A DNA stretch of 64,000 nucleotides from Candidatus Micrarchaeota archaeon (lineage in GTDB: Archaea > Micrarchaeota > Micrarchaeia > Burarchaeales > JAKAKT01): positions 8,577 to 72,576 of the forward strand of contig JBFYLO010000011.1 in NCBI GenBank assembly GCA_041305385.1. Reading direction: 5' to 3'. How positions within the stretch are numbered: position 1 is the first letter of the stretch; every line of letters begins with the position of its first letter. Below the pieces are notes generated by a model. That model was not told where the DNA came from, made no database searches, and was given only the letters and a program-made list of their open reading frames with translations. This document shows positions 1 through 64,000 of the stretch, piece by piece. A program made the translations under genes and the position numbers.

Positions 1-356
1 TTCCTTATGACAAACGGAAGGAAGAGCTTCCTGAGGTTCCCATGCCTGTAGTCTACATATCTCCAGACTCTGGTCGCCATCGCCTTCGGGGTCAGCGGCA
101 TCTTCGCCCTGGACCCAGTGACAGGCATGTCAAGCGGGGCCGGCAATATGGTGAGCCCGCCGACAGCCACAGCATCAAGCTGTCCTGCAGCAATCCCTGC
201 AGTCTTGAGGGTCCACTCAAGTGCTTCTTTCGGGAACCCGCTTGAGTTTTTCTTCTTGTCGAACCTTTCCTGCTGGGCAGCGGAGATTATCCGCCCATCC
301 CGCATTAGGCATACTGAAGAGCAGTGCCCCACATGGAGTCCGAGTATCAAAACCAT
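1..356 (-). CDS. Carbamoyltransferase (NodU/CmcH/TobZ family, Kae1-like N-terminal domain). Partial: the 3' end runs off the window edge.
   Basis: Minus-strand translation from ATG at 354-356 gives MVLILGLHVGHCSSVCLMRDGRIISAAQQERFDKKKNSSGFPKEALEW..., which matches the carbamoyltransferase N-terminal pattern (ILG.H..HDSSA.L..DG.I..A.QEERF.R.KH...FP). It is absent from the ORF track because the frame is open to position 1. A TATA-like TTTAAAATTAT lies ~30 bp upstream at 384-394. The plus-strand ORFs 42..245 and 118..387 are Arg-rich shadow frames. Confidence 0.5.
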   Translation of the reverse strand, partial: MVLILGLHVGHCSSVCLMRDGRIISAAQQERFDKKKNSSGFPKEALEWTLKTAGIAAGQLDAVAVGGLTILPAPLDMPVTGSRAKMPLTPKAMATRVWRYVDYRHGNLRKLFLPFVIR

Positions 357-389
357 TGAATCAGCTCATTCATTTTTGAAGGGATAATT

Positions 390-1274
390 TTAAATCCCGC
401 TCAGTTTTTCAGGAAGTTCTGTTATTGAGTTCAAAACGAGCTTCGGCTTGTAATCCGGGCCAGCCTTCTCAACGTCCTCCTTGCTCGAGGCTCCGGTCAG
501 CACCAAAACTGTGTAGAGACCCATGTCATTGCCCCCGAGAATGTCGGTCTCGAGCCTGTCTCCAACGAGGAGTGTTTCCTCGGCTTTTGTCCCGAGTTCT
601 TTCAGCGCCTGCTCGAACATCAGCAAATACGGCTTCCCAACAACGATGTCTGGCTTCCTCTGGGCGGCCCAGACAAGGGAGGCGACCATCGAGCCAGCCC
701 CGGGGAGCGGCCCGCTCTCAGTGGGGAGGGTTGCGTCCTCGTTTGTGGCAATGAACTTTGCGCCCCTCTTCAGGGCCCTGAACGCGATTGCCAGCTTTTC
801 GTAGGTCAATCTCCTGTCAAGCCCGACAACCACAAAGTCCGCGCCATCGTCCATCACCAGGTCGAAGCCGGCCCTGTCCAGTTCTTCAGCCAGGCCCTCC
901 TCCCCGATTATGAATACCCTGCCTTTCCCGTACCTCTCCTTAAGGTAGCTCGCTGCGCAATAGGCAGAGCTCATGATTTCCTCTTCCTCAACCGAGAACC
1001 CGTTCTCGAAAAGGTATTTCCTAATCATCCTCCTGCTCCTAGTGGCGTTGTTGGTAAGGAAGCGGAGCTTCAGGCCCATGTCCCGAAGTTTCTTCACCGC
1101 AGCAGGAGCTCCGGGGACCGCGTCCCTCCCCAGCACAAGGACTCCGTCCAGGTCAATTGCAGATGCCTTGAAATCCAACCAATCACTCGAGAGAAATGGG
1201 CATAGAAAGATATTTAAATCTCCCAGCGAAAATCCAGAACGAAGGTGATAGTATGAGCAAATTCGTGATTGCAA
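390..1274 (-). CDS. HAD-superfamily hydrolase, subfamily IIA (NagD-like sugar phosphatase)
   Basis: HAD motif I is AIDLDGVLVLG. Downstream are LRFLTNN and a C-terminal GDRLETDILGG (motif IV). The DxDG motif sits ~40 aa into the ORF, so the true start is more likely the in-frame TTG at 1176-1178 (giving MDFKASAIDLDG) than the ORF-track start at 1274. Confidence 0.7.
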   Translation of the reverse strand: MQSRICSYYHLRSGFSLGDLNIFLCPFLSSDWLDFKASAIDLDGVLVLGRDAVPGAPAAVKKLRDMGLKLRFLTNNATRSRRMIRKYLFENGFSVEEEEIMSSAYCAASYLKERYGKGRVFIIGEEGLAEELDRAGFDLVMDDGADFVVVGLDRRLTYEKLAIAFRALKRGAKFIATNEDATLPTESGPLPGAGSMVASLVWAAQRKPDIVVGKPYLLMFEQALKELGTKAEETLLVGDRLETDILGGNDMGLYTVLVLTGASSKEDVEKAGPDYKPKLVLNSITELPEKLSGI

Positions 1275-1504
1275 AGCAGCTCGCTGGCAAAAAGCTTATT
1301 ACCAACGAAGGCGAGGAGATAGGCAAGCTCGTCGACGTGAACGTGAACGAAGTAACTGGCAAACTCGAGTCCATCGTCATTGAGCCGAATCCGGACAACC
1401 CGACCGCGAGGTCACTCCACAAGAGCGACGGAATGATATTGATAAAATACAACGCAGTTCTTGCTGTTTCTGACCACATAATAGTAGACAAGAAGGGCCT
1501 CTAG
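1253..1504 (+). CDS. PRC-barrel domain protein
   Basis: ATG at 1253 is preceded by AGGTGAT (SD-like) and TATTTAAAT (1211-1219). The small acidic beta-barrel-like sequence ITNEGEEIGKLVDVNVNEVTGKLESIVIE is typical of archaeal PRC-barrel proteins. Confidence 0.55.
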   Translation: MSKFVIAKQLAGKKLITNEGEEIGKLVDVNVNEVTGKLESIVIEPNPDNPTARSLHKSDGMILIKYNAVLAVSDHIIVDKKGL

Positions 1505-1544
1505 AGCCCGCTTGTTTTTATTTTTGCTCTTCCTACCCCTAGTC

Positions 1545-2195
1545 ATGGGTTTCATTGCCGGAGCTGACGAGGCGGGGAGAGGATGCTTGATAGGGCCACT
1601 GGTAATTGGGATAGCATTCGCCAAGGAGGGTTCGGAAGAGCAGATTCGCAGGCTTGGAGCAAAGGATTCGAAACTCCTCTCGCCTTCCTCTCGAACCCGC
1701 CTTTATTCCGAGCTCTCCTCAGTCTGCCGCTTCAAACTCGTCAAAATCACTGCAGAGGAGCTTAATTTACTAATGAAAACCAAGAGCCTGAACGAGATTG
1801 AGGCAATGAAGATAGCTGAGGGAATGAAAGGGGAGGAGGTTTTGGAATTTTTCGTGGATTCCCCGGATACAATCACAAAGAGATTTGAGAAGAGAATTCG
1901 CTCGTATGGCTTCAACCCCAAAAAACTCATCAGCGAGCACAAGGCAGACTCTAAATTCCCGATAGTTTCAGCAGCCTCGATTGCTGCGAAAGTGGAAAGA
2001 GACGAGGAACTTGAAAAAATAAAGCGCGAGGTCGGTTTCGATTTTGGGAGCGGCTATACCTCAGACGAGAGGACAATTGATTTCGTGAAAAAGAATCTCG
2101 CCAATAAGATTCTCCAAAAATATCTCCGCACCAAGTGGGTGACTCTCGACAACATGAAGCAAAGAAAGCTCGGGGATTTCGAAGAAGAGGACTAG
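1545..2195 (+). CDS. rnhB: Ribonuclease HII
   Basis: N-terminus MGFIAGADEAGRGCLIGPLVIGIAF matches the RNase HII GIDEAGRGP catalytic motif. ATG at 1545 is chosen over the upstream TTG at 1512. Confidence 0.85.
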   Translation: MGFIAGADEAGRGCLIGPLVIGIAFAKEGSEEQIRRLGAKDSKLLSPSSRTRLYSELSSVCRFKLVKITAEELNLLMKTKSLNEIEAMKIAEGMKGEEVLEFFVDSPDTITKRFEKRIRSYGFNPKKLISEHKADSKFPIVSAASIAAKVERDEELEKIKREVGFDFGSGYTSDERTIDFVKKNLANKILQKYLRTKWVTLDNMKQRKLGDFEEED

Positions 2196-3127
2196 AGCCT
2201 CAATCTCCCAATAACCCTCAGCCCCCTGTTCGCTCCAATCAACAGAGCCGAGTCTCCTTTTTTATAGGAAAATGGCTTTATGAGCGTCAGCTTAACTTTT
2301 CCGCTCCCCCCACCCTTCACTTCCCCTGAAACTTTACCGCTCGCATACTGCATCCCATAGGAAACAAAAACATCCTCGCTTCCAGAAACAGGAGTTCTTT
2401 GGAATTTTGTCATTTCGAGCCCGCAGGAAAGTTCATCCGCAGTCTCAAACCCTTCCCCATTAACCAGCTCAACCCCCCGCTCAACATCCTCGAGATCAAC
2501 TCCCTTCAAGCACAGCCCCGTCCTGTCCCCGGCGCTCGATTCCTGCACGTCCTTGTCCTGGACTTGAATGGAGCGCACAGAAGCAGTCTTGCCAGAGGGA
2601 AGAGCCCTCAACTCGCCATGCACTTTAACTGTTCCGCTCTTTACGATTCCCAGCACAACGAGCCCGACGCTTTTCACAACAAAGGCTGAATCCACAGGAA
2701 CTCGGAGAGGCGAAGAGACAGCCCGGTCAATATTAACCGAATCCAGTTTTTGGAGCATGGCTGAAGCATTGTTCTCGCAAGTTTCGAATTTCTCCACAGC
2801 TGTTCCCTTTGCAATCCCCGCCAATTCCTCTTTCGTTCCATCCCTGAAAACTACTACCCCTTTCATCCCAAGCGAATCAAGGGCGACAATGCATTCCCCA
2901 ATCTCCTTGCTCACTCCATCGAAAACAAGCAATGCAATGTCTGAGGAGTTCAGGCAATGGAGGAGCGAGACCAGTTTTTCTGGATAAAGGCTCGGCTCAT
3001 ACAAGCAAAGGACCGAATCATCAGTTTTCCTGTTGTAAATGGTATAATCGCTCGCTGTGCCCTTCTTTGCGAGTTTTCCCGCAGTCTCAAATTTCAGGTC
3101 TATTACGGTGACACCCAAGTTTCGCAT
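2192..3127 (-). CDS. EF-Tu/EF-1alpha-like three-domain protein with degenerate (non-canonical) G-domain motifs
   Basis: Domain II/III beta-barrel signature DSAFVVKSVGLVVLGIVKSGTVKVHGELRALPSGKTASVRSIQVQDKDVQESSAGDRTGLCLKGVDLEDVERGVELV aligns with EF-Tu/SelB domain II. The N-terminus NLGVTVIDLKFETAGKL lacks the GxxxxGK[ST] P-loop, and DxxG/NKxD are absent. Confidence 0.45.
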   Translation of the reverse strand: MRNLGVTVIDLKFETAGKLAKKGTASDYTIYNRKTDDSVLCLYEPSLYPEKLVSLLHCLNSSDIALLVFDGVSKEIGECIVALDSLGMKGVVVFRDGTKEELAGIAKGTAVEKFETCENNASAMLQKLDSVNIDRAVSSPLRVPVDSAFVVKSVGLVVLGIVKSGTVKVHGELRALPSGKTASVRSIQVQDKDVQESSAGDRTGLCLKGVDLEDVERGVELVNGEGFETADELSCGLEMTKFQRTPVSGSEDVFVSYGMQYASGKVSGEVKGGGSGKVKLTLIKPFSYKKGDSALLIGANRGLRVIGRLRL

Positions 3128-3155
3128 GGGAACGTTCTAGAGGAGAAAATTATTA

Positions 3156-4475
3156 TTAGTTCCCAAGCTCCCCGTGAACTCTCACTAAGAATTCGTTCAG
3201 CTTCCCAGGCTCGAGCTTCCCGCCAGCAGCGATGTTGTGCCCTCCCCCCAAGCCAATCCCCTCAGTCGCGGCGTGCAAGAGCTTCGAGAGATTAACTCCC
3301 TCCTTAATGAGCTTCTGCGTGGCCCTGCCTGAAATCTTTATGCTTCCTTCATCGTAAAATGCGATTGCAATTATCGGCTTGTCCCTGCTTATAACCGAAT
3401 ACAGCATCCCGGCTACGACCCCGATAATCCCGTCCTCAATTACTCCCCGTCCATCCAAAAAGTAGAACTTTCCATAGTCCTCAACAGCATTCCGCCCATA
3501 TTCAATGCCGTCCCTCAGGGCTTTCCTGTGCTTCAGCAGAAGGGCGCTCGCTTCCTTGTAGGCTCCCTCCTCGCCAAGGCAAACCCCTACCCCGACCTCG
3601 GGCTTCCCGTGCCTCCCGCAGGCATTAATCAAAGTGGAGAATTCCTTCGCATCCGAGAGCTCGGTTCCAGCCGGCCTTCTAGGGAGCCCATAAACCTCCC
3701 CAATCAGTTCGCTGGCACTGTGGCCCTTCCCTACAGAATAAAGGTGCTTCACAAGCCCGCTCACAAATGTTTTTTTCTCCTCCCTGCTCAGTTCCCCGTA
3801 TTTCCTCCAGTTTTCCCCTTGCTTGGGCTCAATCCCGATGTCAGCGAGAAATGTTCCGGCTTTCTCCTCGCTCCCGGTTATCCCAGGCAAGTAGGGTTCG
3901 GTGCAGTAGGCAAGAAAAGAAACTAGCGGCCTGCTCACCCTTCCGAAGAGCCTCAAGTCCTGCTCGCAAGTTATTTCACCAGCCTCAACTCCCTGCTCGA
4001 GCACTTTCCTGTTCCAGCCAATGAACGGGTCCTGCATGTCCCCAACTGAGCCAACGATTGCGAGGTCCGCAAGGGAAGGCTCGCTGAAAACCAGGTAAGC
4101 GGTGCTCGAAGCAGACAGCTCCTTCCCGCCGTCAATTCCGAAAATGAAGGGGTTCACCTGGAGCACCTTACTATCATTGGCCTGGTGGTGGTCTATTATC
4201 AGCACTTCCGAATCAGGCAGGAGCTCCCCAATCCTCTCCCCCATCGCCCCGCCAAAATCAACGAAAACAATTTCGCGCTCACCCCTCAGCCCCTTCACAA
4301 TCCCCTCATCGAGGCTCCTGAAAGTTCTATTCTGAGGGTCCTTCCCCATCCCCATGAGTCCTTTCTTCACAAGCGAGCCAGAGCAAACCCCATCGCAGTC
4401 GTAGTGGTTGACAATGAGAGGATTCTTCATTCTCGCAAGAAACTCTCGCCCCTCTTTGCACCTGTCCTCGAACAT
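3156..4475 (-). CDS. DHH-family phosphoesterase (archaeal RecJ/GAN-like nuclease)
   Basis: Contains HYDCDGVCS (DHH motif I), VDFGG and IIDHHQ (DHH motifs), and a GGGH-containing DHHA1-like C-terminus. TATA TTTAAATATTT lies on the minus strand at 4495-4506. Confidence 0.7.
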   Translation of the reverse strand: MFEDRCKEGREFLARMKNPLIVNHYDCDGVCSGSLVKKGLMGMGKDPQNRTFRSLDEGIVKGLRGEREIVFVDFGGAMGERIGELLPDSEVLIIDHHQANDSKVLQVNPFIFGIDGGKELSASSTAYLVFSEPSLADLAIVGSVGDMQDPFIGWNRKVLEQGVEAGEITCEQDLRLFGRVSRPLVSFLAYCTEPYLPGITGSEEKAGTFLADIGIEPKQGENWRKYGELSREEKKTFVSGLVKHLYSVGKGHSASELIGEVYGLPRRPAGTELSDAKEFSTLINACGRHGKPEVGVGVCLGEEGAYKEASALLLKHRKALRDGIEYGRNAVEDYGKFYFLDGRGVIEDGIIGVVAGMLYSVISRDKPIIAIAFYDEGSIKISGRATQKLIKEGVNLSKLLHAATEGIGLGGGHNIAAGGKLEPGKLNEFLVRVHGELGN

Positions 4476-4513
4476 ACATTAACTTCGCCAAAGAAAATAT
4501 TTAAACCGGTCAG

Positions 4514-4622
4514 GGCAGCAGGTGCCGCGGCGCTTGCAGTCTCGCCCTCGGCCGTCTGCAAGCGGCCGCCCCCGAGGGCTGGCCGAGCCATCCGGATGGC
4601 TCGCCGCAATTGGCACTGCTGC
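4514..4622. repeat. GC-rich triple-hairpin intergenic element, copy A (terminal inverted repeats GGCAGCAGGTGCC / GGCACTGCTGCC)
   Basis: Hairpins: CGCTTGCAG..CTGCAAGCG; GCCCCCGAGGGC; GAGCCATCCGGATGGCTC (perfect palindrome). It lies in the divergent intergenic region between the recJ-like gene and the small membrane gene. Homologous copies sit at 10501-10600, 11711-11806, 56250-56354 and 61649-61763. Confidence 0.55.
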
Positions 4623-4628
4623 CTAAGG

Positions 4629-4637
4629 TATTTAAAT
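4629..4637 (+). promoter_or_regulatory. Archaeal TATA box (TATTTAAAT) about 32 bp upstream of the ATG at 4669
   Basis: The same palindromic TATTTAAAT box recurs at 1211-1219 and 9335-9343, and as a near variant at 4495-4506. The ATG is preceded by GGTGGT (SD-like). Confidence 0.4.
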
Positions 4638-4668
4638 CCCGAGAGTCCAGAGTTCTACTGGTGGTAAG

Positions 4669-4884
4669 ATGAAAAGCCCAGCAGGCTTCTTGCTCGAAGT
4701 TATCGGTGCAGTCCTAGTGGTTGCTTCCATTGCAGCAGCAGGACCGGCAATCGGTTCAATAATAGGCGGAACCACGAATGCAGTTTCCGATGTTCTAGGG
4801 GTGGTGTTCCTCGCCATAGCGGGGGTGGTGGGATTTGCCCTTGGTCTGTTCATGCACAAGATTGAGGCACTCGCAGGTGAGTAG
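4669..4884 (+). CDS. Small hydrophobic membrane protein (2 TM), hypothetical
   Basis: Good TATA and SD context. The sequence is Gly/Ala/Val-rich with two predicted TM helices. Confidence 0.4.
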   Translation: MKSPAGFLLEVIGAVLVVASIAAAGPAIGSIIGGTTNAVSDVLGVVFLAIAGVVGFALGLFMHKIEALAGE

Positions 4885-5100
4885 ATGAAAACAAAATTCG
4901 CACTCGCATCGCTAATGCTTCCAGCTCTTTCTTTCGCCCAGAACGCGACCGCAGTTGCAACCCCCTATATCTCGCCCTATTACCCGCTTATAACCAGCCC
5001 ATACCTCGCAGCAACCCTCACCCTGCTCCGGGACATCACGATAATTGTCGTGCTCTGCGTGATTCTCTTCAAGCAGTTCGAGGGGAAAGAGAAGAAATAG
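4885..5100 (+). CDS. Small secreted/membrane protein, hypothetical
   Basis: N-terminal signal peptide MKTKFALASLMLPALSFAQNA and a C-terminal TM segment. Its start abuts the stop of the previous gene. Confidence 0.4.
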   Translation: MKTKFALASLMLPALSFAQNATAVATPYISPYYPLITSPYLAATLTLLRDITIIVVLCVILFKQFEGKEKK

Positions 5101-5142
5101 TTACCGCATCCTGCCAAAGAACAATCTTCTGGCCCGAGCTTC

Positions 5143-6261
5143 TTAACCGAACATCCTGTCGAAGAATCCCTTCCTTTCCTTTTCTTCAGAGTCCCCGATT
5201 TTCTTCAGCGCTTCCTTCTGCTCATCGGTCAATTTAGTCGGAGTCCTCAAAATTACCCGGACAATCAGGTCCCCGCTTCCCCTTCCCCGGATTCTCGTCA
5301 TCCCCTGCCCCCTTAACCTAAAGAGGGTGTGGGTTTGGGTTCCAGCAGGAACAGTGAGTGTCGCTTTCCCCTCAAGAGTGGGAACCTCAACTTCCCCACC
5401 GAGCGCCGCCTTTCCAAATGAGACGGGTACCTCGCAATAGAGGTCATCGCCATCGCGCTTGAAGAACTCGTGGGGCGCCACGTGAACCACCACATACAAA
5501 TCCCCAGATTCTCCACCGTCATAATTCCCTTGCCCGCTCAGCCTCAAATAAGCCCCATCCTCGATTCCAGCAGGGATTTTTACAGTAATCCTATCCTCTC
5601 TCCGAATGCTTCCGCTTCCGCCGCATTTCTTGCATGGCTTTTCGGGAATCGAGCCAGTTCCCCCGCATTTTTCGCAGTCAGAGACTGTCATAAATTGCGC
5701 AAAACCCATCCTTCTGGCACTTCGAACTTTTCCTCTCCCCCCGCATTTCGAGCAAGTCACCCGCTTTCCCCCAAGCGACCCGGTTCCCCTGCACTCGCCG
5801 CAAGGCCCATTCCTGGGAACCATCACTTCCTGCTCAATCCCTGTTCCTGCCTGCTCCAAAGTGATTTGGACATCATAGCGGAGGTCATTATTTCTCCTTC
5901 TTCCCCCTCCGCCCATCCCGAAAAACGATTCGAAGATGTCCCCGCCAAAGCTCCCCCCAGAATCCCCGAAACCGAACTCCCTGAAAACATCCTCGAAGTT
6001 TACGTTCCTGAAGATGTCCTCCTGGGAGTACATCCGGTCAAAGCCCGCATGCCCGAACTGGTCATATTGTGCTCTCTTCTGGGCATCCGAGAGTACAGCG
6101 TAGGCCTCTGAAATCTCCTTGAATCTCTCCCCAGCCCCGGAATCCTTGTTCCTGTCAGGGTGGTACTGGAGGGCGAGCTTCCTGTAGGCGGTTTTTATCT
6201 CATCCAGCGGGGCTGTTTTCGAAACTCCCAGGATTTCGTAGTAATCTTTCTTGGTAGTCAT
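5143..6261 (-). CDS. dnaJ: Chaperone DnaJ
   Basis: J-domain KDYYEILGV...YHPDRN, G/F-rich linker, and four CxxCxGxG zinc-finger repeats ([32 protein letters not shown]). Confidence 0.92.
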
Positions 6262-6272
6262 TTGGGAGTCCC

Positions 6273-8156
6273 CTATTTCTTGTCATTCACCTTGTAATCC
6301 GCATCGTAGACATTGTCCCCGCCAGGTCCGTAATTGCCCTTGAAGCTGTCGCTTCCTCCACTGGCTCCCGGGCCTGCGGAGCCCCCGCCCCCGCTTCCGC
6401 CAGCACCTGCGCTTCCCTGGTACATAGAACCCCCGGCCTTCTGCATCACGTCCTTTAGTGCGTCTCTCCTAATTTTCACCTGCGCAATGTCCTGGCCTTG
6501 GAGCGCTTTCTTTAGGTCTTCAGTCTTCTCAGAGACTTCCTTCTTCAGGTCTGCTGAAAGCTTTTCCCCATATTCCTTGAGCATCTTCTCAGCAGTATAC
6601 ACCAAGGTTTCCGCTTCATTCTTGGTCTCAGCCTGCTCGCGAACCTCCTTGTCCTTCTCCTCGAACTTCTTTGCCTGTTCCATCATCTTCTCGACATCCT
6701 CCTTCGAGAGCTTGTTCGGGGCCATAATGGTGATTTTCTGCTCCTTCCCAGTCCCCTTGTCCTTCGCAGAGACGCTGAGAATCCCGTTTGCGTCTATGTC
6801 GAAGGCGACCTCCACCTGGGGCACCCCCCTCTGGGCAGGCGGAATCCCGTCCAGCCTGAAGTTGCCGAGCTCGACGTTGTCGCGAGCCATTGCCCGCTCC
6901 CCCTGGAGGACATGGATGTCGACGCTGGTCTGGAAATCAGCAGCAGTCGAGAACACCTGGGTTTTCTTTGTCGGGATGGTTGTGTTCCTGTCGATGAGCT
7001 TGGTCATGACTCCCCCAAGGGTTTCAAGCCCCAGCGAAAGCGGCGTCACATCGAGCAGCAGTATGTCCCGCACTTCCCCACCGAGCACGCCTGCCTGAAT
7101 CGCAGCGCCGAAAGCCACGCACTCCATGGGGTCGACTCCCCCTTCTGCTTTCTTGCCAAGCATGCTCTCAACGAAACGCTGCACAATCGGCATTCTGGTC
7201 GGCCCGCCCACGAGAATCACCCTTCCGATATCATTTGGGGTAACCTTCGCATCAGCGAGCGCCTGTTCAACCGAGCCCCTGCACCTCCGAATCAGCGGTT
7301 CGACAATCTCCTCGAGTTTTGCCCTGGTGAAATCGAACACAAAGTGCTTCGGCCCGCTCGAGTCCGCGCTTATAAACGGCAAATTAATCTGCGAGTTCAA
7401 GGTTGTCGAAAGCTCAATCTTGGCCTTCTCAGCAGCCTCTCGAAGCCTCGTATTAGCAACCGGGTCTTTGGATAAGTCCAGTCCTGTCTCTCCCTTGTAG
7501 TAAGCAACAAGGTAGTCGACAATCGTCCTGTCCATGTCCGTTCCGCCCAGCTGGGTGTCCCCGCTCGTGGACTTGACCTCGAATACCCCGCCTCCGAACT
7601 CCATTACCGTTACATCGAGAGTCCCGCCCCCAAGGTCGAAGACCAGGATTTTCTGCTCCTTCCCGGCTTTGTCAAGCCCATAGGCGAGCGAGGCAGCAGT
7701 CGGCTCGTTGATTATCCTGACTACATCCAGCCCAGCTATCGCTCCGGCATCCTTTGTCGCCTGCCTCTGGTTGTCATCGAAATAGGCAGGAACAGTTATC
7801 ACCGCCTTCTCGACCTTGTCCCCAAGGAACGCCTCCGCGTCCCGCTTAATCTTCTGCAATATGAAGGCCGAAATCTGCTGTGGGGTATACTCCTTCCCAT
7901 AAACCTTGTACCTGTAATCAGTCCCCATTTTCCTCTTCGCAGCCATCACCGTTCCTTCTGGGTTGGTAACTGCCTGCCTTCTCGCCGGCTCGCCAACCAG
8001 CATCTGCCCGTCCTTGGTAAAGGCGACAAATGAAGGGAAGGCCTTCCCAGCCACTGTAGTTCCCTCTGCGCTTGGAATAAGCCTCGGCCTGCCTCCCTCA
8101 AGGACAGCAGCAGCCGAGTTCGAAGTTCCAAGGTCAATTCCGATTATTTTTCCCAT
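6273..8156 (-). CDS. dnaK: Chaperone DnaK (Hsp70)
   Basis: Contains [17 protein letters not shown] and the C-terminal GG-rich tail. The ATG at 8156 is preceded by GAGGTG; the ORF track extends to a TTG at 8177. Confidence 0.93.
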
Positions 8157-8211
8157 ATTCAACACCTCTAAACGCAAGTTTTTTCCAGGCTCGCAACAAA
8201 AAAATCCAACT

Positions 8212-8257
8212 GCCCGAGTTCTCGAGGCATCCCGAGATGCCTGTTTTCGAGCCGGGC
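8212..8257 (-). promoter_or_regulatory. Nested palindrome GCCCGAG..CTCGAGGCATCCCGAGATGCC..CGAGCCGGGC between grpE and dnaK; candidate operator or intra-operon attenuator
   Basis: Perfect GGCATC/GATGCC stem with a CCGAG loop, flanked by CTCGAG and GCCCG/CGGGC arms. A T-run follows on the minus strand. The CCGAG-loop hairpin resembles the repeat family. Confidence 0.3.
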
Positions 8258-8277
8258 GAGCATTTTTTTGTTTTGTC

Positions 8278-8829
8278 TCACCTAGCTTTCTCCTCTTCAG
8301 CAGGCTTCCTCGTCACGCTCACCATGGCGTGCCTGAGAATCCGCCCGTTGTAAATGTATCCCTTCCTCATCTCCTTTGCGACAACCCCCTCTCCCCCCTC
8401 GCTTTCGACCATCTCGACCGCATCGCACCGGTCAGGGTCGAACTTCTTCCCAAGGCATACTATGGGCTCCACGCCCTCCCCCTCTAAGAGGTCCTCCAGC
8501 TTCTTGTGCAGGAGGCGGATGCCGTTCCGCAGCTCGCTCTCGCTGCTTGCGTGCATATGGGCCTCTGCGGCCTCGAACTCGTCGGCAAGGGCTATGAGCT
8601 TTGCAAGGACTGCCCCCCTGCCCTTTTCCGAGGCCTCGCCCTTCTCCTTCTCCGTCCGTTTCTGGTAGTTCTCGAACTCCGCCTGAAGCCTCTTCAGGTC
8701 ATTCACGAGCTCCGAGTTTTCCTTTTTCAATCCCTCGGCCTCGCTTTCCCCGGTTTCGAGAGCCACCTTGTCCTCCCCTTCTCCGCACTCAGCCCGCTCT
8801 TTCTGTTGATTCTCCCCTTCGACCATCAC
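8278..8829 (-). CDS. grpE: Nucleotide exchange factor GrpE
   Basis: Coiled-coil N-terminus [14 protein letters not shown] and the conserved GrpE C-terminal beta domain. It overlaps the upstream regulator gene by 4 bp. Confidence 0.85.
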
Positions 8830-9275
8830 AACCCCCCTCGCTCATTCCTCTTGAGCAGCCGTTTTTCCCTCATCTGGAATTCCCTTTCCAGCTCATCCAT
8901 GTCCTGGTCGATTTCCGCAGCCATTTTCTCAAGGTCCTCGAACATGGTGAGAGCCTGCTTCCGAAGCTCGTGCATCGTCATCTGCAGGTTCTCGTTCCTT
9001 AGGTGATAGCGCCTGTTCTCCCTCTCAACAATGCCTGCTTCCTCGAGCCTCTTCAGGTGGTGGAGGCAGGTTATCCGATTAACCCCCGAGAGTTCGGAAA
9101 GCTCGGAGCCCCCAATGCCATCGCTCCGGGAATACTTTACGACAGTCCGGAAGACTTGGACAACGGTCCTGTCCGTATCCCTGCCGGAGACTATCCCAGC
9201 AGCCTCGCACAGGGCCTCAATGGGGTCGCCCTTCCCTGGGACCCTCCTAATCCTTATCATCAGGCCTTCGGCCAT
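8826..9275 (-). CDS. Winged-HTH transcriptional regulator with C-terminal coiled coil, first gene of the grpE-dnaK-dnaJ operon
   Basis: HTH region GGSELSELSGVNRITCLHHLKRLEEAGIVERE and a Glu/Arg-rich C-terminal helix. There is a 4-bp stop/start overlap with grpE. Confidence 0.6.
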   Translation of the reverse strand: MAEGLMIRIRRVPGKGDPIEALCEAAGIVSGRDTDRTVVQVFRTVVKYSRSDGIGGSELSELSGVNRITCLHHLKRLEEAGIVERENRRYHLRNENLQMTMHELRKQALTMFEDLEKMAAEIDQDMDELEREFQMREKRLLKRNERGGL

Positions 9276-9485
9276 TTTTTCACTCCGAAATCGTTAATAT
9301 GATTTTAACAGTCTATTTTTTATGGGGGGAAAAGTATTTAAATGTTCATATCATCTTGACAGTTTTTGCGAACCCTTGGCTTTGCGAGCCATTATAAACC
9401 CATAAGTCCATAATTAGTCTGCCTCGTTGAGAGGCCCCGTCATATGCGGGATTAGCGCACTCAGAGTGCGAATTGGAAAAAATAG

Positions 9486-9722
9486 GTGGAAAGTATGGAT
9501 GAAGAAGGAGAAGACCGCGACGATCGCGGATTTGGCGGACACGGCAGAGGCGGCGGTCGCGGCGGAAGCAGGTTTGGCGGCGGCGGCAGGGGCTTCGGCC
9601 CAAGGGAAATGCACAAAGCAACTTGTTCCGATTGCGGACAGGAGTGCGAAGTGCCGTTCAAGCCAACAGACGGCAGGCCTGTTTACTGCAGGGACTGCTA
9701 CCAAAAGCACAAGAAGTTCTAG
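9486..9722 (+). CDS. RGG-box plus CxxC-x17-CxxC zinc-ribbon protein (putative nucleic-acid binding)
   Basis: Sequence is MESMDEEGEDRDDRGFGGHGRGGGRGGSRFGGGGRGFGPREMHKATCSDCGQECEVPFKPTDGRPVYCRDCYQKHKKF. AGGTGG precedes the ATG, and an oligo-T tract follows the stop. Confidence 0.6.
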   Translation: MESMDEEGEDRDDRGFGGHGRGGGRGGSRFGGGGRGFGPREMHKATCSDCGQECEVPFKPTDGRPVYCRDCYQKHKKF

Positions 9723-9750
9723 GTTTTGTAAACCTGAATTAAACTAATGC

Positions 9751-9776
9751 TTCTATTTCTATTTTTTATTTTAAGG
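9751..9776 (+). terminator. Oligo-T tract (TTCTATTTCTATTTTTTATTTT) downstream of the RGG gene; archaeal-type terminator
   Basis: T-rich run within 30 bp of the stop codon at 9720-9722. Confidence 0.35.
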
Positions 9777-9862
9777 CCCTAGGGGAAGCGCTAAGCGAGA
9801 AAAAATTCGAGTTAAAAAAAGAAATCACACAGAACTCTTGCCCCGAGAGCCTCCAGTTTGTT

Positions 9863-10432
9863 TTACTGGTATTTCCCGTTAATCGTTCCCGAGTCCGAGT
9901 GCTGGATGTTGTACTGGTCCAGGGCATAGGGGAACAAGAGCTGGTAGTTATACGCCCCCCCACTCGCCCCTCCGCACGGGTAAGAGGAGTTCGAGCCGAC
10001 AATCGTCCCGTTTATGATTACCTGCCTCCCAGCAGGCACACTGACCACCCAGACCCCGTTCACCGGGTCATGGACCAGGTCAAGCGGGTTCCCGACCTCA
10101 TCCCTGACCCCGATTGGCTGGTTGATGAACCCGCAGTTCGGGGCCCAGGGCTTCCTGAACTTCATGGTATACGCATCGTTACTTCCGTTTACCCCGAGGT
10201 CCAGGTCTATCCCGCCGATGTTCGCAAGCGCCAAGGTCACATAAGAGGTATCCTGGCTCCCGCCGACGAAATTCCAGGCCACCGGCCTCAATACAGAGAA
10301 CCCGGCAGCCTGCATCACTGAGGAAGGGTTGAACACCCCGAGGTTCCAAAGGACTACCGCCAGCACAACTATGACGAGCACTGCCCATCCGTAGCTCATC
10401 ATGTACTCAAAAGAGCCCTGTCCCTTACTCAT
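9863..10432 (-). CDS. Archaeal type IV pilin-like protein (class III signal peptide)
   Basis: N-terminus MSKG|QGSFEYMMSYGWAVLVIVVLAVVLW is a basic leader, with Gln at +1 and Glu at +5 relative to the predicted prepilin peptidase site, then a hydrophobic helix. The remainder is a Gly/Asn/Ser-rich secreted domain. TATA CTTTATAAC lies on the minus strand about 35 bp upstream. Confidence 0.7.
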   Translation of the reverse strand: MSKGQGSFEYMMSYGWAVLVIVVLAVVLWNLGVFNPSSVMQAAGFSVLRPVAWNFVGGSQDTSYVTLALANIGGIDLDLGVNGSNDAYTMKFRKPWAPNCGFINQPIGVRDEVGNPLDLVHDPVNGVWVVSVPAGRQVIINGTIVGSNSSYPCGGASGGAYNYQLLFPYALDQYNIQHSDSGTINGKYQ

Positions 10433-10500
10433 TCAATCGACAATATATTGGAAGAACGGTTATAAAGGATTGCCTACTCTGGCTCTGTAAAAAACCTTGG

Positions 10501-10600
10501 GGCAGCAGCGCACCGCGGCAGGCGGCATCCGGATGCCGCCTGGTCGGCTCCCGGGAGCCGACCTGCCTGCCCGGGCAGGCAGCCGCATGTTGGGGGCGCT
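10501..10600. repeat. GC-rich triple-hairpin intergenic element, copy B
   Basis: TIR GGCAGCAGCGC...GCGCTGCTGC. Hairpins are GGCGGCATCCGGATGCCGCC, GGTCGGCTCCCGGGAGCCGACC and GCCTGCCCGGGCAGGC. It sits in the divergent intergenic region between the pilin and tdh-like genes. Confidence 0.55.
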
Positions 10601-10758
10601 GCTGCTGGGCATTTCTACAGGGCCCCTACTCTCGTTCATCTGCTCCAACCTCCAAAACAAATCCTGAAATCGGGGATTTGCAGGTTCAGCAACTAGGAAA
10701 TCTTATAAACATCAACGCACAATTGCAGTTCTGATTTCATTATCACGGAGATGTTGAA

Positions 10759-11700
10759 ATGGGAAAAATACTGGTGACTGGCGCATTCGGGCTTGTTGGC
10801 TCAGACCTCGTCCCGGCGCTCCAGAAAAAGTACGGCAGGGAAAACGTAATAGCAATGGCCCATTCCCACTCCCCAGAGCATTTCGAGGGAGTTATTGAAA
10901 GCGGGGACGTGACTGCCCCGGATTCAGTCGAGAGGATAATAACGCAGTACGGAGTGTCTGAAATCTATCACCTATCTGGCATCATCTCAGCAGGAAGCGA
11001 GAAGAATCCCGCGCTCGCCTGGGCAGTGAACCTGGGCGGGCTGAAGAACGTTCTCGACCTCTCCGTGAAGCACAAACTGAAAGTGTTCTGGCCCAGCTCC
11101 ATCGCAGTCTTCGGCCCGACCACCCCGACGCAGAACACCCCCCAGCACACCGTCCTCGAGCCCACGACAATCTATGGGGTTGCAAAAGTCGCAGGCGAGC
11201 TCCTATGCCAGTACTACTCTTCGAGATACGGGCTCGATGTCAGGAGCCTCAGGTATCCCGGGCTTCTGGGCTGGAAGGCGCGGCCAGGGGACGGGACCAC
11301 TGAATATGCGATTTGGATTTTCTATGGGGCCATAAAGGAGGGAAAATACACTTGTTTCCTGAAAGAGGATTCTGTTCTTCCGATGATGTACATCGATGAT
11401 GCGATAAAAGGGACAATTGACCTCATGGACGCAAAGAAGGAGAGGATAAAAGTCCGGACAAGCTACAACTTCGCGGCGATGAGCTTCGCTCCGAAGGACA
11501 TATGTGAAGAGCTGAAAAAGCACGTCCCCGGGCTTAAGATGTCCTGCGAGCCGGACTTCAGGCAGAAGATTGCGGATTCCTGGCCAAAATCCATTGACGA
11601 TTCGGAAGCGAGGAAGGACTGGGGCTGGAAGCCAAAATACGATTTGCCAGCCATGACCAAGGAGATGCATCTTCACCTGAGCGAGAAACTGAAAAAATAA
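10759..11700 (+). CDS. NAD-dependent epimerase/dehydratase-family L-threonine 3-dehydrogenase-like (SDR-type TDH)
   Basis: Rossmann motif ILVTGAFGLVGSDLVPAL, catalytic YGVAKVAGE (YxxxK), and the characteristic C-terminus DWGWKPKYDL of UDP-Gal-epimerase-like threonine dehydrogenases. Confidence 0.7.
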   Translation: MGKILVTGAFGLVGSDLVPALQKKYGRENVIAMAHSHSPEHFEGVIESGDVTAPDSVERIITQYGVSEIYHLSGIISAGSEKNPALAWAVNLGGLKNVLDLSVKHKLKVFWPSSIAVFGPTTPTQNTPQHTVLEPTTIYGVAKVAGELLCQYYSSRYGLDVRSLRYPGLLGWKARPGDGTTEYAIWIFYGAIKEGKYTCFLKEDSVLPMMYIDDAIKGTIDLMDAKKERIKVRTSYNFAAMSFAPKDICEELKKHVPGLKMSCEPDFRQKIADSWPKSIDDSEARKDWGWKPKYDLPAMTKEMHLHLSEKLKK

Positions 11701-11710
11701 AAAACTAGAG

Positions 11711-11806
11711 CACGCGGTTCCTGCCGTCTCACTCAAAGCCGTCGGCAGGAAGTCTGCCCCCAGGCAGACCGAGTGCCCCGAGGCACTCGCCGCAATCGGC
11801 GCTGGG
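11711..11806. repeat. GC-rich triple-hairpin intergenic element, copy F
   Basis: Hairpins CCTGCCG..CGGCAGG, GTCTGCCCCCAGGCAGAC and GAGTGCCCCGAGGCACTC, followed by a GCCGCAATCGGCGC tail. The same tail is found in copies A and C. It sits in the convergent intergenic region between the tdh-like and ferritin genes. Confidence 0.5.
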
Positions 11807-11810
11807 AAAC

Positions 11811-12284
11811 CTACTCCCTCTTTCCAAGCTCCTTGTCGAGCACCATGAGGCCGCTTCCAGAGTTCCCAACAATCTTGAGCTTCTGGACAATCTCGTTCGC
11901 CGAATCCTCTTCCTCGACCTGCTCGTCTATGAACCACTTGAGCATGCTCCCGCTCGCCCTGTCCTTCTCGGACTCCGCAAGGTCAGCCAGGCCATAAATC
12001 ATCTGCGTTACATTCTTCTCGTGTTCGTACGCCTGCTCAAAGACCTCAAGCGGGCTCTTCCAGGAGCTAGGAGGCTTTTCAATAGTTTCAAGCACAACTC
12101 TCCCTCCCCTTTCAGCCACGAAATCGAAGAACTTCATCGCGTGCTTTTTCTCCTCCTCGGCCTGCTTTCTCATCCAGTGGGCAAATCCCTTCAAATTCTC
12201 TGCCTCAAAATAGGCTGCCATGGACAGATAAAGATAGCCTGAGTAGAGCTCGCGGTTTATCTGCCGGTTTATTGCGTCATTCAT
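11811..12284 (-). CDS. Ferritin (non-heme, Ftn-like)
   Basis: MNDAINRQINRELYSGYLYLSMAAYFE...EEEKKHAMKFFDF carries the ferroxidase E/ExxH residues. An internal ATG at 12284 is chosen; the ORF track's 12380 start would overlap the peroxiredoxin gene. Confidence 0.7.
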   Translation of the reverse strand: MNDAINRQINRELYSGYLYLSMAAYFEAENLKGFAHWMRKQAEEEKKHAMKFFDFVAERGGRVVLETIEKPPSSWKSPLEVFEQAYEHEKNVTQMIYGLADLAESEKDRASGSMLKWFIDEQVEEEDSANEIVQKLKIVGNSGSGLMVLDKELGKRE

Positions 12285-12310
12285 TTTTTTCTTAATCTCC
12301 ACACAATCAC

Positions 12311-12874
12311 CTATATTTTTCCAACCAGGTCCAGGCCCGGCTTCAGCGTCTTCGCCCCAGGAGCCCAGTTCATAGGGCACACCTGCCCATTGTGGTCTCT
12401 CACGAACTTCGCAGCCTGCAGCTTCCTTATGAGCTCGGCGCTGCTCCTCCCGATGCTGTTGTCATGGACCTCATAAGCCTTCAGAATCCCGTCAGGGTCG
12501 ATGAGGAACGTTCCCCTAAGTGCAACACCCTCCCCCTCAATGTAGACCCCGTAGTCCCTTGAGATTTTCCCGGTCTTGTCCGAGAGCATCGGGTACTTGA
12601 TTTTCCTTATCATGTCAGATTGGTCGTGCCAGGCCTTGTGCACGTATTCGCTGTCAGTGCTTACCCCGACCACCTCGGCTCCAAGACTCTTGAACTTCTC
12701 GTATTGGTCTGCAAGCTCCCCGAGCTCAGTCGGGCAGACAAAGGTGAAGTCCCCAGGGTAGAAAAACAGCACAACCCATTCTCCCTTGTAATCTGACAGG
12801 TGAACGGTCGTCAATTCATCCCCATGATACGCCTTGCCGCTGAAGTCAGGGGCAGGTGCATTTATAGTTGGCAT
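12311..12874 (-). CDS. Peroxiredoxin (2-Cys Prx, AhpC/TSA family)
   Basis: Peroxidatic Cys in FTFVCPTE, a resolving Cys near the C-terminus (VCPMNW), and a conserved Prx fold sequence. Confidence 0.9.
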   Translation of the reverse strand: MPTINAPAPDFSGKAYHGDELTTVHLSDYKGEWVVLFFYPGDFTFVCPTELGELADQYEKFKSLGAEVVGVSTDSEYVHKAWHDQSDMIRKIKYPMLSDKTGKISRDYGVYIEGEGVALRGTFLIDPDGILKAYEVHDNSIGRSSAELIRKLQAAKFVRDHNGQVCPMNWAPGAKTLKPGLDLVGKI

Positions 12875-12958
12875 AGGACTACCTCCGTTATAATTAACGC
12901 TTGTTGATATTCATAAATTGGTCATTTATTTAAACCTTTTGGTTCGAAATCTAAACAT

Positions 12959-13576
12959 ATGAAAAACAGGGAAAAAGAGCTGGCGAGGGAAGTGCTCAAG
13001 CTCAAGCGCGAGATTGGGCCTTTAGTGGGCAATCGGGTTGCCGAGCTCAAGGGGAATCCCGATTGGTTCTCCGAGCTTTGCTTCTGCCTGCTTACTGCGA
13101 ACTATACTGCAGAAGGAGGAATCCGAATCCAGAAGGAAGCAGGGGGGGATTTCCCGAAAATGTCCCTTGGGGAATTGCGGGCATTCCTGAAAAAATGCGG
13201 GCACAGGTTCCCCAACGCCAGGGCGGGTTTCATTCACGAGGGGAAGAAGCACACTGGCAAGTTAACGTGCTTAGTCAACATGAAAGACTCTCACGAACGC
13301 CGGGAGTGGCTAGTTGCAAACGTAAAGGGGTTAGGGTACAAGGAGGCAAGCCACTTTCTTAGGAACGTCGGCTATATGGACGTCGCAATAATCGACAGGC
13401 ACATCATAAACCTGCTAGTTGAGTATGGAATCATAACAAGGCCAAAAACAATAACAAAAACCCGGTATCTTGAAATCGAGAAAGCCCTTGAGAAGTTGGC
13501 GAAAGCGACTCGTTTCAGTTTGGGCGAGCTCGACTTTTATCTTTGGTACATGAAGACGGGAAAAGTGCTGAAATAG
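12959..13576 (+). CDS. ogg: N-glycosylase/DNA lyase (archaeal Ogg2-type 8-oxoguanine DNA glycosylase)
   Basis: HhH-GPD region GLGYKEASHFLRNVGYMDVAIIDRHI with catalytic Lys/Asp; the length and layout match archaeal Ogg. Confidence 0.7.
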   Translation: MKNREKELAREVLKLKREIGPLVGNRVAELKGNPDWFSELCFCLLTANYTAEGGIRIQKEAGGDFPKMSLGELRAFLKKCGHRFPNARAGFIHEGKKHTGKLTCLVNMKDSHERREWLVANVKGLGYKEASHFLRNVGYMDVAIIDRHIINLLVEYGIITRPKTITKTRYLEIEKALEKLAKATRFSLGELDFYLWYMKTGKVLK

Positions 13577-13691
13577 TTGCCCTCTTCAGACCCGGTTCGA
13601 GAACAAACGTCGTAAAGCTCACTGAGAAATACAGGAGACTGTTTCTGGAGTAGCGATTGTAATATAAATCCATCCGTTTATACTTATATTC

Positions 13692-13940
13692 GTGAAAACT
13701 AATATATTGGGCGTAATCTCAGACCCAACCCGTTTCTCAATCCTCTCAGCTCTTTCGAACTACGAGCGATGCGCATGCGGAATCCCCACTCTTGTCAAGA
13801 AATCCCAGCCCGCAGTCTCCCAGCACCTGGCTGTTCTTAAGTCAGTGGGCTTAGTCGTCATGAGGCGAGACGGGGCGAGGAGGATGTACTCGCTGACTCC
13901 GAAGGCGAAGAGGGTCTTAAGGGACGTCTCAAAGTGGTGA
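13692..13940 (+). CDS. arsR: ArsR-family transcriptional regulator
   Basis: GTG start. HTH is LGVISDPTRFSILSAL...CACGIPTLVKKSQPAVSQHLAVLKSVGLV. TATA TAATATAAAT lies ~25 bp upstream, suggesting a leaderless transcript. Confidence 0.75.
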   Translation: MKTNILGVISDPTRFSILSALSNYERCACGIPTLVKKSQPAVSQHLAVLKSVGLVVMRRDGARRMYSLTPKAKRVLRDVSKW

Positions 13941-13944
13941 CTGA

Positions 13945-14178
13945 ATGAAAATCGAAGTCTTCGGAAGCGGTTGTGCGAAATGCAAGGAACTCGAAAGAAG
14001 AACCAGGGAGGCAGTTGCCAAAGCCGGGCTTAAGGCGGAAGTCGAGCACGTCTACGATTTGGGCAAGATTGTCGAGAAAGGCATTTTCTCGACCCCTGCA
14101 ATCACAGTTGACGGCAAACTGCTGGTTTCCGGAAGAGTTCCCGAGGTTTCCGAACTAATCTCTTTGCTGAAGAAGTGA
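13945..14178 (+). CDS. Thioredoxin-fold protein (redox-active disulfide protein, CxxC = CAKC)
   Basis: MKIEVFGSGCAKCKEL...TPAITVDGKLLVSG. This small thioredoxin-like protein is typically paired with an ArsP/DUF318 permease. Confidence 0.6.
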   Translation: MKIEVFGSGCAKCKELERRTREAVAKAGLKAEVEHVYDLGKIVEKGIFSTPAITVDGKLLVSGRVPEVSELISLLKK

Positions 14179-14179
14179 G

Positions 14180-15292
14180 TTGATGAACGACAAATACCTG
14201 TTCGCACTGTTCGCAACAGTTTTCCTGTTCGCCTACCTGTTGCCTGCTGAGGAGAGCTGGCCCGAGTCTCCGATAACCGGCGGGCTTGCGTTTCTTCATG
14301 AATACGCGAAATTCCACATGCTCACCGGGCTTTTGCCGGCGTTTTTCATCGCCGGGGCCATTGCGTCGCTCATCAAGAAAGAGCTGGTCCTGAAATACCT
14401 GGGCTCGAAAACCAGCAAGCCCGTCTCCTACGGTGTTGCCGCGGTTTCAGGCTCGGTTTTAGCAGTATGCTCATGCACAATCCTGCCGCTCTTCGCCGGA
14501 ATATGGAAGAAAGGCGCAGGACTAGGCCCCGCAATCGCGTTCCTCTTCTCAGGCCCGGCAATCAACGTTGCAGCAATATTCCTGACCGCCTCAGTGCTTG
14601 GCTTTCAAATCGGCCTCGCCAGAGGGGTTGCAGCCATTTTCCTCTCAATAGTCATCGGCCTGTTGATGGCTTTCATTTTTTCAAAAGAGGACAAAGCTCG
14701 GGGAGAACTGGTTTCGGAGGCAAAGTCTGGACTCCCCCTAAGCACTGCAGTTGTTTTCATAGCCTTGCAGGTCCTCTTTCTCGTGGCCAATGGCCTAGCA
14801 CTGGATTTCTCCATGAAACTGAGCCTTTTCGCCATAATACTCCTCTCAGTTGCCTATATCGCCTGGTTCCGGCTTCCCCGTGAATACGCAAAATCATGGC
14901 TAGATGAAACGTGGTCTCTCTCGAAAACGATGCTCCCGGTTCTCTTCGCGGGAGTTTTCATCGCCGGGCTGGTCCAAGCAATACTGCCAGCGGAACTAGT
15001 TTCATATTATGTTGGCGGGAATTCATTTACAGCGAACATACTCGCCTCTATCTTCGGTGCGCTCATGTATTTTTGCACCTTGACCGAAGTCCCGATAGTC
15101 CAGATGTTCGTTTCCAAGGGAATGGGTTCTGGTCCATCCCTTGCGCTACTGCTTGCAGGCCCGTCGCTCTCGCTTCCGTCAATGTTAGTGCTTAATCGGG
15201 TTTTAGGGGCAAAGAAGACAATTGCGTATGCATTGTTCGTCATTCTGTTCTCCGCATTAGCCGGAGTTACCTTTGGGTGGATTAATGGTTGA
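14180..15292 (+). CDS. DUF318/ArsP-family permease (putative organoarsenical efflux permease)
   Basis: About 8-10 TM helices and a conserved AVCSCTILPLFAG (CSC motif as in ArsP TPFCSCS). It is located downstream of arsR and the thioredoxin-like gene. Confidence 0.6.
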   Translation: MMNDKYLFALFATVFLFAYLLPAEESWPESPITGGLAFLHEYAKFHMLTGLLPAFFIAGAIASLIKKELVLKYLGSKTSKPVSYGVAAVSGSVLAVCSCTILPLFAGIWKKGAGLGPAIAFLFSGPAINVAAIFLTASVLGFQIGLARGVAAIFLSIVIGLLMAFIFSKEDKARGELVSEAKSGLPLSTAVVFIALQVLFLVANGLALDFSMKLSLFAIILLSVAYIAWFRLPREYAKSWLDETWSLSKTMLPVLFAGVFIAGLVQAILPAELVSYYVGGNSFTANILASIFGALMYFCTLTEVPIVQMFVSKGMGSGPSLALLLAGPSLSLPSMLVLNRVLGAKKTIAYALFVILFSALAGVTFGWING

Positions 15293-15743
15293 AATCGTCA
15301 GCTATTCAAGGAAGGATTCCCTCCAGGCTCTTGAACTAATCGGGCAGGTGACGGAGGACTGGGGCGAGGGGTGGAAGGAGCTGGTCTCGGGCATGTTCGA
15401 GAACGAGAGCAGCTGCCCGTTCCAGCTTGAGAAATTCGTGGCGAAGGAAAAGGACGAGGTGCTCGGGCTCCTGGTTTTGAAGAAGGAAATCTGTGCCTCG
15501 GTGATTTATTTTTTGGCAGCAAAGCCTGGGAGAAGGGGGGAGGGAATTGGGAGCGAACTCCTGAACCGAGCCGAAGAGTGCGCCAAGAATTCCAAATGCT
15601 CTTTTCTCCGGGTGGATGTCTACGATGGATTTGAGAAGAACAAGGCGTTCTATCTGAAGAATGGGTTTGAGCCCTCGGGAAAAGTGGACAATTACTACGA
15701 GTTCGGGGACTCGCAGGCCTTCTTTTTCAAGAAAATTCAGTGA
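15285..15743 (+). CDS. GNAT-family N-acetyltransferase
   Basis: Acetyl-CoA motif RRGEGIGSELL and NGF. ATG at 15285; the ORF-track TTG at 15273 overlaps the arsP end. Confidence 0.7.
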   Translation: MVEIVSYSRKDSLQALELIGQVTEDWGEGWKELVSGMFENESSCPFQLEKFVAKEKDEVLGLLVLKKEICASVIYFLAAKPGRRGEGIGSELLNRAEECAKNSKCSFLRVDVYDGFEKNKAFYLKNGFEPSGKVDNYYEFGDSQAFFFKKIQ

Positions 15744-15744
15744 G

Positions 15745-17154
15745 CTAGTCGCCGAGCTTTTGGCTTATCTCCTTGTGCATCTGGACAAAAACTGCTTTGC
15801 ACCCATCGTGGGAGGCGTTGGAGTTGCAGCTCTTGAGGGCCTTTTTTACCTCGCTCTCGGAAACTACTGTTTGATACAAGTAAAGGCTTCTCGCATAAAT
15901 GAAGAACGGGCAATCACCACCACCTCGAGTCAAGTGCAGTCCAAGAGTTCCCATGTCAAGATGGGAAGAAGACAACAGTTCGCCAGGCAACCCAAAATAT
16001 GCATCGTATCTCGCATCGGCGTCTGGAGGAACTGGTTTTTCTCTCTTCGTAAACTTTACTGATTCAGAGCCGTACAAACCTCGCATAATCAATGGAAATG
16101 CATTGCCTTTAATCGTTATTATTGGTGCACTCGGAACACCGACCAAAGCTACATTCTTCCTTATCCGAACTCCTCCAAACTGTCCATTTGCGGCTTCTAA
16201 CCCTTCTACCGGATATCCGCCGAAGTCTCTTCCATGTATCATGAAAATCGTTGATTTGTCCGAACCAAAAATATAACTGAAAATGGCTAGATAAGAGACG
16301 GATTCTTCTCTCCATAAGTCTCTTATTGCTCGTACTTGTTCTTCAGTAACGCCGCTTATAAAACCGTCTCCGGATTTCATCTCTGTCTTTCCAATTAGGG
16401 GATATCTTTGCATAAAGTCTGCAAGCTTTCCTCTAAACTCAGGGTCATGAGTTAGAATTATCTTCAATTTTACGTCTCCAAAAAAAGCGCTTCCGACCTT
16501 CCCAAGAAATGAAGCATATTTTTCTCCCAACTGCAACACAGCATGTTTAACCTCCTCACCGTCCATTTTAAGCAAACTTGCATTTGCTGCAGAAGAGACC
16601 GCATATTCATAGCTTGGGACTACAAGCGTCAGCTCTTGTCCTGTTGCCCTAGCGATCTCAAAATAACGAGTTGCTTTTACCAACACGTCCCATGAAACCT
16701 TCGTTAGTCCAGAAATCTCCAGCTTCCATTGCGTTGGGAACTCAGTTATCCCCAATTCATCTATGACGCTTTTCGGGATATCGGCTCCGCCATCGAAAAT
16801 TGGTTTCGGTGGTGGGTTCTCTAAAGCCCATTTTACAATTCTCCCATTCGTCACCCCATGTGCAACTACGTCACCATGGTGTAAAAAACAGAAACCGCCA
16901 ATAATCTGTCCATCTCCACCTCGAACTCTTTTTTCAATTAGACTTAGATTTTCACTAAAAAACGCAGAAAATCTGGCCCCGCGGTATCCCTCCACGGTCT
17001 CCTCGCTAACCACTCCTTTTTTTAGAGGGCCAAAAACAGTTATTGGTGCAAATGTCTCTTTACTGGTCCAATGCTGTGTCGCCATCGGGAAAACGTGTTT
17101 CGTGAAATGTCTAGACGTCCCATCAGTTGAAAGAATCCCCTGTCGCATGCCCAT
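15745..17154 (-). CDS. Conserved hypothetical protein (469 aa); weak ASKHA-like N-terminal DxGxT motif
   Basis: Contains ILSTDGTS, GGDGQIIGG and HHGD. No confident family assignment. It is co-directional with and immediately downstream of cysS. Confidence 0.35.
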   Translation of the reverse strand: MGMRQGILSTDGTSRHFTKHVFPMATQHWTSKETFAPITVFGPLKKGVVSEETVEGYRGARFSAFFSENLSLIEKRVRGGDGQIIGGFCFLHHGDVVAHGVTNGRIVKWALENPPPKPIFDGGADIPKSVIDELGITEFPTQWKLEISGLTKVSWDVLVKATRYFEIARATGQELTLVVPSYEYAVSSAANASLLKMDGEEVKHAVLQLGEKYASFLGKVGSAFFGDVKLKIILTHDPEFRGKLADFMQRYPLIGKTEMKSGDGFISGVTEEQVRAIRDLWREESVSYLAIFSYIFGSDKSTIFMIHGRDFGGYPVEGLEAANGQFGGVRIRKNVALVGVPSAPIITIKGNAFPLIMRGLYGSESVKFTKREKPVPPDADARYDAYFGLPGELLSSSHLDMGTLGLHLTRGGGDCPFFIYARSLYLYQTVVSESEVKKALKSCNSNASHDGCKAVFVQMHKEISQKLGD

Positions 17155-17185
17155 TATTTCTAAGAATTCAGTTTTATATCCTTTT

Positions 17186-18424
17186 TCAGATAGGGAAAGC
17201 CCCGGTCGCCCTGTCGAACTCGCGGATTGCCTTCAGGAACTCCCTCATGCATCCCCTGCAGAGCAAGCCCGTCCTTCTCCTCCTGTCTGCCTCCCCAATC
17301 AGCTCCACGGCGTGCCTGAAAGCAGTTTCGAAATCGAGTCCGTCATTGAGGGCCTCGAAAAAGAGCCTCCTTTTCTCCAGAATAACAGGGCAGAAGTGCT
17401 CCCTCACCTTGCACCTCTTCGTGTTCTTTATGTGTTTCATAGTGTTCCTAAACTCCCGATACTTGGCTTCGTATTCCCGGAGCCTGGAAAGGGTGAAGTT
17501 CACCTTTTTGGTATACGGTTTTGAGAGGAGAAGCCACTTTATCGCAGTCACCGAGAACCCCATGCCCTGCAGCTGCTCGACTGAGTAGTAGTTCTTGAGG
17601 CTCTTGCTCATCTTCTTTCCGTTCACCATTAAGTGCCTCACGTGGAACCAGTATTTTGCCGGAATCTCTCCAGTCAGCGCCTGCACCTGGGCAATCTCGT
17701 TCTCGTGGTGCGAGAAGATGTTGTCGAACCCGCCTGCGTGGATGTCCATGGGAATTTTCAGGAATTTCATGCAGAGGACAGGGCATTCTGCGTTCCAGGA
17801 GGGCATTCCCTTCCCGAGCTTTGTTTTCCAGTAGATTTTTCCGTGCGATTTGCGGTAAGCATACCAAAGGAGGAAGTCGCCTGCCTGGAATCCCTGGTAA
17901 TCGTAGAGGCGAACGCGGGAGTTGAGCTGCTTTTTCATAAACTTGTATTTCGAGAGAATCCCGTAGTTCTTGGATTTCGAGATGTCGAAATAGATGTCCC
18001 CATTCAGCCCATAGGCATACCCTTTCTTCATCATTTCCTGAATTGCCGCAACCATCTCCTTGACATTTTTCGAAGCTCGCGGGTAACAAGTTGCAGGGAG
18101 GAGCCCGAATTCCTTGGTCCCATCGAAAAAGACTTTTGTGTTCTTCCTCATCAGACTCCAGAACTCGGTTTTGCTTTTTTTGGCAGCGGCAATCCCCTTC
18201 GTCTCAAGGTCCGTGATGTTCATTATGTGCCTGACCTTGTATCCATCGTGGACGAGGACCCGCTTCAGCAAATCCTCATAAATGAAGGTCCGGTAATTCC
18301 CAAGGTGCGGGAGGTCATAGACCGAGGGGCCGCAGGTGTAGAACTGAATCTCTTTCGGGTTCACAGGTATGAAATCCTCCTTCCTTCCAGTTATTGTGTT
18401 GTAGAGCCTAAGGGCCAAACTCAC
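17186..18424 (-). CDS. cysS: Cysteine--tRNA ligase
   Basis: Class I motifs: HLGNYRT (HIGH variant), KMSKS and the CysRS-specific FSHHENEIAQ. The short C-terminal domain gives 412 aa. Confidence 0.85.
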   Translation of the reverse strand: MSLALRLYNTITGRKEDFIPVNPKEIQFYTCGPSVYDLPHLGNYRTFIYEDLLKRVLVHDGYKVRHIMNITDLETKGIAAAKKSKTEFWSLMRKNTKVFFDGTKEFGLLPATCYPRASKNVKEMVAAIQEMMKKGYAYGLNGDIYFDISKSKNYGILSKYKFMKKQLNSRVRLYDYQGFQAGDFLLWYAYRKSHGKIYWKTKLGKGMPSWNAECPVLCMKFLKIPMDIHAGGFDNIFSHHENEIAQVQALTGEIPAKYWFHVRHLMVNGKKMSKSLKNYYSVEQLQGMGFSVTAIKWLLLSKPYTKKVNFTLSRLREYEAKYREFRNTMKHIKNTKRCKVREHFCPVILEKRRLFFEALNDGLDFETAFRHAVELIGEADRRRRTGLLCRGCMREFLKAIREFDRATGAFPI

Positions 18425-19182
18425 ACCTGCATGCGCTTGAAGCTATAAGTGCCAATGAGAATTGCGATTATCATCGTGGTCCCTATCACTAGCAGATCAA
18501 CAATTATTGGAAATTGCCCTCCCCCGACCATCACCTGCCTCAGCGCATCCACTCCGTAGAACAGCGGGTTGAGTTTAACCACGACGTCGAGCCAGCCCGG
18601 GAGGTTGCTGGTTGGAAACAGGGCCCCGGAGAACAGGAACATGGGCCACATCACGAAAGTCATCACCAGGTTGAATCCCTCGGGGCTCGAGAGGTTCGCC
18701 CCGATTATCAGGCCGATACTCACAAGGCAGGCCCCGAGATAGACTGCTATGAGAAAAGCGAGAATTGCCGTCAGAGGACTCAGGTTGAAACCAAACAGGG
18801 TGCTAGCAATCACCAACAGAAGGCCTGTCTGAATCGCCCCATCGGTGACTCCCCCAAGCATTTTCCCTATGAATACAGAGGTTCTGCTGACTGGGGCAAC
18901 CAGGACCTCCTTCAGGAAATCCAATTTCCTGTCCCACACGATGTAAACTCCATAGAAAAGCGAGACAAACAGCACATTCATCGAAATTATTCCTGGAAAC
19001 ACGAAATCCTTGTAGTTGACTCCCTGCAAATCAACAGATGCCCCGAGCCCGGTCCCGAGGGCTGCGAGCCAGAGGAGCGGGGTGATTATGGACGAGACTA
19101 CCCTCTCCTTTTCCCTGAAGAAAACCTTGACTTCCCGGAGCCAAATGCCGTAAATCCCAGTTAGTTCGCTCATAAATCTCAT
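18421..19182 (-). CDS. ABC-2 type transporter permease
   Basis: Six predicted TM helices, 4-bp overlaps with both neighbours, and ABC-2 family topology. Confidence 0.7.
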   Translation of the reverse strand: MRFMSELTGIYGIWLREVKVFFREKERVVSSIITPLLWLAALGTGLGASVDLQGVNYKDFVFPGIISMNVLFVSLFYGVYIVWDRKLDFLKEVLVAPVSRTSVFIGKMLGGVTDGAIQTGLLLVIASTLFGFNLSPLTAILAFLIAVYLGACLVSIGLIIGANLSSPEGFNLVMTFVMWPMFLFSGALFPTSNLPGWLDVVVKLNPLFYGVDALRQVMVGGGQFPIIVDLLVIGTTMIIAILIGTYSFKRMQV

Positions 19183-20141
19183 CTATTGTTCGAGTTCATG
19201 GTCCTCTCGAAAATGCCCCCTTCCGCATGGTCCTCCCTGATGTCTTTTCCAGTGTAGTGGATGAACACGTCGTTCAAAGTCGGTTTTCGGACCTCTATTT
19301 CTCCAAGCTCGCCAGTTTTCGCCAAAAGCGCGCAGAGGTTCTTCCCAGCGTTCTCGACCTTTATTTTTACGAGCTCCCCACTCCGCTCGATTCCCTTCAC
19401 GAACTTGAGCCCCTTCGTGAGCTTCGCGATGTCCTTGTCCGTTTTCGCCATTACTATGTCGTCTGCCCCAAGGCTCTTTTTCAATTCGAATGGAGTCCCA
19501 AGGGTGATTAGCTTACCGTGGTCAATTATGGCAATCCTGTCCGCCAGATTTTCGGCTTCCTCCATGTAATGGGTTGTCAGGAGAACGGTTATGTTCTGCT
19601 TTCTCGCCAGGTCCCGTATGTAAGTCCATATGTGGTTCCTGGTCTGCGGGTCAAGGCCAGTTGTCGGCTCATCGAGGAAAAGAACCTTTGGCATGTGCAG
19701 GAGGCCCCTGGCTATTTCTGCCCGCTTCCTCATCCCTCCTGAGTAAGTTTTAATCTGCCCGTCCGCCCTGTCAAAGAGCCCCACGATTTTCAGGACTTCG
19801 GGGATTCTCCTGAGCCTCTCGCTCTTTTCCATTCCGTACAGCAATCCATGAAGCTCGAGGTTCTCCCTCGCTGTGAGCAGGTCGTCTATGCTCGGGGACT
19901 GGAAGACAATGCCTATTGACTTTCTTACTTGGAGAGCCTGGTCCCTGATGTCAAATCCGTTGACAGTGGCAGTCCCGCTCGTGGGCGCGAGAAGCGAGGT
20001 CAGCATCGAAATTGTCGTTGTTTTTCCAGCCCCATTGGGCCCGAGGAGAGCAAAAATCTCGCCCTCCTTAATCACGAGGTCCAGAGCATCCACTGCCGTC
20101 AAGTTGCCGAACTTCTTAGTAAGCTTGAAAGTCTTAATCAC
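19179..20141 (-). CDS. ABC transporter ATP-binding protein
   Basis: Walker A GPNGAGKTT, signature YSGGMRKR, and Walker B LLFLDEPTTGLD. Confidence 0.88.
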   Translation of the reverse strand: MIKTFKLTKKFGNLTAVDALDLVIKEGEIFALLGPNGAGKTTTISMLTSLLAPTSGTATVNGFDIRDQALQVRKSIGIVFQSPSIDDLLTARENLELHGLLYGMEKSERLRRIPEVLKIVGLFDRADGQIKTYSGGMRKRAEIARGLLHMPKVLFLDEPTTGLDPQTRNHIWTYIRDLARKQNITVLLTTHYMEEAENLADRIAIIDHGKLITLGTPFELKKSLGADDIVMAKTDKDIAKLTKGLKFVKGIERSGELVKIKVENAGKNLCALLAKTGELGEIEVRKPTLNDVFIHYTGKDIREDHAEGGIFERTMNSNNR

Positions 20142-20243
20142 AATAAGCCCTTTAGAGAATAGGTCCCGGGAATTTAAAACATTAGCGGAGGCTTAACATC
20201 GTTAGGAATTCCAATTAAAAAATCTTCCCGCCAAATTCTTTTC

Positions 20244-20540
20244 ATGAAAAAATTCAAGTCTGGTTCAGAGTTCAAGGCAAGCCTAAACAATGACGAAGTG
20301 ACTGCAGTTTTCTACATGGCCTACTGCCCTTTCTGCCGCGCATTCTGCCCGAAGTTTGAAGCGAAATTCGGCAAGAGCGATAAGCACGTTATGGTTGCCA
20401 TTGATGAGGATTCGGATTGCTCCTGGGTTGACTACAAAATCGATGCTGTTCCAACTGTGCTTGTTTTCAAGGGGAAGAAAATTGTGAAGCGATTCGATGC
20501 GGTTCCCGGAGCCGGGCTGAAAATTGAAGACGTGAAATAA
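20244..20540 (+). CDS. Thioredoxin-like protein (CPFC active site)
   Basis: AVFYMAYCPFCRAF...VPTVLVFKGKK. Confidence 0.6.
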   Translation: MKKFKSGSEFKASLNNDEVTAVFYMAYCPFCRAFCPKFEAKFGKSDKHVMVAIDEDSDCSWVDYKIDAVPTVLVFKGKKIVKRFDAVPGAGLKIEDVK

Positions 20541-20542
20541 GA

Positions 20543-21292
20543 CTAACTCGAAGCATTTTTCCAAAGAAGCTTAAAGTGGATGTTGTAAGCTTTCGCCAGC
20601 TGCTTGCTCACCATCATGACTGCAAAGAAATCGTCCTGCGTTGGATGGTAAATGATCACCCTGTCCGCATAGAGAATTATTGAAGATGGGAGGTCCATCC
20701 CGCTCGGAAGCCATCGCACCTTTACGTTCTCCCCCCTCAGTTCTTCTAAGCCCTGTTTTTCCGCGCTCGCCAGCACATACCTGTTGATTTTGAGTTTTTC
20801 CATCTGCTTTAGGAAATTCAGCCACCAAACTCCCACAACTTGATACGACCTCCCAGTCCACCCGATTGTCCTCCATTTCGCCCCCATTTTAGTGTGCTTC
20901 ATCAAGTCCATGAATACTGTCTTGAATCCCTCCTTCCCCCTAAACATCATTACGTCGAACCGTTCCCCCCTCTCAGGAGTTATCTGCTTTATTTTCTTAA
21001 TTGCAGCGTCAAGTTCAGTGTTCAGTCTCTTCAGTTCAGCTTCCTTTTGCCTTAGAACATCCCTCAATCTCTCAGGTTCAGCAGCCTGAAAATGCCTCTT
21101 GTTGTCCCTTATGGCAAATGAGGCGAGCCCTTTCGTTCCTAAGGAATTCAACGAGTCGTACACGTGCGGCCTGCTGATGTTCGTGCGCTTAACCAGCGTG
21201 CTCGCCGGGCAGGGGCCGTATTCAGCAAGAAGAAGATAGACCTCTGCCTCCTGTTTTGAGAGGCCAAGTCTCTCGAGCTCCGGTATTTCCAT
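20543..21292 (-). CDS. TrmB-family transcriptional regulator
   Basis: N-terminal wHTH LGLSKQEAEVYLLLAEYGPCPASTLVKRTNISRPHVYDSLNSL plus a C-terminal TrmB sensor-like domain. ATG at 21292 is chosen over the long hydrophobic extension to 21403. Confidence 0.7.
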   Translation of the reverse strand: MEIPELERLGLSKQEAEVYLLLAEYGPCPASTLVKRTNISRPHVYDSLNSLGTKGLASFAIRDNKRHFQAAEPERLRDVLRQKEAELKRLNTELDAAIKKIKQITPERGERFDVMMFRGKEGFKTVFMDLMKHTKMGAKWRTIGWTGRSYQVVGVWWLNFLKQMEKLKINRYVLASAEKQGLEELRGENVKVRWLPSGMDLPSSIILYADRVIIYHPTQDDFFAVMMVSKQLAKAYNIHFKLLWKNASS

Positions 21293-21356
21293 ATGGAGGG
21301 CCTGTTGTCCATTTTCAGGACAACATACCTTATTAGGCAGGAAAACATAAATACGT

Positions 21357-22484
21357 ATGTCCATGAGCAACAGGACAAAAAAAGTAGTCCGAGGGACAAT
21401 CAAAAAACCTACGGACTACGGGTTTCAGGTCATAACTCCCTGGTTCCGCGAGCACCAGAAGACCGAGGCAAGGGAAAAACTGATTTCCGAAGCCCTCCGA
21501 AAAGGCCGGATGAGCCTTTATGTTCACATCCCTTTCTGTAAATCCAAATGCGCCTATTGTGCCTATGTCTCAAGGACGCCCACGACCGACCTAGTGGACT
21601 CATACTTCGAAGCTCTAAAAAACGAGATTCAGTTATTTGGGTCGCTTTCGAACGTCCAAGTGACATCAATATACTTTGGAGGAGGCACTCCAACGCTCAT
21701 CCCAACAAAACTACTAGAAACGATGGCTTTCGTGCGCTCTCGGTTTTCAGTGAAGGAAGGCGCAGAAATAACAGTCGAAACCCACCCGAAAACAGTAAAT
21801 ACGCGCCTTTTATCTTCTCTGAAAAAAGCAGGCGTTAACCGGCTTTCCATGGGTGTCCAGTCATTCTCAAATGAAATTTTGAAAGCTATGAACCGAGGCC
21901 ACACGGCAGAGGAGGCGATTGATGCAGCACAAAAAATCAGGGCTGCAGGGTTTCAGAGGTTCAATATAGACCTAATTTACGCCTACCCAAAGCAGGACAT
22001 TGAAATTTGGATGAAAACCCTTGAGCAGGCAGTTGTGCTTTGCCCTACTGAGATTACAACTTACCGTGTAAGGCTCGGAAACAGGGGGGGCAAAACGCCG
22101 CTCAGGCTCCAGTATGAAACGAGCCCGGAAGACTTTCCGGACGAGGCTCTCGTATCAAAAATGGAGACAAGTACGAGGAAAATCTTGGGGAAGAACGGCT
22201 ATTCCGAAAGTCCCGTCGGATGGTTCATAAAAGAAGGAGTGTGCGAGCCACAGATGTGCATCGACAGGTGGAGGGACCAGGTCCCGCTGATTGGATTTGG
22301 GCCCGGGGCATATTCCATGGGGCAGCTCTCCCAATACCAAAACACCAGCAATATACTGGAATATGTTGAACGAGCTGATCCCAGCAACCCAACCGCATTA
22401 ATAGAAAAGGGCATGGTTTTGACCAAAACCGAGGCGGAAGCGGCCAGGGATTGGAAAAAGAAAAAGTTTTCTGACAACGAGTGA
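21357..22484 (+). CDS. Radical SAM protein, HemW/HemN-like (heme chaperone / coproporphyrinogen III oxidase-like)
   Basis: LYVHIPFCKSKCAYCAY (CxxxCxxC), GGGTPT and the HemN C-terminal domain. Confidence 0.75.
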   Translation: MSMSNRTKKVVRGTIKKPTDYGFQVITPWFREHQKTEAREKLISEALRKGRMSLYVHIPFCKSKCAYCAYVSRTPTTDLVDSYFEALKNEIQLFGSLSNVQVTSIYFGGGTPTLIPTKLLETMAFVRSRFSVKEGAEITVETHPKTVNTRLLSSLKKAGVNRLSMGVQSFSNEILKAMNRGHTAEEAIDAAQKIRAAGFQRFNIDLIYAYPKQDIEIWMKTLEQAVVLCPTEITTYRVRLGNRGGKTPLRLQYETSPEDFPDEALVSKMETSTRKILGKNGYSESPVGWFIKEGVCEPQMCIDRWRDQVPLIGFGPGAYSMGQLSQYQNTSNILEYVERADPSNPTALIEKGMVLTKTEAEAARDWKKKKFSDNE

Positions 22485-22531
22485 CTATCGGCTAGAAATC
22501 CCTTTAAGCTTAACCAGGCATACCAAGTCGG

Positions 22532-25102
22532 ATGGCAGACCTGGATTTGACGAAAATAAATGGCCTTTCCGAAGCAGAAGCAGCCGAATTCTTAATAAAA
22601 AATGGCCCAAACGAGCTCCCCTCATCAAAACCAAGGGGCGTGCTCCACATGGCCATCGAAGTGATAAAGGAGCCCATGTTCCTCCTGCTCATTGCCGGGG
22701 GCCTCATCTATCTCGCCCTGGGCGAACCCAGGGATGCAATGCTCCTGTTCTTCTTCGTGTTCGTAGTCATCGCAATAACTTTCTACCAGGAGAGGAAAAC
22801 CGAGCGGGCGCTCGAAGCCCTCAGGGACCTCTCAAGCCCGAGAGCCCTGGTGATTAGGGGCGGGGAGCAGAGGAGAATCGCCGGGAAGGAAGTGGTGAAG
22901 GGCGACATAATCCTCCTTTCAGAGGGGGACAGGGTCCCGGCTGATGCGGTTGTCCTTGCATGCTCAAACCTCTCAGTTGATGAGTCTCTTCTCACTGGCG
23001 AGTCTGTCCCGGTGCGAAAGTCGACCTGGGATGGGGAAGCGAAAATGTCCGCCCCTGGAGGAGACGACCTCCCGTCAATCTATTCCGGAACCCTTGTCGT
23101 TTCCGGAAGGGGAGTTGCGAGAGTCGAGTCAACTGGAATGAGCACCGAGATGGGAAAAATAGGGAGGGCGCTCACAACAATTGAAACTGAAAAGACGCTT
23201 CTCCAAAAGGAGACTGCAGTGATTGTCAGGAATTTCGCTCTGGCAGGGCTTCTCCTGTGCGCCCTGGTTGTAGCTTCCTATGGATTAATTCAAAACCAGT
23301 GGCTTTCAGGCCTTCTTGCAGGAATAACCACTGCCATGGCTATTCTCCCGGAGGAATTCCCGGTAGTTCTAACTGTATTCCTTGCTCTCGGGGCCTGGAG
23401 GATGTCAAAGAAGAACGTTCTTGCGAGCAGGATTCCTGCGCTCGAGACACTTGGCTCGGCGACAGTCCTTTGTGTGGACAAGACCGGAACCCTGACCATG
23501 AACCAGATGTCAGTGGCAAGCCTTTATGCCAGGGGCAAATCATGGTCCCAGGAAGAAGGAGGGTTCCCGGAGGAGTTCCACGAGCTTCTCGAATTCGGGA
23601 TTCTCGCAAGCCAGAAGGACCCGTTCGACCCGATGGAGAAGGCGGTGCGAGGCCTCGGGGAAACCGCCCCATTCAAGTCCGAGCACATTCACAACGACTG
23701 GGTCCTGATCCGCGAGTATCCGCTCTCCGAGAAGCTGCTTGCGATGTCCCACGTCTGGAAATCGCTGGATGGAAAGGATTATGTGATTGCAGTCAAGGGA
23801 GCGCCCGAGGCTGTCGCCGACCTCTGCCATTTCCCAAAAAGGCAGAACGAGGAGCTCTCCAAAAGCATAACCGAGCTAGCCTCCGAGGGCCTCAGGGTGC
23901 TCGGGGTTGCCAAAGCCCAGTTCAAGGCAAAGAGGCTTCCCAAGGAGCAGCACGATTTCGAATTCGAGTTCCTCGGGCTCATCGGATTCTCGGACCCAGT
24001 CAGGCCTGGGGTTCCCGGGTCAGTGAAAGATTGCCATTCAGCCGGCATTCGCGTCATAATGATAACCGGGGACTACCCAGCCACTGCGAGCAACATCGCG
24101 AGGCAAATCGGGCTTGCGAACCCGCAGAACGTAATCACGGGCCCGGAACTTGATGCGATGCCGGACTCCGAGCTTCAGGAGCGCATAAAGACCACCAATC
24201 TCTTCGCGAGAGCAGTGCCTGAGCAGAAGCTTCGGATTGTGAACGCCCTCAAGGCGAACGGTGAGATAGTCGCCATGACGGGTGATGGAGTGAACGACGC
24301 CCCAGCGCTCAAGGCCGCACACATAGGTGTGGCCATGGGGAAGAGGGGAACGGATGTAGCGAGAGAGTCCTCGGCCCTCGTCATTCTTGATGACGACTTC
24401 TCCTCAATCGTTGGCGCAGTCAGGATGGGACGAAGGCTCCTGGACAACATAAAGAAGGCGATGGCCTACATTTTCGCAATCCATGTGCCCATAGCAGGCC
24501 TCTCCCTCATCCCAGCAGTCATGAATTGGCCGGCAATGCTCTTCCCAGTTCACGTTGTCTTCCTCGAGCTCATAATCGACCCAGCCTGCTCCATAGTGTT
24601 CGAGGCAGAGCGGGAAGAGGCGGACGTGATGGGGCGCAAACCGAGGGACCCGAAGAAGCCGCTGTTCGGGAAGAGGGCCGTGGGCCTAAGCCTCCTCCAG
24701 GGCGCAAGCGTGCTCGCAATCGTGCTCGCCATCTACTGGTTTTTCCTTTCCAATGGACCATTCGGCGCCGATGGCCCAGAGGCCCGCACAATCGCCTTCA
24801 CCACCCTGGTTATCGCGAACCTGAGCCTCATACTGTCAAACCTCTCATGGTCGCACTCGTTAATCGGCTCGCTTCGGTCCGGCAATTCCGCGCTCCTGGT
24901 TGTCTTGGGAGGGGCGCTCGGAGTTCTGGCTCTTGTGCTCTACGTTCCTTTCCTCCAGAAACTCTTCCATTTCGCCCCGCTTCATGCTGAAGATATCCTC
25001 CTGTGCCTTTCCGCAGGCGCCCTAAGCGTAATCTGGTTTGAGGCGCTGAAGTTCGTGCACAGAAAGAGCAGGGGAGTTTACGATGGCCCGATAACGCCCT
25101 AG
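22532..25102 (+). CDS. Cation-transporting P-type ATPase (type II, Ca2+/Mn2+-like)
   Basis: DKTGTLT phosphorylation site, TGDGVNDAPALK, TGES, PEEFP in the M4 region, and ten predicted TM segments. Confidence 0.9.
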   Translation: MADLDLTKINGLSEAEAAEFLIKNGPNELPSSKPRGVLHMAIEVIKEPMFLLLIAGGLIYLALGEPRDAMLLFFFVFVVIAITFYQERKTERALEALRDLSSPRALVIRGGEQRRIAGKEVVKGDIILLSEGDRVPADAVVLACSNLSVDESLLTGESVPVRKSTWDGEAKMSAPGGDDLPSIYSGTLVVSGRGVARVESTGMSTEMGKIGRALTTIETEKTLLQKETAVIVRNFALAGLLLCALVVASYGLIQNQWLSGLLAGITTAMAILPEEFPVVLTVFLALGAWRMSKKNVLASRIPALETLGSATVLCVDKTGTLTMNQMSVASLYARGKSWSQEEGGFPEEFHELLEFGILASQKDPFDPMEKAVRGLGETAPFKSEHIHNDWVLIREYPLSEKLLAMSHVWKSLDGKDYVIAVKGAPEAVADLCHFPKRQNEELSKSITELASEGLRVLGVAKAQFKAKRLPKEQHDFEFEFLGLIGFSDPVRPGVPGSVKDCHSAGIRVIMITGDYPATASNIARQIGLANPQNVITGPELDAMPDSELQERIKTTNLFARAVPEQKLRIVNALKANGEIVAMTGDGVNDAPALKAAHIGVAMGKRGTDVARESSALVILDDDFSSIVGAVRMGRRLLDNIKKAMAYIFAIHVPIAGLSLIPAVMNWPAMLFPVHVVFLELIIDPACSIVFEAEREEADVMGRKPRDPKKPLFGKRAVGLSLLQGASVLAIVLAIYWFFLSNGPFGADGPEARTIAFTTLVIANLSLILSNLSWSHSLIGSLRSGNSALLVVLGGALGVLALVLYVPFLQKLFHFAPLHAEDILLCLSAGALSVIWFEALKFVHRKSRGVYDGPITP

Positions 25103-25170
25103 GTCTCCCCAACACGGTTCGCCCGGCCCAGAGATTCCAGAACCAAGCGAGCCGCATTATTTTTTGGTTG

Positions 25171-25419
25171 CTACTTCTTCGAAGTGCTAACTCCGAGCAG
25201 CGAATACAGCAGGCATGAGTTCCTCACAGCTGTCACGAGCAGTATCAGCCCCAGAAACGCAAGAACCGCCTTAACCCACAAATCAAATTTCGCCATTCCG
25301 AACTCCATTGTAATAACGAGCGCCAGAAGCGAAATTCCGAGTATCAGCCTAACAACCTTGTCTCTCGAACCCACATTCTTTTCATTAATCATCTTCATCA
25401 GGTTCATACAATCACCCAA
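25171..25419 (-). CDS. Small inner-membrane protein (DUF2892/YgaP-like)
   Basis: SRDKVVRLILGISLL plus a second TM helix, typical of DUF2892. Confidence 0.45.
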   Translation of the reverse strand: MGDCMNLMKMINEKNVGSRDKVVRLILGISLLALVITMEFGMAKFDLWVKAVLAFLGLILLVTAVRNSCLLYSLLGVSTSKK

Positions 25420-25505
25420 AGTCTTAGCGCTGCGAATCCTTATTAAATGTTTTCGCTGAAAACCCCTCTGTATCCGGCGAAAGCCGGTCGGAGAACGGTG
25501 ATGGA

Positions 25506-25733
25506 ATGGTGGATCTCACTCCAATCGAGCAAAACATCGTGAGGGCGCTCCAGGAGCTGGGCGCGTCTGACGAAACAAAGATGAAGACAGCGGATGACGT
25601 GATGAAGAAGTGCAAGATGGCGAAGGGGCAGATTGCCAACGCACTCATTACCCTGGTGAACAAGGGAGTCGTCGTGCGGAAGGCCCGCGAGAAATCCGCA
25701 GGCTACTTCGTTAAGAAGCAGGAAGGCCAGTAG
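25506..25733 (+). CDS. Small winged-helix DNA-binding protein, hypothetical
   Basis: 75 aa, basic, with a helix-turn-helix-like segment GQIANALITLVNKGVVVRK. Confidence 0.35.
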   Translation: MVDLTPIEQNIVRALQELGASDETKMKTADDVMKKCKMAKGQIANALITLVNKGVVVRKAREKSAGYFVKKQEGQ

Positions 25734-25769
25734 CTACTTTTCTCTTTTCATACCCCCAGCGCAAGCCTG

Positions 25770-26483
25770 CTAGCCGAGCCCGATGCACTTGGTGGGCGAA
25801 ACCTCCGCGAGCTTGGCGAAGTTCCCAGTCAATATGAGCACCCCTATAATCACCAGGACAGCCCCCATGAGCCTGTTGAAATACATGAATGCCCGTCCGT
25901 GTTTCCTTATCAAGCCGCTCACTTGTGCCGTGAAAGCGCCCGTTATCGCGAAGGGGACCGCCAGTCCAAGCGAGTAAAGCAGGAGAAGAATGAATGAGCT
26001 CCCAGGGGAGGTTGTTGCGATTCCCAGTATCGCCGCCAGCGTAATCCCGACGCAGGGAGACCAGCTTATCGCAAAAGCCGCCCCGAAAATAAACGAGGTC
26101 AGGTAGGCGTAGCGCGTCTTCATGGGCTTCAGCTTCCTCTCCTTCTCCAGGAATCCGAGCCTGATGAGCCCAAGCACCGAGAGCCCGAAGAAGACAATCG
26201 CAAGTCCGGACGCCTTGCTCACGACATCCAGGGCCTGTGAGGATAGGCTGTCAAGCGCGCCTTTCACCAGCACCCCGAGAACCGAGAACACGACGACAAA
26301 TCCCATTATGAAGAAGAACGTGTTCATCATCGTCTTCTCCCGTGCCGCGTTTTTCCCTGCGCCCTCGCTGAGGCCGAAACCGCCCAGGTATGAGACAAAA
26401 GCAGGCACCAGGGGAAGGAAGCACGGCGAAAGCACAGAAGCCAGCCCCGCCATGAATGCAGTTATGAGCGCTATCTCTGCCAT
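25770..26483 (-). CDS. ccdA: Cytochrome c-type biogenesis / thiol-disulfide transporter CcdA (DsbD core)
   Basis: VLSPCFLPLVPAFVSYL and WSPCVG show the two conserved Cys in TM1 and TM4; six TM segments. Confidence 0.8.
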   Translation of the reverse strand: MAEIALITAFMAGLASVLSPCFLPLVPAFVSYLGGFGLSEGAGKNAAREKTMMNTFFFIMGFVVVFSVLGVLVKGALDSLSSQALDVVSKASGLAIVFFGLSVLGLIRLGFLEKERKLKPMKTRYAYLTSFIFGAAFAISWSPCVGITLAAILGIATTSPGSSFILLLLYSLGLAVPFAITGAFTAQVSGLIRKHGRAFMYFNRLMGAVLVIIGVLILTGNFAKLAEVSPTKCIGLG

Positions 26484-26750
26484 AAGTCTCCCGCTTTAAA
26501 TGCTGCGGGCAAGAATAAAAAACCGCCAGTCGATGCCATCCAGATAATGGCATGGGCGGACATACGCCCAACCAACGAGATAACTCGGGTTGCGCCCGAG
26601 CCTCGCCAACGCCGAGCGCGCAACGCCGGCGAACCCGAAAAATCAGGTTGGCATGGTGTAGCTCTTCCGAAGTGCCCTTCAGGCAACCCTGGAAATCATC
26701 TGGCGCTTGTGGTTCTGGCCTATCTCTGGGATTCGCCCTATTAATCTGTT

Positions 26751-28007
26751 TCAGCCTTTTTTCCCAGCGAACAGCGAGATAATCGCGGAGATTGCAACCA
26801 GCCCCCCGACCAGCATGAGAGGCGTTGCATAATCCCCCACAGCAAGCCCAACCGTTATGTCGCTTTTAGATACCAGCGCGTAGTCAAGCATCAACGCCAT
26901 TATCTGCGGTCCGACTATCCCCCCGAATCCATAGGCAGTGAACATGAACCCATAGTTTACCCCCATGTTCTTGGTCCCGAACGCATCCGCAGTGGCAGAC
27001 GGGAAGAGGGAGAAGTTCGCTCCGAAGCAAAGCCCTATGAGCGCCATGGAGGCGAAGAGCGACCAGGGCGAGAGATTGCTCGAGAGAAGCACTGTCCAGA
27101 GGAGCAGGGCCTGGAGCCCGAACACAGCGAGCATCGTTTTCTGCCTTCCAACCTTGTCCGAGAGCCAGCCCCCCAAAATCCTGCCGGCCCCGTTGAAAAT
27201 CGCCAGCGCTCCAACTGCCAATGCCGCGAGCGAGGCTGCAGCGGCTTTGTCCATGCCGTGTACGCTGGTGAAGGAGAGCTTCGCGAATGTTGCGAGGTTC
27301 CCGATGACCATGAGGCCAGCGGCAGCGGCGAATGCAAACATCAGCCAAAGCATCCAGAAATTCTTGGTCATGAGCATCTGCCTGGGCCCGCACTCGTTTT
27401 CCGCGCAACTTTTCGCCGATGCCTTCTGCTCAGCCGGGTTCCTGAGCAGGAGCGCGCCAATTGTTATGATGATTGCGATTGCAACCCCAAGGGCGAGGAA
27501 CGTTTGCGTTATTCCCTGCATTTCGATGAGCTTCTGCGCAACCGGGGCGAGGAGAAGCGAGCCGAACCCGAACCCGAAAACAATTATGCCGCTCACCAGG
27601 CCCTTCTTTTTCTCGAACCACTTCACCCCGGCGGCAATGGGCGTTACATAAGCGAGCCCAACACCGGAGCCGCACAATACTCCATAAGTTATGTAAAGAA
27701 TCAACGGCGAGCTTGCGAACAGCGCAGTGGCGATGAACCCGAGCCCAAGCAGAATCCCTCCTGCGAGCGCGACCATCCTCGGGCCCTTTCGGTCCTGAAT
27801 CATCCCGGCGGGAATCATGGATACTGCAAACATCGCGAGCATCACCGAGAAGGCGAGCTGAACCTCGGTTTGCGACCATCCATATTTTTCTACGAGCGGG
27901 CCGGCGAACACGCTCCAGGTATACGTTACCCCGAGCATCAGGTTTATGAGAACCCCGCCTGCAACGACCACCCACCCTGCCCTTTCCTGTTCATCCATAA
28001 TCATCAC
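26751..28007 (-). CDS. MFS transporter, oxalate/formate antiporter (OFA) family
   Basis: 12 TM segments and an OFA-like N-terminus AGWVVVAGGVLINLMLGVTYTWSVF. Confidence 0.8.
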   Translation of the reverse strand: MMIMDEQERAGWVVVAGGVLINLMLGVTYTWSVFAGPLVEKYGWSQTEVQLAFSVMLAMFAVSMIPAGMIQDRKGPRMVALAGGILLGLGFIATALFASSPLILYITYGVLCGSGVGLAYVTPIAAGVKWFEKKKGLVSGIIVFGFGFGSLLLAPVAQKLIEMQGITQTFLALGVAIAIIITIGALLLRNPAEQKASAKSCAENECGPRQMLMTKNFWMLWLMFAFAAAAGLMVIGNLATFAKLSFTSVHGMDKAAAASLAALAVGALAIFNGAGRILGGWLSDKVGRQKTMLAVFGLQALLLWTVLLSSNLSPWSLFASMALIGLCFGANFSLFPSATADAFGTKNMGVNYGFMFTAYGFGGIVGPQIMALMLDYALVSKSDITVGLAVGDYATPLMLVGGLVAISAIISLFAGKKG

Positions 28008-28110
28008 CAGATTGAAATCACGTTTTAGCGGAAAAAGTTAAAAACGTTAACAACTCGCTAGCCGTATTTTTTCAGAAAGGCTTATGAACCCCAGGAGTTC
28101 AGATTAACTC

Positions 28111-29613
28111 ATGGTTCCCTCTAGTTCAAACGGACATGAAAACGGCAAGGAAAAGGAAGAAAAAATTGAGAAGGAGGAGAAGAAAGAAGAGAAGAGGGAC
28201 GAGAAGCCGGAGAAGAAAGAGGAGGAAAAAAAGGAAGAGAAGCGAGAGGAAAAACGGGAAGAGGAGAAGAAGAGTGAGAAGAAGGACGAAAAACAAGAGA
28301 AGAAAGAGGAGAAGAAAAACGGGGAGAAGCCCGAGAAAATCAAATTCTTGTTCGTTTCATTCGAGGGATTGATAGGCGACCTCGCGTGGCAGGTGAAGAG
28401 GGAGGGCCACGAAGTCAAATACTACATACACTCCAAGACCGAAAAGGACGTCGCAGACGGTTTCGTGGACAAGTGTGATGACTGGAAGGCGCTCAAGGAT
28501 TGGGCAGACGTGTTCGTGTTCGATGACGTGGGGTTCGGGAAAATTGCAGATGACTTGAGAAAAGAGGGGAAGGCAGTCGTGGGCGGGAGCGAATACGGGG
28601 ACATGCTCGAGGATGACAGGGAGTTCGGCCAGGACGAGCTCAAGAAGCTTGGCGTCAATGTTCTCCCCCACTGGGACTTCAAGGACTTCGATGCTGCCAT
28701 AGAGTTCGTGCAGAAGAATCCTGGCAGGTATGTGATAAAGCCAAACGGGAAGGCGCAGAACGAGAAGGAGCTCTCCTACATCGGGCAGGAGGAGGACGGC
28801 AACGACATCATCAACGTGCTTGCCCACTACAAGAAGAGCTGGTCCAAGAAGCTCAACGACTTTCAGCTTCAGAAGTTCGCCCAGGGGGTCGAGGTCGCTG
28901 TCGGGGCCTTTTTCAACGGGAAGGATTTCGTTTATCCGATAAACGTGAATTTCGAGTACAAAAAGATGTTCCCAGGAGACATAGGGCCGAACACCGGGGA
29001 GATGGGAACGCTGATGTTCTGGTCCCCACCAACCACGCTGTTCAATGAGACGCTTCTCAAGATGAAGGATGCGCTCGCGCAGGCAGGATACGTTGGCTAC
29101 ATCGACCTCAATTGCATCGCCAATGCGAAGGGAATTTATCCGCTAGAGTTCACCTCGAGGTTCGGCTACCCGACAATCAGCATACAGATGGAAGGGGTGA
29201 CGAGCAACTGGGGGGAGTTCCTGAGGGCTCTTGCCAAAGGCGAGACTACTGAGTTCAGGACCAAGAAGGGATTCCAGGTGGGCGTGGTGATTGCAGTTCC
29301 CCCATTCCCGTTCACAGACCTGTCTTCCTTCAGGAAATATTCCGAGGATGCAACCATCATTTTCAAGAAGCCCATGACTGATGGCGTGCACATCGGGGAT
29401 GTGAAGCTGGTTGAGGATGACTGGCGGCTTGCGGGCCAATCTGGCTATGCAGTGGTAGTGACGGGCTCGGGGCTGACAGTCGACGATTCACAAAAGCAGG
29501 CCTACAAGCGAATTGAGAACATCCTGATTCCGAACATGTTCTACAGGACCGACATCGGGGAGCGCTGGTCCAGGGACAGCGACATGCTGCACACCTGGGG
29601 CTACTTGTACTGA
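28111..29613 (+). CDS. Phosphoribosylamine--glycine ligase (PurD)-like ATP-grasp enzyme with a K/E-rich N-terminal extension
   Basis: PurD signatures: KFLFVSFEGLIGDLAWQ (cf. KVLVIGSGGREHALAWK), GDIGPNTGEMGT (cf. GDKDTGPNTGGMGA), EFTSRFGYPT (cf. EFNCRFGDPE), and the C-terminus AYKRIENI..YRTDIGER. No other pur genes are nearby. The start is uncertain: either the ATG at 28111 or an internal TTG around 28345. Confidence 0.6.
   Translation: MVPSSSNGHENGKEKEEKIEKEEKKEEKRDEKPEKKEEEKKEEKREEKREEEKKSEKKDEKQEKKEEKKNGEKPEKIKFLFVSFEGLIGDLAWQVKREGHEVKYYIHSKTEKDVADGFVDKCDDWKALKDWADVFVFDDVGFGKIADDLRKEGKAVVGGSEYGDMLEDDREFGQDELKKLGVNVLPHWDFKDFDAAIEFVQKNPGRYVIKPNGKAQNEKELSYIGQEEDGNDIINVLAHYKKSWSKKLNDFQLQKFAQGVEVAVGAFFNGKDFVYPINVNFEYKKMFPGDIGPNTGEMGTLMFWSPPTTLFNETLLKMKDALAQAGYVGYIDLNCIANAKGIYPLEFTSRFGYPTISIQMEGVTSNWGEFLRALAKGETTEFRTKKGFQVGVVIAVPPFPFTDLSSFRKYSEDATIIFKKPMTDGVHIGDVKLVEDDWRLAGQSGYAVVVTGSGLTVDDSQKQAYKRIENILIPNMFYRTDIGERWSRDSDMLHTWGYLY
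28136..28343 (+). repeat. Roughly 200-nt strand-asymmetric polypurine (GA-rich) low-complexity tract encoding a K/E-rich peptide
   Basis: More than 90% A/G on the plus strand (gaggagaagaaagaagagaag...). It encodes EKKEEKREEKREEEKKSEKKDEKQEKKEEKK at the 5' end of the purD-like ORF. Confidence 0.6.
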
Positions 29614-29683
29614 TTGCCGCGCGTATTTTCCCCAGCAGCGTATTAGTTGTTAGCTATTTATTCTCCGCAGTCCATACCCTATC

Positions 29684-31297
29684 ATGCCAGAACTAACCGA
29701 CTCGAAGCAAACTCAGAATCCCGACACTATTAAGCTCATTAACCTTCTTGGTAACCTAGATGGACCAACCAGAAATGAAGGATGGTTAACGGATCTCTGC
29801 ATACTCATCAAGACCGGCGAGAATTGGAAAATAGCGGCTGCGAACTTCGAGAAGCTTTCCAAGTACTTGGAAGAAACTCTTTGCCTTGCGGAAACATCCA
29901 ACTTTCGTCCCTCGATTGTAGCTGAAATAGTGGCGTTTCTAGGACTTAAAGGCTGTGCTGAGGCAACGGAATTTGCAGCCGCGGTATCGAACAGCCCTCA
30001 AAATAAGTTTGCTTCGGCGTTTGCCCAGGAACTAGTCAGGAATATCGCAGACGGCGGTTGCAACTACTTCGCTTCAAACTACGCAATCTTCAGGCAAGCC
30101 GTTTTACGCAACATCTCAGATCCCTTCATGCAGATTCTTCTGCACAGCTCATTCAATGTCGCGAAATCTCCGGCTATCCAGGATGATATCAACAAATTCA
30201 TCTATGGGGAACCAGATACACTCAAAAAATCCCACAGTATAATTTCGCACTTCATGATTAACAAGGACAACCCGCTCAAACCAAAGTGGTTCAGAAAAAT
30301 ACTGGCGTTGTATTCCGACAGGGCAACTCTGGGCCTTACTAACGAGGAAGTATGCGGTTTTGACGGAATCAAGAGCACAATCGGGCGTTCTCTTGAAGAC
30401 CCCGAGCTTATGAGAATGGCGTTCGAGAGCGGAAACGCGGAAATTGGAAAAATAGTAGTGGATCGTCTTGACAGCTTCAGGAACAATCCCGCCAAAGAAA
30501 AATCAGAGCAATATGCCCGCTTCATTCAGGAGGCTTATTCGAAAGCTCTTGAAGGCGATTCGTATCATCTTACTCTAGTGTCGTTCATGCAAGAACGACG
30601 CTTCGATGCTCCAGCCAAACTTCTGAAAGAAAATTTCTTTACAAAAATTCTCCCTAACATAAAGAATGATTCAAGTTGGGCATACCCGATTATGGCAAAA
30701 AACTGCATCGCAGAATTCGATTGGGGTTTCTATAAAAAAGTTTTCAGCAAGATGAACGAACTGTACGAGAAAGAGCAATTGGACGAGCTGTCCAAAATAG
30801 TCGGGATATTGACGGCAGAAATAGGGGCATTCCCCGCGCCGGAAGTGGGGTTTCTTAAGAAAATAGAAATAGCCGCCTATCTTCTTTCCAGCGGCGGGAT
30901 TACCAAAAAGCTCTTTGGTTCCATTGGCGCAATCCTGGGGCTTGCCAAAGGGAACATCCCGGTAAGCCGCGTCTTGAACCTAGTGGGCGAGGACGAGAAG
31001 GCACGGACTTTTGCTCTCATGTCGCTTTCCGTTGCTGTCGAATACACCGCGTTCAGTTTTAACCTCAAACCAGAGCAAGGACAAGAAGACGGCGGCTTCG
31101 TTATTGGCGAATTGGATGACGCGGTGGAAAACACATTCAAAAAAATGGGCAAAAAGGAAAAGGGGAAGCTTTTTTCAATGCTTCATGACGAGAAGATGCA
31201 GGCCGACTTGCTGGGGAACCCAAAGACGAAATACGGCGCCCTCTATCTACTGAAGCTGTTCGATTACCTTTCTGAAAAAGAAAATGCCCCTAATTAA
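29684..31297 (+). CDS. Hypothetical alpha-helical protein (537 aa), no recognisable domain
   Basis: Long clean ORF within an AT-rich island (~42% GC versus ~55% in flanks). There are no TM segments, and the sequence is predicted helical-repeat-like. Confidence 0.5.
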   Translation: MPELTDSKQTQNPDTIKLINLLGNLDGPTRNEGWLTDLCILIKTGENWKIAAANFEKLSKYLEETLCLAETSNFRPSIVAEIVAFLGLKGCAEATEFAAAVSNSPQNKFASAFAQELVRNIADGGCNYFASNYAIFRQAVLRNISDPFMQILLHSSFNVAKSPAIQDDINKFIYGEPDTLKKSHSIISHFMINKDNPLKPKWFRKILALYSDRATLGLTNEEVCGFDGIKSTIGRSLEDPELMRMAFESGNAEIGKIVVDRLDSFRNNPAKEKSEQYARFIQEAYSKALEGDSYHLTLVSFMQERRFDAPAKLLKENFFTKILPNIKNDSSWAYPIMAKNCIAEFDWGFYKKVFSKMNELYEKEQLDELSKIVGILTAEIGAFPAPEVGFLKKIEIAAYLLSSGGITKKLFGSIGAILGLAKGNIPVSRVLNLVGEDEKARTFALMSLSVAVEYTAFSFNLKPEQGQEDGGFVIGELDDAVENTFKKMGKKEKGKLFSMLHDEKMQADLLGNPKTKYGALYLLKLFDYLSEKENAPN

Positions 31298-31880
31298 TCC
31301 GCTCTTTTGCGCTGCAGATAGCAGCATAATTCTTCCTGACTCTCCTCAGCACTTCAGCAACTGCCCTCCCGAACCTCCTTGCTTTCCAGAACGAGACATG
31401 CGTCCTCCCATGCATATGGCCGTCAACAGGCAGATTGAGCGAGAAGGCCGGGTACTTCTTCCCGTAAACCGCGGTCTCATCGATGTGCCCAGTCTTGAAA
31501 CTCACTTTCAGCCTGGGTATCCTCCCCAGGACCCTTCTCAGCTCGGCCCTGTTCACATTGTGCGGCCACTCCACGTTTATATCCGATTTTCTGGCCGCAG
31601 TTGTGAGGTCTATGGGGATATAGAGCGCATTTCCCTCTCTCTTCATCACCTTCTTCGCCCCGGCCATTGTGGTCTCCTCCTCACCGGTGAAGTAGAACTT
31701 AATCCTCCTATCCCTGACCCGGGGCATGACCGAGCGAAGCACCTCGGCAACGCAGATGATGTTGTCCAGATTCCCGTAGTAATACCGCCTCTTCTTTCTC
31801 CTAAGCAGCTTGATGCTGGCGGCATTCCAGACGGTGTCGCAGTGAACGCTTACGACGATTTTTCCGTCTTTTTTAGGCAT
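31290..31880 (-). CDS. Small putative zinc hydrolase with M28/M42-like metal-ligand pattern (HxD..D..EE..H), hypothetical
   Basis: VSVHCDTVW, GNLDN, FTGEEETT and DGHMHGRTH. At 196 aa it is much shorter than canonical M20/M28/M42 enzymes. It overlaps the upstream ORF end by 8 bp in a convergent arrangement. Confidence 0.3.
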   Translation of the reverse strand: MPKKDGKIVVSVHCDTVWNAASIKLLRRKKRRYYYGNLDNIICVAEVLRSVMPRVRDRRIKFYFTGEEETTMAGAKKVMKREGNALYIPIDLTTAARKSDINVEWPHNVNRAELRRVLGRIPRLKVSFKTGHIDETAVYGKKYPAFSLNLPVDGHMHGRTHVSFWKARRFGRAVAEVLRRVRKNYAAICSAKERIN

Positions 31881-31932
31881 AAAATCGGGAGAATGATATG
31901 CGGGAATAGCTTAAAATAGGCACTGGGGCCAG

Positions 31933-33048
31933 TCAGCCGAACGTAAATGCATAGATTCGTACATTCTTCCCGCTAATCCGGAGTTCGAGCCTGTGCTGTC
32001 CGTAGGATTCACCCCGAGCGACTCGGTACATCTCATGCCCGGAGACATCGGTCGATCCCGCGCTTTTTCCGTCTATAAATGCCTCGATTTTTCCGCCCCC
32101 GCTACTTCCGGCAACCAGGTTCACGTCCTTTGCAGTGTAGACGAGGATTACTCGCCCACCAGGACTCGAGAGTTCAAGTGAGTCCCCGGCATCAATCCAC
32201 TTTCCTTCTAGATAAGGTTTGTTGGATTCAAAAGCTGCAGGGAGCTTAAAGTCGTGTTCTCCGCCAATTTCCATAATCACGGGCTGGTTCCCGAGAGGCG
32301 CCCGCCTGAAGTTGTAGCCAAAATAAATCTCGGGGGTCTGGATGCCCTGATAGTTGATAGTTTCAGTTCCCTGGGGGGCTGATTTATCAGGGCCAATCTC
32401 GTTTCCGTTCAAATCCTCGAGCAATCCCCTTATCCTGCCCTCAGTTTCTTCATACCCCCCTTCCCCGAAGTGAGTGTAGACAATTTTTCCATTCTTGTCA
32501 ATGAGGTATTTTGCCGGCCAGTAGTGGTTATGGTAGGCACGCCAGGTAGCATAGTCATTGTCAAGGACAACGGGATAATAAAGGCCGTTCTTTTCCGCTG
32601 CCTGTTTCACGTTTTCATAATTTTTCTCGAACTCGAATTCTGGGGTATGAACACCGATTATGAGGAGGCCCTTGTCTGCGTATCTCGTCTGCCATGCGCG
32701 GAGATAAGGGAGTGTCCTTATGCAGTTTACGCAGCTATAAGTCCAGAAGTCAACGAGAATGATTTTCTTTCCAATATTCTCGCCAATTGAAACCTTTTCT
32801 GTATTAACATAACCATGAAGTCCCGAAAGCTCCGGAGCCATCCTCCCAATCTGCGCACTTTCGATACCAAACGCTCCAAGGAGCGCCCTCTGCAAGTCCT
32901 CGCTAGTCACAATAACCACCGCCAAGGCGATCATGAGGAAAAAGCCAATGAACAGCAAATCTGCTTTTTCCAAGAAAATCCCATTGCTTTTCGCTCTTTC
33001 AGAATATAAACCGATAGGTTTTGAAAGCGAACTGGAGAAAAGTGCCAA
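31933..33048 (-). CDS. Membrane-anchored TlpA/ResA-like thiol:disulfide oxidoreductase with a C-terminal DipZ-like extension
   Basis: N-terminal TM, thioredoxin fold with WTYSCVNC (CxxC), and a ~150-aa C-terminal beta-rich domain. Confidence 0.65.
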   Translation of the reverse strand: MALFSSSLSKPIGLYSERAKSNGIFLEKADLLFIGFFLMIALAVVIVTSEDLQRALLGAFGIESAQIGRMAPELSGLHGYVNTEKVSIGENIGKKIILVDFWTYSCVNCIRTLPYLRAWQTRYADKGLLIIGVHTPEFEFEKNYENVKQAAEKNGLYYPVVLDNDYATWRAYHNHYWPAKYLIDKNGKIVYTHFGEGGYEETEGRIRGLLEDLNGNEIGPDKSAPQGTETINYQGIQTPEIYFGYNFRRAPLGNQPVIMEIGGEHDFKLPAAFESNKPYLEGKWIDAGDSLELSSPGGRVILVYTAKDVNLVAGSSGGGKIEAFIDGKSAGSTDVSGHEMYRVARGESYGQHRLELRISGKNVRIYAFTFG

Positions 33049-33097
33049 ATCCTAACCAGTCTCCCCAAAAGTAATTTATACTGCCCATGGGAGGTGT

Positions 33098-33895
33098 ATG
33101 CATATGTCGGGGATTATGCGGTTGCTAAGGCATCGGCACCTGGTGGTGCTCTACTGTTTCGCGCTCTCGATTTTCTCGTTCTTCTTCTTGTCTCCGGACG
33201 GCTCAAACTCAATAGTCGTGTTCATCCTAATCGCACTTCTCCCGTTCATAATCAGGCCGCTCCATGGCCCCCAAGTAAAAATAACCTGCTATCTCCTTTT
33301 GGGAATGCTCGGCTACTGGGCCATGGGAAGCTCGTTTGTTTCGTCCGGCTTCCTCCCAGAGCCCACCTTACCAGCGACAGTGGCGCTTTCAGCATTGGGC
33401 GCAATCCTCGCCCTCGTTACCTACTCAGATGGCAAGCTCTCAGGATATGCATTCGCCGGCGGCTCGCTAGTCCTGTTATTCCTTGCCACCAAGGACATAT
33501 GGTCCATCTCCTCCGCGTTGCTCCTTTTCATATCAACCCAAATAATCGTCTACTTCGTCTACAAGATATCTGGGCCAGAGGACTTTGCGAAGAACCTCAT
33601 GAAAGGCCAGGGATTCTCCGCCCTGTTTCTCTTCTGCGCAGCGCTAGTCCCGGTTCTTGAGGGTGCGTTGCTAGGTGTTTACTCATTCCCAAACCCAGTT
33701 TCCATTGGCGTGTCTTTCGCATACGTTCTCCTGGCGAACATCCTGTTCGTCGGCCTGACGCTCTATGCGTTCGACACCGTGCTCGCAAGGATAAAACTCA
33801 AGCGCTATATCGAAGAGGACAGGGTCCTGTATGGCTCCATTGGGCCGCAGTCAGCCAGGGAGCATCAGCTTCTTCCAAGGAAGGCGAAGAAGTGA
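33098..33895 (+). CDS. Polytopic membrane protein, hypothetical (7-8 TM)
   Basis: Hydrophobic throughout; no motif recognised. Confidence 0.45.
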   Translation: MHMSGIMRLLRHRHLVVLYCFALSIFSFFFLSPDGSNSIVVFILIALLPFIIRPLHGPQVKITCYLLLGMLGYWAMGSSFVSSGFLPEPTLPATVALSALGAILALVTYSDGKLSGYAFAGGSLVLLFLATKDIWSISSALLLFISTQIIVYFVYKISGPEDFAKNLMKGQGFSALFLFCAALVPVLEGALLGVYSFPNPVSIGVSFAYVLLANILFVGLTLYAFDTVLARIKLKRYIEEDRVLYGSIGPQSAREHQLLPRKAKK

Positions 33896-34099
33896 GGGGC
33901 GTGCATAACTGCTGAGGACGTCGGGGGAGCACAGCAGAGCACACGCCTCCATCTTGAGGACAGGCCGCGCGTTGTCCAGACGAACCTATAAATTAGGGAC
34001 TGTTCTAAAGGACGTTGGAGTCGCAGGAACGCGCCTGCTAAAACCAAGAGGGAGATTTAAACGGTTTTAGAGGAGGAGCTTAGGTTCACGCGTTTCGCC

Positions 34100-35176
34100 G
34101 TGGACCGTGCCTCAGTTGCCACATTCTGGGTCGACAAGAGCAGTCGCTTTCTTTACGTGAACGAGCAGACATGCCGAAGCCTCGGATATTCGAGAAAGGA
34201 ACTGCTCTCCATGTCCGTTCCTGATATCGACCCTAATTACCCGAAGAAAAAATGGCAAGCCCACTGGAAGGAAGTCAAAAAAAGAGGCACGTTGACCATA
34301 ACCGCCCAGCACAGGGCCAAAGACGGCAGGCTGTTTCCAGTCGAGATGTCCCTCAATTATCTTGCTTTTGGGGGCAAAGAATACGAAGTTGCCTTCGCCA
34401 AGGATATCACAGGTCAAAAGCAAGCCGAAGAGGACCTCACAGAGAGCCAGGAGCTGTTTCGTTCCACCCTGAACTCGATGGACGATGCGGTCATCATCCT
34501 AGGGAAGACCGGGTTTATTCTCGGCTACCACAAGCCTCCGGGCTGGGAGAACTTTTTGAACATTATCCCCTTCATTGGAAGGAACTATGAAAAGGTGCTC
34601 CCAAATGATTTGGTGATGAGATTGAGGCCTGCAGTCGAAAGGGCATCCAACACGGGGTGCGTGCAGCATTTCGAGCACAACCTTCAGATAGGGAACATGA
34701 TGGGCTGGTTCAGCGTGAAGGTTTCTTCCCGGAGGGACATCTCAGGAAAAATTTCCGGGTTCACGATAGTCTCCCGAAACATCACGGAGCGCAAGCGCTC
34801 TGTCGAGAAGCTCGCAAGAAGCGAGAACAAGTACAAAAGGCTGGTGGAGAACTTGGATGAGGGAGTCTGGTCGATAGACAAGGATGCCTACACGACATTC
34901 GTGAACTCGAGGACGGCGCAGATGCTCGGTTACTCGCAGAACGAGATGGCGGGCGAGCACATGTTCTCATTCATGGACACCAAGGGGGCTGAGCTTTTTA
35001 AGAAGCACCTCCAGAAGCGGAAGAGGGGAATTCGGGAATCCTATGAATTTGAATTGATAAGGAAGGACGGCTCGCGCTTGCAAGCCCATATCAACGCGTC
35101 GCCCCTTTTTGACGACGAAGGCAGTTACATCGGAGCCATAGCCGCCCTGACAGAATTGGGCAAGAGGAAGAAATAG
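34100..35176 (+). CDS. Tandem PAS-domain sensor protein without output domain
   Basis: Two PAS S-box-like regions (FWVDKSSRFLYVNEQTCRSLGYSRKELL... and GVWSIDKDAYTTFVNSRTAQMLGYSQNEM...). Confidence 0.7.
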   Translation: MDRASVATFWVDKSSRFLYVNEQTCRSLGYSRKELLSMSVPDIDPNYPKKKWQAHWKEVKKRGTLTITAQHRAKDGRLFPVEMSLNYLAFGGKEYEVAFAKDITGQKQAEEDLTESQELFRSTLNSMDDAVIILGKTGFILGYHKPPGWENFLNIIPFIGRNYEKVLPNDLVMRLRPAVERASNTGCVQHFEHNLQIGNMMGWFSVKVSSRRDISGKISGFTIVSRNITERKRSVEKLARSENKYKRLVENLDEGVWSIDKDAYTTFVNSRTAQMLGYSQNEMAGEHMFSFMDTKGAELFKKHLQKRKRGIRESYEFELIRKDGSRLQAHINASPLFDDEGSYIGAIAALTELGKRKK

Positions 35177-35213
35177 GCCCAGCGCCTTTTTATACAATGG
35201 GTTTCAACAGTCT

Positions 35214-35534
35214 TTGGGAGGTGGTCATTTGGCCATAGTCAAAGAGTTTTCAGAATTCCTTAAGAAATACCAGGTGATAGGGCTCGCGGTTGCGTTCATA
35301 ATCGGCGCTGCCTCAACAAAGCTCGTGACAGCGCTCGTGAATGACATAATAATGCCAATCGTCGCTGTCGCGGTCCCTGGGGGGGAGTGGAGGACGGCCG
35401 AGCTCATCGCAGGGCCAATAAAGTTCCTCATTGGGGATTTCGCAGGAGCAGTTATCGATTTCCTGATAATTGCAGCAGTCGTCTTCCTCATTGTGAAAAT
35501 GCTAATGAAGGAGGATGCGACCCAGAAGAGGTAG
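35214..35534 (+). CDS. mscL: Large-conductance mechanosensitive channel MscL
   Basis: IVKEFSEFLKKYQVIGLAVAFIIGAASTKLVTALVNDIIMP matches the MscL TM1 consensus. Confidence 0.8.
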   Translation: MGGGHLAIVKEFSEFLKKYQVIGLAVAFIIGAASTKLVTALVNDIIMPIVAVAVPGGEWRTAELIAGPIKFLIGDFAGAVIDFLIIAAVVFLIVKMLMKEDATQKR

Positions 35535-35582
35535 AACGGTAACGTTGATTAAGGACCTCTTCCCTTATTTTTTCGTGATTCT

Positions 35583-36362
35583 ATGGTTTCGAAGAAGAAA
35601 ACCCCGGCTTTGTTCATCGGGCACGGTTCACCGATGAACGCGATTTCGAACAGCGAGTTCACAAGGACCCTTTCGCACCTCGGCCACAGGCTGCCGAAGC
35701 CCAAGGCAATTCTCGTCATCTCCTCCCATTGGCTTACGAAGGGCACGTTTGTAACCTGCAACGAGCATCCGAAAACCATCCACGATTTCCTGAATTTTCC
35801 CGATGAGCTGTACTCACTTCAATACCCTGCCTGCGGCAATCCGAAACTCGCCAAGCAATTGGCCGATTCCTCAAAAGGCTCAATCTTCTGCTCGCCGGAC
35901 TGGGGCCTCGACCACGCAGCCTGGTCTATGCTCAGGCACATCTACCCGAAAGCGGATGTTCCTGTTCTAGAATTGAGCCTCAATGTTGAAAAACCTCCGG
36001 AATACCACTACAAACTTGCAAGCAAGCTCGCTCCTTTTAGAAAAGAAGGAGTCATGATAATCGGCACTGGCAACATGGTCCACAACCTCTGGCACATGCG
36101 GAGGGACTCTCACGCGCCACCTTACAGATGGGCAAAGCACTTCGACGAGGTCTTGAGGGAAAAACTATTAAAATGCAAGCACAAGGACCTCGTAAATTAC
36201 TCTAGATTGGGCGAGGCTTCCACTCTCGCAATACCCAACAAAGACCACTACCTGCCCATGCTCTACATTCTCGGGCTGCAGGAGAAGGGCGAGAAGCTCG
36301 AGTTCGTTTACGAGGGAATCCAGAACGGCTCGGTGTCCATGAGGAGCTTCATGATTTCATGA
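35583..36362 (+). CDS. ygiD: 4,5-DOPA-dioxygenase-extradiol-like (YgiD / LigB-type class III extradiol dioxygenase)
   Basis: PALFIGHGSPMN, SSHW, TIHDF, GNMVHNL and HYLPMLYILG match YgiD throughout. Confidence 0.8.
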   Translation: MVSKKKTPALFIGHGSPMNAISNSEFTRTLSHLGHRLPKPKAILVISSHWLTKGTFVTCNEHPKTIHDFLNFPDELYSLQYPACGNPKLAKQLADSSKGSIFCSPDWGLDHAAWSMLRHIYPKADVPVLELSLNVEKPPEYHYKLASKLAPFRKEGVMIIGTGNMVHNLWHMRRDSHAPPYRWAKHFDEVLREKLLKCKHKDLVNYSRLGEASTLAIPNKDHYLPMLYILGLQEKGEKLEFVYEGIQNGSVSMRSFMIS

Positions 36363-36437
36363 GTCAATTGCGCGAAAAGGGAAAAGCCTCTCTTTAGCTG
36401 AAATTAGGGTCCACTTAGTTTTTAGGGGGCACGGACG

Positions 36438-36498
36438 CTTGGTGGGAAGCGCTCTGCCTGACTGAGGAGAGGGCGTTTCCGCGGAAACAAGGCGCGCC
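36438..36498. repeat. Left copy of a ~65-bp imperfect direct repeat bracketing the HEPN/MNT cassette
   Basis: GGTGGGAAGCGCTCTGCCTGACTGAGGAGAGGGCGTTTCCGCGGAAAC... Its counterpart is at 37531-37597 (GAGTGGAAAGTGCTCTGCCTGACCGCCGAAGGAGACTGCATTTCCTAGGAAT...). The shared core is GCTCTGCCTGAC, and each copy has an internal palindrome (GTTTCCGCGGAAAC vs TTCCTAGGAA). Confidence 0.45.
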
Positions 36499-36933
36499 TT
36501 ACTTTTTCAGGAGCTTCTCCCTTATCCTCTGCACGAACTTCGTGGCATTTTCAAGTGCGCGCCTTGCCTCGTCATCTCCTACGCTGCCAATGGCTTCCCC
36601 ATACATCACATCGTGCCTTCTCACCCTGTAATTGTCAAACATCCTGTGTGGCCCGCCGCTCTCATCGGGCATTACTGCAGAGCAAAACTTCACCACGGTG
36701 ACATGGTGCGCTTCAGATAATGGTGCGTACCCCTTGGCAGCCATCAGCGCGCGCCCGGCGGACAGCATGGCGTTGTAGGCGATGGCAAGCGCCCAATCGG
36801 GGTTCCCCCCTTTCAGGTTGTCATTTGCCGCCTTCAGGTCCTTTTGTGCAACAGAAATCAGGCTTTGCGCCTTCTCCGGGTCAGGCTCCACCTTTTTTAC
36901 CATGCGATCTTTCAACAAGTCCGACAAATTCAT
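36499..36933 (-). CDS. HEPN-domain protein (toxin component of a HEPN/MNT pair)
   Basis: HEPN fold helices with a conserved R..H-like region (RHDVMYG). It is positioned immediately downstream of, and overlapping, the nucleotidyltransferase gene. Confidence 0.7.
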   Translation of the reverse strand: MNLSDLLKDRMVKKVEPDPEKAQSLISVAQKDLKAANDNLKGGNPDWALAIAYNAMLSAGRALMAAKGYAPLSEAHHVTVVKFCSAVMPDESGGPHRMFDNYRVRRHDVMYGEAIGSVGDDEARRALENATKFVQRIREKLLKK

Positions 36934-37486
36934 CGTAATCGCCCTCCAGCCATGCCACGCCCTTTTTCACGATGTCTCGAAGAAAGGGGCTTCCGTCGCG
37001 AAGCTTCTTTTGGAAGTCGCCCCAGCTCCAGTGAATGTAATTGACCTCCCTGGAGATTCTCCCACCTGCCTGGAACATGCGCCGCGAAAGCTCCCCATCA
37101 TCGCAGTCCCCGATAACCATCACGTCAATGTCGCTTCCAGCTGCTTCCTTCCCGCTTGCCATGCTCCCGAAGACAAAGGCGTACCTGACAGCCGCCAGCT
37201 TTGCAAGCGCCACCTTCAGCTCTCCGAAAGCGCCGTCAGTCTTGAGGTAAAGCCCGCGCATTTCGGGGTATACCGGAGACCTTCTGTCTGGATAAAAAAA
37301 GACCTGTCTCCCCTTCTTTTCCCTTTTCAGGAGGCCCATCCATTCAAAAAGCGCAAGCTCGCGAGCTGCTTCTGATGGAGAGACGCCTGCCCTCCTTGCA
37401 ACCTCCCGAAGGTGCAACCCCTCCTGGAAAAGGGCGACCCCCAGTACCTTGGCCCTGGCAGAGGAGCCGAGCAGTTTTTCAAGCAT
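36881..37486 (-). CDS. Minimal nucleotidyltransferase (MNT) with N-terminal wHTH (antitoxin component of a HEPN/MNT pair)
   Basis: NTase motif GSMASGKEAAGSDIDVMVI (GS...DxD) and an N-terminal HTH GLHLREVARRAGVSPSEAAREL. It overlaps the HEPN gene by 53 nt. Confidence 0.7.
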   Translation of the reverse strand: MLEKLLGSSARAKVLGVALFQEGLHLREVARRAGVSPSEAARELALFEWMGLLKREKKGRQVFFYPDRRSPVYPEMRGLYLKTDGAFGELKVALAKLAAVRYAFVFGSMASGKEAAGSDIDVMVIGDCDDGELSRRMFQAGGRISREVNYIHWSWGDFQKKLRDGSPFLRDIVKKGVAWLEGDYDEFVGLVERSHGKKGGA

Positions 37487-37530
37487 GTTCTTTATTTAGA
37501 CACAATTGTCCTTTTAAAGTTAACGATATT

Positions 37531-37597
37531 GGCCGAGTGGAAAGTGCTCTGCCTGACCGCCGAAGGAGACTGCATTTCCTAGGAATTCGGCAAACGC
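37531..37597. repeat. Right copy of the direct repeat bracketing the HEPN/MNT cassette
   Basis: See the left copy at 36438-36498: about 70% identity over ~65 bp in the same orientation. Confidence 0.45.
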
Positions 37598-37980
37598 TAT
37601 CTGTTCGACTTAGATTTTTTTAAAAGGGGTTGCGCCATCATAAATCCAGAATAGATGACGCCTAACAAAATTATCGCTTCTAGAGGACCATACAATGGAT
37701 AATACAAAAAAAAGTAACTTCTTGGTTCATAATTGCAGCAGCAGGGAGATTCTGAGGCTTTCCGCGGGCATGGCAGTTTGTCAGCCCCTTTTTCGCATTC
37801 AACTATCGAATCGACTCTCTCTTCGCACCATCGCTCACATTCTGGGCCAATCATGCACTGTAAATTACTAGTTGAACCAGCACTGGAATTATGCAAAAAC
37901 ACCAGAACAGAATTCAGAAATATGAACATGGCCAATGTCAGCAAAGCAAGCTTCCAGTTCAGATAATGCGTCAGATGCAC
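37597..37980 (-). CDS. Cys-rich small membrane protein, hypothetical
   Basis: Two terminal TM helices flank a Cys-rich loop (CMIGPECERWCEERVDSIVECEKGADKLPCPRKASESPCCC). It lies in an AT-rich stretch. Confidence 0.35.
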   Translation of the reverse strand: MHLTHYLNWKLALLTLAMFIFLNSVLVFLHNSSAGSTSNLQCMIGPECERWCEERVDSIVECEKGADKLPCPRKASESPCCCNYEPRSYFFLYYPLYGPLEAIILLGVIYSGFMMAQPLLKKSKSNR

Positions 37981-38194
37981 GTATTCTTATGGGCAACCCG
38001 GATTAAAACCTTGCTACGGTCTGCTAACTTTAGTTGCATCAGACCGCCTGTCTATCCTCATCGCCTGCGAGGGCTTGGAGATCACCTTCGTCATCATCTG
38101 CGGTTAACTTTGCAAACGTAGAATATATCTCTTCTGCGGTCGCCAACCCCATCTTTATTAATTAAACCGGCATAAACCGTCCGGGGTTGATTTT

Positions 38195-38911
38195 ATGGAG
38201 AAACCAGTTCATCTATTAGTTGTGCTTCTAGTCAGTGCCGTTCTTCTGTTCGGCTGCAGCCAGCCGCAGCAGACAGGCGATTCCCAGCAACCGGGAACAA
38301 ATTCTCTTCCGACAGGAGCCAATGAAAATACCGGAGTGGCCCCGCAACAGCCCTCTTCAGTAAACCAGCCAACTGCAAAGCCCACTGAGCCGAAGCCGAC
38401 TGAGACCCAATCCAAGGACTTCAGCAGTCTCTACTCATACTCCTCGCTCACAAGCTACGAATACAGGGTAACCGCCACTTCCGAAACCGGCCAGAGTTCA
38501 GTGACAAACCTCAAGACCAAGGTTTCCTCAGACGCTTACAAGGGGACCCCGGCTTGGCTCACCCAGACCGACATGAGCACTGAAGGGACTTCTGTCATGA
38601 CAAAACTGTGGGTCGATAAAAAGACAAACGCCTGCCTTGCTACCAAGAGCGTTATAAATTACGGCGGGCAGACAATGGAGAACGAGGCGCCCTGCCCCAC
38701 CGAAGGCCCCAATTCCGCTTCGGGAACATCGGGAACCGAATCCAAAAAGCTGAAATACGAGGGAATAGAGTCAGTTTCAGTTCCCGCAGGCACGTTCCAG
38801 GCGGAGAAATATTCAATTCAGGGCTCTTATTACTGGACAAGTGCGAGCGTTCCGATACCAGTGAAGATGACATACGGGACAACTAAGATGGAACTCGTCT
38901 CCTACTCTTAG
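38195..38911 (+). CDS. Secreted Ser/Thr-rich lipoprotein-like protein, hypothetical
   Basis: Signal peptide with lipobox-like LLFGCS, followed by a long low-complexity S/T/P/Q-rich linker and a beta-rich C-terminal domain. Confidence 0.5.
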   Translation: MEKPVHLLVVLLVSAVLLFGCSQPQQTGDSQQPGTNSLPTGANENTGVAPQQPSSVNQPTAKPTEPKPTETQSKDFSSLYSYSSLTSYEYRVTATSETGQSSVTNLKTKVSSDAYKGTPAWLTQTDMSTEGTSVMTKLWVDKKTNACLATKSVINYGGQTMENEAPCPTEGPNSASGTSGTESKKLKYEGIESVSVPAGTFQAEKYSIQGSYYWTSASVPIPVKMTYGTTKMELVSYS

Positions 38912-38912
38912 T

Positions 38913-39593
38913 TCAGAGGAACAGTGCAACGGAATAAGCCCCGAGAGCGATGAACACAAGAGTGAACATCGTGCACCCGAGCAGAAGCGCAGTGTTCAGG
39001 GAGTCGAAGACCCCCCCGAGGTCCCTCTTTGCCTTTGCGAGGTCGCTCTTTGCTTTCGAAAGGTCGTCCCGCACCGCCTTTATCCCCTGCTGCGACTCCT
39101 TCATGGACGATGAAACCGATGAGAGCGAGTCAGCCTGCCCCCCTAGCGAATTCGAAGAGGAATAGAGGCTCTGCGCAGCTGATTTCAGGGAGGTTGAGGC
39201 GTCGCTTCCGCCTGGAAGAGAGGAGGCCTGGGTTGCAAGCTCGTCAATTCCATCGGCCAGCTCCTTGGTGCTGGAGGAGTAACCCTGGAATCCAGCGGAA
39301 AGGTCTTCAGTTAATCCTGGGACAGTGTTCATCGCATTATATGCGCCCTGCAGGCTCTTGTCCAGGTTGTTCACAGCGCTCGATGCAGTGTCCAGCTGCG
39401 AGAGCGTGCTCTCCCTAAGCGTATTGATTGACGGGGAAAGGGTCAGGTAAACCAGCACTACCAGCACCAAGCCTACGAATGAGGCGAATACCCCGACTCC
39501 GGCGAAACCGTAGCGGGCCCATTTCCCCAGTCCCTTGAATCCGGCTCCGCCTTCAGTTTCCTTTCCGTTTTCTTGGTTTTCCTCTTGTGGCAT
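38913..39593 (-). CDS. Bitopic membrane protein with long Ser/Ala-rich coiled-coil-like ectodomain, hypothetical
   Basis: TM segments near both termini. The start is uncertain: an internal ATG at 39593, or 39644 in the ORF track. It overlaps the 3' end of the NHL gene in another frame. Confidence 0.4.
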   Translation of the reverse strand: MPQEENQENGKETEGGAGFKGLGKWARYGFAGVGVFASFVGLVLVVLVYLTLSPSINTLRESTLSQLDTASSAVNNLDKSLQGAYNAMNTVPGLTEDLSAGFQGYSSSTKELADGIDELATQASSLPGGSDASTSLKSAAQSLYSSSNSLGGQADSLSSVSSSMKESQQGIKAVRDDLSKAKSDLAKAKRDLGGVFDSLNTALLLGCTMFTLVFIALGAYSVALFL

Positions 39594-41472
39594 AGTAAAC
39601 AACCACCACTGCGACAAGCAGCAGCACCAGAACTCCAATCCCAATTATCGTTAGCTGGTTGGTTCTGTCAATTCCAGCTCTCGCGCCATCGATGGAATCA
39701 AGGGCGCTTTTCACCTTCTCAACAGCCCCGTCCGGGTCCCTGTCGAGCATCGCTTCGGCCTCGCTTAGCCGCTTCTCTGCAGGGGACATGTCAGGCTTGA
39801 AGAAATAAGACATTCCATAGGTTTTGCTCAGCTCCTGCCGGGCAGCCGAGAGCTTCCCCCTCGCTGATTCAACCCTGGCCGCATGGCCCTGGAGAAGGAG
39901 CTTGGCGACATTAATCTTTCCCTTCGCAGCTGAGAGCTTCTCCCTGCACTGGCCGAAGTCATAGGAGTTGCAGGACTCGCGCGCAGCATCGAGAGCCGAG
40001 GTTATTTCGGTGAAGTTGATGTCAAGGATATAGCCAGATGCCGAAGCAGAGACTTCTGACAACTCGTTCTGGGCGTCGGAGATCGCGAGCAGAAGTTCGC
40101 TCTTGGTCGTGGAGCTTTCCCCGGAAGAGCCGGAGACAGAAGCCTTGAATTCGAGGACCCTGGGATGGAGGGCAGTTGAGTTGAAGGCCGCGTCATAGTA
40201 TTTGCCAGCATCCAGCATCGCCTGTATCCTGATAATCTCAGCCCTAAGGGAGCTTGAGTCAACATTCAGGTTATACCTAGATGCTTCCTGGTCCGCCAGG
40301 TCCAATGCCTGTTCATCCCCAAGGGTTATCCTGAGAACCTCCGTATGTATGCTCGAGGCAAGGCTCGCGTTGAGCTTTTCAGTCTCGGAGACCGATTGGG
40401 TTGCATTGAAATAGGCATTCGAGAATCTTCCCCCAGCGAACTCGGACCGCGCCTTCTCCAGGAGCGACCCGCCCAGGTCTTCAAACGAGAACCCGAGGTG
40501 CGTGGCTGCGGAAATTCTGCTGCTGAGCGAACTGTGCCGGGCCTCGGCAACCTCGATTTTTTTGGACGCCTCGCCCTGGGTCTGGTAATACGGTATGTAC
40601 TGGAATATCTGTATTACGGCGTGTCCGGAGTCTGCCACGTAAAGTTTACCCGAAGACTCAACACGAATCCCGACTGGCTGCGAGAAAGAAGTCCAGGGGC
40701 TTCCGTTCATTCGGTCAACGCACCGGTAATCCTTGTCGAATACCACTATCCGATCATTTTCGGAATCCGAGACGAAGATGAATCCCTCATCGCTTACGGC
40801 GACTCCCCGGGGCGAGTTCAGAACGCATTCATAGGAGCCCCTTATGGAACTCACCTGGGAGCCGTTCAAATTGAAAATCTGGACCCGGTTGTTTCCCCTG
40901 TCCGCCACGTAGATGAGGCCGTTCTTTATTTCTATCCCAGCGGGCTCGCTCAGCTGCCCTTCGCCGAATCCCCTGGAACCGATTTTTCCCGCATAGGTCC
41001 TGTCCTTCAGGTCGAAAAGTTTGATTATTCCCCTGCCGGTGTCCGAGACATACATCAGGTTCCCAAGGACCGCGACTCCGGATGGGATGTTGAAGGAATA
41101 GGCGTCCGAATCAGACACCGAGAAGCCGTTCGAGTAAAGCCAGTTGTCGTAAACCACCACATCGTTAGTGCCCGTGCTTGCGACATACACCTTGTTGTTA
41201 TCTGCGAACCAGAACGCCTTGGGGTAAAGCATCTTGCCGAGTGCCGCGCCACTTATTATCTTGTTGGGCTCGCCCTTGTAGAACTCGACCACCCTGCTGT
41301 TGCCGGTATCGAGCACATAGAGGTAATCCCCGCTCGGTTGCACGTCAGAAGGCGAGGAGAGGTTGATCCACTTCCCAGTGTCCTTTATGTAAACCTTTCC
41401 AACATAGCTGAACTCCGCGTAGGGACAGAAGGCAAGCAGTAGAAGCATGGCAAGCGCAACCCAGTTCCTCAT
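39553..41472 (-). CDS. Cell-surface NHL-repeat (six-bladed beta-propeller) protein with coiled-coil stalk and C-terminal TM anchor
   Basis: N-terminal signal peptide. Repeated NHL motifs include YVLDTGNSRVVEF, YVSDTGRGIIKLFD, YVADRGNNRVQIF, FVSDSENDRIVVFD and YVADSGHAVIQIF. A ~250-aa helical region follows, then a C-terminal TM plus KRKG tail. Confidence 0.75.
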   Translation of the reverse strand: MRNWVALAMLLLLAFCPYAEFSYVGKVYIKDTGKWINLSSPSDVQPSGDYLYVLDTGNSRVVEFYKGEPNKIISGAALGKMLYPKAFWFADNNKVYVASTGTNDVVVYDNWLYSNGFSVSDSDAYSFNIPSGVAVLGNLMYVSDTGRGIIKLFDLKDRTYAGKIGSRGFGEGQLSEPAGIEIKNGLIYVADRGNNRVQIFNLNGSQVSSIRGSYECVLNSPRGVAVSDEGFIFVSDSENDRIVVFDKDYRCVDRMNGSPWTSFSQPVGIRVESSGKLYVADSGHAVIQIFQYIPYYQTQGEASKKIEVAEARHSSLSSRISAATHLGFSFEDLGGSLLEKARSEFAGGRFSNAYFNATQSVSETEKLNASLASSIHTEVLRITLGDEQALDLADQEASRYNLNVDSSSLRAEIIRIQAMLDAGKYYDAAFNSTALHPRVLEFKASVSGSSGESSTTKSELLLAISDAQNELSEVSASASGYILDINFTEITSALDAARESCNSYDFGQCREKLSAAKGKINVAKLLLQGHAARVESARGKLSAARQELSKTYGMSYFFKPDMSPAEKRLSEAEAMLDRDPDGAVEKVKSALDSIDGARAGIDRTNQLTIIGIGVLVLLLVAVVVVYYATRGKPRKRKGN

Positions 41473-41523
41473 GACCGGTTATTTCCCGATAACCCTTAAA
41501 ACCCTTGCCTATGAAATCCACTC

Positions 41524-42237
41524 ATGGCAGACGCATCAATCATAATACCTTCTCTTAACGAAGGAAAGAACATCGAAGCGTGCCTGAAGGCAGCCAGGGC
41601 CCAGAAGACCAGACTGGACTATGAAATCGTGGTTTCGGATGGCGGGAGCACAGACAACACGCGGGAAATCGCCGGGAAATATGCCGACAAGATGATAACA
41701 GCAAAGCAGCGCGGGATATGGATTGGCAGGAACAAGGGCGCAGAGGCCTCAAGCGGAAAGACTTACATTTTCATCGATGCGGACACCGTAATCCCGCCCA
41801 ATTACATCGATTCGGTGTTTCCGATTCTCCAGGGCCCCGGGATATCGGGCCTCTCCTGCGCCTTCGTATTCTCGGACAGGAACACCAAGCTCAAGATTAT
41901 AGAGGAAATATGCAACGAATACCTGCTGTTCAGGGGCTCTTTTGGAAAGGGCGAGCTCCTCGGCTTCAATGCAGTGGTCCCAAAGAAGTATTTCAAGAAG
42001 GCAGGTGGCTTTCCCAATGCCCCGCTCGAGGACGGGGCGCTTGCGATAAAGCTCAGGAGGTTGGGCAGGCTCGTTTTCCTCCCAGAGCCAAAGGTGACGA
42101 CCAGTTCCAGGAGAATTGAAAAGCAGGGAATCCTAAAATCAACCCTATACTATTCGCAGATAGCACTCAAGAGCTCGCTTCCCAAATCCCCGCTCGAGAG
42201 GCTCCTTCTCTACAGGGACTACGTGCCCATCAGGTGA
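41524..42237 (+). CDS. Glycosyltransferase family 2 (GT-A, dolichyl-phosphate sugar synthase-like)
   Basis: IIIPSLNEGKNI, VVSDGGSTDNT and FIDADT (DxD). Confidence 0.8.
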   Translation: MADASIIIPSLNEGKNIEACLKAARAQKTRLDYEIVVSDGGSTDNTREIAGKYADKMITAKQRGIWIGRNKGAEASSGKTYIFIDADTVIPPNYIDSVFPILQGPGISGLSCAFVFSDRNTKLKIIEEICNEYLLFRGSFGKGELLGFNAVVPKKYFKKAGGFPNAPLEDGALAIKLRRLGRLVFLPEPKVTTSSRRIEKQGILKSTLYYSQIALKSSLPKSPLERLLLYRDYVPIR

Positions 42238-43431
42238 TTAGAACTCAGTGAGCCTTCTCTGCTTCAGCACAAAACTTTCCTCAATGTATTTTCTCATCGG
42301 GACCCGAAGGCGGGAGGCGATATCTGCTAACGCTTCCTCTCTTGTCCCGAACTTCTTCCCTCCATTCTCGAATGCCTTTCTGACAGTCTCCCTTATCACC
42401 CAGACCCCCATAGGAAGCATGTATCCTTCGTAAATCTCCCTGAAAACCATAACCCTCGCCTGCCTTTTCATCCCCCCGAGCCCCTCGCAAACCCCAAACC
42501 GCGCAGCGTAATAGCCTCCCCCCTGCTTGTCCGCGTATTTCGTCCTCCCCGAATAGGGCTCCCTCTCTTCTATCACCTTGTAGGCATCCGCCCCCTGGGT
42601 CCACACCGTCCCAGGGGCCCAGGCCTCGAATCCCTCGTATTCCCAGGCCCCAGGCATCAGCAAAATTTCGAAGTGGTTGTGCAGGTATTCGTTGGAGAAC
42701 ACCATAAACTCGCCAAGTTCCCGGTGGTCCCGAATTTTCTCCATCAGCCCCTTTGCTAGCATGTCATCGGTTGCAGTGATTCCCCACCTGGTTGGCACGA
42801 GCTTCCTGTCAGCCGGCTTCCCGAGAATCCCTGCAGTCAGGAGCTTCATAAGGTAATAGTTTTCATAGCCTTTCGAGGAAAGCTCCCTAACCGCTTCATC
42901 CGCCTTCATCCCTTCCCCGACAACCGAGTCGACTTTCCTCGGGATGTAGGGGTTATCAGCAACCCTCATCCTGTCGAGAGGCGCCACTGCGCCCATTGGC
43001 TGGAGGATTCCAGAGAAGCTCATGTTGAAGAACGGCTTCTTGGTGAACCTGACCTCCATGTCGACGCTTTTCAGCGACATCACTGCTTCCTGGGCCTCGA
43101 GAACGAGCCGCTCCCTGGTTTTCACGTGCTGGGGCTTGCTGCCCCGCACGAGCATGGACCTCTGCCTTATCACTTCCCCGTACTCCAGTCCATACCAGTC
43201 CCTCGGGGTGTCGCTGTTGTCCCCCAGGGACACCATGGGCCCCCAGCTCACCACCGGGTAGTTGAAGTGACCAACGAAGACATTCGGAGGGGACGGGCCG
43301 AACACCTCCTGCTTCATCTCAGGCGCAGCTGAGAGCTGGTAGTTCAGTTTCTGGAGGTGCGGGCAGAACTCGAGGCCGCAGAGCCTCTTCGAACCCTTGC
43401 AGGTGACGCACATCGAGTAATCGGGCTTCAT
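42238..43431 (-). CDS. nreA: DNA repair protein NreA (archaeal Nre family)
   Basis: N-terminal Cys cluster MCVTCKGSKRLCGLEFCP and Nre-family length. ATG at 43431 is preceded by GGGGAAACG; the ORF-track start at 43503 would overlap the divergent neighbour. Confidence 0.65.
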   Translation of the reverse strand: MKPDYSMCVTCKGSKRLCGLEFCPHLQKLNYQLSAAPEMKQEVFGPSPPNVFVGHFNYPVVSWGPMVSLGDNSDTPRDWYGLEYGEVIRQRSMLVRGSKPQHVKTRERLVLEAQEAVMSLKSVDMEVRFTKKPFFNMSFSGILQPMGAVAPLDRMRVADNPYIPRKVDSVVGEGMKADEAVRELSSKGYENYYLMKLLTAGILGKPADRKLVPTRWGITATDDMLAKGLMEKIRDHRELGEFMVFSNEYLHNHFEILLMPGAWEYEGFEAWAPGTVWTQGADAYKVIEEREPYSGRTKYADKQGGGYYAARFGVCEGLGGMKRQARVMVFREIYEGYMLPMGVWVIRETVRKAFENGGKKFGTREEALADIASRLRVPMRKYIEESFVLKQRRLTEF

Positions 43432-43477
43432 CGTTTCCCCCAGTAGGTTTTTGTTATTAACTATAATATAATTTGGC

Positions 43478-44371
43478 ATGGGCTTTTTCGAGCAGTATTT
43501 CATCCAGCCGATTTGGGACAGGACCGGCTACAACCCTGTGAACACAATCACCTACGGCATCATCGCGCTCCTCGCTGCCTATGGGATGTACCTGGTTCTC
43601 AAGAAGGAAAAAATCCACATCGACCAGAAGTTCGTCCTCTCAATCATTCCGTTCATTCTCCTCGGCTCGACCATCCGCTCGGTTGTGGATGCCGTGGACA
43701 GGGGGGCGATGGGCGCCCACAGGGATGCGCTGTTCGGCCTGCTCGGCGCAGTCCAGGATTCGCACATCTATGACTATGGTTACATCACAGTCACCCCAGG
43801 CATTTACGTGGTCATCGGGCTCCTCACCTTCTTCTCAGTCCTCATCGCCAACCGCCTGAAAAAGCCGATGCTCGCCCCTGTTTTCGGTTTAATTTTATGG
43901 ATTCCACACATAGTGATTCTCCTGCCCATGATGGCCTACTGGGTTTACGGGCTTCTCGTGATGGCTCTCGCATTCCTGGGAGGGCTTGCCGGATATTTCT
44001 ACCTCAAGCGGGCAGGAGTCAGGCCCTTTGCTTCTCTTGTAGTCTTCTCCCACGCATTCGACGGTGCCGCAACCTACATCACAATCAACATATGGAACAA
44101 GTTCGAGCCAGCATGCTTCAAGCTCGGGCACTGCTATGGGGAGCAGCACGTGGTCTCAGCAGGGCTCGGGGATTTCGGGAACATGCTGTTCGCCCCCATA
44201 GGCGGCTACTTCCTCTTCTTCCTCGTAAAGCTCCTCTTCTCCACTGTTGCAGCAGAGGTTACTGAGAAGGATGCGAAGGGGGAGGAGAGGGATTTCATCA
44301 TCCTCCTGCTCATAATTTTCGGCCTCGCCCCAGGGGTTAGGGATATCCTCACATTAATGACAGGTGCCTGA
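43478..44371 (+). CDS. Archaeal polytopic membrane protein (DUF63-like), hypothetical
   Basis: Seven to eight TM segments; the assignment is tentative. Confidence 0.4.
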   Translation: MGFFEQYFIQPIWDRTGYNPVNTITYGIIALLAAYGMYLVLKKEKIHIDQKFVLSIIPFILLGSTIRSVVDAVDRGAMGAHRDALFGLLGAVQDSHIYDYGYITVTPGIYVVIGLLTFFSVLIANRLKKPMLAPVFGLILWIPHIVILLPMMAYWVYGLLVMALAFLGGLAGYFYLKRAGVRPFASLVVFSHAFDGAATYITINIWNKFEPACFKLGHCYGEQHVVSAGLGDFGNMLFAPIGGYFLFFLVKLLFSTVAAEVTEKDAKGEERDFIILLLIIFGLAPGVRDILTLMTGA

Positions 44372-45118
44372 ATGTTGACTCTCATCGGAATTGGAATCTG
44401 GAACGAAAAGGACATTTCAGTCAGGGGGCTTGAGGAGCTGAAGAAGTGCGAATTGGCTTTCGCAGAGAGATACACCCATTTCGGGGATAAGGAGACAATA
44501 ACAAAACTCGAGAACCTCGCGAACAAAAAAATAAAAATTCTCTCGAGGGAGGAGGTTGAGGGGGAAGAGAGGATTCTCGAGAGAGCGAAAGACAGTTCCG
44601 TGGTTCTTCTTGTCGGCGGGGACCCGATGATTTCGACAACCCACATCTCACTAGTTCTTTCTGCCCGCAAGAAAGGAATCGAAACAAGAATCATCCACTC
44701 CTCCTCAATCTTCACTGCCGCAGTCGGGGAGAGCGGGCTGCAGATTTACAAGTTCGGGAAAACCGTTACTCTGCCCTTTTGGAGGGAGAATTACAAGCCC
44801 ACCAGCACTTATGACGTAATCTCCCAGAACAAATCACTCGGCCTGCACACGATGGTCTTCCTGGACATTGCGGAAAAAATGATGGACGCGAAAGAGGCAT
44901 TAGAGCTGCTCGCAAAAATGGAAAAATTAAAAAAAGGGAAAATCGCCAGGCCCCGGGATTCAGCCGTGGTTCTGAGCAGGATTGGAAGCGGGGAGCAGAA
45001 AATCAGTTTTGGAAAAATTGGAGAGCTTTTGAAGCAGGACTTGGGGAAGCCTCCGTTCATATTAATTTTCCCCGGGAAGCTCCATTTCCTGGAGGAAGAG
45101 GGACTGCATGCTTTTTAA
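44372..45118 (+). CDS. dph5: Diphthine synthase (diphthamide biosynthesis methyltransferase)
   Basis: MLTLIGIGIWNEKDISVRGLE, GGDPMISTTH, LQIYKFGKTVTLPF and the PPFILIFPGKLHFLEEE tail match Dph5 end to end. Confidence 0.88.
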   Translation: MLTLIGIGIWNEKDISVRGLEELKKCELAFAERYTHFGDKETITKLENLANKKIKILSREEVEGEERILERAKDSSVVLLVGGDPMISTTHISLVLSARKKGIETRIIHSSSIFTAAVGESGLQIYKFGKTVTLPFWRENYKPTSTYDVISQNKSLGLHTMVFLDIAEKMMDAKEALELLAKMEKLKKGKIARPRDSAVVLSRIGSGEQKISFGKIGELLKQDLGKPPFILIFPGKLHFLEEEGLHAF

Positions 45119-45162
45119 AGCCTAAAACGCATAATACATTACTTATTCTCAGAGGTGTTTAT

Positions 45163-45678
45163 GTGGGAGAAAACAAGATAAGAATAGCAATAGTGGACCC
45201 TTTTAATGTCGCTCCGCCTGAACTTAGGGCAATTCTTGACGACTCCGGAAAGTTCGAAATAACGCACACATACCCTACAAATACCCACTCCCACCTAGTC
45301 GATTTGGCAATTGCAGTTGTCCCAAAAGGGAAAACAACCGCAGACATTGGCTATAGGAGGCAGATGCAAAATTTATCGCACAGGTTTTCTGACTCTGGAG
45401 TCTCTGTGCTGTTTGTGGCAAGCACAAAACTTGCAACAGGCCTTTCCTTGGCTCCGTTCATCACCCCAGAAGAAATTCAGTCCAAACCGAATGATTTTTT
45501 GGCTATGGTCGAGGGCCTAATCAAAAAGAAAGAGACCGGCGGGATGAGCGGGGGTTCGCTCGATAAAGACCCAAGCACAAGACATTTCATGAGGGGCCTA
45601 AATCAAGACCCATCCTGCGGGAGGCATCTGAAAACCCAACCCCATGGCCCGCCGAAGTGGCTCAAACAGAGATGGTAG
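45163..45678 (+). CDS. Hypothetical protein
   Basis: 171-aa ORF with no recognised domain. Confidence 0.3.
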   Translation: MGENKIRIAIVDPFNVAPPELRAILDDSGKFEITHTYPTNTHSHLVDLAIAVVPKGKTTADIGYRRQMQNLSHRFSDSGVSVLFVASTKLATGLSLAPFITPEEIQSKPNDFLAMVEGLIKKKETGGMSGGSLDKDPSTRHFMRGLNQDPSCGRHLKTQPHGPPKWLKQRW

Positions 45679-45766
45679 TCCAGAAAGGGAACGGTCTAAG
45701 GAGTGGTTATGCGACTGATAACATGCCGGAAGCCAACATCCGCGCAGGAGGATGACCATCTTTTAA

Positions 45767-46240
45767 TTATTTTTTTCTCGGGGTCGCCTTGAGCTTCTGC
45801 GCCCTTTCCGACTTTTTCTCGAGCGAGTCCTTGAGCTCAACGAGCAAATCCTCATCTGGCTTGGAAAGTGCCGCCTCCATCCTCGCGAGGGCATTGGCGG
45901 AAATCTTGTCCTTGAGGAGCGACTCGAGGGTTTCCAAATCCTTCTCGCTGAACGGAGCCTTTCCAGCCTTAACATTCTCGTAGGCCTTCTCAAGAATCGC
46001 GATTATCTCATCCATGTCATCAGGGGGAATGCCCGCCAGGTCCAGGACCGTTGCGATTCCCTGGGCGAGGACCTCGTCCCTCTCCTCGGCTTCGGATATT
46101 ATCTGCTCGAGCTTCCTTGTTTCGGAAGGCGAGAACTCCGCGCCCTTTGCAGCTGCCATTACTTTTGAGCAGAACTGGCTCCGCTTTCTTTTGCTGTCCG
46201 AAGTTTTTGAGATTTCCATTTTCTGCATCCGAATACCCAA
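45767..46240 (-). CDS. Hypothetical acidic alpha-helical protein
   Basis: 157-aa ORF, predicted all-alpha, Glu/Lys-rich. Confidence 0.3.
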   Translation of the reverse strand: MGIRMQKMEISKTSDSKRKRSQFCSKVMAAAKGAEFSPSETRKLEQIISEAEERDEVLAQGIATVLDLAGIPPDDMDEIIAILEKAYENVKAGKAPFSEKDLETLESLLKDKISANALARMEAALSKPDEDLLVELKDSLEKKSERAQKLKATPRKK

Positions 46241-46283
46241 CAGTTTAAAGCATTGCTATTAAATAAATACTTTCGGTGTTTTA

Positions 46284-47063
46284 ATGCGCGGGGGAAAGGC
46301 CAGGAAAAGAAGGCAGGCGAAGCAGGAGCAGGCCCCCCCAGGGAAATTTCTCAGGGATGCGTTCATCCCCAATTTTTCAGGCTCGAAATGGCTTATGCTC
46401 GCGATACTCGTGGCCACGGGCCTGTTCCTAACCTACTTCATCACGCGGCCAATCCCCCCTCCAATCGTCGTCTCCTACGCAGACCCCCTCGTGCCTCTCA
46501 CAGGGCTGAAGATGGTCTCCGGCGAAAACTACGTTTATTCCTGGTCAGACCCGCAGCTCGGGGAAGTTCGCATTGAGAATAAGGTCGGGAACCTGGCGGG
46601 TGAATGCCTGCTGGTTACCACCGAGTCAAACAACGCCACAATCCCTTTCTGCCTGGATGGGAAGACCGGGGAGCCGATTGACCCCTCGAGGCAGGGCCAG
46701 ACCCTGAACGTCAGCCCGCAGTTTTTCCAGTCCTGGATGCTTGCCCTCACCGATGGCTGGACCTGGAGGGCGAGCGTGAACACGACTGTCGAATGGCTCG
46801 GCTCATCCGAGACCATCGAGTCGGCTTCGAACTACCGGGTCGCAGCGAGAGGCACAGTCAAGGGGAGGGAGGCCTTCAAGGTGCTCATTGAGACTTCAAT
46901 GGCCAGAATCAGCAATGAGAAGAGGTATCCATCGGAAACTGCGACCCAGGTCGTCTGGGTGGATGCAGAAAAAAGGGTCCTTCTCTATGCAGGCTCCGAG
47001 GAGGGTCACCTCGAGCTGATGGAGGCGCCATTCAAAGTCGAGCCCTACTCAGAGCCGAAATAA
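46284..47063 (+). CDS. N-terminally membrane-anchored extracellular protein, hypothetical
   Basis: Basic N-terminus, a single TM helix (WLMLAILVATGLFLTYFI), and a beta-rich ectodomain with N-glycosylation-like sequons. Confidence 0.4.
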   Translation: MRGGKARKRRQAKQEQAPPGKFLRDAFIPNFSGSKWLMLAILVATGLFLTYFITRPIPPPIVVSYADPLVPLTGLKMVSGENYVYSWSDPQLGEVRIENKVGNLAGECLLVTTESNNATIPFCLDGKTGEPIDPSRQGQTLNVSPQFFQSWMLALTDGWTWRASVNTTVEWLGSSETIESASNYRVAARGTVKGREAFKVLIETSMARISNEKRYPSETATQVVWVDAEKRVLLYAGSEEGHLELMEAPFKVEPYSEPK

Positions 47064-47066
47064 CTG

Positions 47067-48035
47067 CTAAAGATTGAGTAGCCCAATCCTCTTCGCATAG
47101 CCAACCACTTCATCGTATTCCTCCTTCCTCAGCGTTCTCCCCATCTCCCCTTTCGCTTTGTACTCCGGCTTGTACTGGTCCATTATGTTGACCCTGGTCC
47201 CCGGGCCGAGGTTCTTCCTTATCCACTTGAGAATGGGCTTCGAGCAGCACTCGGCGTGCCCGGGCAGGAGGAGGTGGCGGATGAGGAGGTCGGAGCTCTT
47301 CGAGGCGAGCAGGTGGTTTCTCGAGACGACCTCAAAATAATTTTCAGCTCCTGAGAACCTCTCAGCGCACCCGTCATTCCCATACTTGAAATCGCCCAGG
47401 AAAAGGTCCACAACTCCGTCGAGCAGCCTCATCGATTCCTCGCTCATGTACATGTTCGAGTTCCAGACGACTGGCAAATCCGCCTCCAGCAAAAGGAGGG
47501 AATTGAGTATGTTGTGGAGATTAGGCGTTGGTTCGCCCCCCACAAAGTTCACGTTTCTTATCCCGTTCCTCATCCCGCTTACCCAGGCTGCAATCATCTG
47601 CGGGGTCCATAGGTACCCGCCCTTCGGGTCCTGGCTTATCTCCCAGTTCTGGCAGAAGCAGCATTCGAAGTTGCAGCCGGAGAAGAATATGGTTCCCGAG
47701 GGCACGAGTTCCGCCTCCTCCCCAAGGTGGACGAAGGCCGACGAGACGAAGGAATCCTTCCCAACCCTGCAGAAGCCAAGCTTCTTTCTCCTGTCGACCT
47801 TGCACCTTCGCTCGCAGAAGATGCAGGATTCGAGAATCTTTTCCGAGATGTAGGACTTCAGGCCGAGAAGAGAGAATTCGCCATCGCTTTTCCCCTCGAG
47901 AGCTTTCTCGTGCTTTTTCCACGCATCCTCGAGGTTTCTGGGCTTTTCAGCATGCGTTCTCTTTGCAATGAGATACTTCGGCTTCGCCTTCCCTTCGAGA
48001 ATTGAAAAATATCTTTTCAGCGGCGAGGATTTCAT
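47067..48035 (-). CDS. Radical SAM protein, PflX/pyruvate-formate-lyase-activating-enzyme-like
   Basis: CNFECCFCQNW (CxxxCxxC) and the conserved PflX N-terminal Cys pair CIFCERRC. Confidence 0.7.
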   Translation of the reverse strand: MKSSPLKRYFSILEGKAKPKYLIAKRTHAEKPRNLEDAWKKHEKALEGKSDGEFSLLGLKSYISEKILESCIFCERRCKVDRRKKLGFCRVGKDSFVSSAFVHLGEEAELVPSGTIFFSGCNFECCFCQNWEISQDPKGGYLWTPQMIAAWVSGMRNGIRNVNFVGGEPTPNLHNILNSLLLLEADLPVVWNSNMYMSEESMRLLDGVVDLFLGDFKYGNDGCAERFSGAENYFEVVSRNHLLASKSSDLLIRHLLLPGHAECCSKPILKWIRKNLGPGTRVNIMDQYKPEYKAKGEMGRTLRKEEYDEVVGYAKRIGLLNL

Positions 48036-48219
48036 CTTATCTCACTTTCGAGTAAACGGTCCCGATAATTTTTCTAAGAGCGCGCGGCCCTTCATCCTCG
48101 AAATAATATGAAATGAAAATCTTTCCAGAATACATTTAACCCCGAAAACCAGCACCAGAAAAATGAAAATGTACGTAAATTTCATTTTCGCACCGGTTCA
48201 CTATCTTAATTTAAACTAT

Positions 48220-48951
48220 TTAATAGGGTGTCTGAGCTCTGACCGTCACCGTTCCTACTATAGTCCTTATGTTTGCGCTTCCTTCATCAGCAAAGTAGTA
48301 CCTGACGTACAGCTTACCGTTGTATTGTTGACCGGAGGCGAGGTTGCCACCAATAACTATGCTGTCTCCATTCGCGTCAGTGCACAATAATGGGTCATTG
48401 GGCGAGAAAGCCTGACCCATTGAAGCTGAAATGTCTTGAGCTTCAAAATCCGTTGGGCCGATTTCCTGGGTGCATTTCATGCCTACGAAATGAATGGTCT
48501 TCTGCAACCCATTAACTAGAGTTACGTTCAAGGTTCCATCAGTGGACAAATACGTCTTCTGGCAGTTTATTCCTGCAGGCATCATGCAGATTTCTGGGCT
48601 GCCAGGATAGCACTCGCTCGTATACGAAAGCAAAACAATCAAACAGGATATCCCCAATAAATTGAATAATAGCACCGATATTCCCCCCCAAACCCACTTC
48701 TTTTTATCTATCTGCTTTCTGGTAATAAACCAAAACACCAAAGCAAAAAGAGAAATAACGACCGAAAAACCGAAATACGGCAATTCTACATGGTGTGCGC
48801 AATCGTCTATCAATAAGAAAAAAATGTTATACGTCAGAGCGAGAACAAGCAGGGCGAGAGAGATTTTGGACAGGTTCTGCGGCAGTCTCATGTGTGTTTT
48901 TTGTTCTGAAGAAGTTCTTATCTTTTTCGTTCGAAATGATTTGGTTCTCAC
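48220..48951 (-). CDS. Membrane protein with extracellular C-terminal domain, hypothetical (AT-rich island)
   Basis: Three TM helices then a Cys-containing beta-rich domain. The alternative ATG at 48891 would remove the 4-bp overlap with htpX. Confidence 0.4.
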   Translation of the reverse strand: MRTKSFRTKKIRTSSEQKTHMRLPQNLSKISLALLVLALTYNIFFLLIDDCAHHVELPYFGFSVVISLFALVFWFITRKQIDKKKWVWGGISVLLFNLLGISCLIVLLSYTSECYPGSPEICMMPAGINCQKTYLSTDGTLNVTLVNGLQKTIHFVGMKCTQEIGPTDFEAQDISASMGQAFSPNDPLLCTDANGDSIVIGGNLASGQQYNGKLYVRYYFADEGSANIRTIVGTVTVRAQTPY

Positions 48952-49859
48952 ATCGACCTCAACCGCTTTATCCTGTCCTCTATCGGCGGATGAGTCGAAA
49001 ACAGCCCCGAGAGCAGCTTTCCCTTCAATGGGTTTGAGATGTAGAGTGGGGCGGTCGCATCGGTCGCGTGCTGAAGCTGGTGGTTGTCCTTCGAGATTTT
49101 CTCCAGGGCACTGGCGAGCCCGTCAGGATATCTCGTAAGCAGCGCCCCGCTCGCATCCGCCAGGTATTCCCTGTTCCTAGAGAGCGCAAGCCTTACAAGC
49201 TGGGCAAATATCGGGGCCAATATCGCTAGGACAAGCGAGATGAGCACTATCACCCCGGCTCCCCCGCCTTTCCTCCCCCCGCCTCCCCCTATGTTCCCCC
49301 TCAGGCCGATTCTGAGCATGAAGTCGCTGATGAGGGCTATGAACCCGACCATAACAACGGCGAAAGTCGCGAGCCTTATGTCGTAGTTCTTTATGTGCGC
49401 CATCTCGTGGCCTATCACTCCTTCGAGCTCGTACCTGCCCACGATGTTCAGGAGCCCGGTGGTGACTGCAATCGCCGAGTGCTTGGGGTCCCTCCCAGTG
49501 GCAAAGGCATTGGGGGCGGGGTCCTCAATCACATAGACCTTCGGCATGGGGATGCCGGCTGCTATGGAAAGCCCCTCGACTGTGTTGTAGAGGTGCGGGA
49601 ATTCGCTCTTCTCAGCAGGCCTTGCCCCGGATATGGAAAGGACGAGCTTGTCGCTGTAGTAATAGCTGAATATGGACGAGGCAATGGCAACAATCATGAG
49701 GACCGGGAAAAGCGCGAACCCGAGCCCCCCCATATCCCAGAAAATACCGAGTGCCTCGGCGAATATGAAGGCGGTGAAAAGCACGAAAATGATGAAGAAT
49801 GCGATTATGGCCATCGATTTCCTTTTGTTCCAAGTTATCTCGTCGTAGAGAAGGGCCAA
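48948..49859 (-). CDS. htpX: Zinc metalloprotease HtpX (peptidase M48)
   Basis: HEMAHIKNYD (HExxH), four TM helices, and a C-terminal STHPPIEDRI. Confidence 0.88.
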   Translation of the reverse strand: MALLYDEITWNKRKSMAIIAFFIIFVLFTAFIFAEALGIFWDMGGLGFALFPVLMIVAIASSIFSYYYSDKLVLSISGARPAEKSEFPHLYNTVEGLSIAAGIPMPKVYVIEDPAPNAFATGRDPKHSAIAVTTGLLNIVGRYELEGVIGHEMAHIKNYDIRLATFAVVMVGFIALISDFMLRIGLRGNIGGGGGRKGGGAGVIVLISLVLAILAPIFAQLVRLALSRNREYLADASGALLTRYPDGLASALEKISKDNHQLQHATDATAPLYISNPLKGKLLSGLFSTHPPIEDRIKRLRSM

Positions 49860-49896
49860 GCAAACAACCTCGCTCGTTTTATGTCATTTTGAATTA

Positions 49897-51582
49897 TTAA
49901 CTTTTCTGAGCTGGGGGCTCCCAGACTTCGTAGCCTGCCTCGAGAGCCCTGGCGGGGTCCCTGACATAAACTACAGTGAAGTTGCTCGAATGCTTGTTTT
50001 CAAGCATGCACTCAAAATCCGTCGGGTTATAACACGTGGGGCAGGAGAGTTTTAGCCGTCCGTATCCCCTAGTTATGTTGACTAAGTTGAGCGCCCCGGA
50101 ATCTGAACCTAAATAAGTTATCACCACATAGTCTGTCTTTAATTCCGGGTCTCTGAACTCCCCACAGGATACGTTCGACCAGCTATGGCAAAAGTAGGTT
50201 TTCAACCCAGTGTAGTGCATAAGGGGGACCTCAACATTGTTCATCTTTACGGTCTCGGCATTACTCCTCTTCATACGGTTTATCGGTTCAATAAAACAAC
50301 TGTACAAAAGCTTGGGTGGCTCGTTCACGATTCTAAAATAATTCGGTATTGTCTGGCCGGGGTCATATCCTATGTGAAAGAGGTATAAGGTTTTTTCGTT
50401 GAAGAGCCCATAGCATGACCACAGCAAGGGAGTCTTGATAAGCACATTCTGTTCAAAAATAATCGCAGGCGGAAAAAAGAAGACGCATGATACCAGGTAT
50501 CCCACCATTACTTGGGAAAGCAGAGGTAACCTCCTGTGCAGGAACTCGATTAGTCCCGCACTAATGAAATACGCCAGGGGCATGAGCGGGGCAATGAACC
50601 TCAACGCCCAGTAATCAACAAACGACAAAGCCACGATGCTAAAAACAAAAAGCAAAACAATTAAACTGAAAAATGGGTCTGCTTTTAAGGGTTGCTTCTT
50701 CAGGAGAGCAACGAAAAACGCAATCAGCAACAGCGGGTAAAAAAGGAACTGCCCCAGGTTTCCGACATAGCCCAAAACGTTCAAAACAAATGCATCTTGG
50801 CCTGCAGACGATTTCCCGGCTTTTTCCCACATCTTAACATAGGCTAGCCACGGGGCAGTAAGAAGCAAGAACGAAATTCCCAGCACAGCAATCCAGGCAA
50901 TCGTCTGCCTCCTGCGCTCAGGGGCCTCGAAAACCAGATAATGGATGCAAAATGCCCCGAAAACTGCAACTGAAAGCACGAAGTTTGAGGAGTGGAAGAG
51001 AGCGGCGTTTGATAGAACGAACAGGGCGCCCATCGCAAGAGTTCTTTTTTCCCTCAGTTTCAAATAACTGTAAAAGGCGATTCCAAACAAAAGGCAAGTG
51101 AGCGAATAATACCTCCCTTGTCTAAACAGCGCAAGCATCGGGACTGATGTGGCCATCAGGAAAAGAAAAAAAAGGCGCGGCCAAAGAGACAGCCTGTCCT
51201 TCAATAAACAATACCACAAAACAACTGATAGAACGCCGAACAATGCAAACGGCGCCCTCGCAGAGAAGTTGCTCTCCCCCAGAACCTTGAAGGAGAATGC
51301 AGTTATGTAATACGGGAACCAGGTGTGTTGCGTGTGGATGAAATCTTCATTATAATCGGCGTCATTCATCCATTTAGCCCCTATAGTCACCAAGTTTTTT
51401 CCGTCATAAACCAAGGGCAGGCCAGTCCTAAGGATGTTCTTTGCAATCATTGCGCTCTCGGCTTCATCCCACCAAAGGTATTCCGCGCCCAAATTCCAGA
51501 ATAGGAGAATAAAGAATATGAAAAACATTGCAGCTGCTGCGAGATTTTCTAGGTTTAAGGCGACTTTTGGCAAAGGTCGCAT
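49897..51582 (-). CDS. GT-C fold membrane glycosyltransferase (ArnT/PMT-like, family 39/83-like)
   Basis: About 12 TM helices and a WWDEAE motif in the first extracytoplasmic loop (the DE catalytic motif of ArnT/PMT enzymes). ATG at 51582 is chosen to avoid overlapping lemA. It lies in an AT-rich region. Confidence 0.5.
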   Translation of the reverse strand: MRPLPKVALNLENLAAAAMFFIFFILLFWNLGAEYLWWDEAESAMIAKNILRTGLPLVYDGKNLVTIGAKWMNDADYNEDFIHTQHTWFPYYITAFSFKVLGESNFSARAPFALFGVLSVVLWYCLLKDRLSLWPRLFFLFLMATSVPMLALFRQGRYYSLTCLLFGIAFYSYLKLREKRTLAMGALFVLSNAALFHSSNFVLSVAVFGAFCIHYLVFEAPERRRQTIAWIAVLGISFLLLTAPWLAYVKMWEKAGKSSAGQDAFVLNVLGYVGNLGQFLFYPLLLIAFFVALLKKQPLKADPFFSLIVLLFVFSIVALSFVDYWALRFIAPLMPLAYFISAGLIEFLHRRLPLLSQVMVGYLVSCVFFFPPAIIFEQNVLIKTPLLWSCYGLFNEKTLYLFHIGYDPGQTIPNYFRIVNEPPKLLYSCFIEPINRMKRSNAETVKMNNVEVPLMHYTGLKTYFCHSWSNVSCGEFRDPELKTDYVVITYLGSDSGALNLVNITRGYGRLKLSCPTCYNPTDFECMLENKHSSNFTVVYVRDPARALEAGYEVWEPPAQKS

Positions 51583-51592
51583 CTCACCACTT

Positions 51593-52171
51593 TCAGAACT
51601 CAACCTTCACTGGTCCTCGCGCAGCCTCTTCAGTTTCGAAGTATTCCCTTATCTTGAAACCCAGAATCGAGGCAATCAGGTTGGACGGGAACATCTGGAC
51701 CTTGTTGTTGTAGCTCATCACGTTGTCGTTGTAGAACTGGCGCGCGTAGGCAATCTTGCTCTCGGTCCCGGCGAGCTCCTCCTGGAGCATCTTGAAGTTC
51801 TCGTTGGCCTTCAGCTGCGGGTAGTTCTCAGCCACTGCGAAGAGGCTCTTCAGAGTCTGGGTGAGCATATTGCTGGCCTGGGCCTTGTCCTTCACGCTGG
51901 TGCCATCCATGGCAGTGGCCATCTGGGCCCTGGCCTTGGTCACATTCTCGAAGACTTCCCTTTCGTGCTTGGCATAGCCCTTGACGGTGTTCACCAGGTT
52001 TGGTATGAGGTCGTACCTCCTCCTGAGCTGGACGTCAATCTGCGCCCATGCGTTGTTTATCTGGTTGCTCAGTGCAATCAGGCCGTTGTAGGTCAAAACA
52101 ACAAAGAGCAAAATTCCTAAAACTACGACCAGAAGCGCAATTCCGATGATCTCAAGCATCATCCTCACCAC
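51593..52171 (-). CDS. lemA: LemA family protein
   Basis: N-terminal TM, then [43 protein letters not shown] matching the LemA consensus. Confidence 0.8.
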
Positions 52172-52174
52172 CTC

Positions 52175-52342
52175 CTATTTTTTAACCGAAAGGGGTATCG
52201 CCCCCTTCCCAAATTCCGCGAATGCTATGTCGACCGGGTTTATCATCCCAGCGACTATCTCTACAAACGGCGGCGCGCCAAGGGAAAGCTGAAGCGCCCT
52301 GGCACCGATTATTCTAGCCTTTTCAAACCTGTTAAGCTGCAT
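52175..52342 (-). CDS. rpoK: DNA-directed RNA polymerase subunit K (Rpo6/Rpb6 homolog)
   Basis: Not in the ORF track (55 aa). Minus-strand translation gives MQLNRFEKARIIGARALQLSLGAPPFVEIVAGMINPVDIAFAEFGKGAIPLSVKK, the canonical RpoK motif RFEKARIIGARALQ. The stop is 3 nt from the lemA start. Confidence 0.8.
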   Translation of the reverse strand: MQLNRFEKARIIGARALQLSLGAPPFVEIVAGMINPVDIAFAEFGKGAIPLSVKK

Positions 52343-52419
52343 AGAAACCCCTCAACTCCTCTAATATGTCATCAATAGACTTTTTAGCCTTTTCCCCAAG
52401 GAAAACTTCCAGGAGCATG

Positions 52420-53598
52420 TCACCTGAGCAGGACTTCCAACACCTTCAGGAGTTGCGGCCTCCTGAGCAGCACCTTCTTAACCACCGGGATGAAGTTGCT
52501 CTTGAGAAGCTTGTCAATATCCTCGTCAGTGACCGTGCCAATGACTGCGTTCAGGTCGTCATCATTTAGTTTCTCGAGGACCTTCCTGAGCTTGAGCCTC
52601 TTGAGGAGCTTTGCCTCCCTCTTCCCCCTCCATGCAGTCTCATATTCGAAAAGGCTTTTTGCATCAGTCTTGTCCGCGAGCGCGCATTTCGCAGCAACCC
52701 TGCCAGCCATCATCCCGGCGTCCATGGCCAGGCAGATGCCTCCCCCATGAATCGGGTCGACCTGGTGCGCAGCAGTCCCTGCAACCATGAACCCATCGAG
52801 CACCAGCCCCTTCATGGGCGCGCCGACCGGAATGAGGCCCGCTTTCAGGGCCACTGGCTGGGCGTTTTTCAGTCTGTCAGTCTTCAGGAACCTGTTGAGA
52901 TATTCGATTGCATGGCCCTTCTCGTTCCCGCCTACCCCGACTCCCACATTCGCGACGTCCTTTCCCTTCGGGAATATCCAAACGTATCCGCGCGGCGCAT
53001 ATTCCCTTGTGAAGTATATCTCGATGAGGTCCTCGCAGTCGACGTTGACCATCTCGTACTCGGCCCCAAAGTCAGAGTCATACAATGTCGCAACTGAATT
53101 GATGCCCGCCATTCTTGCGACAGTGCTCTCCCCCCCGTCGCAGGCGATGAGGACTTTCGATTGGTATTCTGTCTTTCGCCCGTCGCTTTCTACGACCACT
53201 CCCGCGACCTTCCCCATGTCCTTCTTTACGCTGACTACCTCGCTCTTTATCATTATCTCGGCCCCTGCCCTTCCTGCCTCGAAAGCCAAGTCCTTATCGA
53301 AAACTTTCCTGTCAACGACGACTCCCTTGGTTTCTGCAGTTTTCACCTTTATGCTGTCCTTCATGTTCGGGGCAATAACCCGCGCTCCGTTGATGTGGGC
53401 GCTCACCGCCTTCTCGCTCATCTCCATCCCAAGCTCGGCAATCCAGTGGCCCCCAATCCCCTCACCGCACCTGACAGGAGCCCCGATTTCCTTCCTCCGC
53501 TCAATCACCAGAACTTCGGCTCCTGCCTTCGCCGCCTCCCTCGCAGCCATGCTCCCTGCCGGGCCAGCCCCGACAATGATTACGTCGTATTTCTCCAT
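52420..53598 (-). CDS. Geranylgeranyl reductase (digeranylgeranylglycerophospholipid reductase, FAD-dependent)
   Basis: MEKYDVIIVGAGPAGSMAAREAAKAGAEVLVIERR (FAD Rossmann), RCGEG, and a GGR-family C-terminal domain. Confidence 0.85.
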   Translation of the reverse strand: MEKYDVIIVGAGPAGSMAAREAAKAGAEVLVIERRKEIGAPVRCGEGIGGHWIAELGMEMSEKAVSAHINGARVIAPNMKDSIKVKTAETKGVVVDRKVFDKDLAFEAGRAGAEIMIKSEVVSVKKDMGKVAGVVVESDGRKTEYQSKVLIACDGGESTVARMAGINSVATLYDSDFGAEYEMVNVDCEDLIEIYFTREYAPRGYVWIFPKGKDVANVGVGVGGNEKGHAIEYLNRFLKTDRLKNAQPVALKAGLIPVGAPMKGLVLDGFMVAGTAAHQVDPIHGGGICLAMDAGMMAGRVAAKCALADKTDAKSLFEYETAWRGKREAKLLKRLKLRKVLEKLNDDDLNAVIGTVTDEDIDKLLKSNFIPVVKKVLLRRPQLLKVLEVLLR

Positions 53599-53662
53599 GA
53601 CCATCACCAATAACAAACCCGGCTCGAGTCTGCCACCTCGTTCATTTTTTTCTCCATGACCA

Positions 53663-53836
53663 TCATTTCTTCCTCACTGTTATCGCACCCATCGGGCAGG
53701 CCTTCTCGCAGTTCCCGCACGAGATGCACTTCTCATCGCAAAGGATCATCGTTTCCCTAAGCCTGAGCGCATCAACTGGGCAGACTGCCACGCAGGCGCC
53801 GCAATAAGCGCATTTGCTCTTGTCAACGTCTATCAT
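53663..53836 (-). CDS. 2x[4Fe-4S] ferredoxin (57 aa) upstream of geranylgeranyl reductase
   Basis: Not in the ORF track. Sequence is MIDVDKSKCAYCGACVAVCPVDALRLRETMILCDEKCISCGNCEKACPMGAITVRKK, with two CxxCxxCxxxCP clusters. Confidence 0.7.
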   Translation of the reverse strand: MIDVDKSKCAYCGACVAVCPVDALRLRETMILCDEKCISCGNCEKACPMGAITVRKK

Positions 53837-53900
53837 GAGACACTACCTCCTCTCCAGGATTAATCCCACTTATCATGAAAAATCAAATATAAAATAATAC

Positions 53901-54962
53901 CTATTTTTTCAGGGCAGTCTTCCATTTCTCTTCGATTCTCGCAATCGCAATCCTCTCGGCCCTCTCCCGCAGGCTCCTCCCAGGTTCCTCGAGGACCCCC
54001 ATGGTCGTTCTCCTCATCGAGTTGACCACTATCTCGGTCATGTCGACGACATTCCCGCCTATGTATTCCACGTGGGAGCTGAGGCTCGCCCCACCGCAGG
54101 CAAGTATGTCAGGGATGACATTGACGCCTCTTGCTTCGAGCATGGACTCCTCGTCTCTCCCAAGGACCCCCAGCTCTCCCTCGACCAGGATTCTCGGCCT
54201 TATCTCATTGGCGAGGTTTCGGTCTATTGCCGGAATGGTTATGAGCATCAGGTCCGTCTGTTCAGCAAGGGCCTGGGAAACAGTTGCAGGATTCCCCCTT
54301 GGAAATGCGTCAACCCTGCCCCCGGAATTCACGAGTTTGGCAAGGGATTCGACATCAAGCCCCTCCCTGTTTATCGTGGCCCCGTCCAGCTCACCGGCAG
54401 CCACCACCTTCACCCCGTTCCTCGCCAAGACCCTTGCCGCAAAGAGCCCGTCTCTCCCGAGCCCGAAAACAGATGCCTTCGCCCCGCCAATTTTCTCAAA
54501 ACCGAGCGCAGCCAGGGCACAGTTTGCAATCCCAAGTCCTGCCCCTCCCGCCTCGAAGGGAATCCCCCTGAGCTTCGACGGCTTTCCAGCAGCGCCCCGC
54601 ACATCCCCGCACGAATAGGCATAGAGCTCCATCACTTCCTCGCCCGCGCCCCTGCCAGGGCAGGCGACAAAGGAGTTGTTCGCAAGAGGGGCTATTGCAG
54701 ATGCGAATTCCCGAACATCCGCCTTCACGTTCTCGCCCTTCAGAAGGCAGGCGCACCCTCCTCCGAAAGGAACGCCGTGGAGCGAGTTCATGAACGTATA
54801 GCGCCTTGCGAGCTGGGAGGCGTATTCTATGGTGATTTTGTCAAGAAGATGGAGCCCCCCGAGCCCGGGGCCGAGAGCAGTGTTGTCTACTATCAACAAC
54901 CCGAGGCTGCCTGTTTGGGGCTTGTAAGCCTGCATGAGCCTCTCCGGGCCGTATTTGTCCAT
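53901..54962 (-). CDS. Glu/Leu/Phe/Val dehydrogenase-family protein (leucine-dehydrogenase-like) with catalytic Lys replaced by Cys
   Basis: MDKYGPERLMQAYKPQTGSLGLLIVDNTALGPGLGG aligns with the LeuDH N-terminus (MEKYDYEQLVF..GLKAIIAIHDTTLGPALGG). The GGGK motif reads GGGCACLLKG here. NAD-binding GLGRDG is present. ATG at 54962 is chosen rather than 55013. Confidence 0.6.
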   Translation of the reverse strand: MDKYGPERLMQAYKPQTGSLGLLIVDNTALGPGLGGLHLLDKITIEYASQLARRYTFMNSLHGVPFGGGCACLLKGENVKADVREFASAIAPLANNSFVACPGRGAGEEVMELYAYSCGDVRGAAGKPSKLRGIPFEAGGAGLGIANCALAALGFEKIGGAKASVFGLGRDGLFAARVLARNGVKVVAAGELDGATINREGLDVESLAKLVNSGGRVDAFPRGNPATVSQALAEQTDLMLITIPAIDRNLANEIRPRILVEGELGVLGRDEESMLEARGVNVIPDILACGGASLSSHVEYIGGNVVDMTEIVVNSMRRTTMGVLEEPGRSLRERAERIAIARIEEKWKTALKK

Positions 54963-55011
54963 GCAAGAACTTCTCATATCCCAATAAAAAGCCTTTTGGA
55001 GAAATACCATC

Positions 55012-56187
55012 ATGCTCGAGTACGTGCTCGCATTCCTTGGGCTCTACTCCGTGGTGTTCTACTTCCTGCTCTACCTGACGGAATCTGAGAATGTCAGGGA
55101 GGACCCGAAGCCCAAGGGAACGCCGACGGTTTCGGTAATCATTCCCGCCTACAATGAGGAGAAATCCATCGGGAAAACCATTGAGTCGATACTCGCCCTC
55201 GATTACCCCAAGAAAAAACTCGAGGTAATCGTGGTTAACGACGGCTCAAAAGACAGGACGAGCGAAATAGCTAAAAGATACCCCGTAAAGCTAATTGAAA
55301 AGAAAAACTCGGGCAAGGCGAACTCAATCAACGTTGCCCTCGGGCAGGCGAGGGGCGAGCTGGTTGCAATCATGGATGCGGACTCCTACGTCTCAAAAGG
55401 TGCGCTGCTGAAAATGGTCGGGTATTTCGAGGACCCGGAAGTTGCGGCAGTCACTGCGGCCATGAAGGTCTGGGAGCCGAAAACACTGGTCCAGAAGATG
55501 CAAAAGGGCGAATACCTGATAAACGCATTTTTCAAAAAACTCCAAAGCTTCATTGATGGCATTTCCGTGACCCCGGGTCCTTTTTCAATTTATAAGCGGG
55601 CGGTGCTTCTGGAGCTGGGAGGATTCGATGAGCACACGATAACTGAAGACCAGGAAATCGCCCTCAGAATCCAGTCAAGGAACCTGAGAATCGAGAACTC
55701 CATCAACGCCGAGGTTTTCACCGATGTTCCCTCGAATTTGAGGTCCCTTTTCAAGCAGAGGAGGAGGTGGTACTTAGGCTATCTCCAGAACATCTGGAAG
55801 CACAAATCCCTATTCAGCCCGAAATATGGCGACTTCGGAATGTTTGTCATGCCCCTGGCCGCGGTCCTTCTAATCCTCTCTGTGCTCTCGCTGTTCATTG
55901 CCTACGTCCCCAAGTCCCTTGACCTCAGCCTGAGGCTCGACCCCTCAGCCCTCACTTTCTTTTACCTGGAACTCACCCCGACCCGGGTCGTGTTCCTGTT
56001 CATTTTCGCCATAAACGCCCTGGCTTTTTACTTCACATTGAGGAACACGCGCGAATACGGGTTCCTCGGAAACTTTTTATCGCTGATTGCTGTATCCTCA
56101 TTGATGCTCCTGCTCTGGATAGTGGTCCTCGCCGAGCAAATCGCAAACCTCTTGAGGGGCTTCAGCCCCACCTGGAGAGGCGAATGA
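55012..56187 (+). CDS. Processive family-2 glycosyltransferase (cellulose/chitin/PNAG-synthase-like, QxxRW)
   Basis: VSVIIPAYNEE, DGSKDRT, DAD, the processive GT2 motif QRRRW (KQRRRWYLG), an N-terminal TM and four C-terminal TM helices. Confidence 0.75.
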   Translation: MLEYVLAFLGLYSVVFYFLLYLTESENVREDPKPKGTPTVSVIIPAYNEEKSIGKTIESILALDYPKKKLEVIVVNDGSKDRTSEIAKRYPVKLIEKKNSGKANSINVALGQARGELVAIMDADSYVSKGALLKMVGYFEDPEVAAVTAAMKVWEPKTLVQKMQKGEYLINAFFKKLQSFIDGISVTPGPFSIYKRAVLLELGGFDEHTITEDQEIALRIQSRNLRIENSINAEVFTDVPSNLRSLFKQRRRWYLGYLQNIWKHKSLFSPKYGDFGMFVMPLAAVLLILSVLSLFIAYVPKSLDLSLRLDPSALTFFYLELTPTRVVFLFIFAINALAFYFTLRNTREYGFLGNFLSLIAVSSLMLLLWIVVLAEQIANLLRGFSPTWRGE

Positions 56188-56249
56188 AAGGACAAAGTTG
56201 CCAACAACTTTGGCCGCATTGGAATTAGCAAATTCCAATACAATATGAA

Positions 56250-56354
56250 GCAGCTGCATGGCGCGGTGCGAAGCTCCCGGGAGCTTCGCAGTCGGCATTC
56301 GAATGCCGACCGAGCCATCCGAATGGCTCGCCGCCAATTGCCGATGCAGCTGCC
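56250..56354. repeat. GC-rich triple-hairpin intergenic element, copy C (TIR GCAGCTGCAT...ATGCAGCTGC)
   Basis: Hairpins GCGAAGCTCCCGGGAGCTTCGC, AGTCGGCATTCGAATGCCGAC and GAGCCATCCGAATGGCTC, then a GCCGCCAATTGCCG tail. It lies in-frame inside the ORF-track extension of the 56245 ORF. Confidence 0.55.
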
Positions 56355-56355
56355 C

Positions 56356-57024
56356 ATGGTGGATGAGATGCAGAGAAAAATCAGCCCGCTCCACATCGTC
56401 GCCCTTTTCATAACGTCCCTAATATTCATAATCGGGATTCTAATCGGCTGGCAGATGGGATACACTGCCGAGAGCAAGATGAAGGGAGAGCTTGAGGGGC
56501 TCAGGAGCGAGCAGTATGCCCTGGATGTCCTTTCCCTCATGAGGGAGACCGGCGAGGCCGGGTGCCCAGCGCTTCAGAACGAGTTCGCCGAACTTTCAAC
56601 AATGACCATCGAATATGGTAACAGCCTCGATTACATGGAGAAGAAGCTGGGAAAGCTGGACCCCGAAGTCATGAGCCTCAAATCCGATTATTCGTTGATG
56701 CAGGCCAGGAACTACCTTCTGTTGAAGGACATGGACAAGAACTGCGGCTCAAGCCACATCATAATTCTGTACTTCTACACTAATGAGGACTACTCCGCAA
56801 GCACGGACCAGGGAATTGCCCTCCAGGATGCACTCGCCCAGTTGCCCGCGATTCGCGAGAAAACCGCCATCTACCACTTCGATGTAAATGTGAATAACCC
56901 GGTGATGGATGCATTCAAGGAGCAATATGGGGTTACTAAAGTTCCAACCATGATAATCAAAGGGAAGAAATACGAGGGCTATGTGAGCGCTGAAAAATGC
57001 AGGGAGATTTTTGAGAATGCGTGA
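56356..57024 (+). CDS. Membrane-anchored thioredoxin-fold protein, hypothetical
   Basis: The start is taken at ATG 56356, immediately after the repeat element. The ORF-track start at 56245 would translate the repeat as RSSRELRSRHSNADRAIRMARRQLPMQ. An N-terminal TM is followed by a glutaredoxin-like C-terminus VPTMIIKGKKYEGY. Confidence 0.4.
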   Translation: MVDEMQRKISPLHIVALFITSLIFIIGILIGWQMGYTAESKMKGELEGLRSEQYALDVLSLMRETGEAGCPALQNEFAELSTMTIEYGNSLDYMEKKLGKLDPEVMSLKSDYSLMQARNYLLLKDMDKNCGSSHIIILYFYTNEDYSASTDQGIALQDALAQLPAIREKTAIYHFDVNVNNPVMDAFKEQYGVTKVPTMIIKGKKYEGYVSAEKCREIFENA

Positions 57025-57033
57025 GGCGGGAGA

Positions 57034-57537
57034 ATGATGCTGTTCACCTTTTGGAATGATGACATCTCGAGAAAGCTCGAGAAATCGGACAAATCCGCAG
57101 CCCTATTCTGGAGGCTTTCGAACCTTTTCGGAAAGCTTTGCATGTTCCCGTTGGCAGCAGGAGTCGTCTGTCTTCTCATTGCAGCACTTGGCCCACCCAT
57201 ACTCAGTTCAATGTTCGGCGAATTAACCGCCGATCTGAACATGCCGGTTGCGAAGAACATCAGCTCAATCTCTGAAAACACTCGCGATATTTTCTCGACC
57301 CTCGGCCTCCTTGCGTTCATCATAGCCGGATTGCTCATCATCCCCTATTCAGTCGCAACTGGAATGCTTGCTCTTAGGATGAAGGATAACGGCTGGGGCA
57401 TAGCCCTGCTCCTCGGCTTCTTCCTGTGGCCCCTGGCCATTCTGGGCCCCATATACAAGCAGCGGAAGCGAAAGGAGTTCTCAAACAAAACTGAGGCGGT
57501 TGAATGTTCTGGGAAGACGACATCTCGAAAAAGCTGA
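57034..57537 (+). CDS. Small polytopic membrane protein, paralog 1 (FWxDDISxKL family), hypothetical
   Basis: Begins MMLFTFWNDDISRKLEK...FWRLSNLF, with 3-4 TM helices. It overlaps paralog 2 by 34 nt in another frame. Confidence 0.4.
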   Translation: MMLFTFWNDDISRKLEKSDKSAALFWRLSNLFGKLCMFPLAAGVVCLLIAALGPPILSSMFGELTADLNMPVAKNISSISENTRDIFSTLGLLAFIIAGLLIIPYSVATGMLALRMKDNGWGIALLLGFFLWPLAILGPIYKQRKRKEFSNKTEAVECSGKTTSRKS

Positions 57538-58034
57538 CCGAGGCTGGAAGGAAAAACACGGGCACTCTCTGGAAGGTCTCGAACCTGTTTGCGGTTCCAG
57601 CGGTCCTCGCTATGCTTGCGCTAATCGGCGGAATCGTCCTTCTAATAGTTGCTGCCTCGGCCACCTTTCTCTTCGGTCCATCGCCAACCACCGACACCAT
57701 AAAAAACGTTGTCCCAGTGATAGCTCTGCTGCTCTTTATCGCTGCAGGAGTCCTTTACCTCTTTTTCCTCGTCTATGCTGTCATTGTAGCTGCCATAGCA
57801 TTTGATTTCGGAGATGTTTGGTGGGGGGCGGCGAACCTGCTAATTGGCATTACGGCTCCGTTCTACAAATATTTCAAGGCCAAGGAGATTCGGGAGAAGG
57901 GGCTCCAGCTGAAAGAACTTAACAATTCGCCGGCTGAAGTGGAAAAAAACAAACAACCTCCTGAAGCCGAGCCCGTTGTTCAGCCGCCCGCCCCCGAGCC
58001 TAAAAAGCCCACTAGAAAAAAAGTTTCCTCTTAA
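57504..58034 (+). CDS. Small polytopic membrane protein, paralog 2 (FWxDDISxKL family) with Pro-rich basic tail, hypothetical
   Basis: Begins MFWEDDISKKLTEA...LWKVSNLF and ends PPEAEPVVQPPAPEPKKPTRKK. Confidence 0.4.
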   Translation: MFWEDDISKKLTEAGRKNTGTLWKVSNLFAVPAVLAMLALIGGIVLLIVAASATFLFGPSPTTDTIKNVVPVIALLLFIAAGVLYLFFLVYAVIVAAIAFDFGDVWWGAANLLIGITAPFYKYFKAKEIREKGLQLKELNNSPAEVEKNKQPPEAEPVVQPPAPEPKKPTRKKVSS

Positions 58035-58041
58035 TATCCAA

Positions 58042-58323
58042 TCACTCGAGCCATCCATAGCCAGCGTTTCTCCTCATTATCGTAGTTACCCGGACCTCGT
58101 TTCCAACAATAGCATAAACGACCCTGAAATCCCCGGCTCTCAGGCGGTAAAAAGCCGGATTAAACGAGCCTTCGAGTTTCTTTATGTCCGCGCCGCTTCT
58201 TTTTCTGAAAGGGTTTTCCCCAAGAGCCGAAAGCGCCTTCTTTATCCTCCGCTGGTCCTTCTGCTCGAGCTCGTAAAACGATTTGCGGGCAGCGTCAGAA
58301 ACCAAAACTGAGAAACCGTTCAT
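58042..58323 (-). CDS. RelE/ParE-family type II toxin
   Basis: 93 aa, KKALSALGENPF...RLRAGDFRVVYAIVGNEVRVTTIMRR, with typical RelE/StbE-fold conservation. It overlaps the upstream small gene by 4 bp. Confidence 0.65.
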   Translation of the reverse strand: MNGFSVLVSDAARKSFYELEQKDQRRIKKALSALGENPFRKRSGADIKKLEGSFNPAFYRLRAGDFRVVYAIVGNEVRVTTIMRRNAGYGWLE

Positions 58324-58514
58324 AGCTCATCAGCCGGAGTGAACCCCTCGTTCCTCAGAATCCACTTCTGCCTCTCGAGGAATCCGTGCAAGGTGGCGAC
58401 TTCCATGAGCTCATTCAGTATGTCGTTGTATGTCTGCTTCTTGCTGCCGAACTCCTTGAGCTTGTCTCGAGTCCTAACGTCTATCGATATCGTCGTGTTC
58501 ATATAATCAAACAT
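58320..58514 (-). CDS. Putative antitoxin partner of the RelE-like toxin
   Basis: 64-aa acidic protein immediately upstream with a 4-bp overlap. Confidence 0.5.
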   Translation of the reverse strand: MFDYMNTTISIDVRTRDKLKEFGSKKQTYNDILNELMEVATLHGFLERQKWILRNEGFTPADEL

Positions 58515-58550
58515 AATTGTTAGATTTAGTTATATTTAAGCCTTGCCCAC

Positions 58551-58766
58551 CTACTTGAACAGATCCTCGATGCCATCGTCGTCCTCAATTTCTTCCAGAA
58601 CCGAATTCTCTGCAGGCGGGGCTTCAATTTTCCTCCCGCCCGCGCAGTTCTTGCAGACATTCCCCCTGTAATCAAAGCAGGCGGGGCATACCTTCGCCCC
58701 GCACAGGGGACACGTGTGCTTCACGGTCAATTTCCCGCAGATGTCGCATAATCCGGCGAAGTCCAA
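58551..58766 (-). CDS. Cys-rich zinc-ribbon protein (8 Cys), hypothetical
   Basis: CDICGKLTVKHTCPLCGAKVCPACFDYRGNVCKNC plus an acidic tail. Confidence 0.45.
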   Translation of the reverse strand: MDFAGLCDICGKLTVKHTCPLCGAKVCPACFDYRGNVCKNCAGGRKIEAPPAENSVLEEIEDDDGIEDLFK

Positions 58767-58812
58767 GGTATCACCATTTAAATAACGCCGTTTATATATT
58801 ACTGGTGATGCT

Positions 58813-61269
58813 TTGAACTGGCACTACTCGCTTTTCGTAATACTCTTCTTGGCCTCGTCTCCTTTTGCTACGCTGATAGCCGAACAATCTACAGACAAAG
58901 AGATTTCTGTGCCGACTTCGATTTCTGAAAACAAAATTGGGATGGCAAACCCGGCAGCAGTTTACTGCATTGAGCTTGGCTATGGTTACAAAATCACCAA
59001 AGGGCCATTGGGCGAATATGGGACTTGCATTTTCCCGGACAAGACCGAGTGCGAAGAGTGGCAGTTTCTTGCTGGTAAATGCGGGCAGAGCCACTCCTAT
59101 TGCGCGAAGCAAGGCTATGGGATAAAAACGATGAGCGATGGGAAGGACCCGTTCTCCCCGGAATATGCGGTTTGCACTTCCGTTGATAAAAAAATTGAAA
59201 TTGATTCTGTTTCAAAACTATTCGACCTGCAAACAAAATCACTGAAAGGGTCGATTACTATTTCGGTCAAAGAAGCCGTAGCTGCCCCCACATCGTCTAC
59301 ACAAGCCCAGGAAACTCCATCAGTTCTTCCCCCATCTTTTGACTGGAGAGATTACAATGGTCAGAATTGGATGACTCCAGTTAGAGACCAAGGCAGTTGT
59401 GGTTCATGCTGGGTTTTTTCGACAGTTGGAGTGGTTGAGGCTCTTTTTAACTTACTTGACAATACTCCAGGACGAGATTTTGACCTCTCAGAACAGACCA
59501 TAGTTTCTTGCAACGGAGTGGGTAATGGTTGTCTTGGAGGAGACCCAAGATTTGCGCTCTCATACATTAAAAATACCGGAATCCCGGATGAGATGTGTTT
59601 TCCCTATGTTGCTCAGTACGCGTCATGCTCAAATAGATGTCCAGACTGGATGGAAAGATCAGTAACCATAACGAGTCATGGGGAAATGTGGAACGTCTCC
59701 GGTATGGAACTTGTTCCTCTGGATATCGAAACAGTAAAAAGATATCTAATCGAGAAGGGACCACTTGAAACTGTTATGAGCACCCGTGGCAGTTTCATAA
59801 ATTTTAACGGAACTTTTGTTTATGTTTGTAACGGTGATCGAAATCTCACGCATTCTGTAATCATTACGGGTTATAATGATAACTTTACCCTCCCTCAAAA
59901 CCCATACACGAACAGCGGAGGTTACTGGATTATTAAAAACAGTTGGGGTTTAGTGGGTGATGGGTATATCTACATAAAATATGGGGAATGCGGCGTGCCT
60001 ACGATGATAACCTACGCTAAAAAATGCCTGGAGGCAGGAGCGCAATGCAATAATAATCTTCAGTGCTGCTCTCGCGATTGTAATGGCGGGACGTGTTCTC
60101 AGCGATGTGGTGATGATGATTGTGATGGAAATGAAACCTGTGAAACTTGTAAGCAAGATTGTGGTCGTTGCTCTTGTGGAGATGGGGAGTGTACTCATAC
60201 TGGCATTACGAGCCAATTTGAAAGATGCGATAATTGTCCAGAAGACTGTGGCCAGTGCACAGGGTGCGGAGACGGTTTTTGCGTCCCCCCTGAAAACTGC
60301 TTAACGTGTCCAGGAGATTGCATTAGTTGTTGTGGTGACGGACAGTGTTTAGGAAACGAAACAACAGTTACATGTCCAAATGATTGCGGAAGCCTTTGTG
60401 GCGATGGAGCATGTAATGGGTACGAAGACACCCGTGAATGCCCAGAAGACTGCGGTTCATTGTGCGGCGATTGGACATGCAATGGAAATGAGACCTGTTT
60501 ATCCTGCCCGACAGACTGTTTCTACTGTTTCGCCGACCCAGCGGTCCAAAACATCAGTTGGACGCCGGATTCACCAACTAACTGTAGCGGATACGGCAAC
60601 GTTGAGGTGAAGAACATAGGGACTTTCCCGAGCCCACGGGGGGTTTACTCAATTTATGCCGATAACATACTCATCGGTCAAGGGTTTACTAGTGAACTCC
60701 CGCCAGGGCGGTCCAACTACATCGGCTTCCTTTACAATCCCATATCAACGTCCTCACCTTACCGGATGATTGAAGCATCGATAAATGTTGTCAACGATTC
60801 TAACCCTGAAAACAACCGGCTCGTCAAGCAGATAACTCTCAACTGCTACTGCGGTAACGGGAGATGCGATTTGAATGAGAATACAGCAACCTGTCCTTCT
60901 GACTGCCCACTCCAATTCTGCGGAGATGGAACCTGCAATTCTGGAGAGACGTGCTCTTCATGTCCGAGTGACTGCGGAACGTGTATATGTACCCCAGCCT
61001 ATTTCTGCAAAGACATCAACACGCTGGCGTACAGAAATTTCAAGTGCTACGTTAGCTATTCGAGCTGCAATGGGGGAATCTGCTGCAATGGCAAATGCCA
61101 AAAGGCACTCCCCGGAGCTACGTGCATCGATGTCAATACGGTGGTGGCAGCACAAAACATTGCGCAGGTGCAGGGCCCTGAGCTTCCGACTGTTCTCGCA
61201 GTTCTGAGCATGGTTGTCTTGGTGGGGGTAGTGCTCTATGCGTTCATAAAAATAGAAACGAGGTTCTGA
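58813..61269 (+). CDS. Membrane-anchored secreted papain-like (C1) cysteine protease with N-terminal DUF333 domain and a C-terminal array of Cys-rich repeats
   Basis: TTG start with signal peptide. DUF333-like NPAAVYCIELGYGYKI..GTCIFPDKTECEEWQF. C1 peptidase motifs are QGSCGSCWVFSTVG (catalytic Cys) plus downstream His/Asn regions. There are at least eight repeats of C[GS]DGxCxxxExxxxCPxDCGxxC. The C-terminus has a TM anchor LPTVLAVLSMVVLVGVVLYAFI. The island is AT-rich. Confidence 0.75.
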   Translation: MNWHYSLFVILFLASSPFATLIAEQSTDKEISVPTSISENKIGMANPAAVYCIELGYGYKITKGPLGEYGTCIFPDKTECEEWQFLAGKCGQSHSYCAKQGYGIKTMSDGKDPFSPEYAVCTSVDKKIEIDSVSKLFDLQTKSLKGSITISVKEAVAAPTSSTQAQETPSVLPPSFDWRDYNGQNWMTPVRDQGSCGSCWVFSTVGVVEALFNLLDNTPGRDFDLSEQTIVSCNGVGNGCLGGDPRFALSYIKNTGIPDEMCFPYVAQYASCSNRCPDWMERSVTITSHGEMWNVSGMELVPLDIETVKRYLIEKGPLETVMSTRGSFINFNGTFVYVCNGDRNLTHSVIITGYNDNFTLPQNPYTNSGGYWIIKNSWGLVGDGYIYIKYGECGVPTMITYAKKCLEAGAQCNNNLQCCSRDCNGGTCSQRCGDDDCDGNETCETCKQDCGRCSCGDGECTHTGITSQFERCDNCPEDCGQCTGCGDGFCVPPENCLTCPGDCISCCGDGQCLGNETTVTCPNDCGSLCGDGACNGYEDTRECPEDCGSLCGDWTCNGNETCLSCPTDCFYCFADPAVQNISWTPDSPTNCSGYGNVEVKNIGTFPSPRGVYSIYADNILIGQGFTSELPPGRSNYIGFLYNPISTSSPYRMIEASINVVNDSNPENNRLVKQITLNCYCGNGRCDLNENTATCPSDCPLQFCGDGTCNSGETCSSCPSDCGTCICTPAYFCKDINTLAYRNFKCYVSYSSCNGGICCNGKCQKALPGATCIDVNTVVAAQNIAQVQGPELPTVLAVLSMVVLVGVVLYAFIKIETRF

Positions 61270-61315
61270 GGCTCACTCCGCTTCAATCCCGTGGTCTCTT
61301 CGCGCTCGATTCGTC

Positions 61316-61642
61316 TCATTCCACTTCGATTTCCACAACCTTCACTTCATTGGCATTGGTCTCAATATCAGGCGAGCCGCACTTCGGGCAGCGAATGGGC
61401 GAGAACTGCGTCGAGGTCTCCTTCTTGCACTTGTGGCACTTGAGATAAGGTTTCATCATCTTGACTTCGAGTTTTGCATTTCCCGCAGGAGTGCTCTCGG
61501 AAAGCATGAAGAACAATTCCCTGAACTCGGCCACATCGGTTATGTTCGAGCCCACCTCAATGCGGATTCTCTTTACTTTCTTCCCTTTTGCCCCCTCGAG
61601 GACAGCGGAAAGCGCGGCTTTCACATAAGGCATCTCTTGCAT
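61316..61642 (-). CDS. hypA: Hydrogenase nickel-insertion / maturation protein HypA
   Basis: 108 aa with an MQEMPYVKAALSAVLE N-terminus (HypA MHE.s.a.sI...) and a C-terminal zinc site CHKC...CPKCGS. Confidence 0.6.
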   Translation of the reverse strand: MQEMPYVKAALSAVLEGAKGKKVKRIRIEVGSNITDVAEFRELFFMLSESTPAGNAKLEVKMMKPYLKCHKCKKETSTQFSPIRCPKCGSPDIETNANEVKVVEIEVE

Positions 61643-61648
61643 GATTCA

Positions 61649-61763
61649 CACAACTTCCGCAGCGCCACGGCGCGGTGAGAAACGCCCCGAGCGTTTCTCA
61701 GTCGGCCTCCGAAGGCCGACCAAGCGCCTCGCAGCGCTTGCCGCTTATTGCCGGTGGCGCTGC
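61649..61763. repeat. GC-rich triple-hairpin intergenic element, copy D (TIR GCAGCGCCAC...GTGGCGCTGC)
   Basis: Hairpins GAGAAACGCCCCGAGCGTTTCTC, AGTCGGCCTCCGAAGGCCGAC and CAAGCGCCTCGCAGCGCTTG, then a GCCGCTTATTGCCG tail. It lies between the NuoI-like gene stop and the hypA start. Confidence 0.55.
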
Positions 61764-61768
61764 TTTTT

Positions 61769-62434
61769 TCACTTGTTTCTTTTCACCCAGGGCGGGGCAT
61801 CCTTGAATTCCAAATCTTCGGCGGGCTTCCCGTCCCCCTCGATTATACCGCCCCCAGTTTTTTCTTCACTCTGGGCTTCCCCGCCTCCCCCCTCCAGCTC
61901 CTTCCTGGCCTTTTCCACTAGGGTTTCCTCTTTCTCTTGCTTGGGCTCAGGGGGCTTCTCCTCTGGCTTGGGCTGGGCGGGCTTGAGCCTGCATTCCGGG
62001 CATCTGGCGAACAGCTTCGGGTCCATCCTCTTCGTTTCAATCATGTAATTCTTCTGGACAAGGGCCATGGTGTCCTTGCCGCATACCTCGCACTTGGCCA
62101 TCTCGTAAATTTTCTTGGCATAGAGCTCCTTGTCCTCGCGCGCCTCCTCGTAGCGGTCGGTGAATATGACTGCGTTCACGGGGCAGACGTCGGCGCACCT
62201 TCCGCAGGATATGCAATGGGGGAGCCAGTAGACCAGGGATTTCCTGTCGAACTTTATGCACTTGGCAGGGCAGGCTGCTGCGCAAGCCCCGCAGGCTATG
62301 CATGCGTCTGAAATCTCAATCATGCCCCTGAACCTCGCCGGGGGCAGCACCTTCCTGGCCGGGTAGGGGACAGTGCTTGGCATGCGGAAGAGGTTCTTCA
62401 GCACGTCGTCAATCATCCTTGGAATCAGTTTCAT
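61769..62434 (-). CDS. NuoI/EchF/HycF-like 2x[4Fe-4S] ferredoxin subunit of a membrane-bound hydrogenase, with extra Cys motif and K/E/P-rich tail
   Basis: CIACGACAAACP and CISCGRCADVCP, an additional CEVCGK...CPEC, and a C-terminal PKPEEKPPEPKQEKEE low-complexity region. Confidence 0.75.
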   Translation of the reverse strand: MKLIPRMIDDVLKNLFRMPSTVPYPARKVLPPARFRGMIEISDACIACGACAAACPAKCIKFDRKSLVYWLPHCISCGRCADVCPVNAVIFTDRYEEAREDKELYAKKIYEMAKCEVCGKDTMALVQKNYMIETKRMDPKLFARCPECRLKPAQPKPEEKPPEPKQEKEETLVEKARKELEGGGGEAQSEEKTGGGIIEGDGKPAEDLEFKDAPPWVKRNK

Positions 62435-63414
62435 CCAACAACACCGTTATAGACCAATACAATTAACATCTGGATTATCGCGAACAGGAGCAGGCCCTTC
62501 AGGTAGAAGCCGGAGGCCTGGTGGACCTTGAACCTCCCGGAGACTGCTTCCACAATCGCCATGAGAATCGCTGCGAAGAGCGCCACAGCCATCTGGAACA
62601 CGAGCATCATGAGGACCCCGAGGGCTGAAACTGAGAGGAAGGGGACCGCTTTCTCGATGCCCTGGAACGCCGGCATGAGGAAGGCTCCGGGCTCGGGAAT
62701 GGGCATGAACAGGGTTGCGAAAAGCATGGGGAAGACATAGAATTTGAGGGCTTCAGTAATCTTGTAGGCTGCGAGGAGCCTTCCCGAATATTCGGTGTAA
62801 ATGCCCTCCACTATCTCGGTCTCAGCCTCGGTCACGTGGAACGGCGCCCTTCCCAGCTCCCCGAGCATGCAGGCGAAATAGACCGCTGCACCAAGGAGGA
62901 GCAGTGCGTTCGAAGCCGCGTCCATGGCCCCAAGGGAGAAGCTCTTCGCCAGGAAGGCCACTGAGAGCAGGACCAATGTCATGGGGAGCTCAAACGAGAT
63001 GACCATCGTTATCTCCCTGGAGGCGCCGATTGCCGAGAAGGGGGAGCCCGAGGCAGAGGCCCCAAGTATTATCCCGATGCTCGAGAGTATAATCACATAA
63101 AGGAGCACGAACAGGTCGCCGCCGAATCCCCAGAGCGAGACCTTTGCTATGGGCACGAGCAGCACCGCAGTTGAAATCGCAGCCACTGAGACCAGCGGGG
63201 CGAGTATGAACAGGGGCCTGACCGCACCCTTCGGAATCAGCGTCTCCTTCGAGAGCAGTTTCAATATGTCATAGAGGGGCTGGAGTATGGGCGGGCCTAT
63301 CCTGTTCTGCAGCCTCGCGAAAAGCTTCCTCTCGACTCCTTGAAGTATTATCCCGAATAGGAAAGCGAACAGCAGGAGCACAGCCGAGCCCAGCAAATAT
63401 TGGACAGCATCCAT
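62431..63414 (-). CDS. NuoH/EchB/HycD-like integral membrane subunit of energy-converting hydrogenase
   Basis: RKLFARLQNRIGPPILQPLYDILKL and eight TM helices. It has 4-bp overlaps with both neighbours. Confidence 0.8.
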   Translation of the reverse strand: MDAVQYLLGSAVLLLFAFLFGIILQGVERKLFARLQNRIGPPILQPLYDILKLLSKETLIPKGAVRPLFILAPLVSVAAISTAVLLVPIAKVSLWGFGGDLFVLLYVIILSSIGIILGASASGSPFSAIGASREITMVISFELPMTLVLLSVAFLAKSFSLGAMDAASNALLLLGAAVYFACMLGELGRAPFHVTEAETEIVEGIYTEYSGRLLAAYKITEALKFYVFPMLFATLFMPIPEPGAFLMPAFQGIEKAVPFLSVSALGVLMMLVFQMAVALFAAILMAIVEAVSGRFKVHQASGFYLKGLLLFAIIQMLIVLVYNGVVG

Positions 63415-63415
63415 C

Positions 63416-64000
63416 CTATCTCCTCATCTTCCTCAGTTCCCTGAATGAAACATACCTGCCCGTCCCCCTTTCATCGATGAAAGAAACCCGGTCCATGCAC
63501 CCGATGCATGGGTCGATGCTTGCTATGATTATCGGGATGTCCGCGATATGCTCGTCCTTGAACATTGCGGGAATCGAGAGCACGTTCGCAAGGGTCGGCG
63601 CCCTTACCTTGTAGCGGGCTGGCCTCGGCCCGCCCTCGGTCCTCATGTAGTGGATGTCCTCGCCCCTTGGTGCCTCGGTCCTGCTCACCGCCTCGCCCTT
63701 CGGCATCTTCCAGTTGTCGTTCCTGAAATCCCCGGCAGGCATGTTCCTGAGCGCCTGCTCGATTATCCTGATGGACTCCTTAAGCTCGAGAATCCTGACC
63801 ACTGTCCTCCCGAAAACATCCCCGCTGTCCCAGGTTATCACGTCGAAATCGAGCTCACCATAGGCGAAATACGGGTCGTCCCTCCTGACATCGATATCGG
63901 CCCCCGAAGCCCTGGCAGTCGGCCCGACAGCCCCGAGCTTGTAAGCCTCGTCCTTGGTGAGCACCCCGACCCCTGCAACCCTTCTCTCGATTATCGGGTC
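63416..64000 (-). CDS. [NiFe] hydrogenase large subunit, group 4 (EchE/MbhL/HycE-like), C-terminal part. The 5' end lies beyond the window.
   Basis: The frame is open to the window edge (...DPIIERRVAGVGVLTKDEAYKLGAVGPTARASG). It is NuoD-like but retains the C-terminal Ni-binding DPCIGCMDR (DPCxxC), and hypA lies downstream. Confidence 0.75.
   Translation of the reverse strand, partial: DPIIERRVAGVGVLTKDEAYKLGAVGPTARASGADIDVRRDDPYFAYGELDFDVITWDSGDVFGRTVVRILELKESIRIIEQALRNMPAGDFRNDNWKMPKGEAVSRTEAPRGEDIHYMRTEGGPRPARYKVRAPTLANVLSIPAMFKDEHIADIPIIIASIDPCIGCMDRVSFIDERGTGRYVSFRELRKMRR

Follow-up and report, generated by a model that had tools for sequence, protein, structure and literature searches.

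Toxin-antitoxin (TA) cassettes are typical of chromosomal integrons, and sedentary chromosomal integrons have species-specific repeats, such as the Vibrio cholerae repeats. REP/BIME sequences consist of an imperfect palindrome of about 35 nt, occur in alternating orientations and at high copy number, and come with a RAYT gene; we know of no REPs that bracket portable cassettes. Minimal mobile elements (MMEs), e.g. those of Neisseria, are self-contained units that are exchanged between conserved flanks with no dedicated recombinase in cis. Integrons and CALINs have also been reported in archaeal MAGs, where TA functions make up 10.5% of the annotated cassette proteins (Ghaly et al. 2022, PMC9668308). 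Here we describe a HEPN-MNT gene pair that lies between two copies of a short repeated element in a 64-kb stretch of DNA (64,000 nt, referred to below as the window). The TA pair itself is ordinary, and the novelty resides in the element and in its association with the cassette.

The HEPN-MNT gene pair and its surroundings

The antitoxin and toxin genes (Table 1) overlap by 53 nt (36881-36933), exactly as had been predicted. The HEPN match and the MNT matches to Polbeta (PF18765, E=3.2e-7) and NTP_transf_2 (PF01909, E=4.7e-6) all exceed the Pfam cut-offs, placing a HEPN-domain gene beside a minimal NTase gene, and the NCBIfam MntA model scored 28.4 bits with MNT (cut-off, 60). As read from the translation, MNT has an intact GS-x10-DID motif (FGSMASGKEAAGSDIDVMV), which satisfies the NTase catalytic pattern hG[GS]x9-13Dh[DE], and its N terminus forms a winged-helix region with weak matches to HTH domains of the ArsR/IclR type. 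Just an RVRRH stretch is visible in the HEPN translation as regards the Rx4-6H RNase motif. With its HEPN and minimal NTase genes and the NTase motif, the locus can be assigned from its sequence to the HEPN-MNT TA modules. The nearest named MNT homologues belong to Candidatus Micrarchaeota MAGs; an exact-protein look-up found no identical proteins on record for the window MNT and HEPN products, and a sequence search of the PDB found no relatives.

Table 1. Coordinates of the features at the HEPN-MNT locus (window positions)
Feature	Position	Strand	Details
Element copy A	36422-36498	minus	nhmmer E=2.8e-14 and 9.9e-14; complete short form; made up of GGCGCGCC, palindrome GTTTCCGCGGAAAC, spacer, block GTCAGGCAGAGCGCTTCCCAC, then CAAGCGTCC
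Portable TA block	36491-37529	minus	1,039 bp: putative minimal promoter, both genes, stop codon; common to L001/L002 and L003
HEPN toxin gene	36499-36933	minus	144 aa; Pfam PF05168 E=3.8e-10
wHTH-MNT nucleotidyltransferase antitoxin gene	36881-37486	minus	201 aa; Pfam Polbeta/NTP_transf_2 and HTH matches; Micrarchaeota homologues
Putative minimal archaeal promoter in cassette	37487-37529	minus	CGTTAAC (BRE-like), TATA box TTTAAAA at 37512-37518, 8-bp palindrome ACAATTGT
Element copy B	37537-37610	minus	nhmmer E=6.7e-15; 3' end truncated
ORF127	37597-37980	minus	small Cys-rich membrane protein; second unit with an element copy after it

In gene order, the locus consists of ORF127, copy B, the TA block and copy A. 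ORF127 is a real gene, to which three proteins of 117-122 aa are homologous (E=1.7e-12, 1.2e-11 and 4.9e-4). A neighboring MscL protein is closest to proteins of Iainarchaeum and Micrarchaeota which, together with the Micrarchaeota homologues of the TA genes, indicates that the window is part of a DPANN archaeal chromosome. The remaining genes of the window are mostly housekeeping genes, e.g. those for DnaJ, CysRS, RNase HII and NADH dehydrogenase, and a BLAST comparison of the locus with plasmid and phage collections gave no match. The sequence CCCCCTAAAAAC, located to the left of copy A, was first read as a degenerate copy of the TA promoter; this idea was dropped in favor of a better reading, a T5 terminator belonging to the dioxygenase gene that converges from the opposite strand.

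Two proteins 86% identical to MNT pointed to the contigs L001/L002 (JGI and Logan) and L003 (Logan). When analyzed by blastn, L001 aligned with window positions 37529-36491 at 86.8% nucleotide identity over 1,039 nt, and L003 with positions 37525-36496 at 87.4% over 1,030 nt. The HEPN protein and its L003 homologue are 88% identical, with the divergence being greatest at third codon positions, and in the comparisons of the window with its relatives the identity amounts to 90-95% at codon positions 1 and 2 and to 76-83% at position 3. This pattern indicates that the TA genes are under purifying selection and that neutral orthologous flanks should still align. Beyond the TA block, the window has neither alignable sequence nor neighboring genes in common with L001/L002 or L003, whose flanking genes encode CorA, small ORFs and a Fic protein (L001) and a P-type ATPase and a beta-helix protein (L003). 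A hairpin-rich stretch upstream of the block is common to L001 and L003, and hence these two contexts are not fully independent.

From its start some 10 nt before the TATA box (TCGG...CGTTAAC), the block extends to the stop codon, and both of its sharp ends match the inner edges of the window repeats. The candidate promoter, assigned from the archaeal consensus, has features that are kept in the window, L001 and L003 when the three sequences are aligned, and the palindrome is located between the TATA box and the MNT ATG. With such a promoter, the TA block would represent a minimal self-sufficient expression unit. The sharp ends of the block and its differing flanks support the original prediction of a mobile unit and suggest that the TA pair behaves as a unit whose genes are mobilised together.

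The flanking repeats as members of an element family

When positions 36442-36486 and 37537-37585 were aligned in the same orientation by the Smith-Waterman method, 37 of 49 columns were identical and the score (23.5) was above that of every one of 2,972 random pairs of window segments (mean, 8.4; sd, 1.5; maximum, 17.5), which bears out the imperfect direct repeats that were proposed to flank the pair. The two copies are about 70-76% identical, and their similarity reaches beyond the core on both sides. Copy A was correctly placed against the HEPN stop codon (36499-36501), which its limit at 36498 abuts, and the distance between copy B, which lies just past the promoter, and the MNT ATG is 51 nt, somewhat above the 45 nt or so predicted; at its 5' end, copy B overlaps the ORF127 stop codon. 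The 12-mer GCTCTGCCTGAC, given as the core, is indeed exact, solely at 36451 and 37546 of the window, although the core shared by copies A and B in fact extends to 19 identical nucleotides out of 21. A match to the core with one mismatch, at 55068, falls within coding sequence and was rejected as due to chance. The palindromes GTTTCCGCGGAAAC (36476-36489, copy A) and TTCCTAGGAA (37576-37585, copy B) are both present as described. HEPN and ORF127 both end in ...LLKK, and the idea that the repeat extends into the final codons of these genes was set aside as too weak a signal to claim.

Other instances of the core, a search for which in the genome had been suggested, turned up in related DNA, and a scan of metagenomes with a degenerate 21-mer core revealed one extra contig (L067) with further family copies. 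An nhmmer profile made from the copies detected seven of them with E values of 1e-11 to 1e-20; the window and L067 have two each, and L003 has three. A further match, in L101, was left out of the count, since this contig is 100% identical to the window and the match represents copy A again. The two copies beside the TA pair are the only profile matches in the 64-kb window, and a search of 1.19 Mb of assorted loci from archaea, bacteria and viruses gave no other match with E below 0.5. L001 contains more divergent copies, spotted by eye and missed by the profile, which have the TTTCC-NN-GGAA palindrome, GCAGTCT and CCCAAGCGGAC and extend as hairpin chains. Pattern scans of viral contigs for the core gave none or chance matches only.

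The elements are about 75-85 nt long and follow a common plan. Read in the direction of the genes, GGYGCGCC, which is located at the stop codon of the upstream ORF or overlaps it, is followed by the palindrome TTTCC-N2-3-GGAAA, a spacer whose length varies from 12 to 25 nt, the conserved block GTCAGGCAGAGCRCTTYCCAC-CAAGCGGAC and an optional tail, G(G/A)(T/A)CTGATGCA, with hairpin modules being added in some contigs. A role of the ...GGACGGTCTGA(G/T)GC tail in a C/D-box sRNA was considered and dropped, as the elements have no C box. Six of the seven copies with known upstream context are found 0-30 nt after the stop codon of a co-oriented ORF. In L067, two complete copies flank an ORF of 376 aa, and in L001 two of the copies spotted by eye, which are 94.7% identical to each other, flank a two-ORF unit. 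Because the family is so small (about 7-10 copies in four organisms), these position and orientation statistics are thin.

One of the L067 copies (L067a) and copy B are 84% identical over a stretch of 50 nt that contains a block of 22 nt without a difference, and the spacer between the palindrome and this block is scrambled between them; copy B is 80% identical to L067a and 70% identical to copy A. The syntenic ArsR-Trx-permease proteins of L067 and the window are 54-57% identical, and the element is thus better conserved than the proteins of this synteny, which means either that two sequence blocks are under strong selection or that the element has spread recently. The distant TA homologues L068-L073 (49-53% amino acid identity), which belong to other Micrarchaeota, have neither the element nor bracketing repeats, which indicates that the element is not part of the TA operon itself. 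No family element was gained from the remaining contexts of ORF127 homologues, of which L106 ends 29 nt past the gene and L108 has no bracketing repeats. Taken together, the window repeats represent two diverged members of a family of dispersed intergenic elements confined to this lineage, and these elements separate small accessory-gene units, one of which is the HEPN-MNT pair with its putative own promoter.

The change between the palindromes of copies A and B had been taken as co-variation within conserved hairpins. The case for this is weak. The GC-to-TA change is at the palindrome center, i.e. in the loop rather than the stem of any hairpin, and the two variants recur throughout the family (a CGCG center in copy A and L003a, a CTAG center in copy B, L067b and L001 E1), with two L003 copies having no palindrome 5' half. 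Folding of either strand as ssDNA or RNA was no better than that of dinucleotide shuffles (z from -1.64 to +0.18), the ssDNA folds being of -10 to -12.6 kcal/mol (z from -1.05 to +0.18). The minimum free energy structures vary from copy to copy, and the RNAalifold consensus of six copies reached -1.5 kcal/mol with 2 compensatory pairs. No gathering-score Rfam match was found in the window, nor any relevant one at E<=10 in 36300-37700 or at E<=1 in the related loci (L067, L106 and L107 among those scanned). A stable hairpin or a structured RNA is therefore not supported, and a dyad symmetry kept at an unpairable center fits recognition of the duplex better than a hairpin.

These results bear on the main rival explanation, according to which the element acts at the RNA level as a conserved 3'-UTR module (in stability, processing, termination or as a small RNA) and the TA pair merely lies between carriers of it. 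Of the seven copies whose context is known, six are immediately 3' of a co-oriented ORF, as such a module would be, the sequence blocks of the element are conserved past the protein level, and the long forms in L001 and L003 have T5/A5-tract hairpins that resemble bidirectional archaeal terminators; in addition, the window copies contain one possible compensatory pair (GGAAAT-GC/GCA versus GGAAAC-GC/GCG). However, the shuffle-like folding, the poor and inconsistent consensus structure and the missing Rfam match all speak against it, and a general terminator is unlikely with 2 copies among the dozens of genes of the window. An RNA-level role also leaves unexplained why copy B is truncated at the edge of the TA block (see below), and we consider this alternative unlikely. 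Were it correct, the element would be a new archaeal RNA motif.

The symmetry of the palindrome center, GC in one variant and TA in the other, would also suit a dimer bound to duplex DNA, and the TTCC-NN-GGAA palindromes could then be operators or UAS for the MNT wHTH or for another dimeric regulator, with TTCCNNGGAA as the candidate site in the element, to be set against the cassette-internal ACAATTGT. This possibility is very doubtful, because the L001 and L003 homologues, with a wHTH-MNT 86% identical to that of the window, lack the palindrome upstream of their promoters, the element is also present beside non-TA genes, and no gene lies downstream of copy A that it could regulate. Since such close homologues do without an upstream TTCC-NN-GGAA, the conserved ACAATTGT is the more likely candidate for an MNT operator.

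Element junctions and cassette exchange

Copy B breaks off at ...GCACTTTCCAC, without CAAGCGGAC, and the TCGG of the TA block comes immediately. The uninterrupted element L067a (positions 80-160 of L067) matches copy B up to ...CCAC (84% over 50 nt) and then continues with CAAGCGGAC, and copy A likewise runs ...CCAC-CAAGCGTCC, being 90% identical to L067a over 30 nt across the junction. L067a thus joins the left part of copy B to the right part of copy A, and the order at the window locus is left part (B), TA block, left part (A) and right part (A). This order is the expected leftover of a recombination between an element and a cassette-borne element, and a small deletion could also give it.

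The junctions vary among the contexts. The window has ...CCAC|TCGG, and L001 has ...GCGGACA|TCGG, 10 nt further along the consensus, which indicates that the break is not at a single fixed nucleotide. A cassette without flanking repeats in related genomes had been named as an observation that would count against a repeat-bracketed cassette, and the relatives give a divided answer: upstream of the block, the element is partial in L001 and no adjacent one is present in L003, but a family element is found directly downstream of the block in the window, L001 and L003. These three downstream elements resemble one another (53-70%; 53% for copy A and L003d) no more than they resemble the rest of the family, and hence the element, unlike attC, does not travel with the cassette. 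Such a divergence fits a looser, homology-based exchange or repeated rearrangement.

According to the original prediction, the repeats might have arisen by att duplication, i.e. as the attL and attR sites, with a crossover core, of a TA element inserted by an integrase. Direct repeats around a portable block, with an exact 12-nt core and 19 of 21 nt identical overall, are what this origin would produce. It is nevertheless largely refuted and very unlikely: the copies are about 70-76% identical with similarity flanking the core on both sides, copy B is nearer to L067a than to copy A, the element brackets unrelated ORFs in other organisms, and the 1-kb block has no recombinase. Domain searches found no integrase, recombinase or transposase in 30 ORFs of the window or in 8 ORFs of the related loci (neighbors in L001, L003 and L067), and scans for tRNA and tmRNA genes found none in the window or in L001-L003. 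The tRNA-gene att site used by archaeal integrative elements was rejected on these grounds and for want of an Rfam match.

The arrangement was also compared by the original prediction to an integron-cassette insertion. As a canonical integron remnant (CALIN), the locus would have attC sites as repeats and the TA pair as a cassette, and it does show an ORF-repeat-ORF-repeat order in one orientation with the repeats abutting or overlapping the stop codons; archaeal integrons and CALINs with TA cassettes are, moreover, on record (PMC9668308). When copy A, L067a and L067b were inspected on both strands, however, the element ends were seen to lack the R'' (RYYYAAC) and R' (GTTRRRY) cores, and the GTTAAC at the left edge of the cassette is inside the portable block and outside the repeat. 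There is no long imperfect hairpin, as shown by the ssDNA z values given above, and it is the primary sequence blocks that are conserved rather than the structure. Since, in addition, the cassette does not take its downstream element along and no IntI-like gene exists among the ORFs examined, a canonical integron remnant is extremely improbable. A MITE was likewise rejected as a candidate, with neither terminal inverted repeats nor flanking target-site duplications being seen in the complete copies.

Our best explanation, a tentative one that we hold at somewhat short of an even chance, is that the elements are cassette-boundary recombination substrates for the gain, loss and exchange of genes. 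This reading draws on the reality of the repeats, the bracketing of unrelated ORFs by family members and the recurrence of the TA block with differing flanks, together with a copy B that is cut at the block edge where L067a is uninterrupted. Recombination at or between element copies would insert, delete or swap the self-contained units lying between them, by either of two routes: a homology-facilitated exchange through the conserved 20-22-nt block, or a recombinase acting in trans. The logic would be akin to that of an integron cassette array, with another kind of site. The predicted empty-site junction would be ...GCACTTTCCAC|CAAGCGTCCGTGCC (in a fuller form, ...GGTCAGGCAGAGCACTTTCCAC|CAAGCGTCCGTGCCCCC), and the predicted excised or circular junction ...GCGCTTCCCAC|TCGGCCAATATCGTTAAC.

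Counting against the cassette reading are the lack of a recombinase or transposase among the ORFs searched, the varying junctions and the fact that the elements do not travel with the cassette, and the strict co-orientation with the upstream ORFs is also compatible with a 3' element acting at the RNA level. The collections searched contained no syntenic relative of the locus, and hence no true empty site was obtained: the adjacent DOPA dioxygenase had best matches of 56% identity in genome contigs, mostly in Bathyarchaeia and bacterial MAGs, and in the protein database all sequences other than that of the source genome (100%) were at most 57% identical, and the MscL relatives (Iainarchaeum, 83%) are not syntenic.

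A more far-reaching version of the cassette reading, which we regard as improbable, is that of a previously undescribed DPANN cassette system, in which short, self-expressing accessory units would be inserted and exchanged at a sequence-defined site of about 80 nt by a recombinase encoded elsewhere. The site would comprise the TTTCC-NN-GGAAA palindrome and the block GTCAGGCAGAGCRCTTYCCACCAAGCGGAC, and the units would be TA modules, small membrane proteins and others.

Relation to described systems

DPANN genomes are tiny, and their gain and loss of accessory and defence genes are poorly understood. An element that marks the edges of portable, self-expressing units would give a testable handle on DPANN gene flux, and the undescribed cassette system, if true, would be functionally analogous to integrons while using a site other than attC.

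As regards its genes, the locus resembles the HEPN-MNT (type VII) modules in the order of MNT and then HEPN, the overlapping ORFs, the GSx10DxD motif and the HEPN domain, and differs from them in the N-terminal wHTH of MNT. That family offers no explanation for the flanking elements, which its distant homologues do not have. As in REP/BIME, the elements are short, conserved and lineage-specific extragenic sequences just past stop codons, at which assemblies break, and the long forms in L001 and L003 are hairpin chains. Unlike REP/BIME with their RAYT transposases, the window copies have a palindrome of 10-14 bp and a non-palindromic conserved block, are co-oriented with the upstream ORF and number 2 per 64 kb, and no gene resembling RAYT was noticed.

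The locus shares with integron arrays, including sedentary chromosomal and archaeal ones (PMC9668308), co-oriented units of one or two genes with a repeat at each stop codon, a TA module among the units, the presence of a unit in different contexts and repeats that are similar within a lineage. Unlike in integrons, the element has no AAC/GTT cores, no imperfect-hairpin architecture and no IntI among the ORFs examined, and does not travel with the cassette, and unlike in integron arrays, the locus has two units only, amid mostly housekeeping chromosomal genes. The cassette reading would thus carry the cassette-and-site logic past canonical integrons. Compared with MMEs, whose flanks are conserved genes, the flanks of the units described here would be 80-nt repeats with 20-22 nt of uninterrupted identity.

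Genes flanking the toxin-antitoxin cassette

The HEPN/wHTH-MNT cassette is adjoined by a 4,5-DOPA extradiol dioxygenase gene (see the table for all coordinates) whose product, the source genome aside, had no relative of more than 57% identity in a search of 5.8 billion proteins. Because the best matches include proteins of Bathyarchaeia, Promethearchaeota and bacterial MAGs, this gene was probably acquired horizontally. A small variable island may span the region of the window from 35.5 to 38 kb. The T5 tract downstream of the gene, which is convergent with the cassette, is probably the gene's intrinsic terminator and would account for the A-rich stretch that lies on the minus strand just past copy A, one of the two copies of the ~80-nt intergenic element that flank the cassette.

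The gene preceding copy B, the other copy, is ORF127, which encodes a small Cys-rich membrane protein of a very rare family with three homologues. One homologue sits on a 680-nt ENA contig (L107) between the two copies of an unrelated 59-nt direct repeat. Such an arrangement could mean a further cassette, but equally a tandem array or a molecule that is circular.

Candidate operator and kinship of the window organism

The perfect palindrome in the MNT promoter lies within the portable block and is kept in the window and in L001 and L003, two metagenome contigs with a related block. It is a plausible operator through which wHTH-MNT would regulate its own expression. The only gauge of how closely the window organism is related to a contig that carries the element, L067, is a syntenic operon common to both (ArsR, a thioredoxin-like protein and an ArsP-type permease; 54-57% amino acid identity).

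Features of the window and of the metagenome contigs
Feature	Location	Strand	Remark
Dioxygenase gene	window 35583-36362	+	
T5 tract	window 36419-36423	+	57 nt 3' of dioxygenase stop codon
8-bp palindrome ACAATTGT	window 37494-37501	-	between TATA box and MNT ATG
ORF127	window 37597-37980	-	
ArsR operon	window 13704-14605; L067 2701-3529		
59-nt direct repeat	L107 12-70 / 622-680		92% identical, spacing 610 nt
Conserved hairpin pair	L001 1300-1380; L003 400-475		upstream of TA block in both
C/D-box sRNA-like sequence	L001 1086-1155		C box ATGATGA, D box CTGA, GCC/GGC terminal stem
Four perfect hairpins, ~185 nt	L001 3716-3900		long-range closing stem ATAAGGTGCGAC/GTCGCACCTTAT
Long element forms	L001 3430-3680; L003 56-130		chains of overlapping hairpins

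Structured sequences in L001 and L003

The stems of the conserved hairpin pair, which the window lacks, are fully compensated between L001 and L003 (GGAGAGC-CAAT-GCTCTCC versus AGAGGAGC-AGCA-GCTCCTCT), and the L003 pair folds with z=-4.48. The pair may represent a terminator or a small structured RNA. The four-hairpin region of L001 had no match in an Rfam search and is possibly an undescribed ncRNA. The C/D-box-like sequence scored 26.7 bits against Rfam sR1, under the gathering score, and its 3' end, GGACGGTCTGAGGC, is similar to the tail sequence found in the element's long forms.

These long forms, 88% identical between L001 and L003, which come from two different samples, follow the plan GGAC[hairpin]GTCC-ATTTTT[hairpin]AAAAATA-GGAC-GGTCTGA(G/T)GC, and L003 and L002, the latter a further contig with the related block, break off within them. 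In look they are similar to REP/BIME sequences, and their T5/A5 tracts resemble bidirectional terminators.

Follow-up and report, generated by a model that had tools for sequence, protein, structure and literature searches.

The window, the whole 64-kb stretch of Micrarchaeota DNA analysed here, encodes a glutamate dehydrogenase (GDH)-like protein from which, as read from alignments to solved GDHs, not one residue but the whole amino-acid-binding and catalytic set has been lost. The loss extends across a clade whose genes are under purifying selection, a combination that would be expected of a regulatory pseudo-dehydrogenase of the type of Thermus thermophilus GdhA and ADLP. With somewhat less than even confidence, we favour a pseudo-dehydrogenase that would bind a dinucleotide and serve in regulation or sensing. 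An earlier note on this DNA had described the protein as either a pseudo-enzyme or an enzyme with an altered mechanism or substrate on the basis of a single replaced lysine; that description holds and can be put more strongly than it was, given that six residues with equivalents in C. symbiosum GDH (CsGDH) are all replaced. The features discussed below are listed in the table.

Table. Features of the GDH-like gene and its neighbourhood (positions in the window).
Feature	Position	Strand	Evidence
Geranylgeranyl (digeranylgeranylglycerophospholipid) reductase, GGR	52420..53604	-	TIGR02032, PF22578, motifs
2x[4Fe-4S] ferredoxin, 57 aa	53663..53836	-	Pfam Fer4 61.6 bits; two complete CxxCxxCxxxCP motifs
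64-nt spacer, GDH-like stop to ferredoxin ATG	53837..53900	-	T-runs, TATA-like TATTTTATA, ribosome-binding site GGAGAGGAGG
GDH/ELFV-like pseudo-dehydrogenase (predicted), 353 aa + stop	53901..54962	-	Pfam, AlphaFold, Foldseek, dN/dS
Cys289, codon TGC, replacing Asn of PDxxANAGG (-> PDILACGG)	54096..54098	-	Alignments, codon read
Glu191, acidic residue at end of beta-2, retained	54390..54392	-	Alignments
Retained dinucleotide-binding loop G167-L-G169-R-D-G172	54447..54464	-	Alignments, AlphaFold model
Gly103, codon GGC, replacing catalytic Asp (APD -> CPG; CsGDH D165)	54654..54656	-	Alignments, codon read
Cys70, codon TGC, replacing catalytic Lys (GGGK -> GGGC)	54753..54755	-	Alignments to solved GDHs, codon read
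Met58, codon ATG, replacing alpha-carboxylate-binding Lys (TWKN -> TFMN; CsGDH K113)	54789..54791	-	Alignments, codon read
49-nt divergent spacer between GT2 ATG and GDH-like ATG	54963..55011	.	Sequence read, multi-locus comparison
Processive-type GT2 glycosyltransferase, QRRRW motif	55012..56187	+	PF00535 126.7 bits
219-aa membrane-anchored thioredoxin-fold-like protein, co-directional GT2 partner	56365..57024	+	Weak Thioredoxin_2/4 matches

Family and fold of the GDH-like protein

The mechanically called ORF reaches 55013. The conserved start was placed at the Met at 54962 (Met18 of the long ORF), since MD(K/R)YGPE opens every orthologue and this Met codon is preceded, at a distance of 24-36 nt, by a conserved TATA-like element. 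The product is 100% identical to a 353-aa NCBI protein (P0001) and matches PF00208 (ELFV_dehydrog, the NAD(P)-binding domain) at 54.6 bits and PF02812 (ELFV_dehydrog_N, the dimerisation domain) at 30.1 bits, for gathering cut-offs of 23.4 and 25.3, respectively. The AlphaFold model (pLDDT 95.8, pTM 0.93) has the two-domain fold of the Glu/Leu/Phe/Val dehydrogenases; its top Foldseek matches, all solved GDHs, have TM values of 0.87-0.89, and the best 50 PDB matches are all members of the GDH family (TM 0.79-0.89 normalised to the query). Homology and the modelled two-domain fold together place the protein in the ELFV dehydrogenase superfamily. The earlier note had called it a full-length leucine-dehydrogenase-like protein. 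Full-length it is, as an ELFV homologue (55013/54962..53901), but by both sequence and fold it is closer to GDH than to leucine dehydrogenase (LeuDH; PDB E = 1e-27 vs 5e-9) and shares with the latter the short N-terminus and the length. The NCBIfam GDH equivalog level was not reached, the best model (NF040817 GdhA_Arch) giving 69.4 bits for a cut-off of 750. In JGI, clade members are annotated as 'glutamate dehydrogenase (NAD(P)+)'.

Loss of the amino-acid-binding and catalytic residues

Residue losses were read from HMMER alignments to solved GDHs and from multiple alignments with the clade and with its canonical sister group, 17 sequences (P0008-P0024) that make up a group of ~370-aa, short-N-terminus proteins of DPANN archaea. 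The equivalents used were CsGDH K125/LeuDH K80 for the catalytic Lys, K113/K68 for the alpha-carboxylate Lys and D165/LeuDH D115 for the catalytic Asp. In CsGDH, K89 and S380 bind the gamma-carboxylate, K113 and Q110 the alpha-carboxylate, and G164 and D165 the amino group (bioRxiv preprint 10.1101/2024.12.26.630402). In the GDH-like protein the equivalents of K89 (the side-chain Lys), K113, K125, D165, N348 (the pocket Asn of the EGAN motif) and N373 are all replaced, by Leu34, Met58, Cys70, Gly103, Leu264 and Cys289, such that apolar or small residues stand at formerly polar binding or catalytic positions. Across the clade the replacements are K89L, K113M, K125C, D165G/S/T, N348L/M/V/P and N373C (CsGDH numbering), and these are accompanied by a deletion of 6-8 residues after the GGxC strand and a change of PHE to PFE.

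From the C. symbiosum GDH literature we take K125 to be the catalytic base; in GDHs both the C-alpha of the substrate and the nicotinamide are next to this Lys. Its replacement, GGGK to GGGC, was the central claim of the earlier note and is confirmed here. Position 70 is Cys in every clade member, which answers that note's query as to whether orthologues share it, and Lys in 17/17 sister sequences. Since nine distinct orthologues carry the Cys, it is not a sequencing error. The sister group is invariant at 17/19 pocket positions; those at which the clade has kept the ancestral residue are nearly all Gly or Pro. Overall, the ancestral residue is retained in 40% of cells at pocket positions vs 72% at other sister-invariant positions (permutation p = 0.005). 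Within-clade variability at pocket positions was not significantly higher than at other formerly invariant positions (p = 0.24), and a 'relaxed pocket' is therefore not demonstrated.

The dinucleotide-binding site

The GxGxxG loop, reported as intact in the earlier note, is indeed retained, and the model places strand 162-166, helix 170-181 and strand 185-191 around it. No clade member departs from Gly at 167 or 169, and 172 is occupied by G, S or A, while position 191 is acidic in every clade and sister sequence (Glu or Asp in the clade). The positions of the dinucleotide site are equally conserved in the clade and in the sister group (mean entropy 0.42 vs 0.34). From these retained features we infer that the protein may still bind NAD(H). 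Against this, residues on the nicotinamide side have changed in the clade, namely the GAN Asn, the PAA motif and, inside the Gly-rich loop, NV to RD.

Distribution and selection

The full replacement pattern is common to nine distinct Micrarchaeota sequences (51-74% identity), all of which fall into a single cluster at 50% identity in a set of 1.84 billion representatives. In a clade this narrow, about a quarter of all alignment columns are invariant anyway. The reading frame is intact across nine distinct lineages and dN/dS is about 0.12-0.19, a range that indicates purifying selection on the gene. The protein is 73% identical to its L005 orthologue, a value equal to those of the neighbouring GT2 and 219-aa genes. 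No canonical ELFV paralogue was found within the 64-kb window or the fetched flanks. Beyond the clade, 26 further sequences in a sample of 269 homologues lack the catalytic Lys, so that inactive or re-tooled paralogues in the ELFV family may be recurrent and have gone unstudied.

Gene order, promoters and the ferredoxin-GGR pair

The GDH-like, ferredoxin and GGR genes are all on the minus strand, so that the GDH-like gene lies upstream of ferredoxin-GGR; the earlier note had the shared strand right but placed the gene immediately downstream, and its interval of 53663-56187 omits GGR while taking in the unrelated plus-strand GT2 gene. In 8 loci an AAAGCTTTTTATT element has been conserved at 24-36 nt before the GDH-like ATG; it is predicted to be a leaderless-type promoter of the GDH-like gene, which would therefore belong to a transcription unit separate from the downstream ferredoxin-GGR. 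The ferredoxin is preceded in 5 loci by a second conserved element, CCTTTTATA ... GGGGGTAAT, found even in L003 and L018, where the ferredoxin's upstream neighbour is a different gene, and the 64-nt spacer probably marks a transcription-unit boundary. The order GDH-like, ferredoxin, GGR on one strand was seen in the window, L005/L017 and L002. In L003 and L018 unrelated genes are inserted between the GDH-like gene and ferredoxin-GGR, and at the loci of the more divergent orthologues (L001, L004 and the P0005 locus) the gene downstream of the GDH-like gene is convergent and unrelated. The functional link between the GDH-like gene and ferredoxin-GGR that the earlier note implied is not supported, given the ferredoxin's own TATA-like element and ribosome-binding site, these insertions and the lost adjacency.

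The ferredoxin is directly 5´ of GGR, as had been noted, and is 84% identical to its L005 orthologue (dN/dS 0.095). GGR likely starts at the ATG at 53604 or 53598. Its scores against TIGR02032 (241 bits, cut-off 158.8) and PF22578 GGR_cat (73.5 bits) and the motifs RCGEG (catalytic Cys), YVWIFP and HGGG at residues 45, 207 and 286 assign the predicted product to the archaeal geranylgeranyl reductase family; equivalog-level GGR models scored below cut-off (249 bits vs 780), and thus the exact substrate is not assigned. The two genes remain adjacent in L002, L005, L017 and L018, where 4-8 nt separate the ferredoxin stop from the GGR start, and in these orthologues they appear to be translationally coupled to each other and not to the upstream gene. 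The window alone has an insertion between the ferredoxin and GGR, 59 nt long and bordered by a 17-nt direct repeat. The ferredoxin would act as electron donor to GGR, the pair making up an ordinary module for archaeal lipid saturation. In Methanosarcina acetivorans, GGR is reduced in vivo by the ferredoxin encoded next to it, and ferredoxin genes adjoining GGR are documented in several archaea, including Archaeoglobus and Thermoplasma (PMC10821996). The conserved adjacency fits the proposal of a dedicated ferredoxin to which the earlier note referred, a proposal that is not new, the pairing having already been described. The arrangement is ordinary and does not form an operon with the GDH-like gene.

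The divergent glycosyltransferase module

In all 9 distinct orthologous loci the GT2 gene is divergent from the GDH-like gene, and it is the latter's only constant neighbour. The GT2 protein scored 172 bits against a PgaC/IcaA-like model, below the equivalog cut-off. It is followed by a partner of 212-220 aa in every locus with that flank present. More distant Micrarchaeia have the GT2 and the 212-220 aa partner without an ELFV neighbour, and the association between the GDH-like and GT2 genes may thus be plain synteny.

Possible functions of the GDH-like protein

Under the regulatory reading, the protein would be a soluble, lineage-specific pseudo-dehydrogenase with a complete two-domain GDH/LeuDH fold, no longer binding or oxidatively deaminating an amino acid and probably serving, without catalysis, as a regulatory or scaffolding subunit that senses dinucleotides or redox state. 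The GT2 glycan-synthase module is a candidate partner, since 49 nt separate the GT2 ATG from that of the GDH-like gene and the genes share a promoter region; the other candidate is a canonical dehydrogenase whose gene would lie elsewhere in the genome.

A neofunctionalised enzyme, which we consider rather unlikely, would use the NAD(P) site on the GDH scaffold to act on a substrate other than an amino acid, probably an apolar or uncharged one, with Cys70 as nucleophile (perhaps with His297) or with Cys70 and Cys289 as a redox-active thiol pair. Thiohemiacetal or thioester Cys chemistry is found in GAPDH, aldehyde dehydrogenases and UDP-glucose dehydrogenase, and in streptococcal hasA-hasB a GT2 synthase is likewise accompanied by an NAD enzyme that depends on Cys, which we cite as an analogy only. 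Consistent with such an enzyme, Cys70, which takes the place of the Lys adjacent to substrate C-alpha and nicotinamide, is invariant among all clade sequences, as are Met58 and Leu34; Phe136 is invariant in the 9 full-length ones, and Cys289 and His297 each occur in 8/9 distinct sequences. Conservation of this kind may point to selection for a new role of the pocket, and the purifying selection and the 49-nt divergent promoter region shared with a processive GT2 synthase would fit as well. However, position 289 is Leu in P0005 and position 297 is Tyr in L008, invariance is in any case common in so narrow a clade, and no conserved pathway neighbour suggests a substrate. Moreover, pocket positions 38 (Y/H/N/R), 103 (G/S/T), 264 (L/M/V/P), 55, 101, 292 and 293 vary freely in the clade, and the variation at the first three appears easier to reconcile with loss of the site than with its precise re-tooling.

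A more specific proposal, which strikes us as improbable, is that of a thiol-based NAD-linked enzyme or redox switch in one Micrarchaeota lineage. The invariant Cys70, together with Cys289 and His297, would then lie by the nicotinamide in what was once the substrate pocket. Co-regulated with the processive GT2 via the shared 49-nt bidirectional promoter, the protein might supply or modify the GT2 substrate or gate surface-polysaccharide synthesis by the NAD+/NADH ratio or thiol redox state. A Cys-dependent function would, if true, be a first for an ELFV-fold protein.

The one-strand gene order in the window, L005/L017 and L002, together with the retained Rossmann site, could also suggest an electron-input partner of ferredoxin-GGR that oxidises NAD(P)H or an amino acid and passes electrons to the ferredoxin reducing GGR. 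We regard this as very unlikely: profile searches found no flavin- or Fe-S-binding motif for converting two-electron hydride into one-electron transfers, the separate promoters are conserved, adjacency is interrupted or lost at five loci (L003, L018, L001, L004 and that of P0005), and the predicted translational coupling joins only the ferredoxin and GGR.

Hardly any weight falls on continued amino-acid dehydrogenase activity through a displaced Lys75 (LLKG) or another compensating residue, despite the JGI annotation and the presence of a Lys five residues after Cys70 in the window and most orthologues. The earlier note had named retention of the catalytic Lys at LLKG as the finding that would overturn its reading. 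Lys75 is five residues further along the same beta-strand, at the end of model strand 67-74, and gives way to Met in P0005 and to Ala in P0007, which rules it out as the displaced catalytic lysine; the carboxylate-binding Lys, the Asn and the catalytic Asp are gone too, and the NCBIfam GDH equivalog score is far below its cut-off. Finally, a decaying, functionless remnant, as the loss of all catalytic residues and the very narrow lineage might suggest, is essentially refuted by the selection signal, alongside which stand the intact frame, the conserved promoter element, the confident predicted fold and a rate of evolution equal to that of the neighbouring GT2.

Implications and comparison with known systems

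Metabolic reconstructions of Micrarchaeota that count the GDH-like gene as a GDH, and hence as a link between amino acids and the TCA cycle, would be wrong for this lineage. The clade offers a clean, conserved example of an ELFV fold that appears to have lost its entire catalytic and substrate-binding set yet is kept under selection. If the invariant Cys is functional, it would represent new chemistry on a classic textbook scaffold.

The ferredoxin-GGR pair has the same arrangement as GGR and the adjacent ferredoxin of M. acetivorans, and likewise of Archaeoglobus and Thermoplasma, with no notable difference; it extends a known module, with probable translational coupling, to a genome-reduced DPANN archaeon and is otherwise nothing new.

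Among the small GDH/LeuDH proteins (ELFV, PF00208 + PF02812), the GDH-like protein shares the two-domain fold, length and short N-terminus particularly with the DPANN sister group, to which it is 30-34% identical, as well as the GxGxxG loop, the acidic residue after beta-2 and the GKP and PD motifs. The clade differs from that group in the absence of all amino-acid-binding and catalytic residues, the 6-8 residue deletion and the NV to RD and PHE to PFE changes, and the sister genes have genomic contexts unrelated to that of the GDH-like gene.

In T. thermophilus, GdhA is a catalytically inactive, regulatory subunit of GDH (PMC9570180). Chains of the GdhA-GdhB hetero-hexamer (PDB 3AOE) are among the closest structural matches to the GDH-like model in Foldseek, and GdhA is likewise a GDH-fold paralogue with a non-catalytic role; the likeness is one of inactivity (PMC9570180; bioRxiv 10.1101/2025.10.31.685773). 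GdhA acts with its catalytic paralogue GdhB, whereas a canonical paralogue of the GDH-like protein was not found in the 64-kb window or flanks.

ADLP (TT_C1082) of T. thermophilus is an alanine-dehydrogenase-like pseudoenzyme with a replaced catalytic Lys that senses NAD+ and regulates the adjacent CoA transferase (bioRxiv 10.1101/2025.10.31.685773). Its family is AlaDH/PNT, not ELFV; the position of the replaced Lys is variable in ADLP (A/S/G/D/T) but invariably Cys in the GDH-like clade, and ADLP retains the substrate-binding residues that the clade has lost altogether. NAD binding and the partner, demonstrated for ADLP, are only inferred for the GDH-like protein. ADLP nevertheless combines retained NAD(H) binding with a gene beside that of the enzyme it regulates, and both proteins are amino-acid-dehydrogenase homologues in which the catalytic Lys has been replaced clade-wide.

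Layout of the locus

The minus strand of the interval and its flanks carries five co-directional genes, and a processive-type GT2 glycosyltransferase gene is divergent from them. As the earlier note had proposed, the ferredoxin, with its two cluster motifs, is encoded directly 5´ of geranylgeranyl reductase (GGR). The dehydrogenase-like gene, a member of the Glu/Leu/Phe/Val dehydrogenase (ELFV) family, had been placed downstream of this pair and is in fact upstream of it, and the interval assigned to the three genes (53663-56187) left out GGR and took in the unrelated GT2 gene. An identical 353-aa NCBI protein for the dehydrogenase-like gene and close homologues named Candidatus Micrarchaeota assign the window to a DPANN archaeon.

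Features of the dehydrogenase-like locus and the remainder of the window
Feature	Position	Strand	Remarks
LemA	52171..51593	-	
RpoK	52342..52175	-	
GGR	about 53604..52420	-	TIGR02032 241 bits (cut-off 158.8), GGR_cat match, motifs RCGEG, YVWIFP, HGGG
17-nt direct repeat	53590-53606 and 53649-53665	-	TGATGGTCATGGAGAAA
Ferredoxin	53836..53663	-	57 aa, two complete CxxCxxCxxxCP motifs
ELFV-family homologue	ORF 55013..53901, real start 54962	-	353 aa
ATG-ATG gap	54963-55011		49 nt
GT2 glycosyltransferase	55012..56187	+	processive type, divergent from dehydrogenase-like gene
Membrane protein	after GT2	+	219 aa, weak thioredoxin-like match
Tandem paralogous small membrane proteins (two)	57034-57537 and 57504-58034	+	no Pfam match
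Small toxin-antitoxin-like gene pair	58042-58514	-	follows tandem membrane proteins
818-aa protein	58813-61269	+	N-terminal DUF333 and papain-family (C1) cysteine protease domain
Poly-ferredoxin and NuoH-like genes	61769-63414, on to window end	-	group-4 [NiFe]-hydrogenase / complex-I-like module

The rest of the window was compared with the loci of relatives. The small membrane protein is present in single copy in L017 and L018 versus two in the window, and the counterparts of the toxin-antitoxin-like pair in these two loci are named ParE_toxin and DUF7557. The 818-aa protein, whose long C-terminal region has Cys-rich repeats (CGDG.C..E....CP.DCG) and a hydrophobic segment at the end, is replaced in the same syntenic loci by a shorter gene or none. 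In L001, L004, L017 and L018 the hydrogenase/complex-I-like module keeps its synteny with the GT2/dehydrogenase-like locus; the related loci also contain NuoB/C/D-like genes and HypA.

Loss of catalytic residues in a glutamate dehydrogenase fold

The AlphaFold model of the dehydrogenase-like protein (pLDDT 95.8, pTM 0.93) has only glutamate dehydrogenases (GDHs) as best PDB structural matches (TM 0.87-0.89). The resemblance to leucine dehydrogenase (LeuDH) described earlier holds for the short N-terminus and the length, but the sequence match is much stronger to GDH (E = 1e-27 vs 5e-9 for LeuDH). None of the canonical residues is lost in the nearest relatives, DPANN proteins of ~370 aa that share 30-34% identity with the window protein.

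In HMMER alignments to solved GDHs as well as in multiple alignments, Cys70 (codon TGC, 54753-54755) falls exactly on the catalytic lysine of GGGK, K125 in Clostridium symbiosum GDH (CsGDH). The GGGK to GGGC substitution described in the earlier note is real, and the loss is much broader than a single residue. With roles cited by CsGDH numbering, the alpha-carboxylate lysine K113 is replaced by Met58, the catalytic aspartate D165 by Gly103 and the side-chain lysine K89 by Leu34; additionally, the GGxR arginine is His38, the EGAN asparagine Leu264 and the PDxxANAGG asparagine Cys289. The roles of K89/S380, K113/Q110 and G164/D165 in GDH are from bioRxiv 10.1101/2024.12.26.630402. Lys75 of LLKG, raised in the earlier note as a catalytic lysine that might have been retained, was rejected as a displaced equivalent, being five residues beyond position 70, at the end of model strand 67-74, and unconserved (Met in one orthologue, Ala in another). 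An Fe-S or metal site formed by the new cysteines was not supported: Cys72, Cys101 and Cys117 vary, a known cluster motif was not found, and only Cys70 and Cys148 are invariant across the clade. The dinucleotide site is retained, with the GxGxxG loop intact as claimed (G167-L-G-R-D-G172) and the acidic Glu191 after beta-2. Judging from the sequence, canonical oxidative deamination by this protein can be excluded with high confidence. No canonical ELFV paralogue was found in the window or the fetched flanks.

A narrow clade under selection

Comparison of orthologues, the check suggested earlier, revealed the same substitution pattern in nine distinct sequences (51-74% identity), all from Micrarchaeota MAGs or metagenomes. 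The clade profile, searched against 1.84 billion representatives, retrieved one 50%-identity cluster (644 bits) and one fragment, with the next match at 239 bits. In the search for further clade members, a scan of genome contigs gave four loci and a scan of metagenome contigs gave only sister-group genes that are 29-30% identical. Pairwise dN/dS for the gene is 0.12-0.19, with dS near saturation, and its product is 73% identical to that of the related locus L005, the same divergence as for the GT2 and 219-aa neighbours (84% for ferredoxin and GGR). With this low dN/dS and neighbour-like divergence, the gene is not a pseudogene in decay, nor is it a product of sequencing error; it is conserved, selected and restricted to a very narrow clade.

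Among 19 pocket positions, 17 are invariant in the canonical DPANN sister group and eight in the clade, which keeps the ancestral residue in 40% of pocket cells, compared with 72% at the remaining positions that are invariant in the sister group (permutation p = 0.005). Pocket variability within the clade is not significantly above that elsewhere (entropy permutation p = 0.24), and the dinucleotide-site positions are conserved to the same degree as in the sister group.

In a biased sample of 269 ELFV homologues and representatives, gathered with the clade profile, 26 sequences outside the clade also have no catalytic lysine (including the homologues P0131, P0133, P0134, P0136, P0139, P0141, P0162, P0169 and P0204). 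The lysine is exchanged for A, R, Q, S, T, Y, E or M, and in P0141 and P0162 again for Cys; the carboxylate lysine and the aspartate are likewise missing from some of the 26. In this biased sample, degenerate ELFV paralogues appear to have originated repeatedly.

The pairing of ferredoxin with GGR has been described before. The dehydrogenase-like protein, for which a literature search found no description, is a putative new form of pseudo-dehydrogenase, unusual in the completeness of the loss and the invariant cysteine, and is confined to one small lineage. The practical consequence concerns annotation: clade members P0005, P0007 and P0390 are named "glutamate dehydrogenase (NAD(P)+)" by JGI, very probably a misannotation since the catalytic residues are missing, and P0002 is a hypothetical protein at NCBI.

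Transcription units and gene neighbours

The window, L005/L017 and L002 have the ferredoxin-GGR pair immediately after the dehydrogenase-like gene. The pair is separated from that gene in L003 by an AAA/DUF4143 ATPase gene (2517-3848) and in L018 by a 383-aa gene on the opposite strand, without Pfam match (3690-4841). In L001, L004 and the P0005 locus, unrelated genes in convergent orientation lie downstream. Five loci share a CCTTTTATA element and a GGGGGT ribosome-binding site ahead of the ferredoxin ATG, among them the two in which a gene other than the dehydrogenase-like one comes before the ferredoxin. Given the separate conserved promoter elements, the inserted genes and the synteny lost in more divergent members, we rejected a common operon; the dehydrogenase-like gene and ferredoxin-GGR are predicted to be separate transcription units. 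The spacer between them is an insertion hot-spot, with differing inserted genes in the nearly identical strains of L003 and L018.

Only 4-8 nt separate the ferredoxin stop (TGA) from the GGR ATG in orthologues L002, L005, L017 and L018, which fits the known partnership of the two proteins (PMC10821996). In the window, the 17-nt direct repeat flanks a 59-nt insertion at this position. The insertion gives rise to a mini-ORF of 20 codons (MMVMEKKMNEVADSSRVCYW), and the stop of this mini-ORF overlaps the region where GGR begins. A different ferredoxin-dehydrogenase adjacency was seen in two other contigs (L014 4681-6107, L015 2212-3638), where the gene for P0012, a canonical sister ELFV protein with the lysine kept, comes immediately after that for a 93-aa Fer4_13/15 ferredoxin.

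The divergent GT2 gene, its ATG about 50 nt from that of the dehydrogenase-like gene, is present in 9/9 distinct orthologous loci. Eight loci have a AAAGCTTTTTATT element 24-36 nt ahead of the dehydrogenase-like start codon, a placement as would be expected for a leaderless archaeal transcript. This single conserved AT-rich element may be a bidirectional promoter shared by two leaderless transcripts, with predicted starts at 54962 and 55012. More distant Micrarchaeia retain GT2 and a ~220-aa partner without an ELFV neighbour and the canonical sister genes are in unrelated contexts, so the GT2 association could be plain synteny; neither set of contexts gave a functional clue.

A possible regulatory or sensing role

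We tentatively favor, as an inferred function, a non-catalytic dinucleotide-binding protein that would have a regulatory or sensing role, given that the Rossmann signature is retained, that several positions once catalytic now vary among clade members and that two precedents are documented. The main rival, suggested by the invariance of Cys70 in the clade, is a re-tooled enzyme or a redox switch acting through this cysteine, possibly with Cys289 and His297; we consider it less likely. An electron-input role for the neighbouring ferredoxin-GGR is very improbable, as no flavin or Fe-S motif was found in the protein and the transcription units are probably separate. Less probable still is a surviving amino-acid dehydrogenase, with the catalytic residues replaced, and a functionless relic, for a gene under selection, is the most doubtful reading of all.

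The precedents for a non-catalytic regulatory or sensing protein both come from Thermus. The GdhA subunit of Thermus GDH is catalytically inactive (PMC9570180). ADLP, an alanine-dehydrogenase-like pseudoenzyme of T. thermophilus, has its catalytic lysine replaced, senses NAD+ and regulates an adjacent enzyme.

What the first reader, a model, noticed from the sequence alone, without database searches (positions are those of the whole stretch)
58813..61269. Giant surface-anchored DUF333 + papain-like protease with at least 8 Cys-rich CGDGxC...CPxDCG repeats
This is an unusual domain combination. It has a signal peptide, a DUF333 domain (NPAAVYC...CEEWQF), a complete C1A papain catalytic domain (QGSCGSCW), a long array of about 22-aa repeats with 5-6 Cys each (CGDGxCxxxExxxxCPxDCGxxC), and a C-terminal TM anchor. 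The Cys-rich array resembles neither dockerin nor PKD nor typical archaeal S-layer anchoring domains; it could be a disulfide-knotted stalk or a metal-binding module. The gene lies in an AT-rich island at about 40-47% GC beside a RelE toxin-antitoxin pair, which suggests acquisition. A cell-surface papain-like protease fits an extracellular proteolytic or symbiont lifestyle.
Basis: partly seen in the sequence, partly recalled or inferred. Interest (0 to 1): 0.65.

Follow-up and report, generated by a model that had tools for sequence, protein, structure and literature searches.

The report
Membrane-anchored archaeal papain-like protease on cysteine-rich stalk
This gene encodes a cell-surface papain-type protease of an uncultured archaeon; the enzyme is ordinary, but it is held on a stalk of a widespread, uncatalogued cysteine-rich mini-repeat and carries an N-terminal DUF333 module that turns out to be a regular genomic partner of such proteases.

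Summary
ORF 58813-61269 (+) encodes 818 aa: signal peptide, DUF333, a C1A papain domain with all four catalytic residues, eight CGDGxC...CPxDC units in two blocks (6 + 2) split by a CARDB-like domain, and a C-terminal TM anchor.

The interpretation needs three corrections.
- 818 aa is not giant.
- DUF333 + C1 is a common architecture across many phyla (883 hits).
- The core repeat has 4 invariant Cys, not 5-6; five of the eight units add one extra Cys pair.

The repeat matches no Pfam, NCBIfam or PDB entry and no paper found. Yet a profile finds 5,420 protein clusters, attached to many extracellular domains. Optional cysteines appear in pairs (odds ratio 43), which favours disulfide knots.

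New here: in other uncultured archaea the C1 protease and a "DUF333-repeat stalk-TM" protein are adjacent genes. Of 86 DUF333 ORFs, 41 sit directly downstream of a C1 gene and 29 are fused to C1. DUF333 therefore looks like a dedicated C1 partner, most likely a pro- or inhibitor-like domain; this role is inferred, not shown.

Verdict: a new member of a known kind (modular surface protease), of moderate interest.

The parts
58778..58808 (+). Upstream signals: TATA-like boxes TTTAAATA and TTTATATA, and a GGTGAT Shine-Dalgarno-like box 5 nt before the TTG start
   Evidence: Read directly from the sequence; not tested for function
58813..61269 (+). Whole ORF, 818 aa plus stop; an identical protein exists in an NCBI assembly on a 103-kb contig
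58813..58884 (+). Probable Sec signal peptide (aa 1-24, hydrophobic core SLFVILFLASSPF, ...LIA|EQ)
   Evidence: Hydropathy peak at aa 4-25; homologues also carry N-terminal hydrophobic leaders. The cleavage site is inferred
58939..59250 (+). DUF333 module with its conserved extension (aa 43-146). Pfam DUF333 covers aa 43-88. The second half (aa 89-146) is conserved in the family, with invariant Cys52/80/90/97/121 and near-invariant Cys72
   Evidence: AF2 block-mean pLDDT 92-98 over aa 51-140, helix plus beta-hairpin twice
59251..59325 (+). Poorly conserved linker predicted disordered (aa 147-171); candidate processing site
   Evidence: pLDDT <50 for aa 147-168; variable in the alignment. Cleavage is inferred
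59326..60021 (+). Peptidase_C1 (papain, C1A) catalytic domain, aa 172-403. Catalytic Gln193 (59389-59391), Cys199 (59407-59409), His347 (59851-59853), Asn376 (59938-59940)
60022..60105 (+). Short Cys-rich segment (aa 404-431) with a C-x6-C-x5-CC-x3-C-x4-C framework
   Evidence: Read from the sequence; no family hit
60106..60528 (+). Repeat block 1: six CGDGxC...CPxDC units (aa 432-572)
   Evidence: own HMM; AF2 model of units 3-6 with pLDDT 85
60529..60849 (+). Probable CARDB-type Ig-like beta-sandwich (aa 573-679)
   Evidence: Pfam CARDB E 7e-4, 20.2 bits, below the 22.7 cut-off; BLASTP E 0.001 to the CARDB region of homologue P0004
60850..60987 (+). Repeat block 2: two CGDGxC...CPxDC units (aa 680-725)
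60988..61125 (+). Second non-repeat Cys-rich segment (aa 726-771, 8 Cys)
   Evidence: no family hit
61189..61266 (+). C-terminal transmembrane helix (aa 793-812) and short basic cytoplasmic tail KIETRF
   Evidence: Kyte-Doolittle maximum of 2.9 at aa 794; no archaeosortase-type sorting-signal model matched

Best explanation
The gene encodes a type-I membrane-anchored extracellular cysteine endopeptidase of the papain family (C1A) from an uncultured archaeon, possibly a DPANN/Micrarchaeota MAG. After Sec export, the C-terminal helix holds the protein in the membrane. A stalk projects the N-terminal catalytic domain away from the cell. The stalk comprises eight 19-22-aa disulfide-stapled CGDGxC...CPxDC mini-knots, one CARDB-like Ig domain and two further Cys-rich segments. 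The N-terminal DUF333 double module is a dedicated partner domain of C1A peptidases. It most likely acts like a propeptide (folding aid and/or inhibitor) and is released or displaced at the disordered linker (aa 147-171) to give the active enzyme. The enzyme then cleaves extracellular proteins at the cell surface, either for peptide scavenging or for processing of its own or a host's envelope. Shown: the domain content, the intact catalytic residues, the topology signals, the width of the repeat family, the paired optional Cys, and the DUF333-C1 gene linkage. Inferred: disulfide bonding, the stalk role, the pro/inhibitor role of DUF333, and the substrates. The confidence of 0.6 is for the whole statement: about 0.85 for 'surface-anchored active C1A protease on a Cys-rich stalk', and about 0.45 for the pro/inhibitor role of DUF333.
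For: Architecture and catalytic residues. Topology. Repeat family: the 19-aa core has invariant C1, C6, E10, C15, D18 and C19 over 1,550 units from 181 proteins. Optional Cys at positions 12 and 22 co-occur in 261 of 289 units (odds ratio 43), and positions 5 and 13 co-occur with odds ratio 49; this is the behaviour of disulfide partners. A profile finds 5,420 cluster representatives at E<=1e-3 and 313 at E<=1e-30. These proteins pair the repeat with trypsin, matrixin, lectin, CBM, propeller and other extracellular domains, as expected of a spacer module. The AF2 model of four units has pLDDT 85 and almost no secondary structure. DUF333-C1 link: 38 of 81 C1 loci are fused and 3 archaeal genomes have a C1 gene followed by a DUF333-repeat-TM gene. 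Among 86 DUF333 ORFs picked by DUF333 similarity alone, 41 lie directly downstream of a separate C1 gene and 29 are fused. None of the 41 upstream C1 ORFs has a TM tail, and the gaps between the two ORFs are operon-like. In the window protein the anchor is already present in cis, so DUF333 must do something other than anchoring. The arrangement resembles SpeB propeptide/Spi and staphopain/staphostatin, where an inhibitor gene lies directly downstream of the protease gene; that comparison rests on my own knowledge, not on a test here.
Against: There is no direct evidence that DUF333 contacts or inhibits the active site. The model pTM is only 0.61, and I could not read inter-domain contacts or PAE. 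The linker is unconserved, unlike the cleft-filling segment of I29 propeptides. The suspected homology between the module's last helix and the N-terminal segments of C1-only relatives was not significant, and those segments are not I29 by Pfam. The four core Cys are invariant, so covariation cannot separate two disulfides from a Cys4 metal site. The host encodes a hydrogenase (neighbouring HypA, and adjacent hydrogenase-like subunit ORFs) and may live in reducing conditions, where extracellular disulfides are less obvious. The Micrarchaeota assignment rests on one >=90% cluster-mate. The covariation counts are not phylogenetically independent.
Confidence: 0.6

Rival explanations
1. DUF333 is a non-inhibitory docking or substrate-binding module. 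In split systems the membrane-anchored DUF333-stalk protein would capture the secreted C1 protease and display it on the surface, in the manner of cohesin and dockerin. In fused proteins it would be retained as a substrate- or envelope-binding domain.
For: In all 41 split loci the C1 ORF ends a median of 19 residues after the catalytic domain and has no TM tail, while most DUF333 partners have one. The DUF333-C1 linker is disordered and unconserved, so it looks more like a tether than an inhibitory strand.
Against: The window protein (with stalk and TM) and 29 or more other fused proteins keep DUF333 although the protease is covalently attached to them, so pure anchoring would be redundant. 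Its constant N-terminal position directly before the catalytic domain is where propeptides sit.
Confidence: 0.3
2. The CGDGxC...CPxDC units are metal-binding modules (Cys4 Zn/Fe sites, or Ca2+ sites formed by the invariant D3/E10/D18) rather than purely disulfide-stapled spacers. The array would then serve metal sequestration or redox chemistry at the surface.
For: There are four invariant Cys plus three invariant acidic or amide residues in 19 aa. The host may be an anaerobe, given the adjacent HypA and hydrogenase-like genes. No structure exists to exclude this.
Against: Optional extra Cys always come in defined pairs (12+22, 5+13), which is typical of disulfides. The C-x4-C / C-x3-C spacing is unlike common CxxC zinc knuckles. 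The repeat is attached to many unrelated extracellular enzymes and binding domains and occurs in aerobic Myxococcus lipoproteins, which fits a generic structural spacer. Ca2+ binding by the acidic residues is compatible with the main explanation and is not excluded.
Confidence: 0.15
3. The protein is a catalytically dead or non-proteolytic adhesin that merely re-uses a papain fold.
For: None beyond the general occurrence of pseudo-proteases; no activity data exist.
Confidence: 0.03

Closest known systems
Papain-family (MEROPS C1A) peptidases such as cathepsin L/K/S and cathepsin C (DPP1)
   Different: No I29 propeptide; a DUF333 double module precedes the catalytic domain instead. No cathepsin C exclusion domain was detected. 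The protein is C-terminally membrane-anchored through a Cys-rich stalk.
Cwp84 of Clostridioides difficile (PDB 4ci7), with xylellain (3ois) and Legionella Lpg2622 (6a0n): prokaryotic secreted or surface C1A proteases
   Different: Cwp84 is held by CWB2 cell-wall-binding repeats and has a lectin-like domain. Here the anchor is a TM helix plus CGDGxC/CARDB stalk, and the host is an archaeon.
DUF333 (PF03891 / COG3042 'putative hemolysin'; e.g. E. coli lipoprotein YoaF)
   Same: aa 43-88 match the Pfam model end to end.
   Different: Here the domain has a conserved 58-aa extension and is fused to, or encoded next to, C1 peptidases. I found no paper assigning a function to it.
Myxococcus cysteine-rich repeat (TIGR02232 / Pfam DUF4215, 'CGNGxxExGEECDDGN...')
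   Same: It shares the opening 'CG[DN]G....E' half-motif, occurs in the same kinds of secreted proteins and sometimes in the same proteins.
   Different: The Cys spacing and length differ. Neither model matched the window array at E<=10. hhalign aligns only 13 columns at 35% probability.
Protease/inhibitor gene pairs: SpeB propeptide and Spi, staphopain and staphostatin
   Same: A module that is N-terminal to the protease in some proteins is a separate gene directly downstream of the protease gene in others. The comparison itself rests on my own knowledge.
   Different: There is no sequence relationship. The DUF333 partner is extracellular and membrane-tethered, not cytoplasmic, and inhibition is untested.

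Membership tests
Peptidase C1A (papain family, PF00112) | Full-length match to the family profile above the curated cut-off | tested here: met
   143.3 bits against a cut-off of 20.7; profile positions 1-218 of 220
Peptidase C1A (papain family, PF00112) | Catalytic Cys and His, with the oxyanion Gln and the orienting Asn | tested here: met
   Gln193, Cys199, His347 and Asn376 are present and invariant in 103 sequences
Peptidase C1A (papain family, PF00112) | Papain fold | tested here: met
Peptidase C1A (papain family, PF00112) | I29-type propeptide, typical of cathepsin-L-like zymogens | tested here: not met
   No Inhibitor_I29 hit in the protein. This feature is typical but does not define C1A membership
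Peptidase C1A (papain family, PF00112) | E-64-sensitive peptidase activity | not testable with these tools
   Needs an enzyme assay
DUF333 (PF03891) | Match to the profile above the curated cut-off, with the conserved Cys pattern | tested here: met
   64.2 bits against a cut-off of 25; profile positions 1-46 of 47. Cys52/80 are invariant and Cys72 is near-invariant
CARDB (PF07705) | Match to the profile above the curated cut-off | tested here: inconclusive
   20.2 bits against a cut-off of 22.7, E 7e-4, profile positions 24-99 of 101. Weak BLASTP match to the CARDB region of P0004, E 0.001
Myxococcus cysteine-rich repeat (TIGR02232 / PF13948 DUF4215) | Match to the family models; ~30-40-aa unit CGNGxxExGEECDDGN...C...C | tested here: not met
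   No Pfam or NCBIfam hit at E<=10 on the array. hhalign probability 35% over 13 columns only
Archaeosortase/exosortase C-terminal sorting signals (PGF-CTERM, PEF-CTERM and similar) | Match of the C-terminal tail to an NCBIfam sorting-signal model | tested here: not met
   The 50-aa tail gave no NCBIfam hit at E<=10. The tail does contain 'PELP' before the TM, which I did not pursue
Known solved Cys-rich mini-domains (EGF, LNR, TNFR-CRD, somatomedin B and others) | Detectable sequence or fold similarity of the repeat to a PDB entry | tested here: not met

The most novel reading that the evidence does not exclude
DUF333 (COG3042, 'putative hemolysin') is a previously unrecognised family of prokaryotic papain-protease pro- or inhibitor domains. 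It would be used either in cis, as the N-terminal module of thousands of C1A peptidases, or in trans, as a membrane-tethered protein on a CGDGxC stalk encoded directly downstream of the protease. In trans it could shield the producer's own surface or hold the enzyme latent until contact. The CGDGxC...CPxDC unit would be a new, very widespread disulfide (and possibly Ca2+) mini-domain fold.
Probability: 0.35. Interest if true: 0.62.

Novelty: new member of a known kind. Interest (0 to 1): 0.42.

Why it matters
The enzyme itself is an ordinary modular surface protease. Two by-products are useful.

First, a 19-22-aa Cys-rich repeat occurs in at least 5,420 protein clusters at the 50% identity level, yet it has no Pfam or NCBIfam model, no solved structure and no literature. 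It is a ready candidate for curation and structure determination, and a model for it would annotate the stalks of many large surface proteins of uncultured bacteria and archaea.

Second, the tight fusion and adjacency of DUF333 with C1A peptidases gives a testable function to a long-standing domain of unknown function. It points to a possible new way in which prokaryotes control or display papain-like proteases. That is relevant to how DPANN and CPR organisms with small genomes interact with hosts and scavenge peptides.

Tried and rejected
- **Pseudo-protease:** rejected. All catalytic residues are invariant.
- **Repeat belongs to a known family:** rejected. There were no Pfam or NCBIfam hits at E<=10, and 81 repeat-rich proteins showed only stray Somatomedin_B (3) and DUF4215 (2) hits. 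hhalign against DUF4215-like units gave a partial match at 35% probability.
- **Last helix of the DUF333 module is homologous to the N-terminal segment of C1-only relatives:** not significant. Those segments are not I29 by Pfam.
- **Recognised archaeosortase sorting signal at the C-terminus:** no model hit.
- **Recent DNA-level expansion of the array:** no period-66 tandem repeat.
- **Exact source organism:** The look-up of encoding contigs found no record for two window proteins, and the GTDB scan did not contain the genome. The only taxonomic hint is a PurD cluster-mate labelled Micrarchaeota, plus the archaeal markers Nre and DHH-CID.
- **Word-indexed searches with the repeat:** these returned few hits, and the second returned only short fragments. 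The exhaustive HMM search was needed.
- **Literature:** searches on DUF333, 'CGDG' and DPANN Cys-rich surface proteins gave nothing relevant.
Full report
**1. Observation**

The window holds an 818-aa ORF at exactly 58813-61269 on the + strand. It starts at TTG. A GGTGAT box lies 5 nt upstream and AT-rich TATA-like boxes lie at 58778-58798. An identical 818-aa protein is present in an NCBI assembly on a 103-kb contig.

Pfam places DUF333 at aa 43-88 (E 1.4e-17) and Peptidase_C1 at aa 172-401 (E 1.6e-41). A motif scan finds eight CG[DN]GxC...C[PK]xDC units at aa 432, 455, 485, 507, 529, 551, 680 and 703. Hydropathy shows only two hydrophobic segments: an N-terminal signal-like one and a C-terminal TM at aa ~793-812, followed by KIETRF. 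The protein has 73 Cys.

'Giant' is an overstatement, and the Cys count per unit needs revision (section 3).

**2. The protease**

The catalytic Gln193, Cys199, His347 and Asn376 are present, and they are invariant in an alignment with 102 homologues. The best solved relatives by sequence are cathepsin C, rhodesain and cathepsins L/K/S (E 1e-28 to 1e-22).

**3. The repeat**

The unit and its variation:
- Across the window protein and the first 14 relatives, the core is 19 aa: C-G-D-G-x-C-N-G-x-E-T-x-x-x-C-P-x-D-C.
- Over 1,550 units from 181 proteins, C1, C6, C15 and C19 are invariant. E10 (98%), D18 (99%), G2 (98%) and D/N3 (99%) are nearly so. The commonest period is 22 aa.
- Each unit therefore has four core Cys. 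Five of the eight window units add a Cys in the 'ETC' position and another after the core ('GxC').
- Family-wide, Cys at position 12 is accompanied by Cys at position 22 in 261 of 289 units (odds ratio 43). A second optional pair links positions 5 and 13 (odds ratio 49).
- Optional cysteines that appear only in defined pairs are what disulfide partners do. The counts are not phylogenetically independent, so the p-values are inflated, but the pattern is clear.

No curated or solved relative was found:
- No Pfam-A family matches the array even at E<=10, and no NCBIfam model does.
- The repeat profile has no relative among PDB sequences.
- An AF2 model of units 3-6, built on a 43-sequence in-register alignment, has pLDDT 85.4. 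It has almost no regular secondary structure, only a short helical turn at PxDC in two of the four units.
- The nearest look-alike, the Myxococcus Cys-rich repeat (TIGR02232/DUF4215), shares only the opening CGDG...E half-motif: hhalign aligns 13 columns at 35% probability.

The repeat is nevertheless widespread:
- An exhaustive HMM search of 1.84 billion cluster representatives finds 5,420 proteins at E<=1e-3, 2,103 at E<=1e-10 and 313 at E<=1e-30. Some hold up to 29 matched two-unit stretches.
- 139 of the top 150 hits contain three or more strict motifs.
- In 81 of them no Pfam family covers the repeat. The partner domains are extracellular: trypsin, matrixin, FG-GAP, Kelch/RCC1 propellers, C-type lectin, CBM96, NosD and FGE-sulfatase.
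- Small Myxococcus lipoproteins made almost only of these units also exist.
- There is no DNA-level periodicity in the window array, so it is old and diverged.
- I found no paper describing the motif.

I conclude that it is a real, abundant and uncurated extracellular spacer module, probably disulfide-stapled. Its invariant acidic residues could bind Ca2+, but that is inference.

**4. Other parts of the stalk**

The segment between the two repeat blocks (aa 573-679) is probably a CARDB-type Ig-like domain. Pfam gives E 7e-4, just below the cut-off, and BLASTP gives E 0.001 to the CARDB region of a homologue. Two further Cys-rich segments (aa 404-431 and 726-771) match nothing. The C-terminal tail matches no archaeosortase-type signal model.

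**5. DUF333 and its link to C1 peptidases**

DUF333 + Peptidase_C1 is a common architecture:
- The search returned 883 hits. Their C-terminal modules vary: TSP_3, dockerin, beta-helix, CARDB, PKD and P-proprotein.
- In species-representative genomes it occurs in Chloroflexota, Acidobacteriota, Ignavibacteria, Zixibacteria, CPR bacteria, DPANN archaea, Methanosarcinales and Archaeoglobus.
- The conserved N-terminal module is larger than the Pfam domain. It spans aa 43-146, with invariant Cys52/80/90/97/121 and near-invariant Cys72. It is predicted with block-mean pLDDT 92-98 over aa 51-140 as two helix-plus-hairpin halves, followed by a disordered, unconserved linker at aa 147-168.
- No solved relative exists by sequence.
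- Only the window protein and P0104, among the 120 closest homologues, combine DUF333-C1 with CGDGxC repeats.

The informative result is a Rosetta-stone pattern. In a Woesearchaeota MAG (L047), an Altiarchaeales MAG (L053) and an uncultured archaeon (L062), the C1 protease is a separate ORF. The gene directly downstream encodes signal peptide, DUF333 module, CGDGxC repeats and a C-terminal TM.

Counts from HMM mapping:

| Set | Fused DUF333-C1 | C1 gene directly upstream | Other | C1 only / none |
|---|---|---|---|---|
| 80 genome loci + window, selected on C1 | 38 | 3 | - | 40 C1 only |
| 86 DUF333 ORFs in 80 metagenome loci, selected on DUF333 alone | 29 | 41 | 5 small DUF333 ORFs just upstream of a fused gene | 11 with no C1 within 500 bp |

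Six of those 11 have at most 216 bp of upstream flank, and 10 have at most 1,313 bp, so most cannot be judged. In the 41 split loci the C1 ORF ends a median of 19 residues after the catalytic domain, and none has a TM tail. The gaps between the two ORFs are operon-like.

So within this clade DUF333 is a dedicated partner of C1A peptidases. The window protein unites partner, enzyme, stalk and anchor in one chain.

**6. Mechanism**

Shown: an exported, C-terminally anchored protein with an intact papain domain at the membrane-distal end of a Cys-rich stalk, and DUF333-C1 gene linkage.

Inferred: the repeats form disulfide knots that act as a semi-rigid, protease-resistant spacer. DUF333 acts like a propeptide or inhibitor, or as a folding aid, and is removed at the disordered linker.

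The argument for a pro/inhibitor role has three parts:
- Position: the module sits directly N-terminal to the catalytic domain.
- Retention: it is kept even when the anchor is present in cis, so it is not needed for anchoring.
- Analogy: in SpeB/Spi and staphopain/staphostatin an inhibitor gene lies directly downstream of the protease gene. This comparison rests on my own knowledge.

Against it: I saw no inter-domain contact evidence (pTM 0.61). The linker is unconserved. The attempt to link the module's last helix to the N-terminal segments of C1-only relatives failed.

The main rival is a docking or substrate-binding role. It is favoured by the absence of any anchor on the split proteases. 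A metal-site reading of the four core Cys cannot be excluded, but the paired optional Cys and the presence of the repeat in aerobic myxobacteria argue against it.

**7. Context**

The host is an archaeon: archaeal Nre and a DHH-CID nuclease are in the window. One window protein, PurD, clusters at >=90% identity with a protein labelled Candidatus Micrarchaeota. That is weak evidence for a DPANN origin.

The gene's GC3 (0.46) is well below the window norm of about 0.65-0.75. A ParE/RelE-DUF7557 pair lies just upstream on the opposite strand. Horizontal acquisition is plausible but not shown, and three other ORFs in the window have similarly low GC3.

**8. Verdict**

The protein is a new member of a known kind, a modular surface-anchored C1A protease. 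Two aspects deserve follow-up: an abundant uncurated Cys-rich repeat, and a strong genomic link that offers a testable function for DUF333. Interest is moderate (0.42).

Noticed in passing
window 60025-60096 (aa 405-428) and 60988-61125 (aa 726-771): There are two non-repeat Cys-rich segments. The first has the C-x6-C-x5-CC-x3-C-x4-C framework typical of inhibitor-cystine-knot peptides. Neither matches any Pfam or NCBIfam model.
   Followed up: partly
L047 4368-5294, L053 989-1870, L062 3278-4282: Stand-alone DUF333-stalk-TM proteins pair each CGDGxC unit with a second acidic Cys motif, 'YCDxxxDGxCDPDC...DPDC'. This may be another uncurated repeat. The upstream C1 ORFs also have long Cys-rich N-terminal regions, with a median of about 19 Cys before the catalytic domain.
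   Followed up: partly
window aa 440, 515, 559 (nt 60130-60138, 60355-60363, 60487-60495): Three of the eight repeats carry an N-E-T glycosylation sequon at the same unit position. A PMT_2-like glycosyltransferase (49897-51603, -) and a GT2 (55012-56187, +) lie nearby, which suggests a glycosylated stalk.
   Followed up: no
window 58042-58323 (-) and 58320-58514 (-): A ParE/RelE-family toxin (PF05016, E 3e-7) overlaps by 4 nt with an upstream DUF7557 ORF that is presumably the antitoxin. This type II toxin-antitoxin pair sits immediately beside the protease gene.
   Followed up: partly
window 58551-58766 (-): A 71-aa ORF has four CxxC pairs (zinc-ribbon-like). Its hits to Prok-RING_2 and zf-HIT are weak and below the cut-offs.
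   Followed up: no
window 56245-57024 (+), 57034-57537 (+), 57504-58034 (+): The first is a membrane protein with sub-threshold thioredoxin-fold hits but no CxxC motif. It is followed by two overlapping paralogous small membrane proteins (N-termini FWNDDISRKL / FWEDDISKKL) with no family match.
   Followed up: no
window 15745-17154 (-) and 29684-31297 (+): Two further large ORFs have low GC3 (0.41 and 0.53) and no Pfam hit at E<=1e-5. They may be other accessory or surface genes with the same atypical composition as the protease gene.
   Followed up: no
window 61316-61642 (-), 61769-63964 (-): HypA (Pfam E 5.6e-17) is followed by ORFs that look, by eye, like a 4Fe-4S ferredoxin-type subunit, a NuoH-like membrane subunit and a NuoD-like large subunit of a membrane-bound (Ech/Mbh-type) hydrogenase. 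This would be unexpected metabolic capacity if the MAG really is a Micrarchaeote. Only HypA was checked against Pfam.
   Followed up: partly
genome loci L036, L038, L043, L046, L048, L052, L055, L064, L073: C1-only relatives share a conserved ~45-aa segment ('I..AI...GA.W.AGETS.S.LS.EER..LG') between the signal peptide and the catalytic domain. It is positionally a propeptide, but Pfam does not recognise it as I29.
   Followed up: partly
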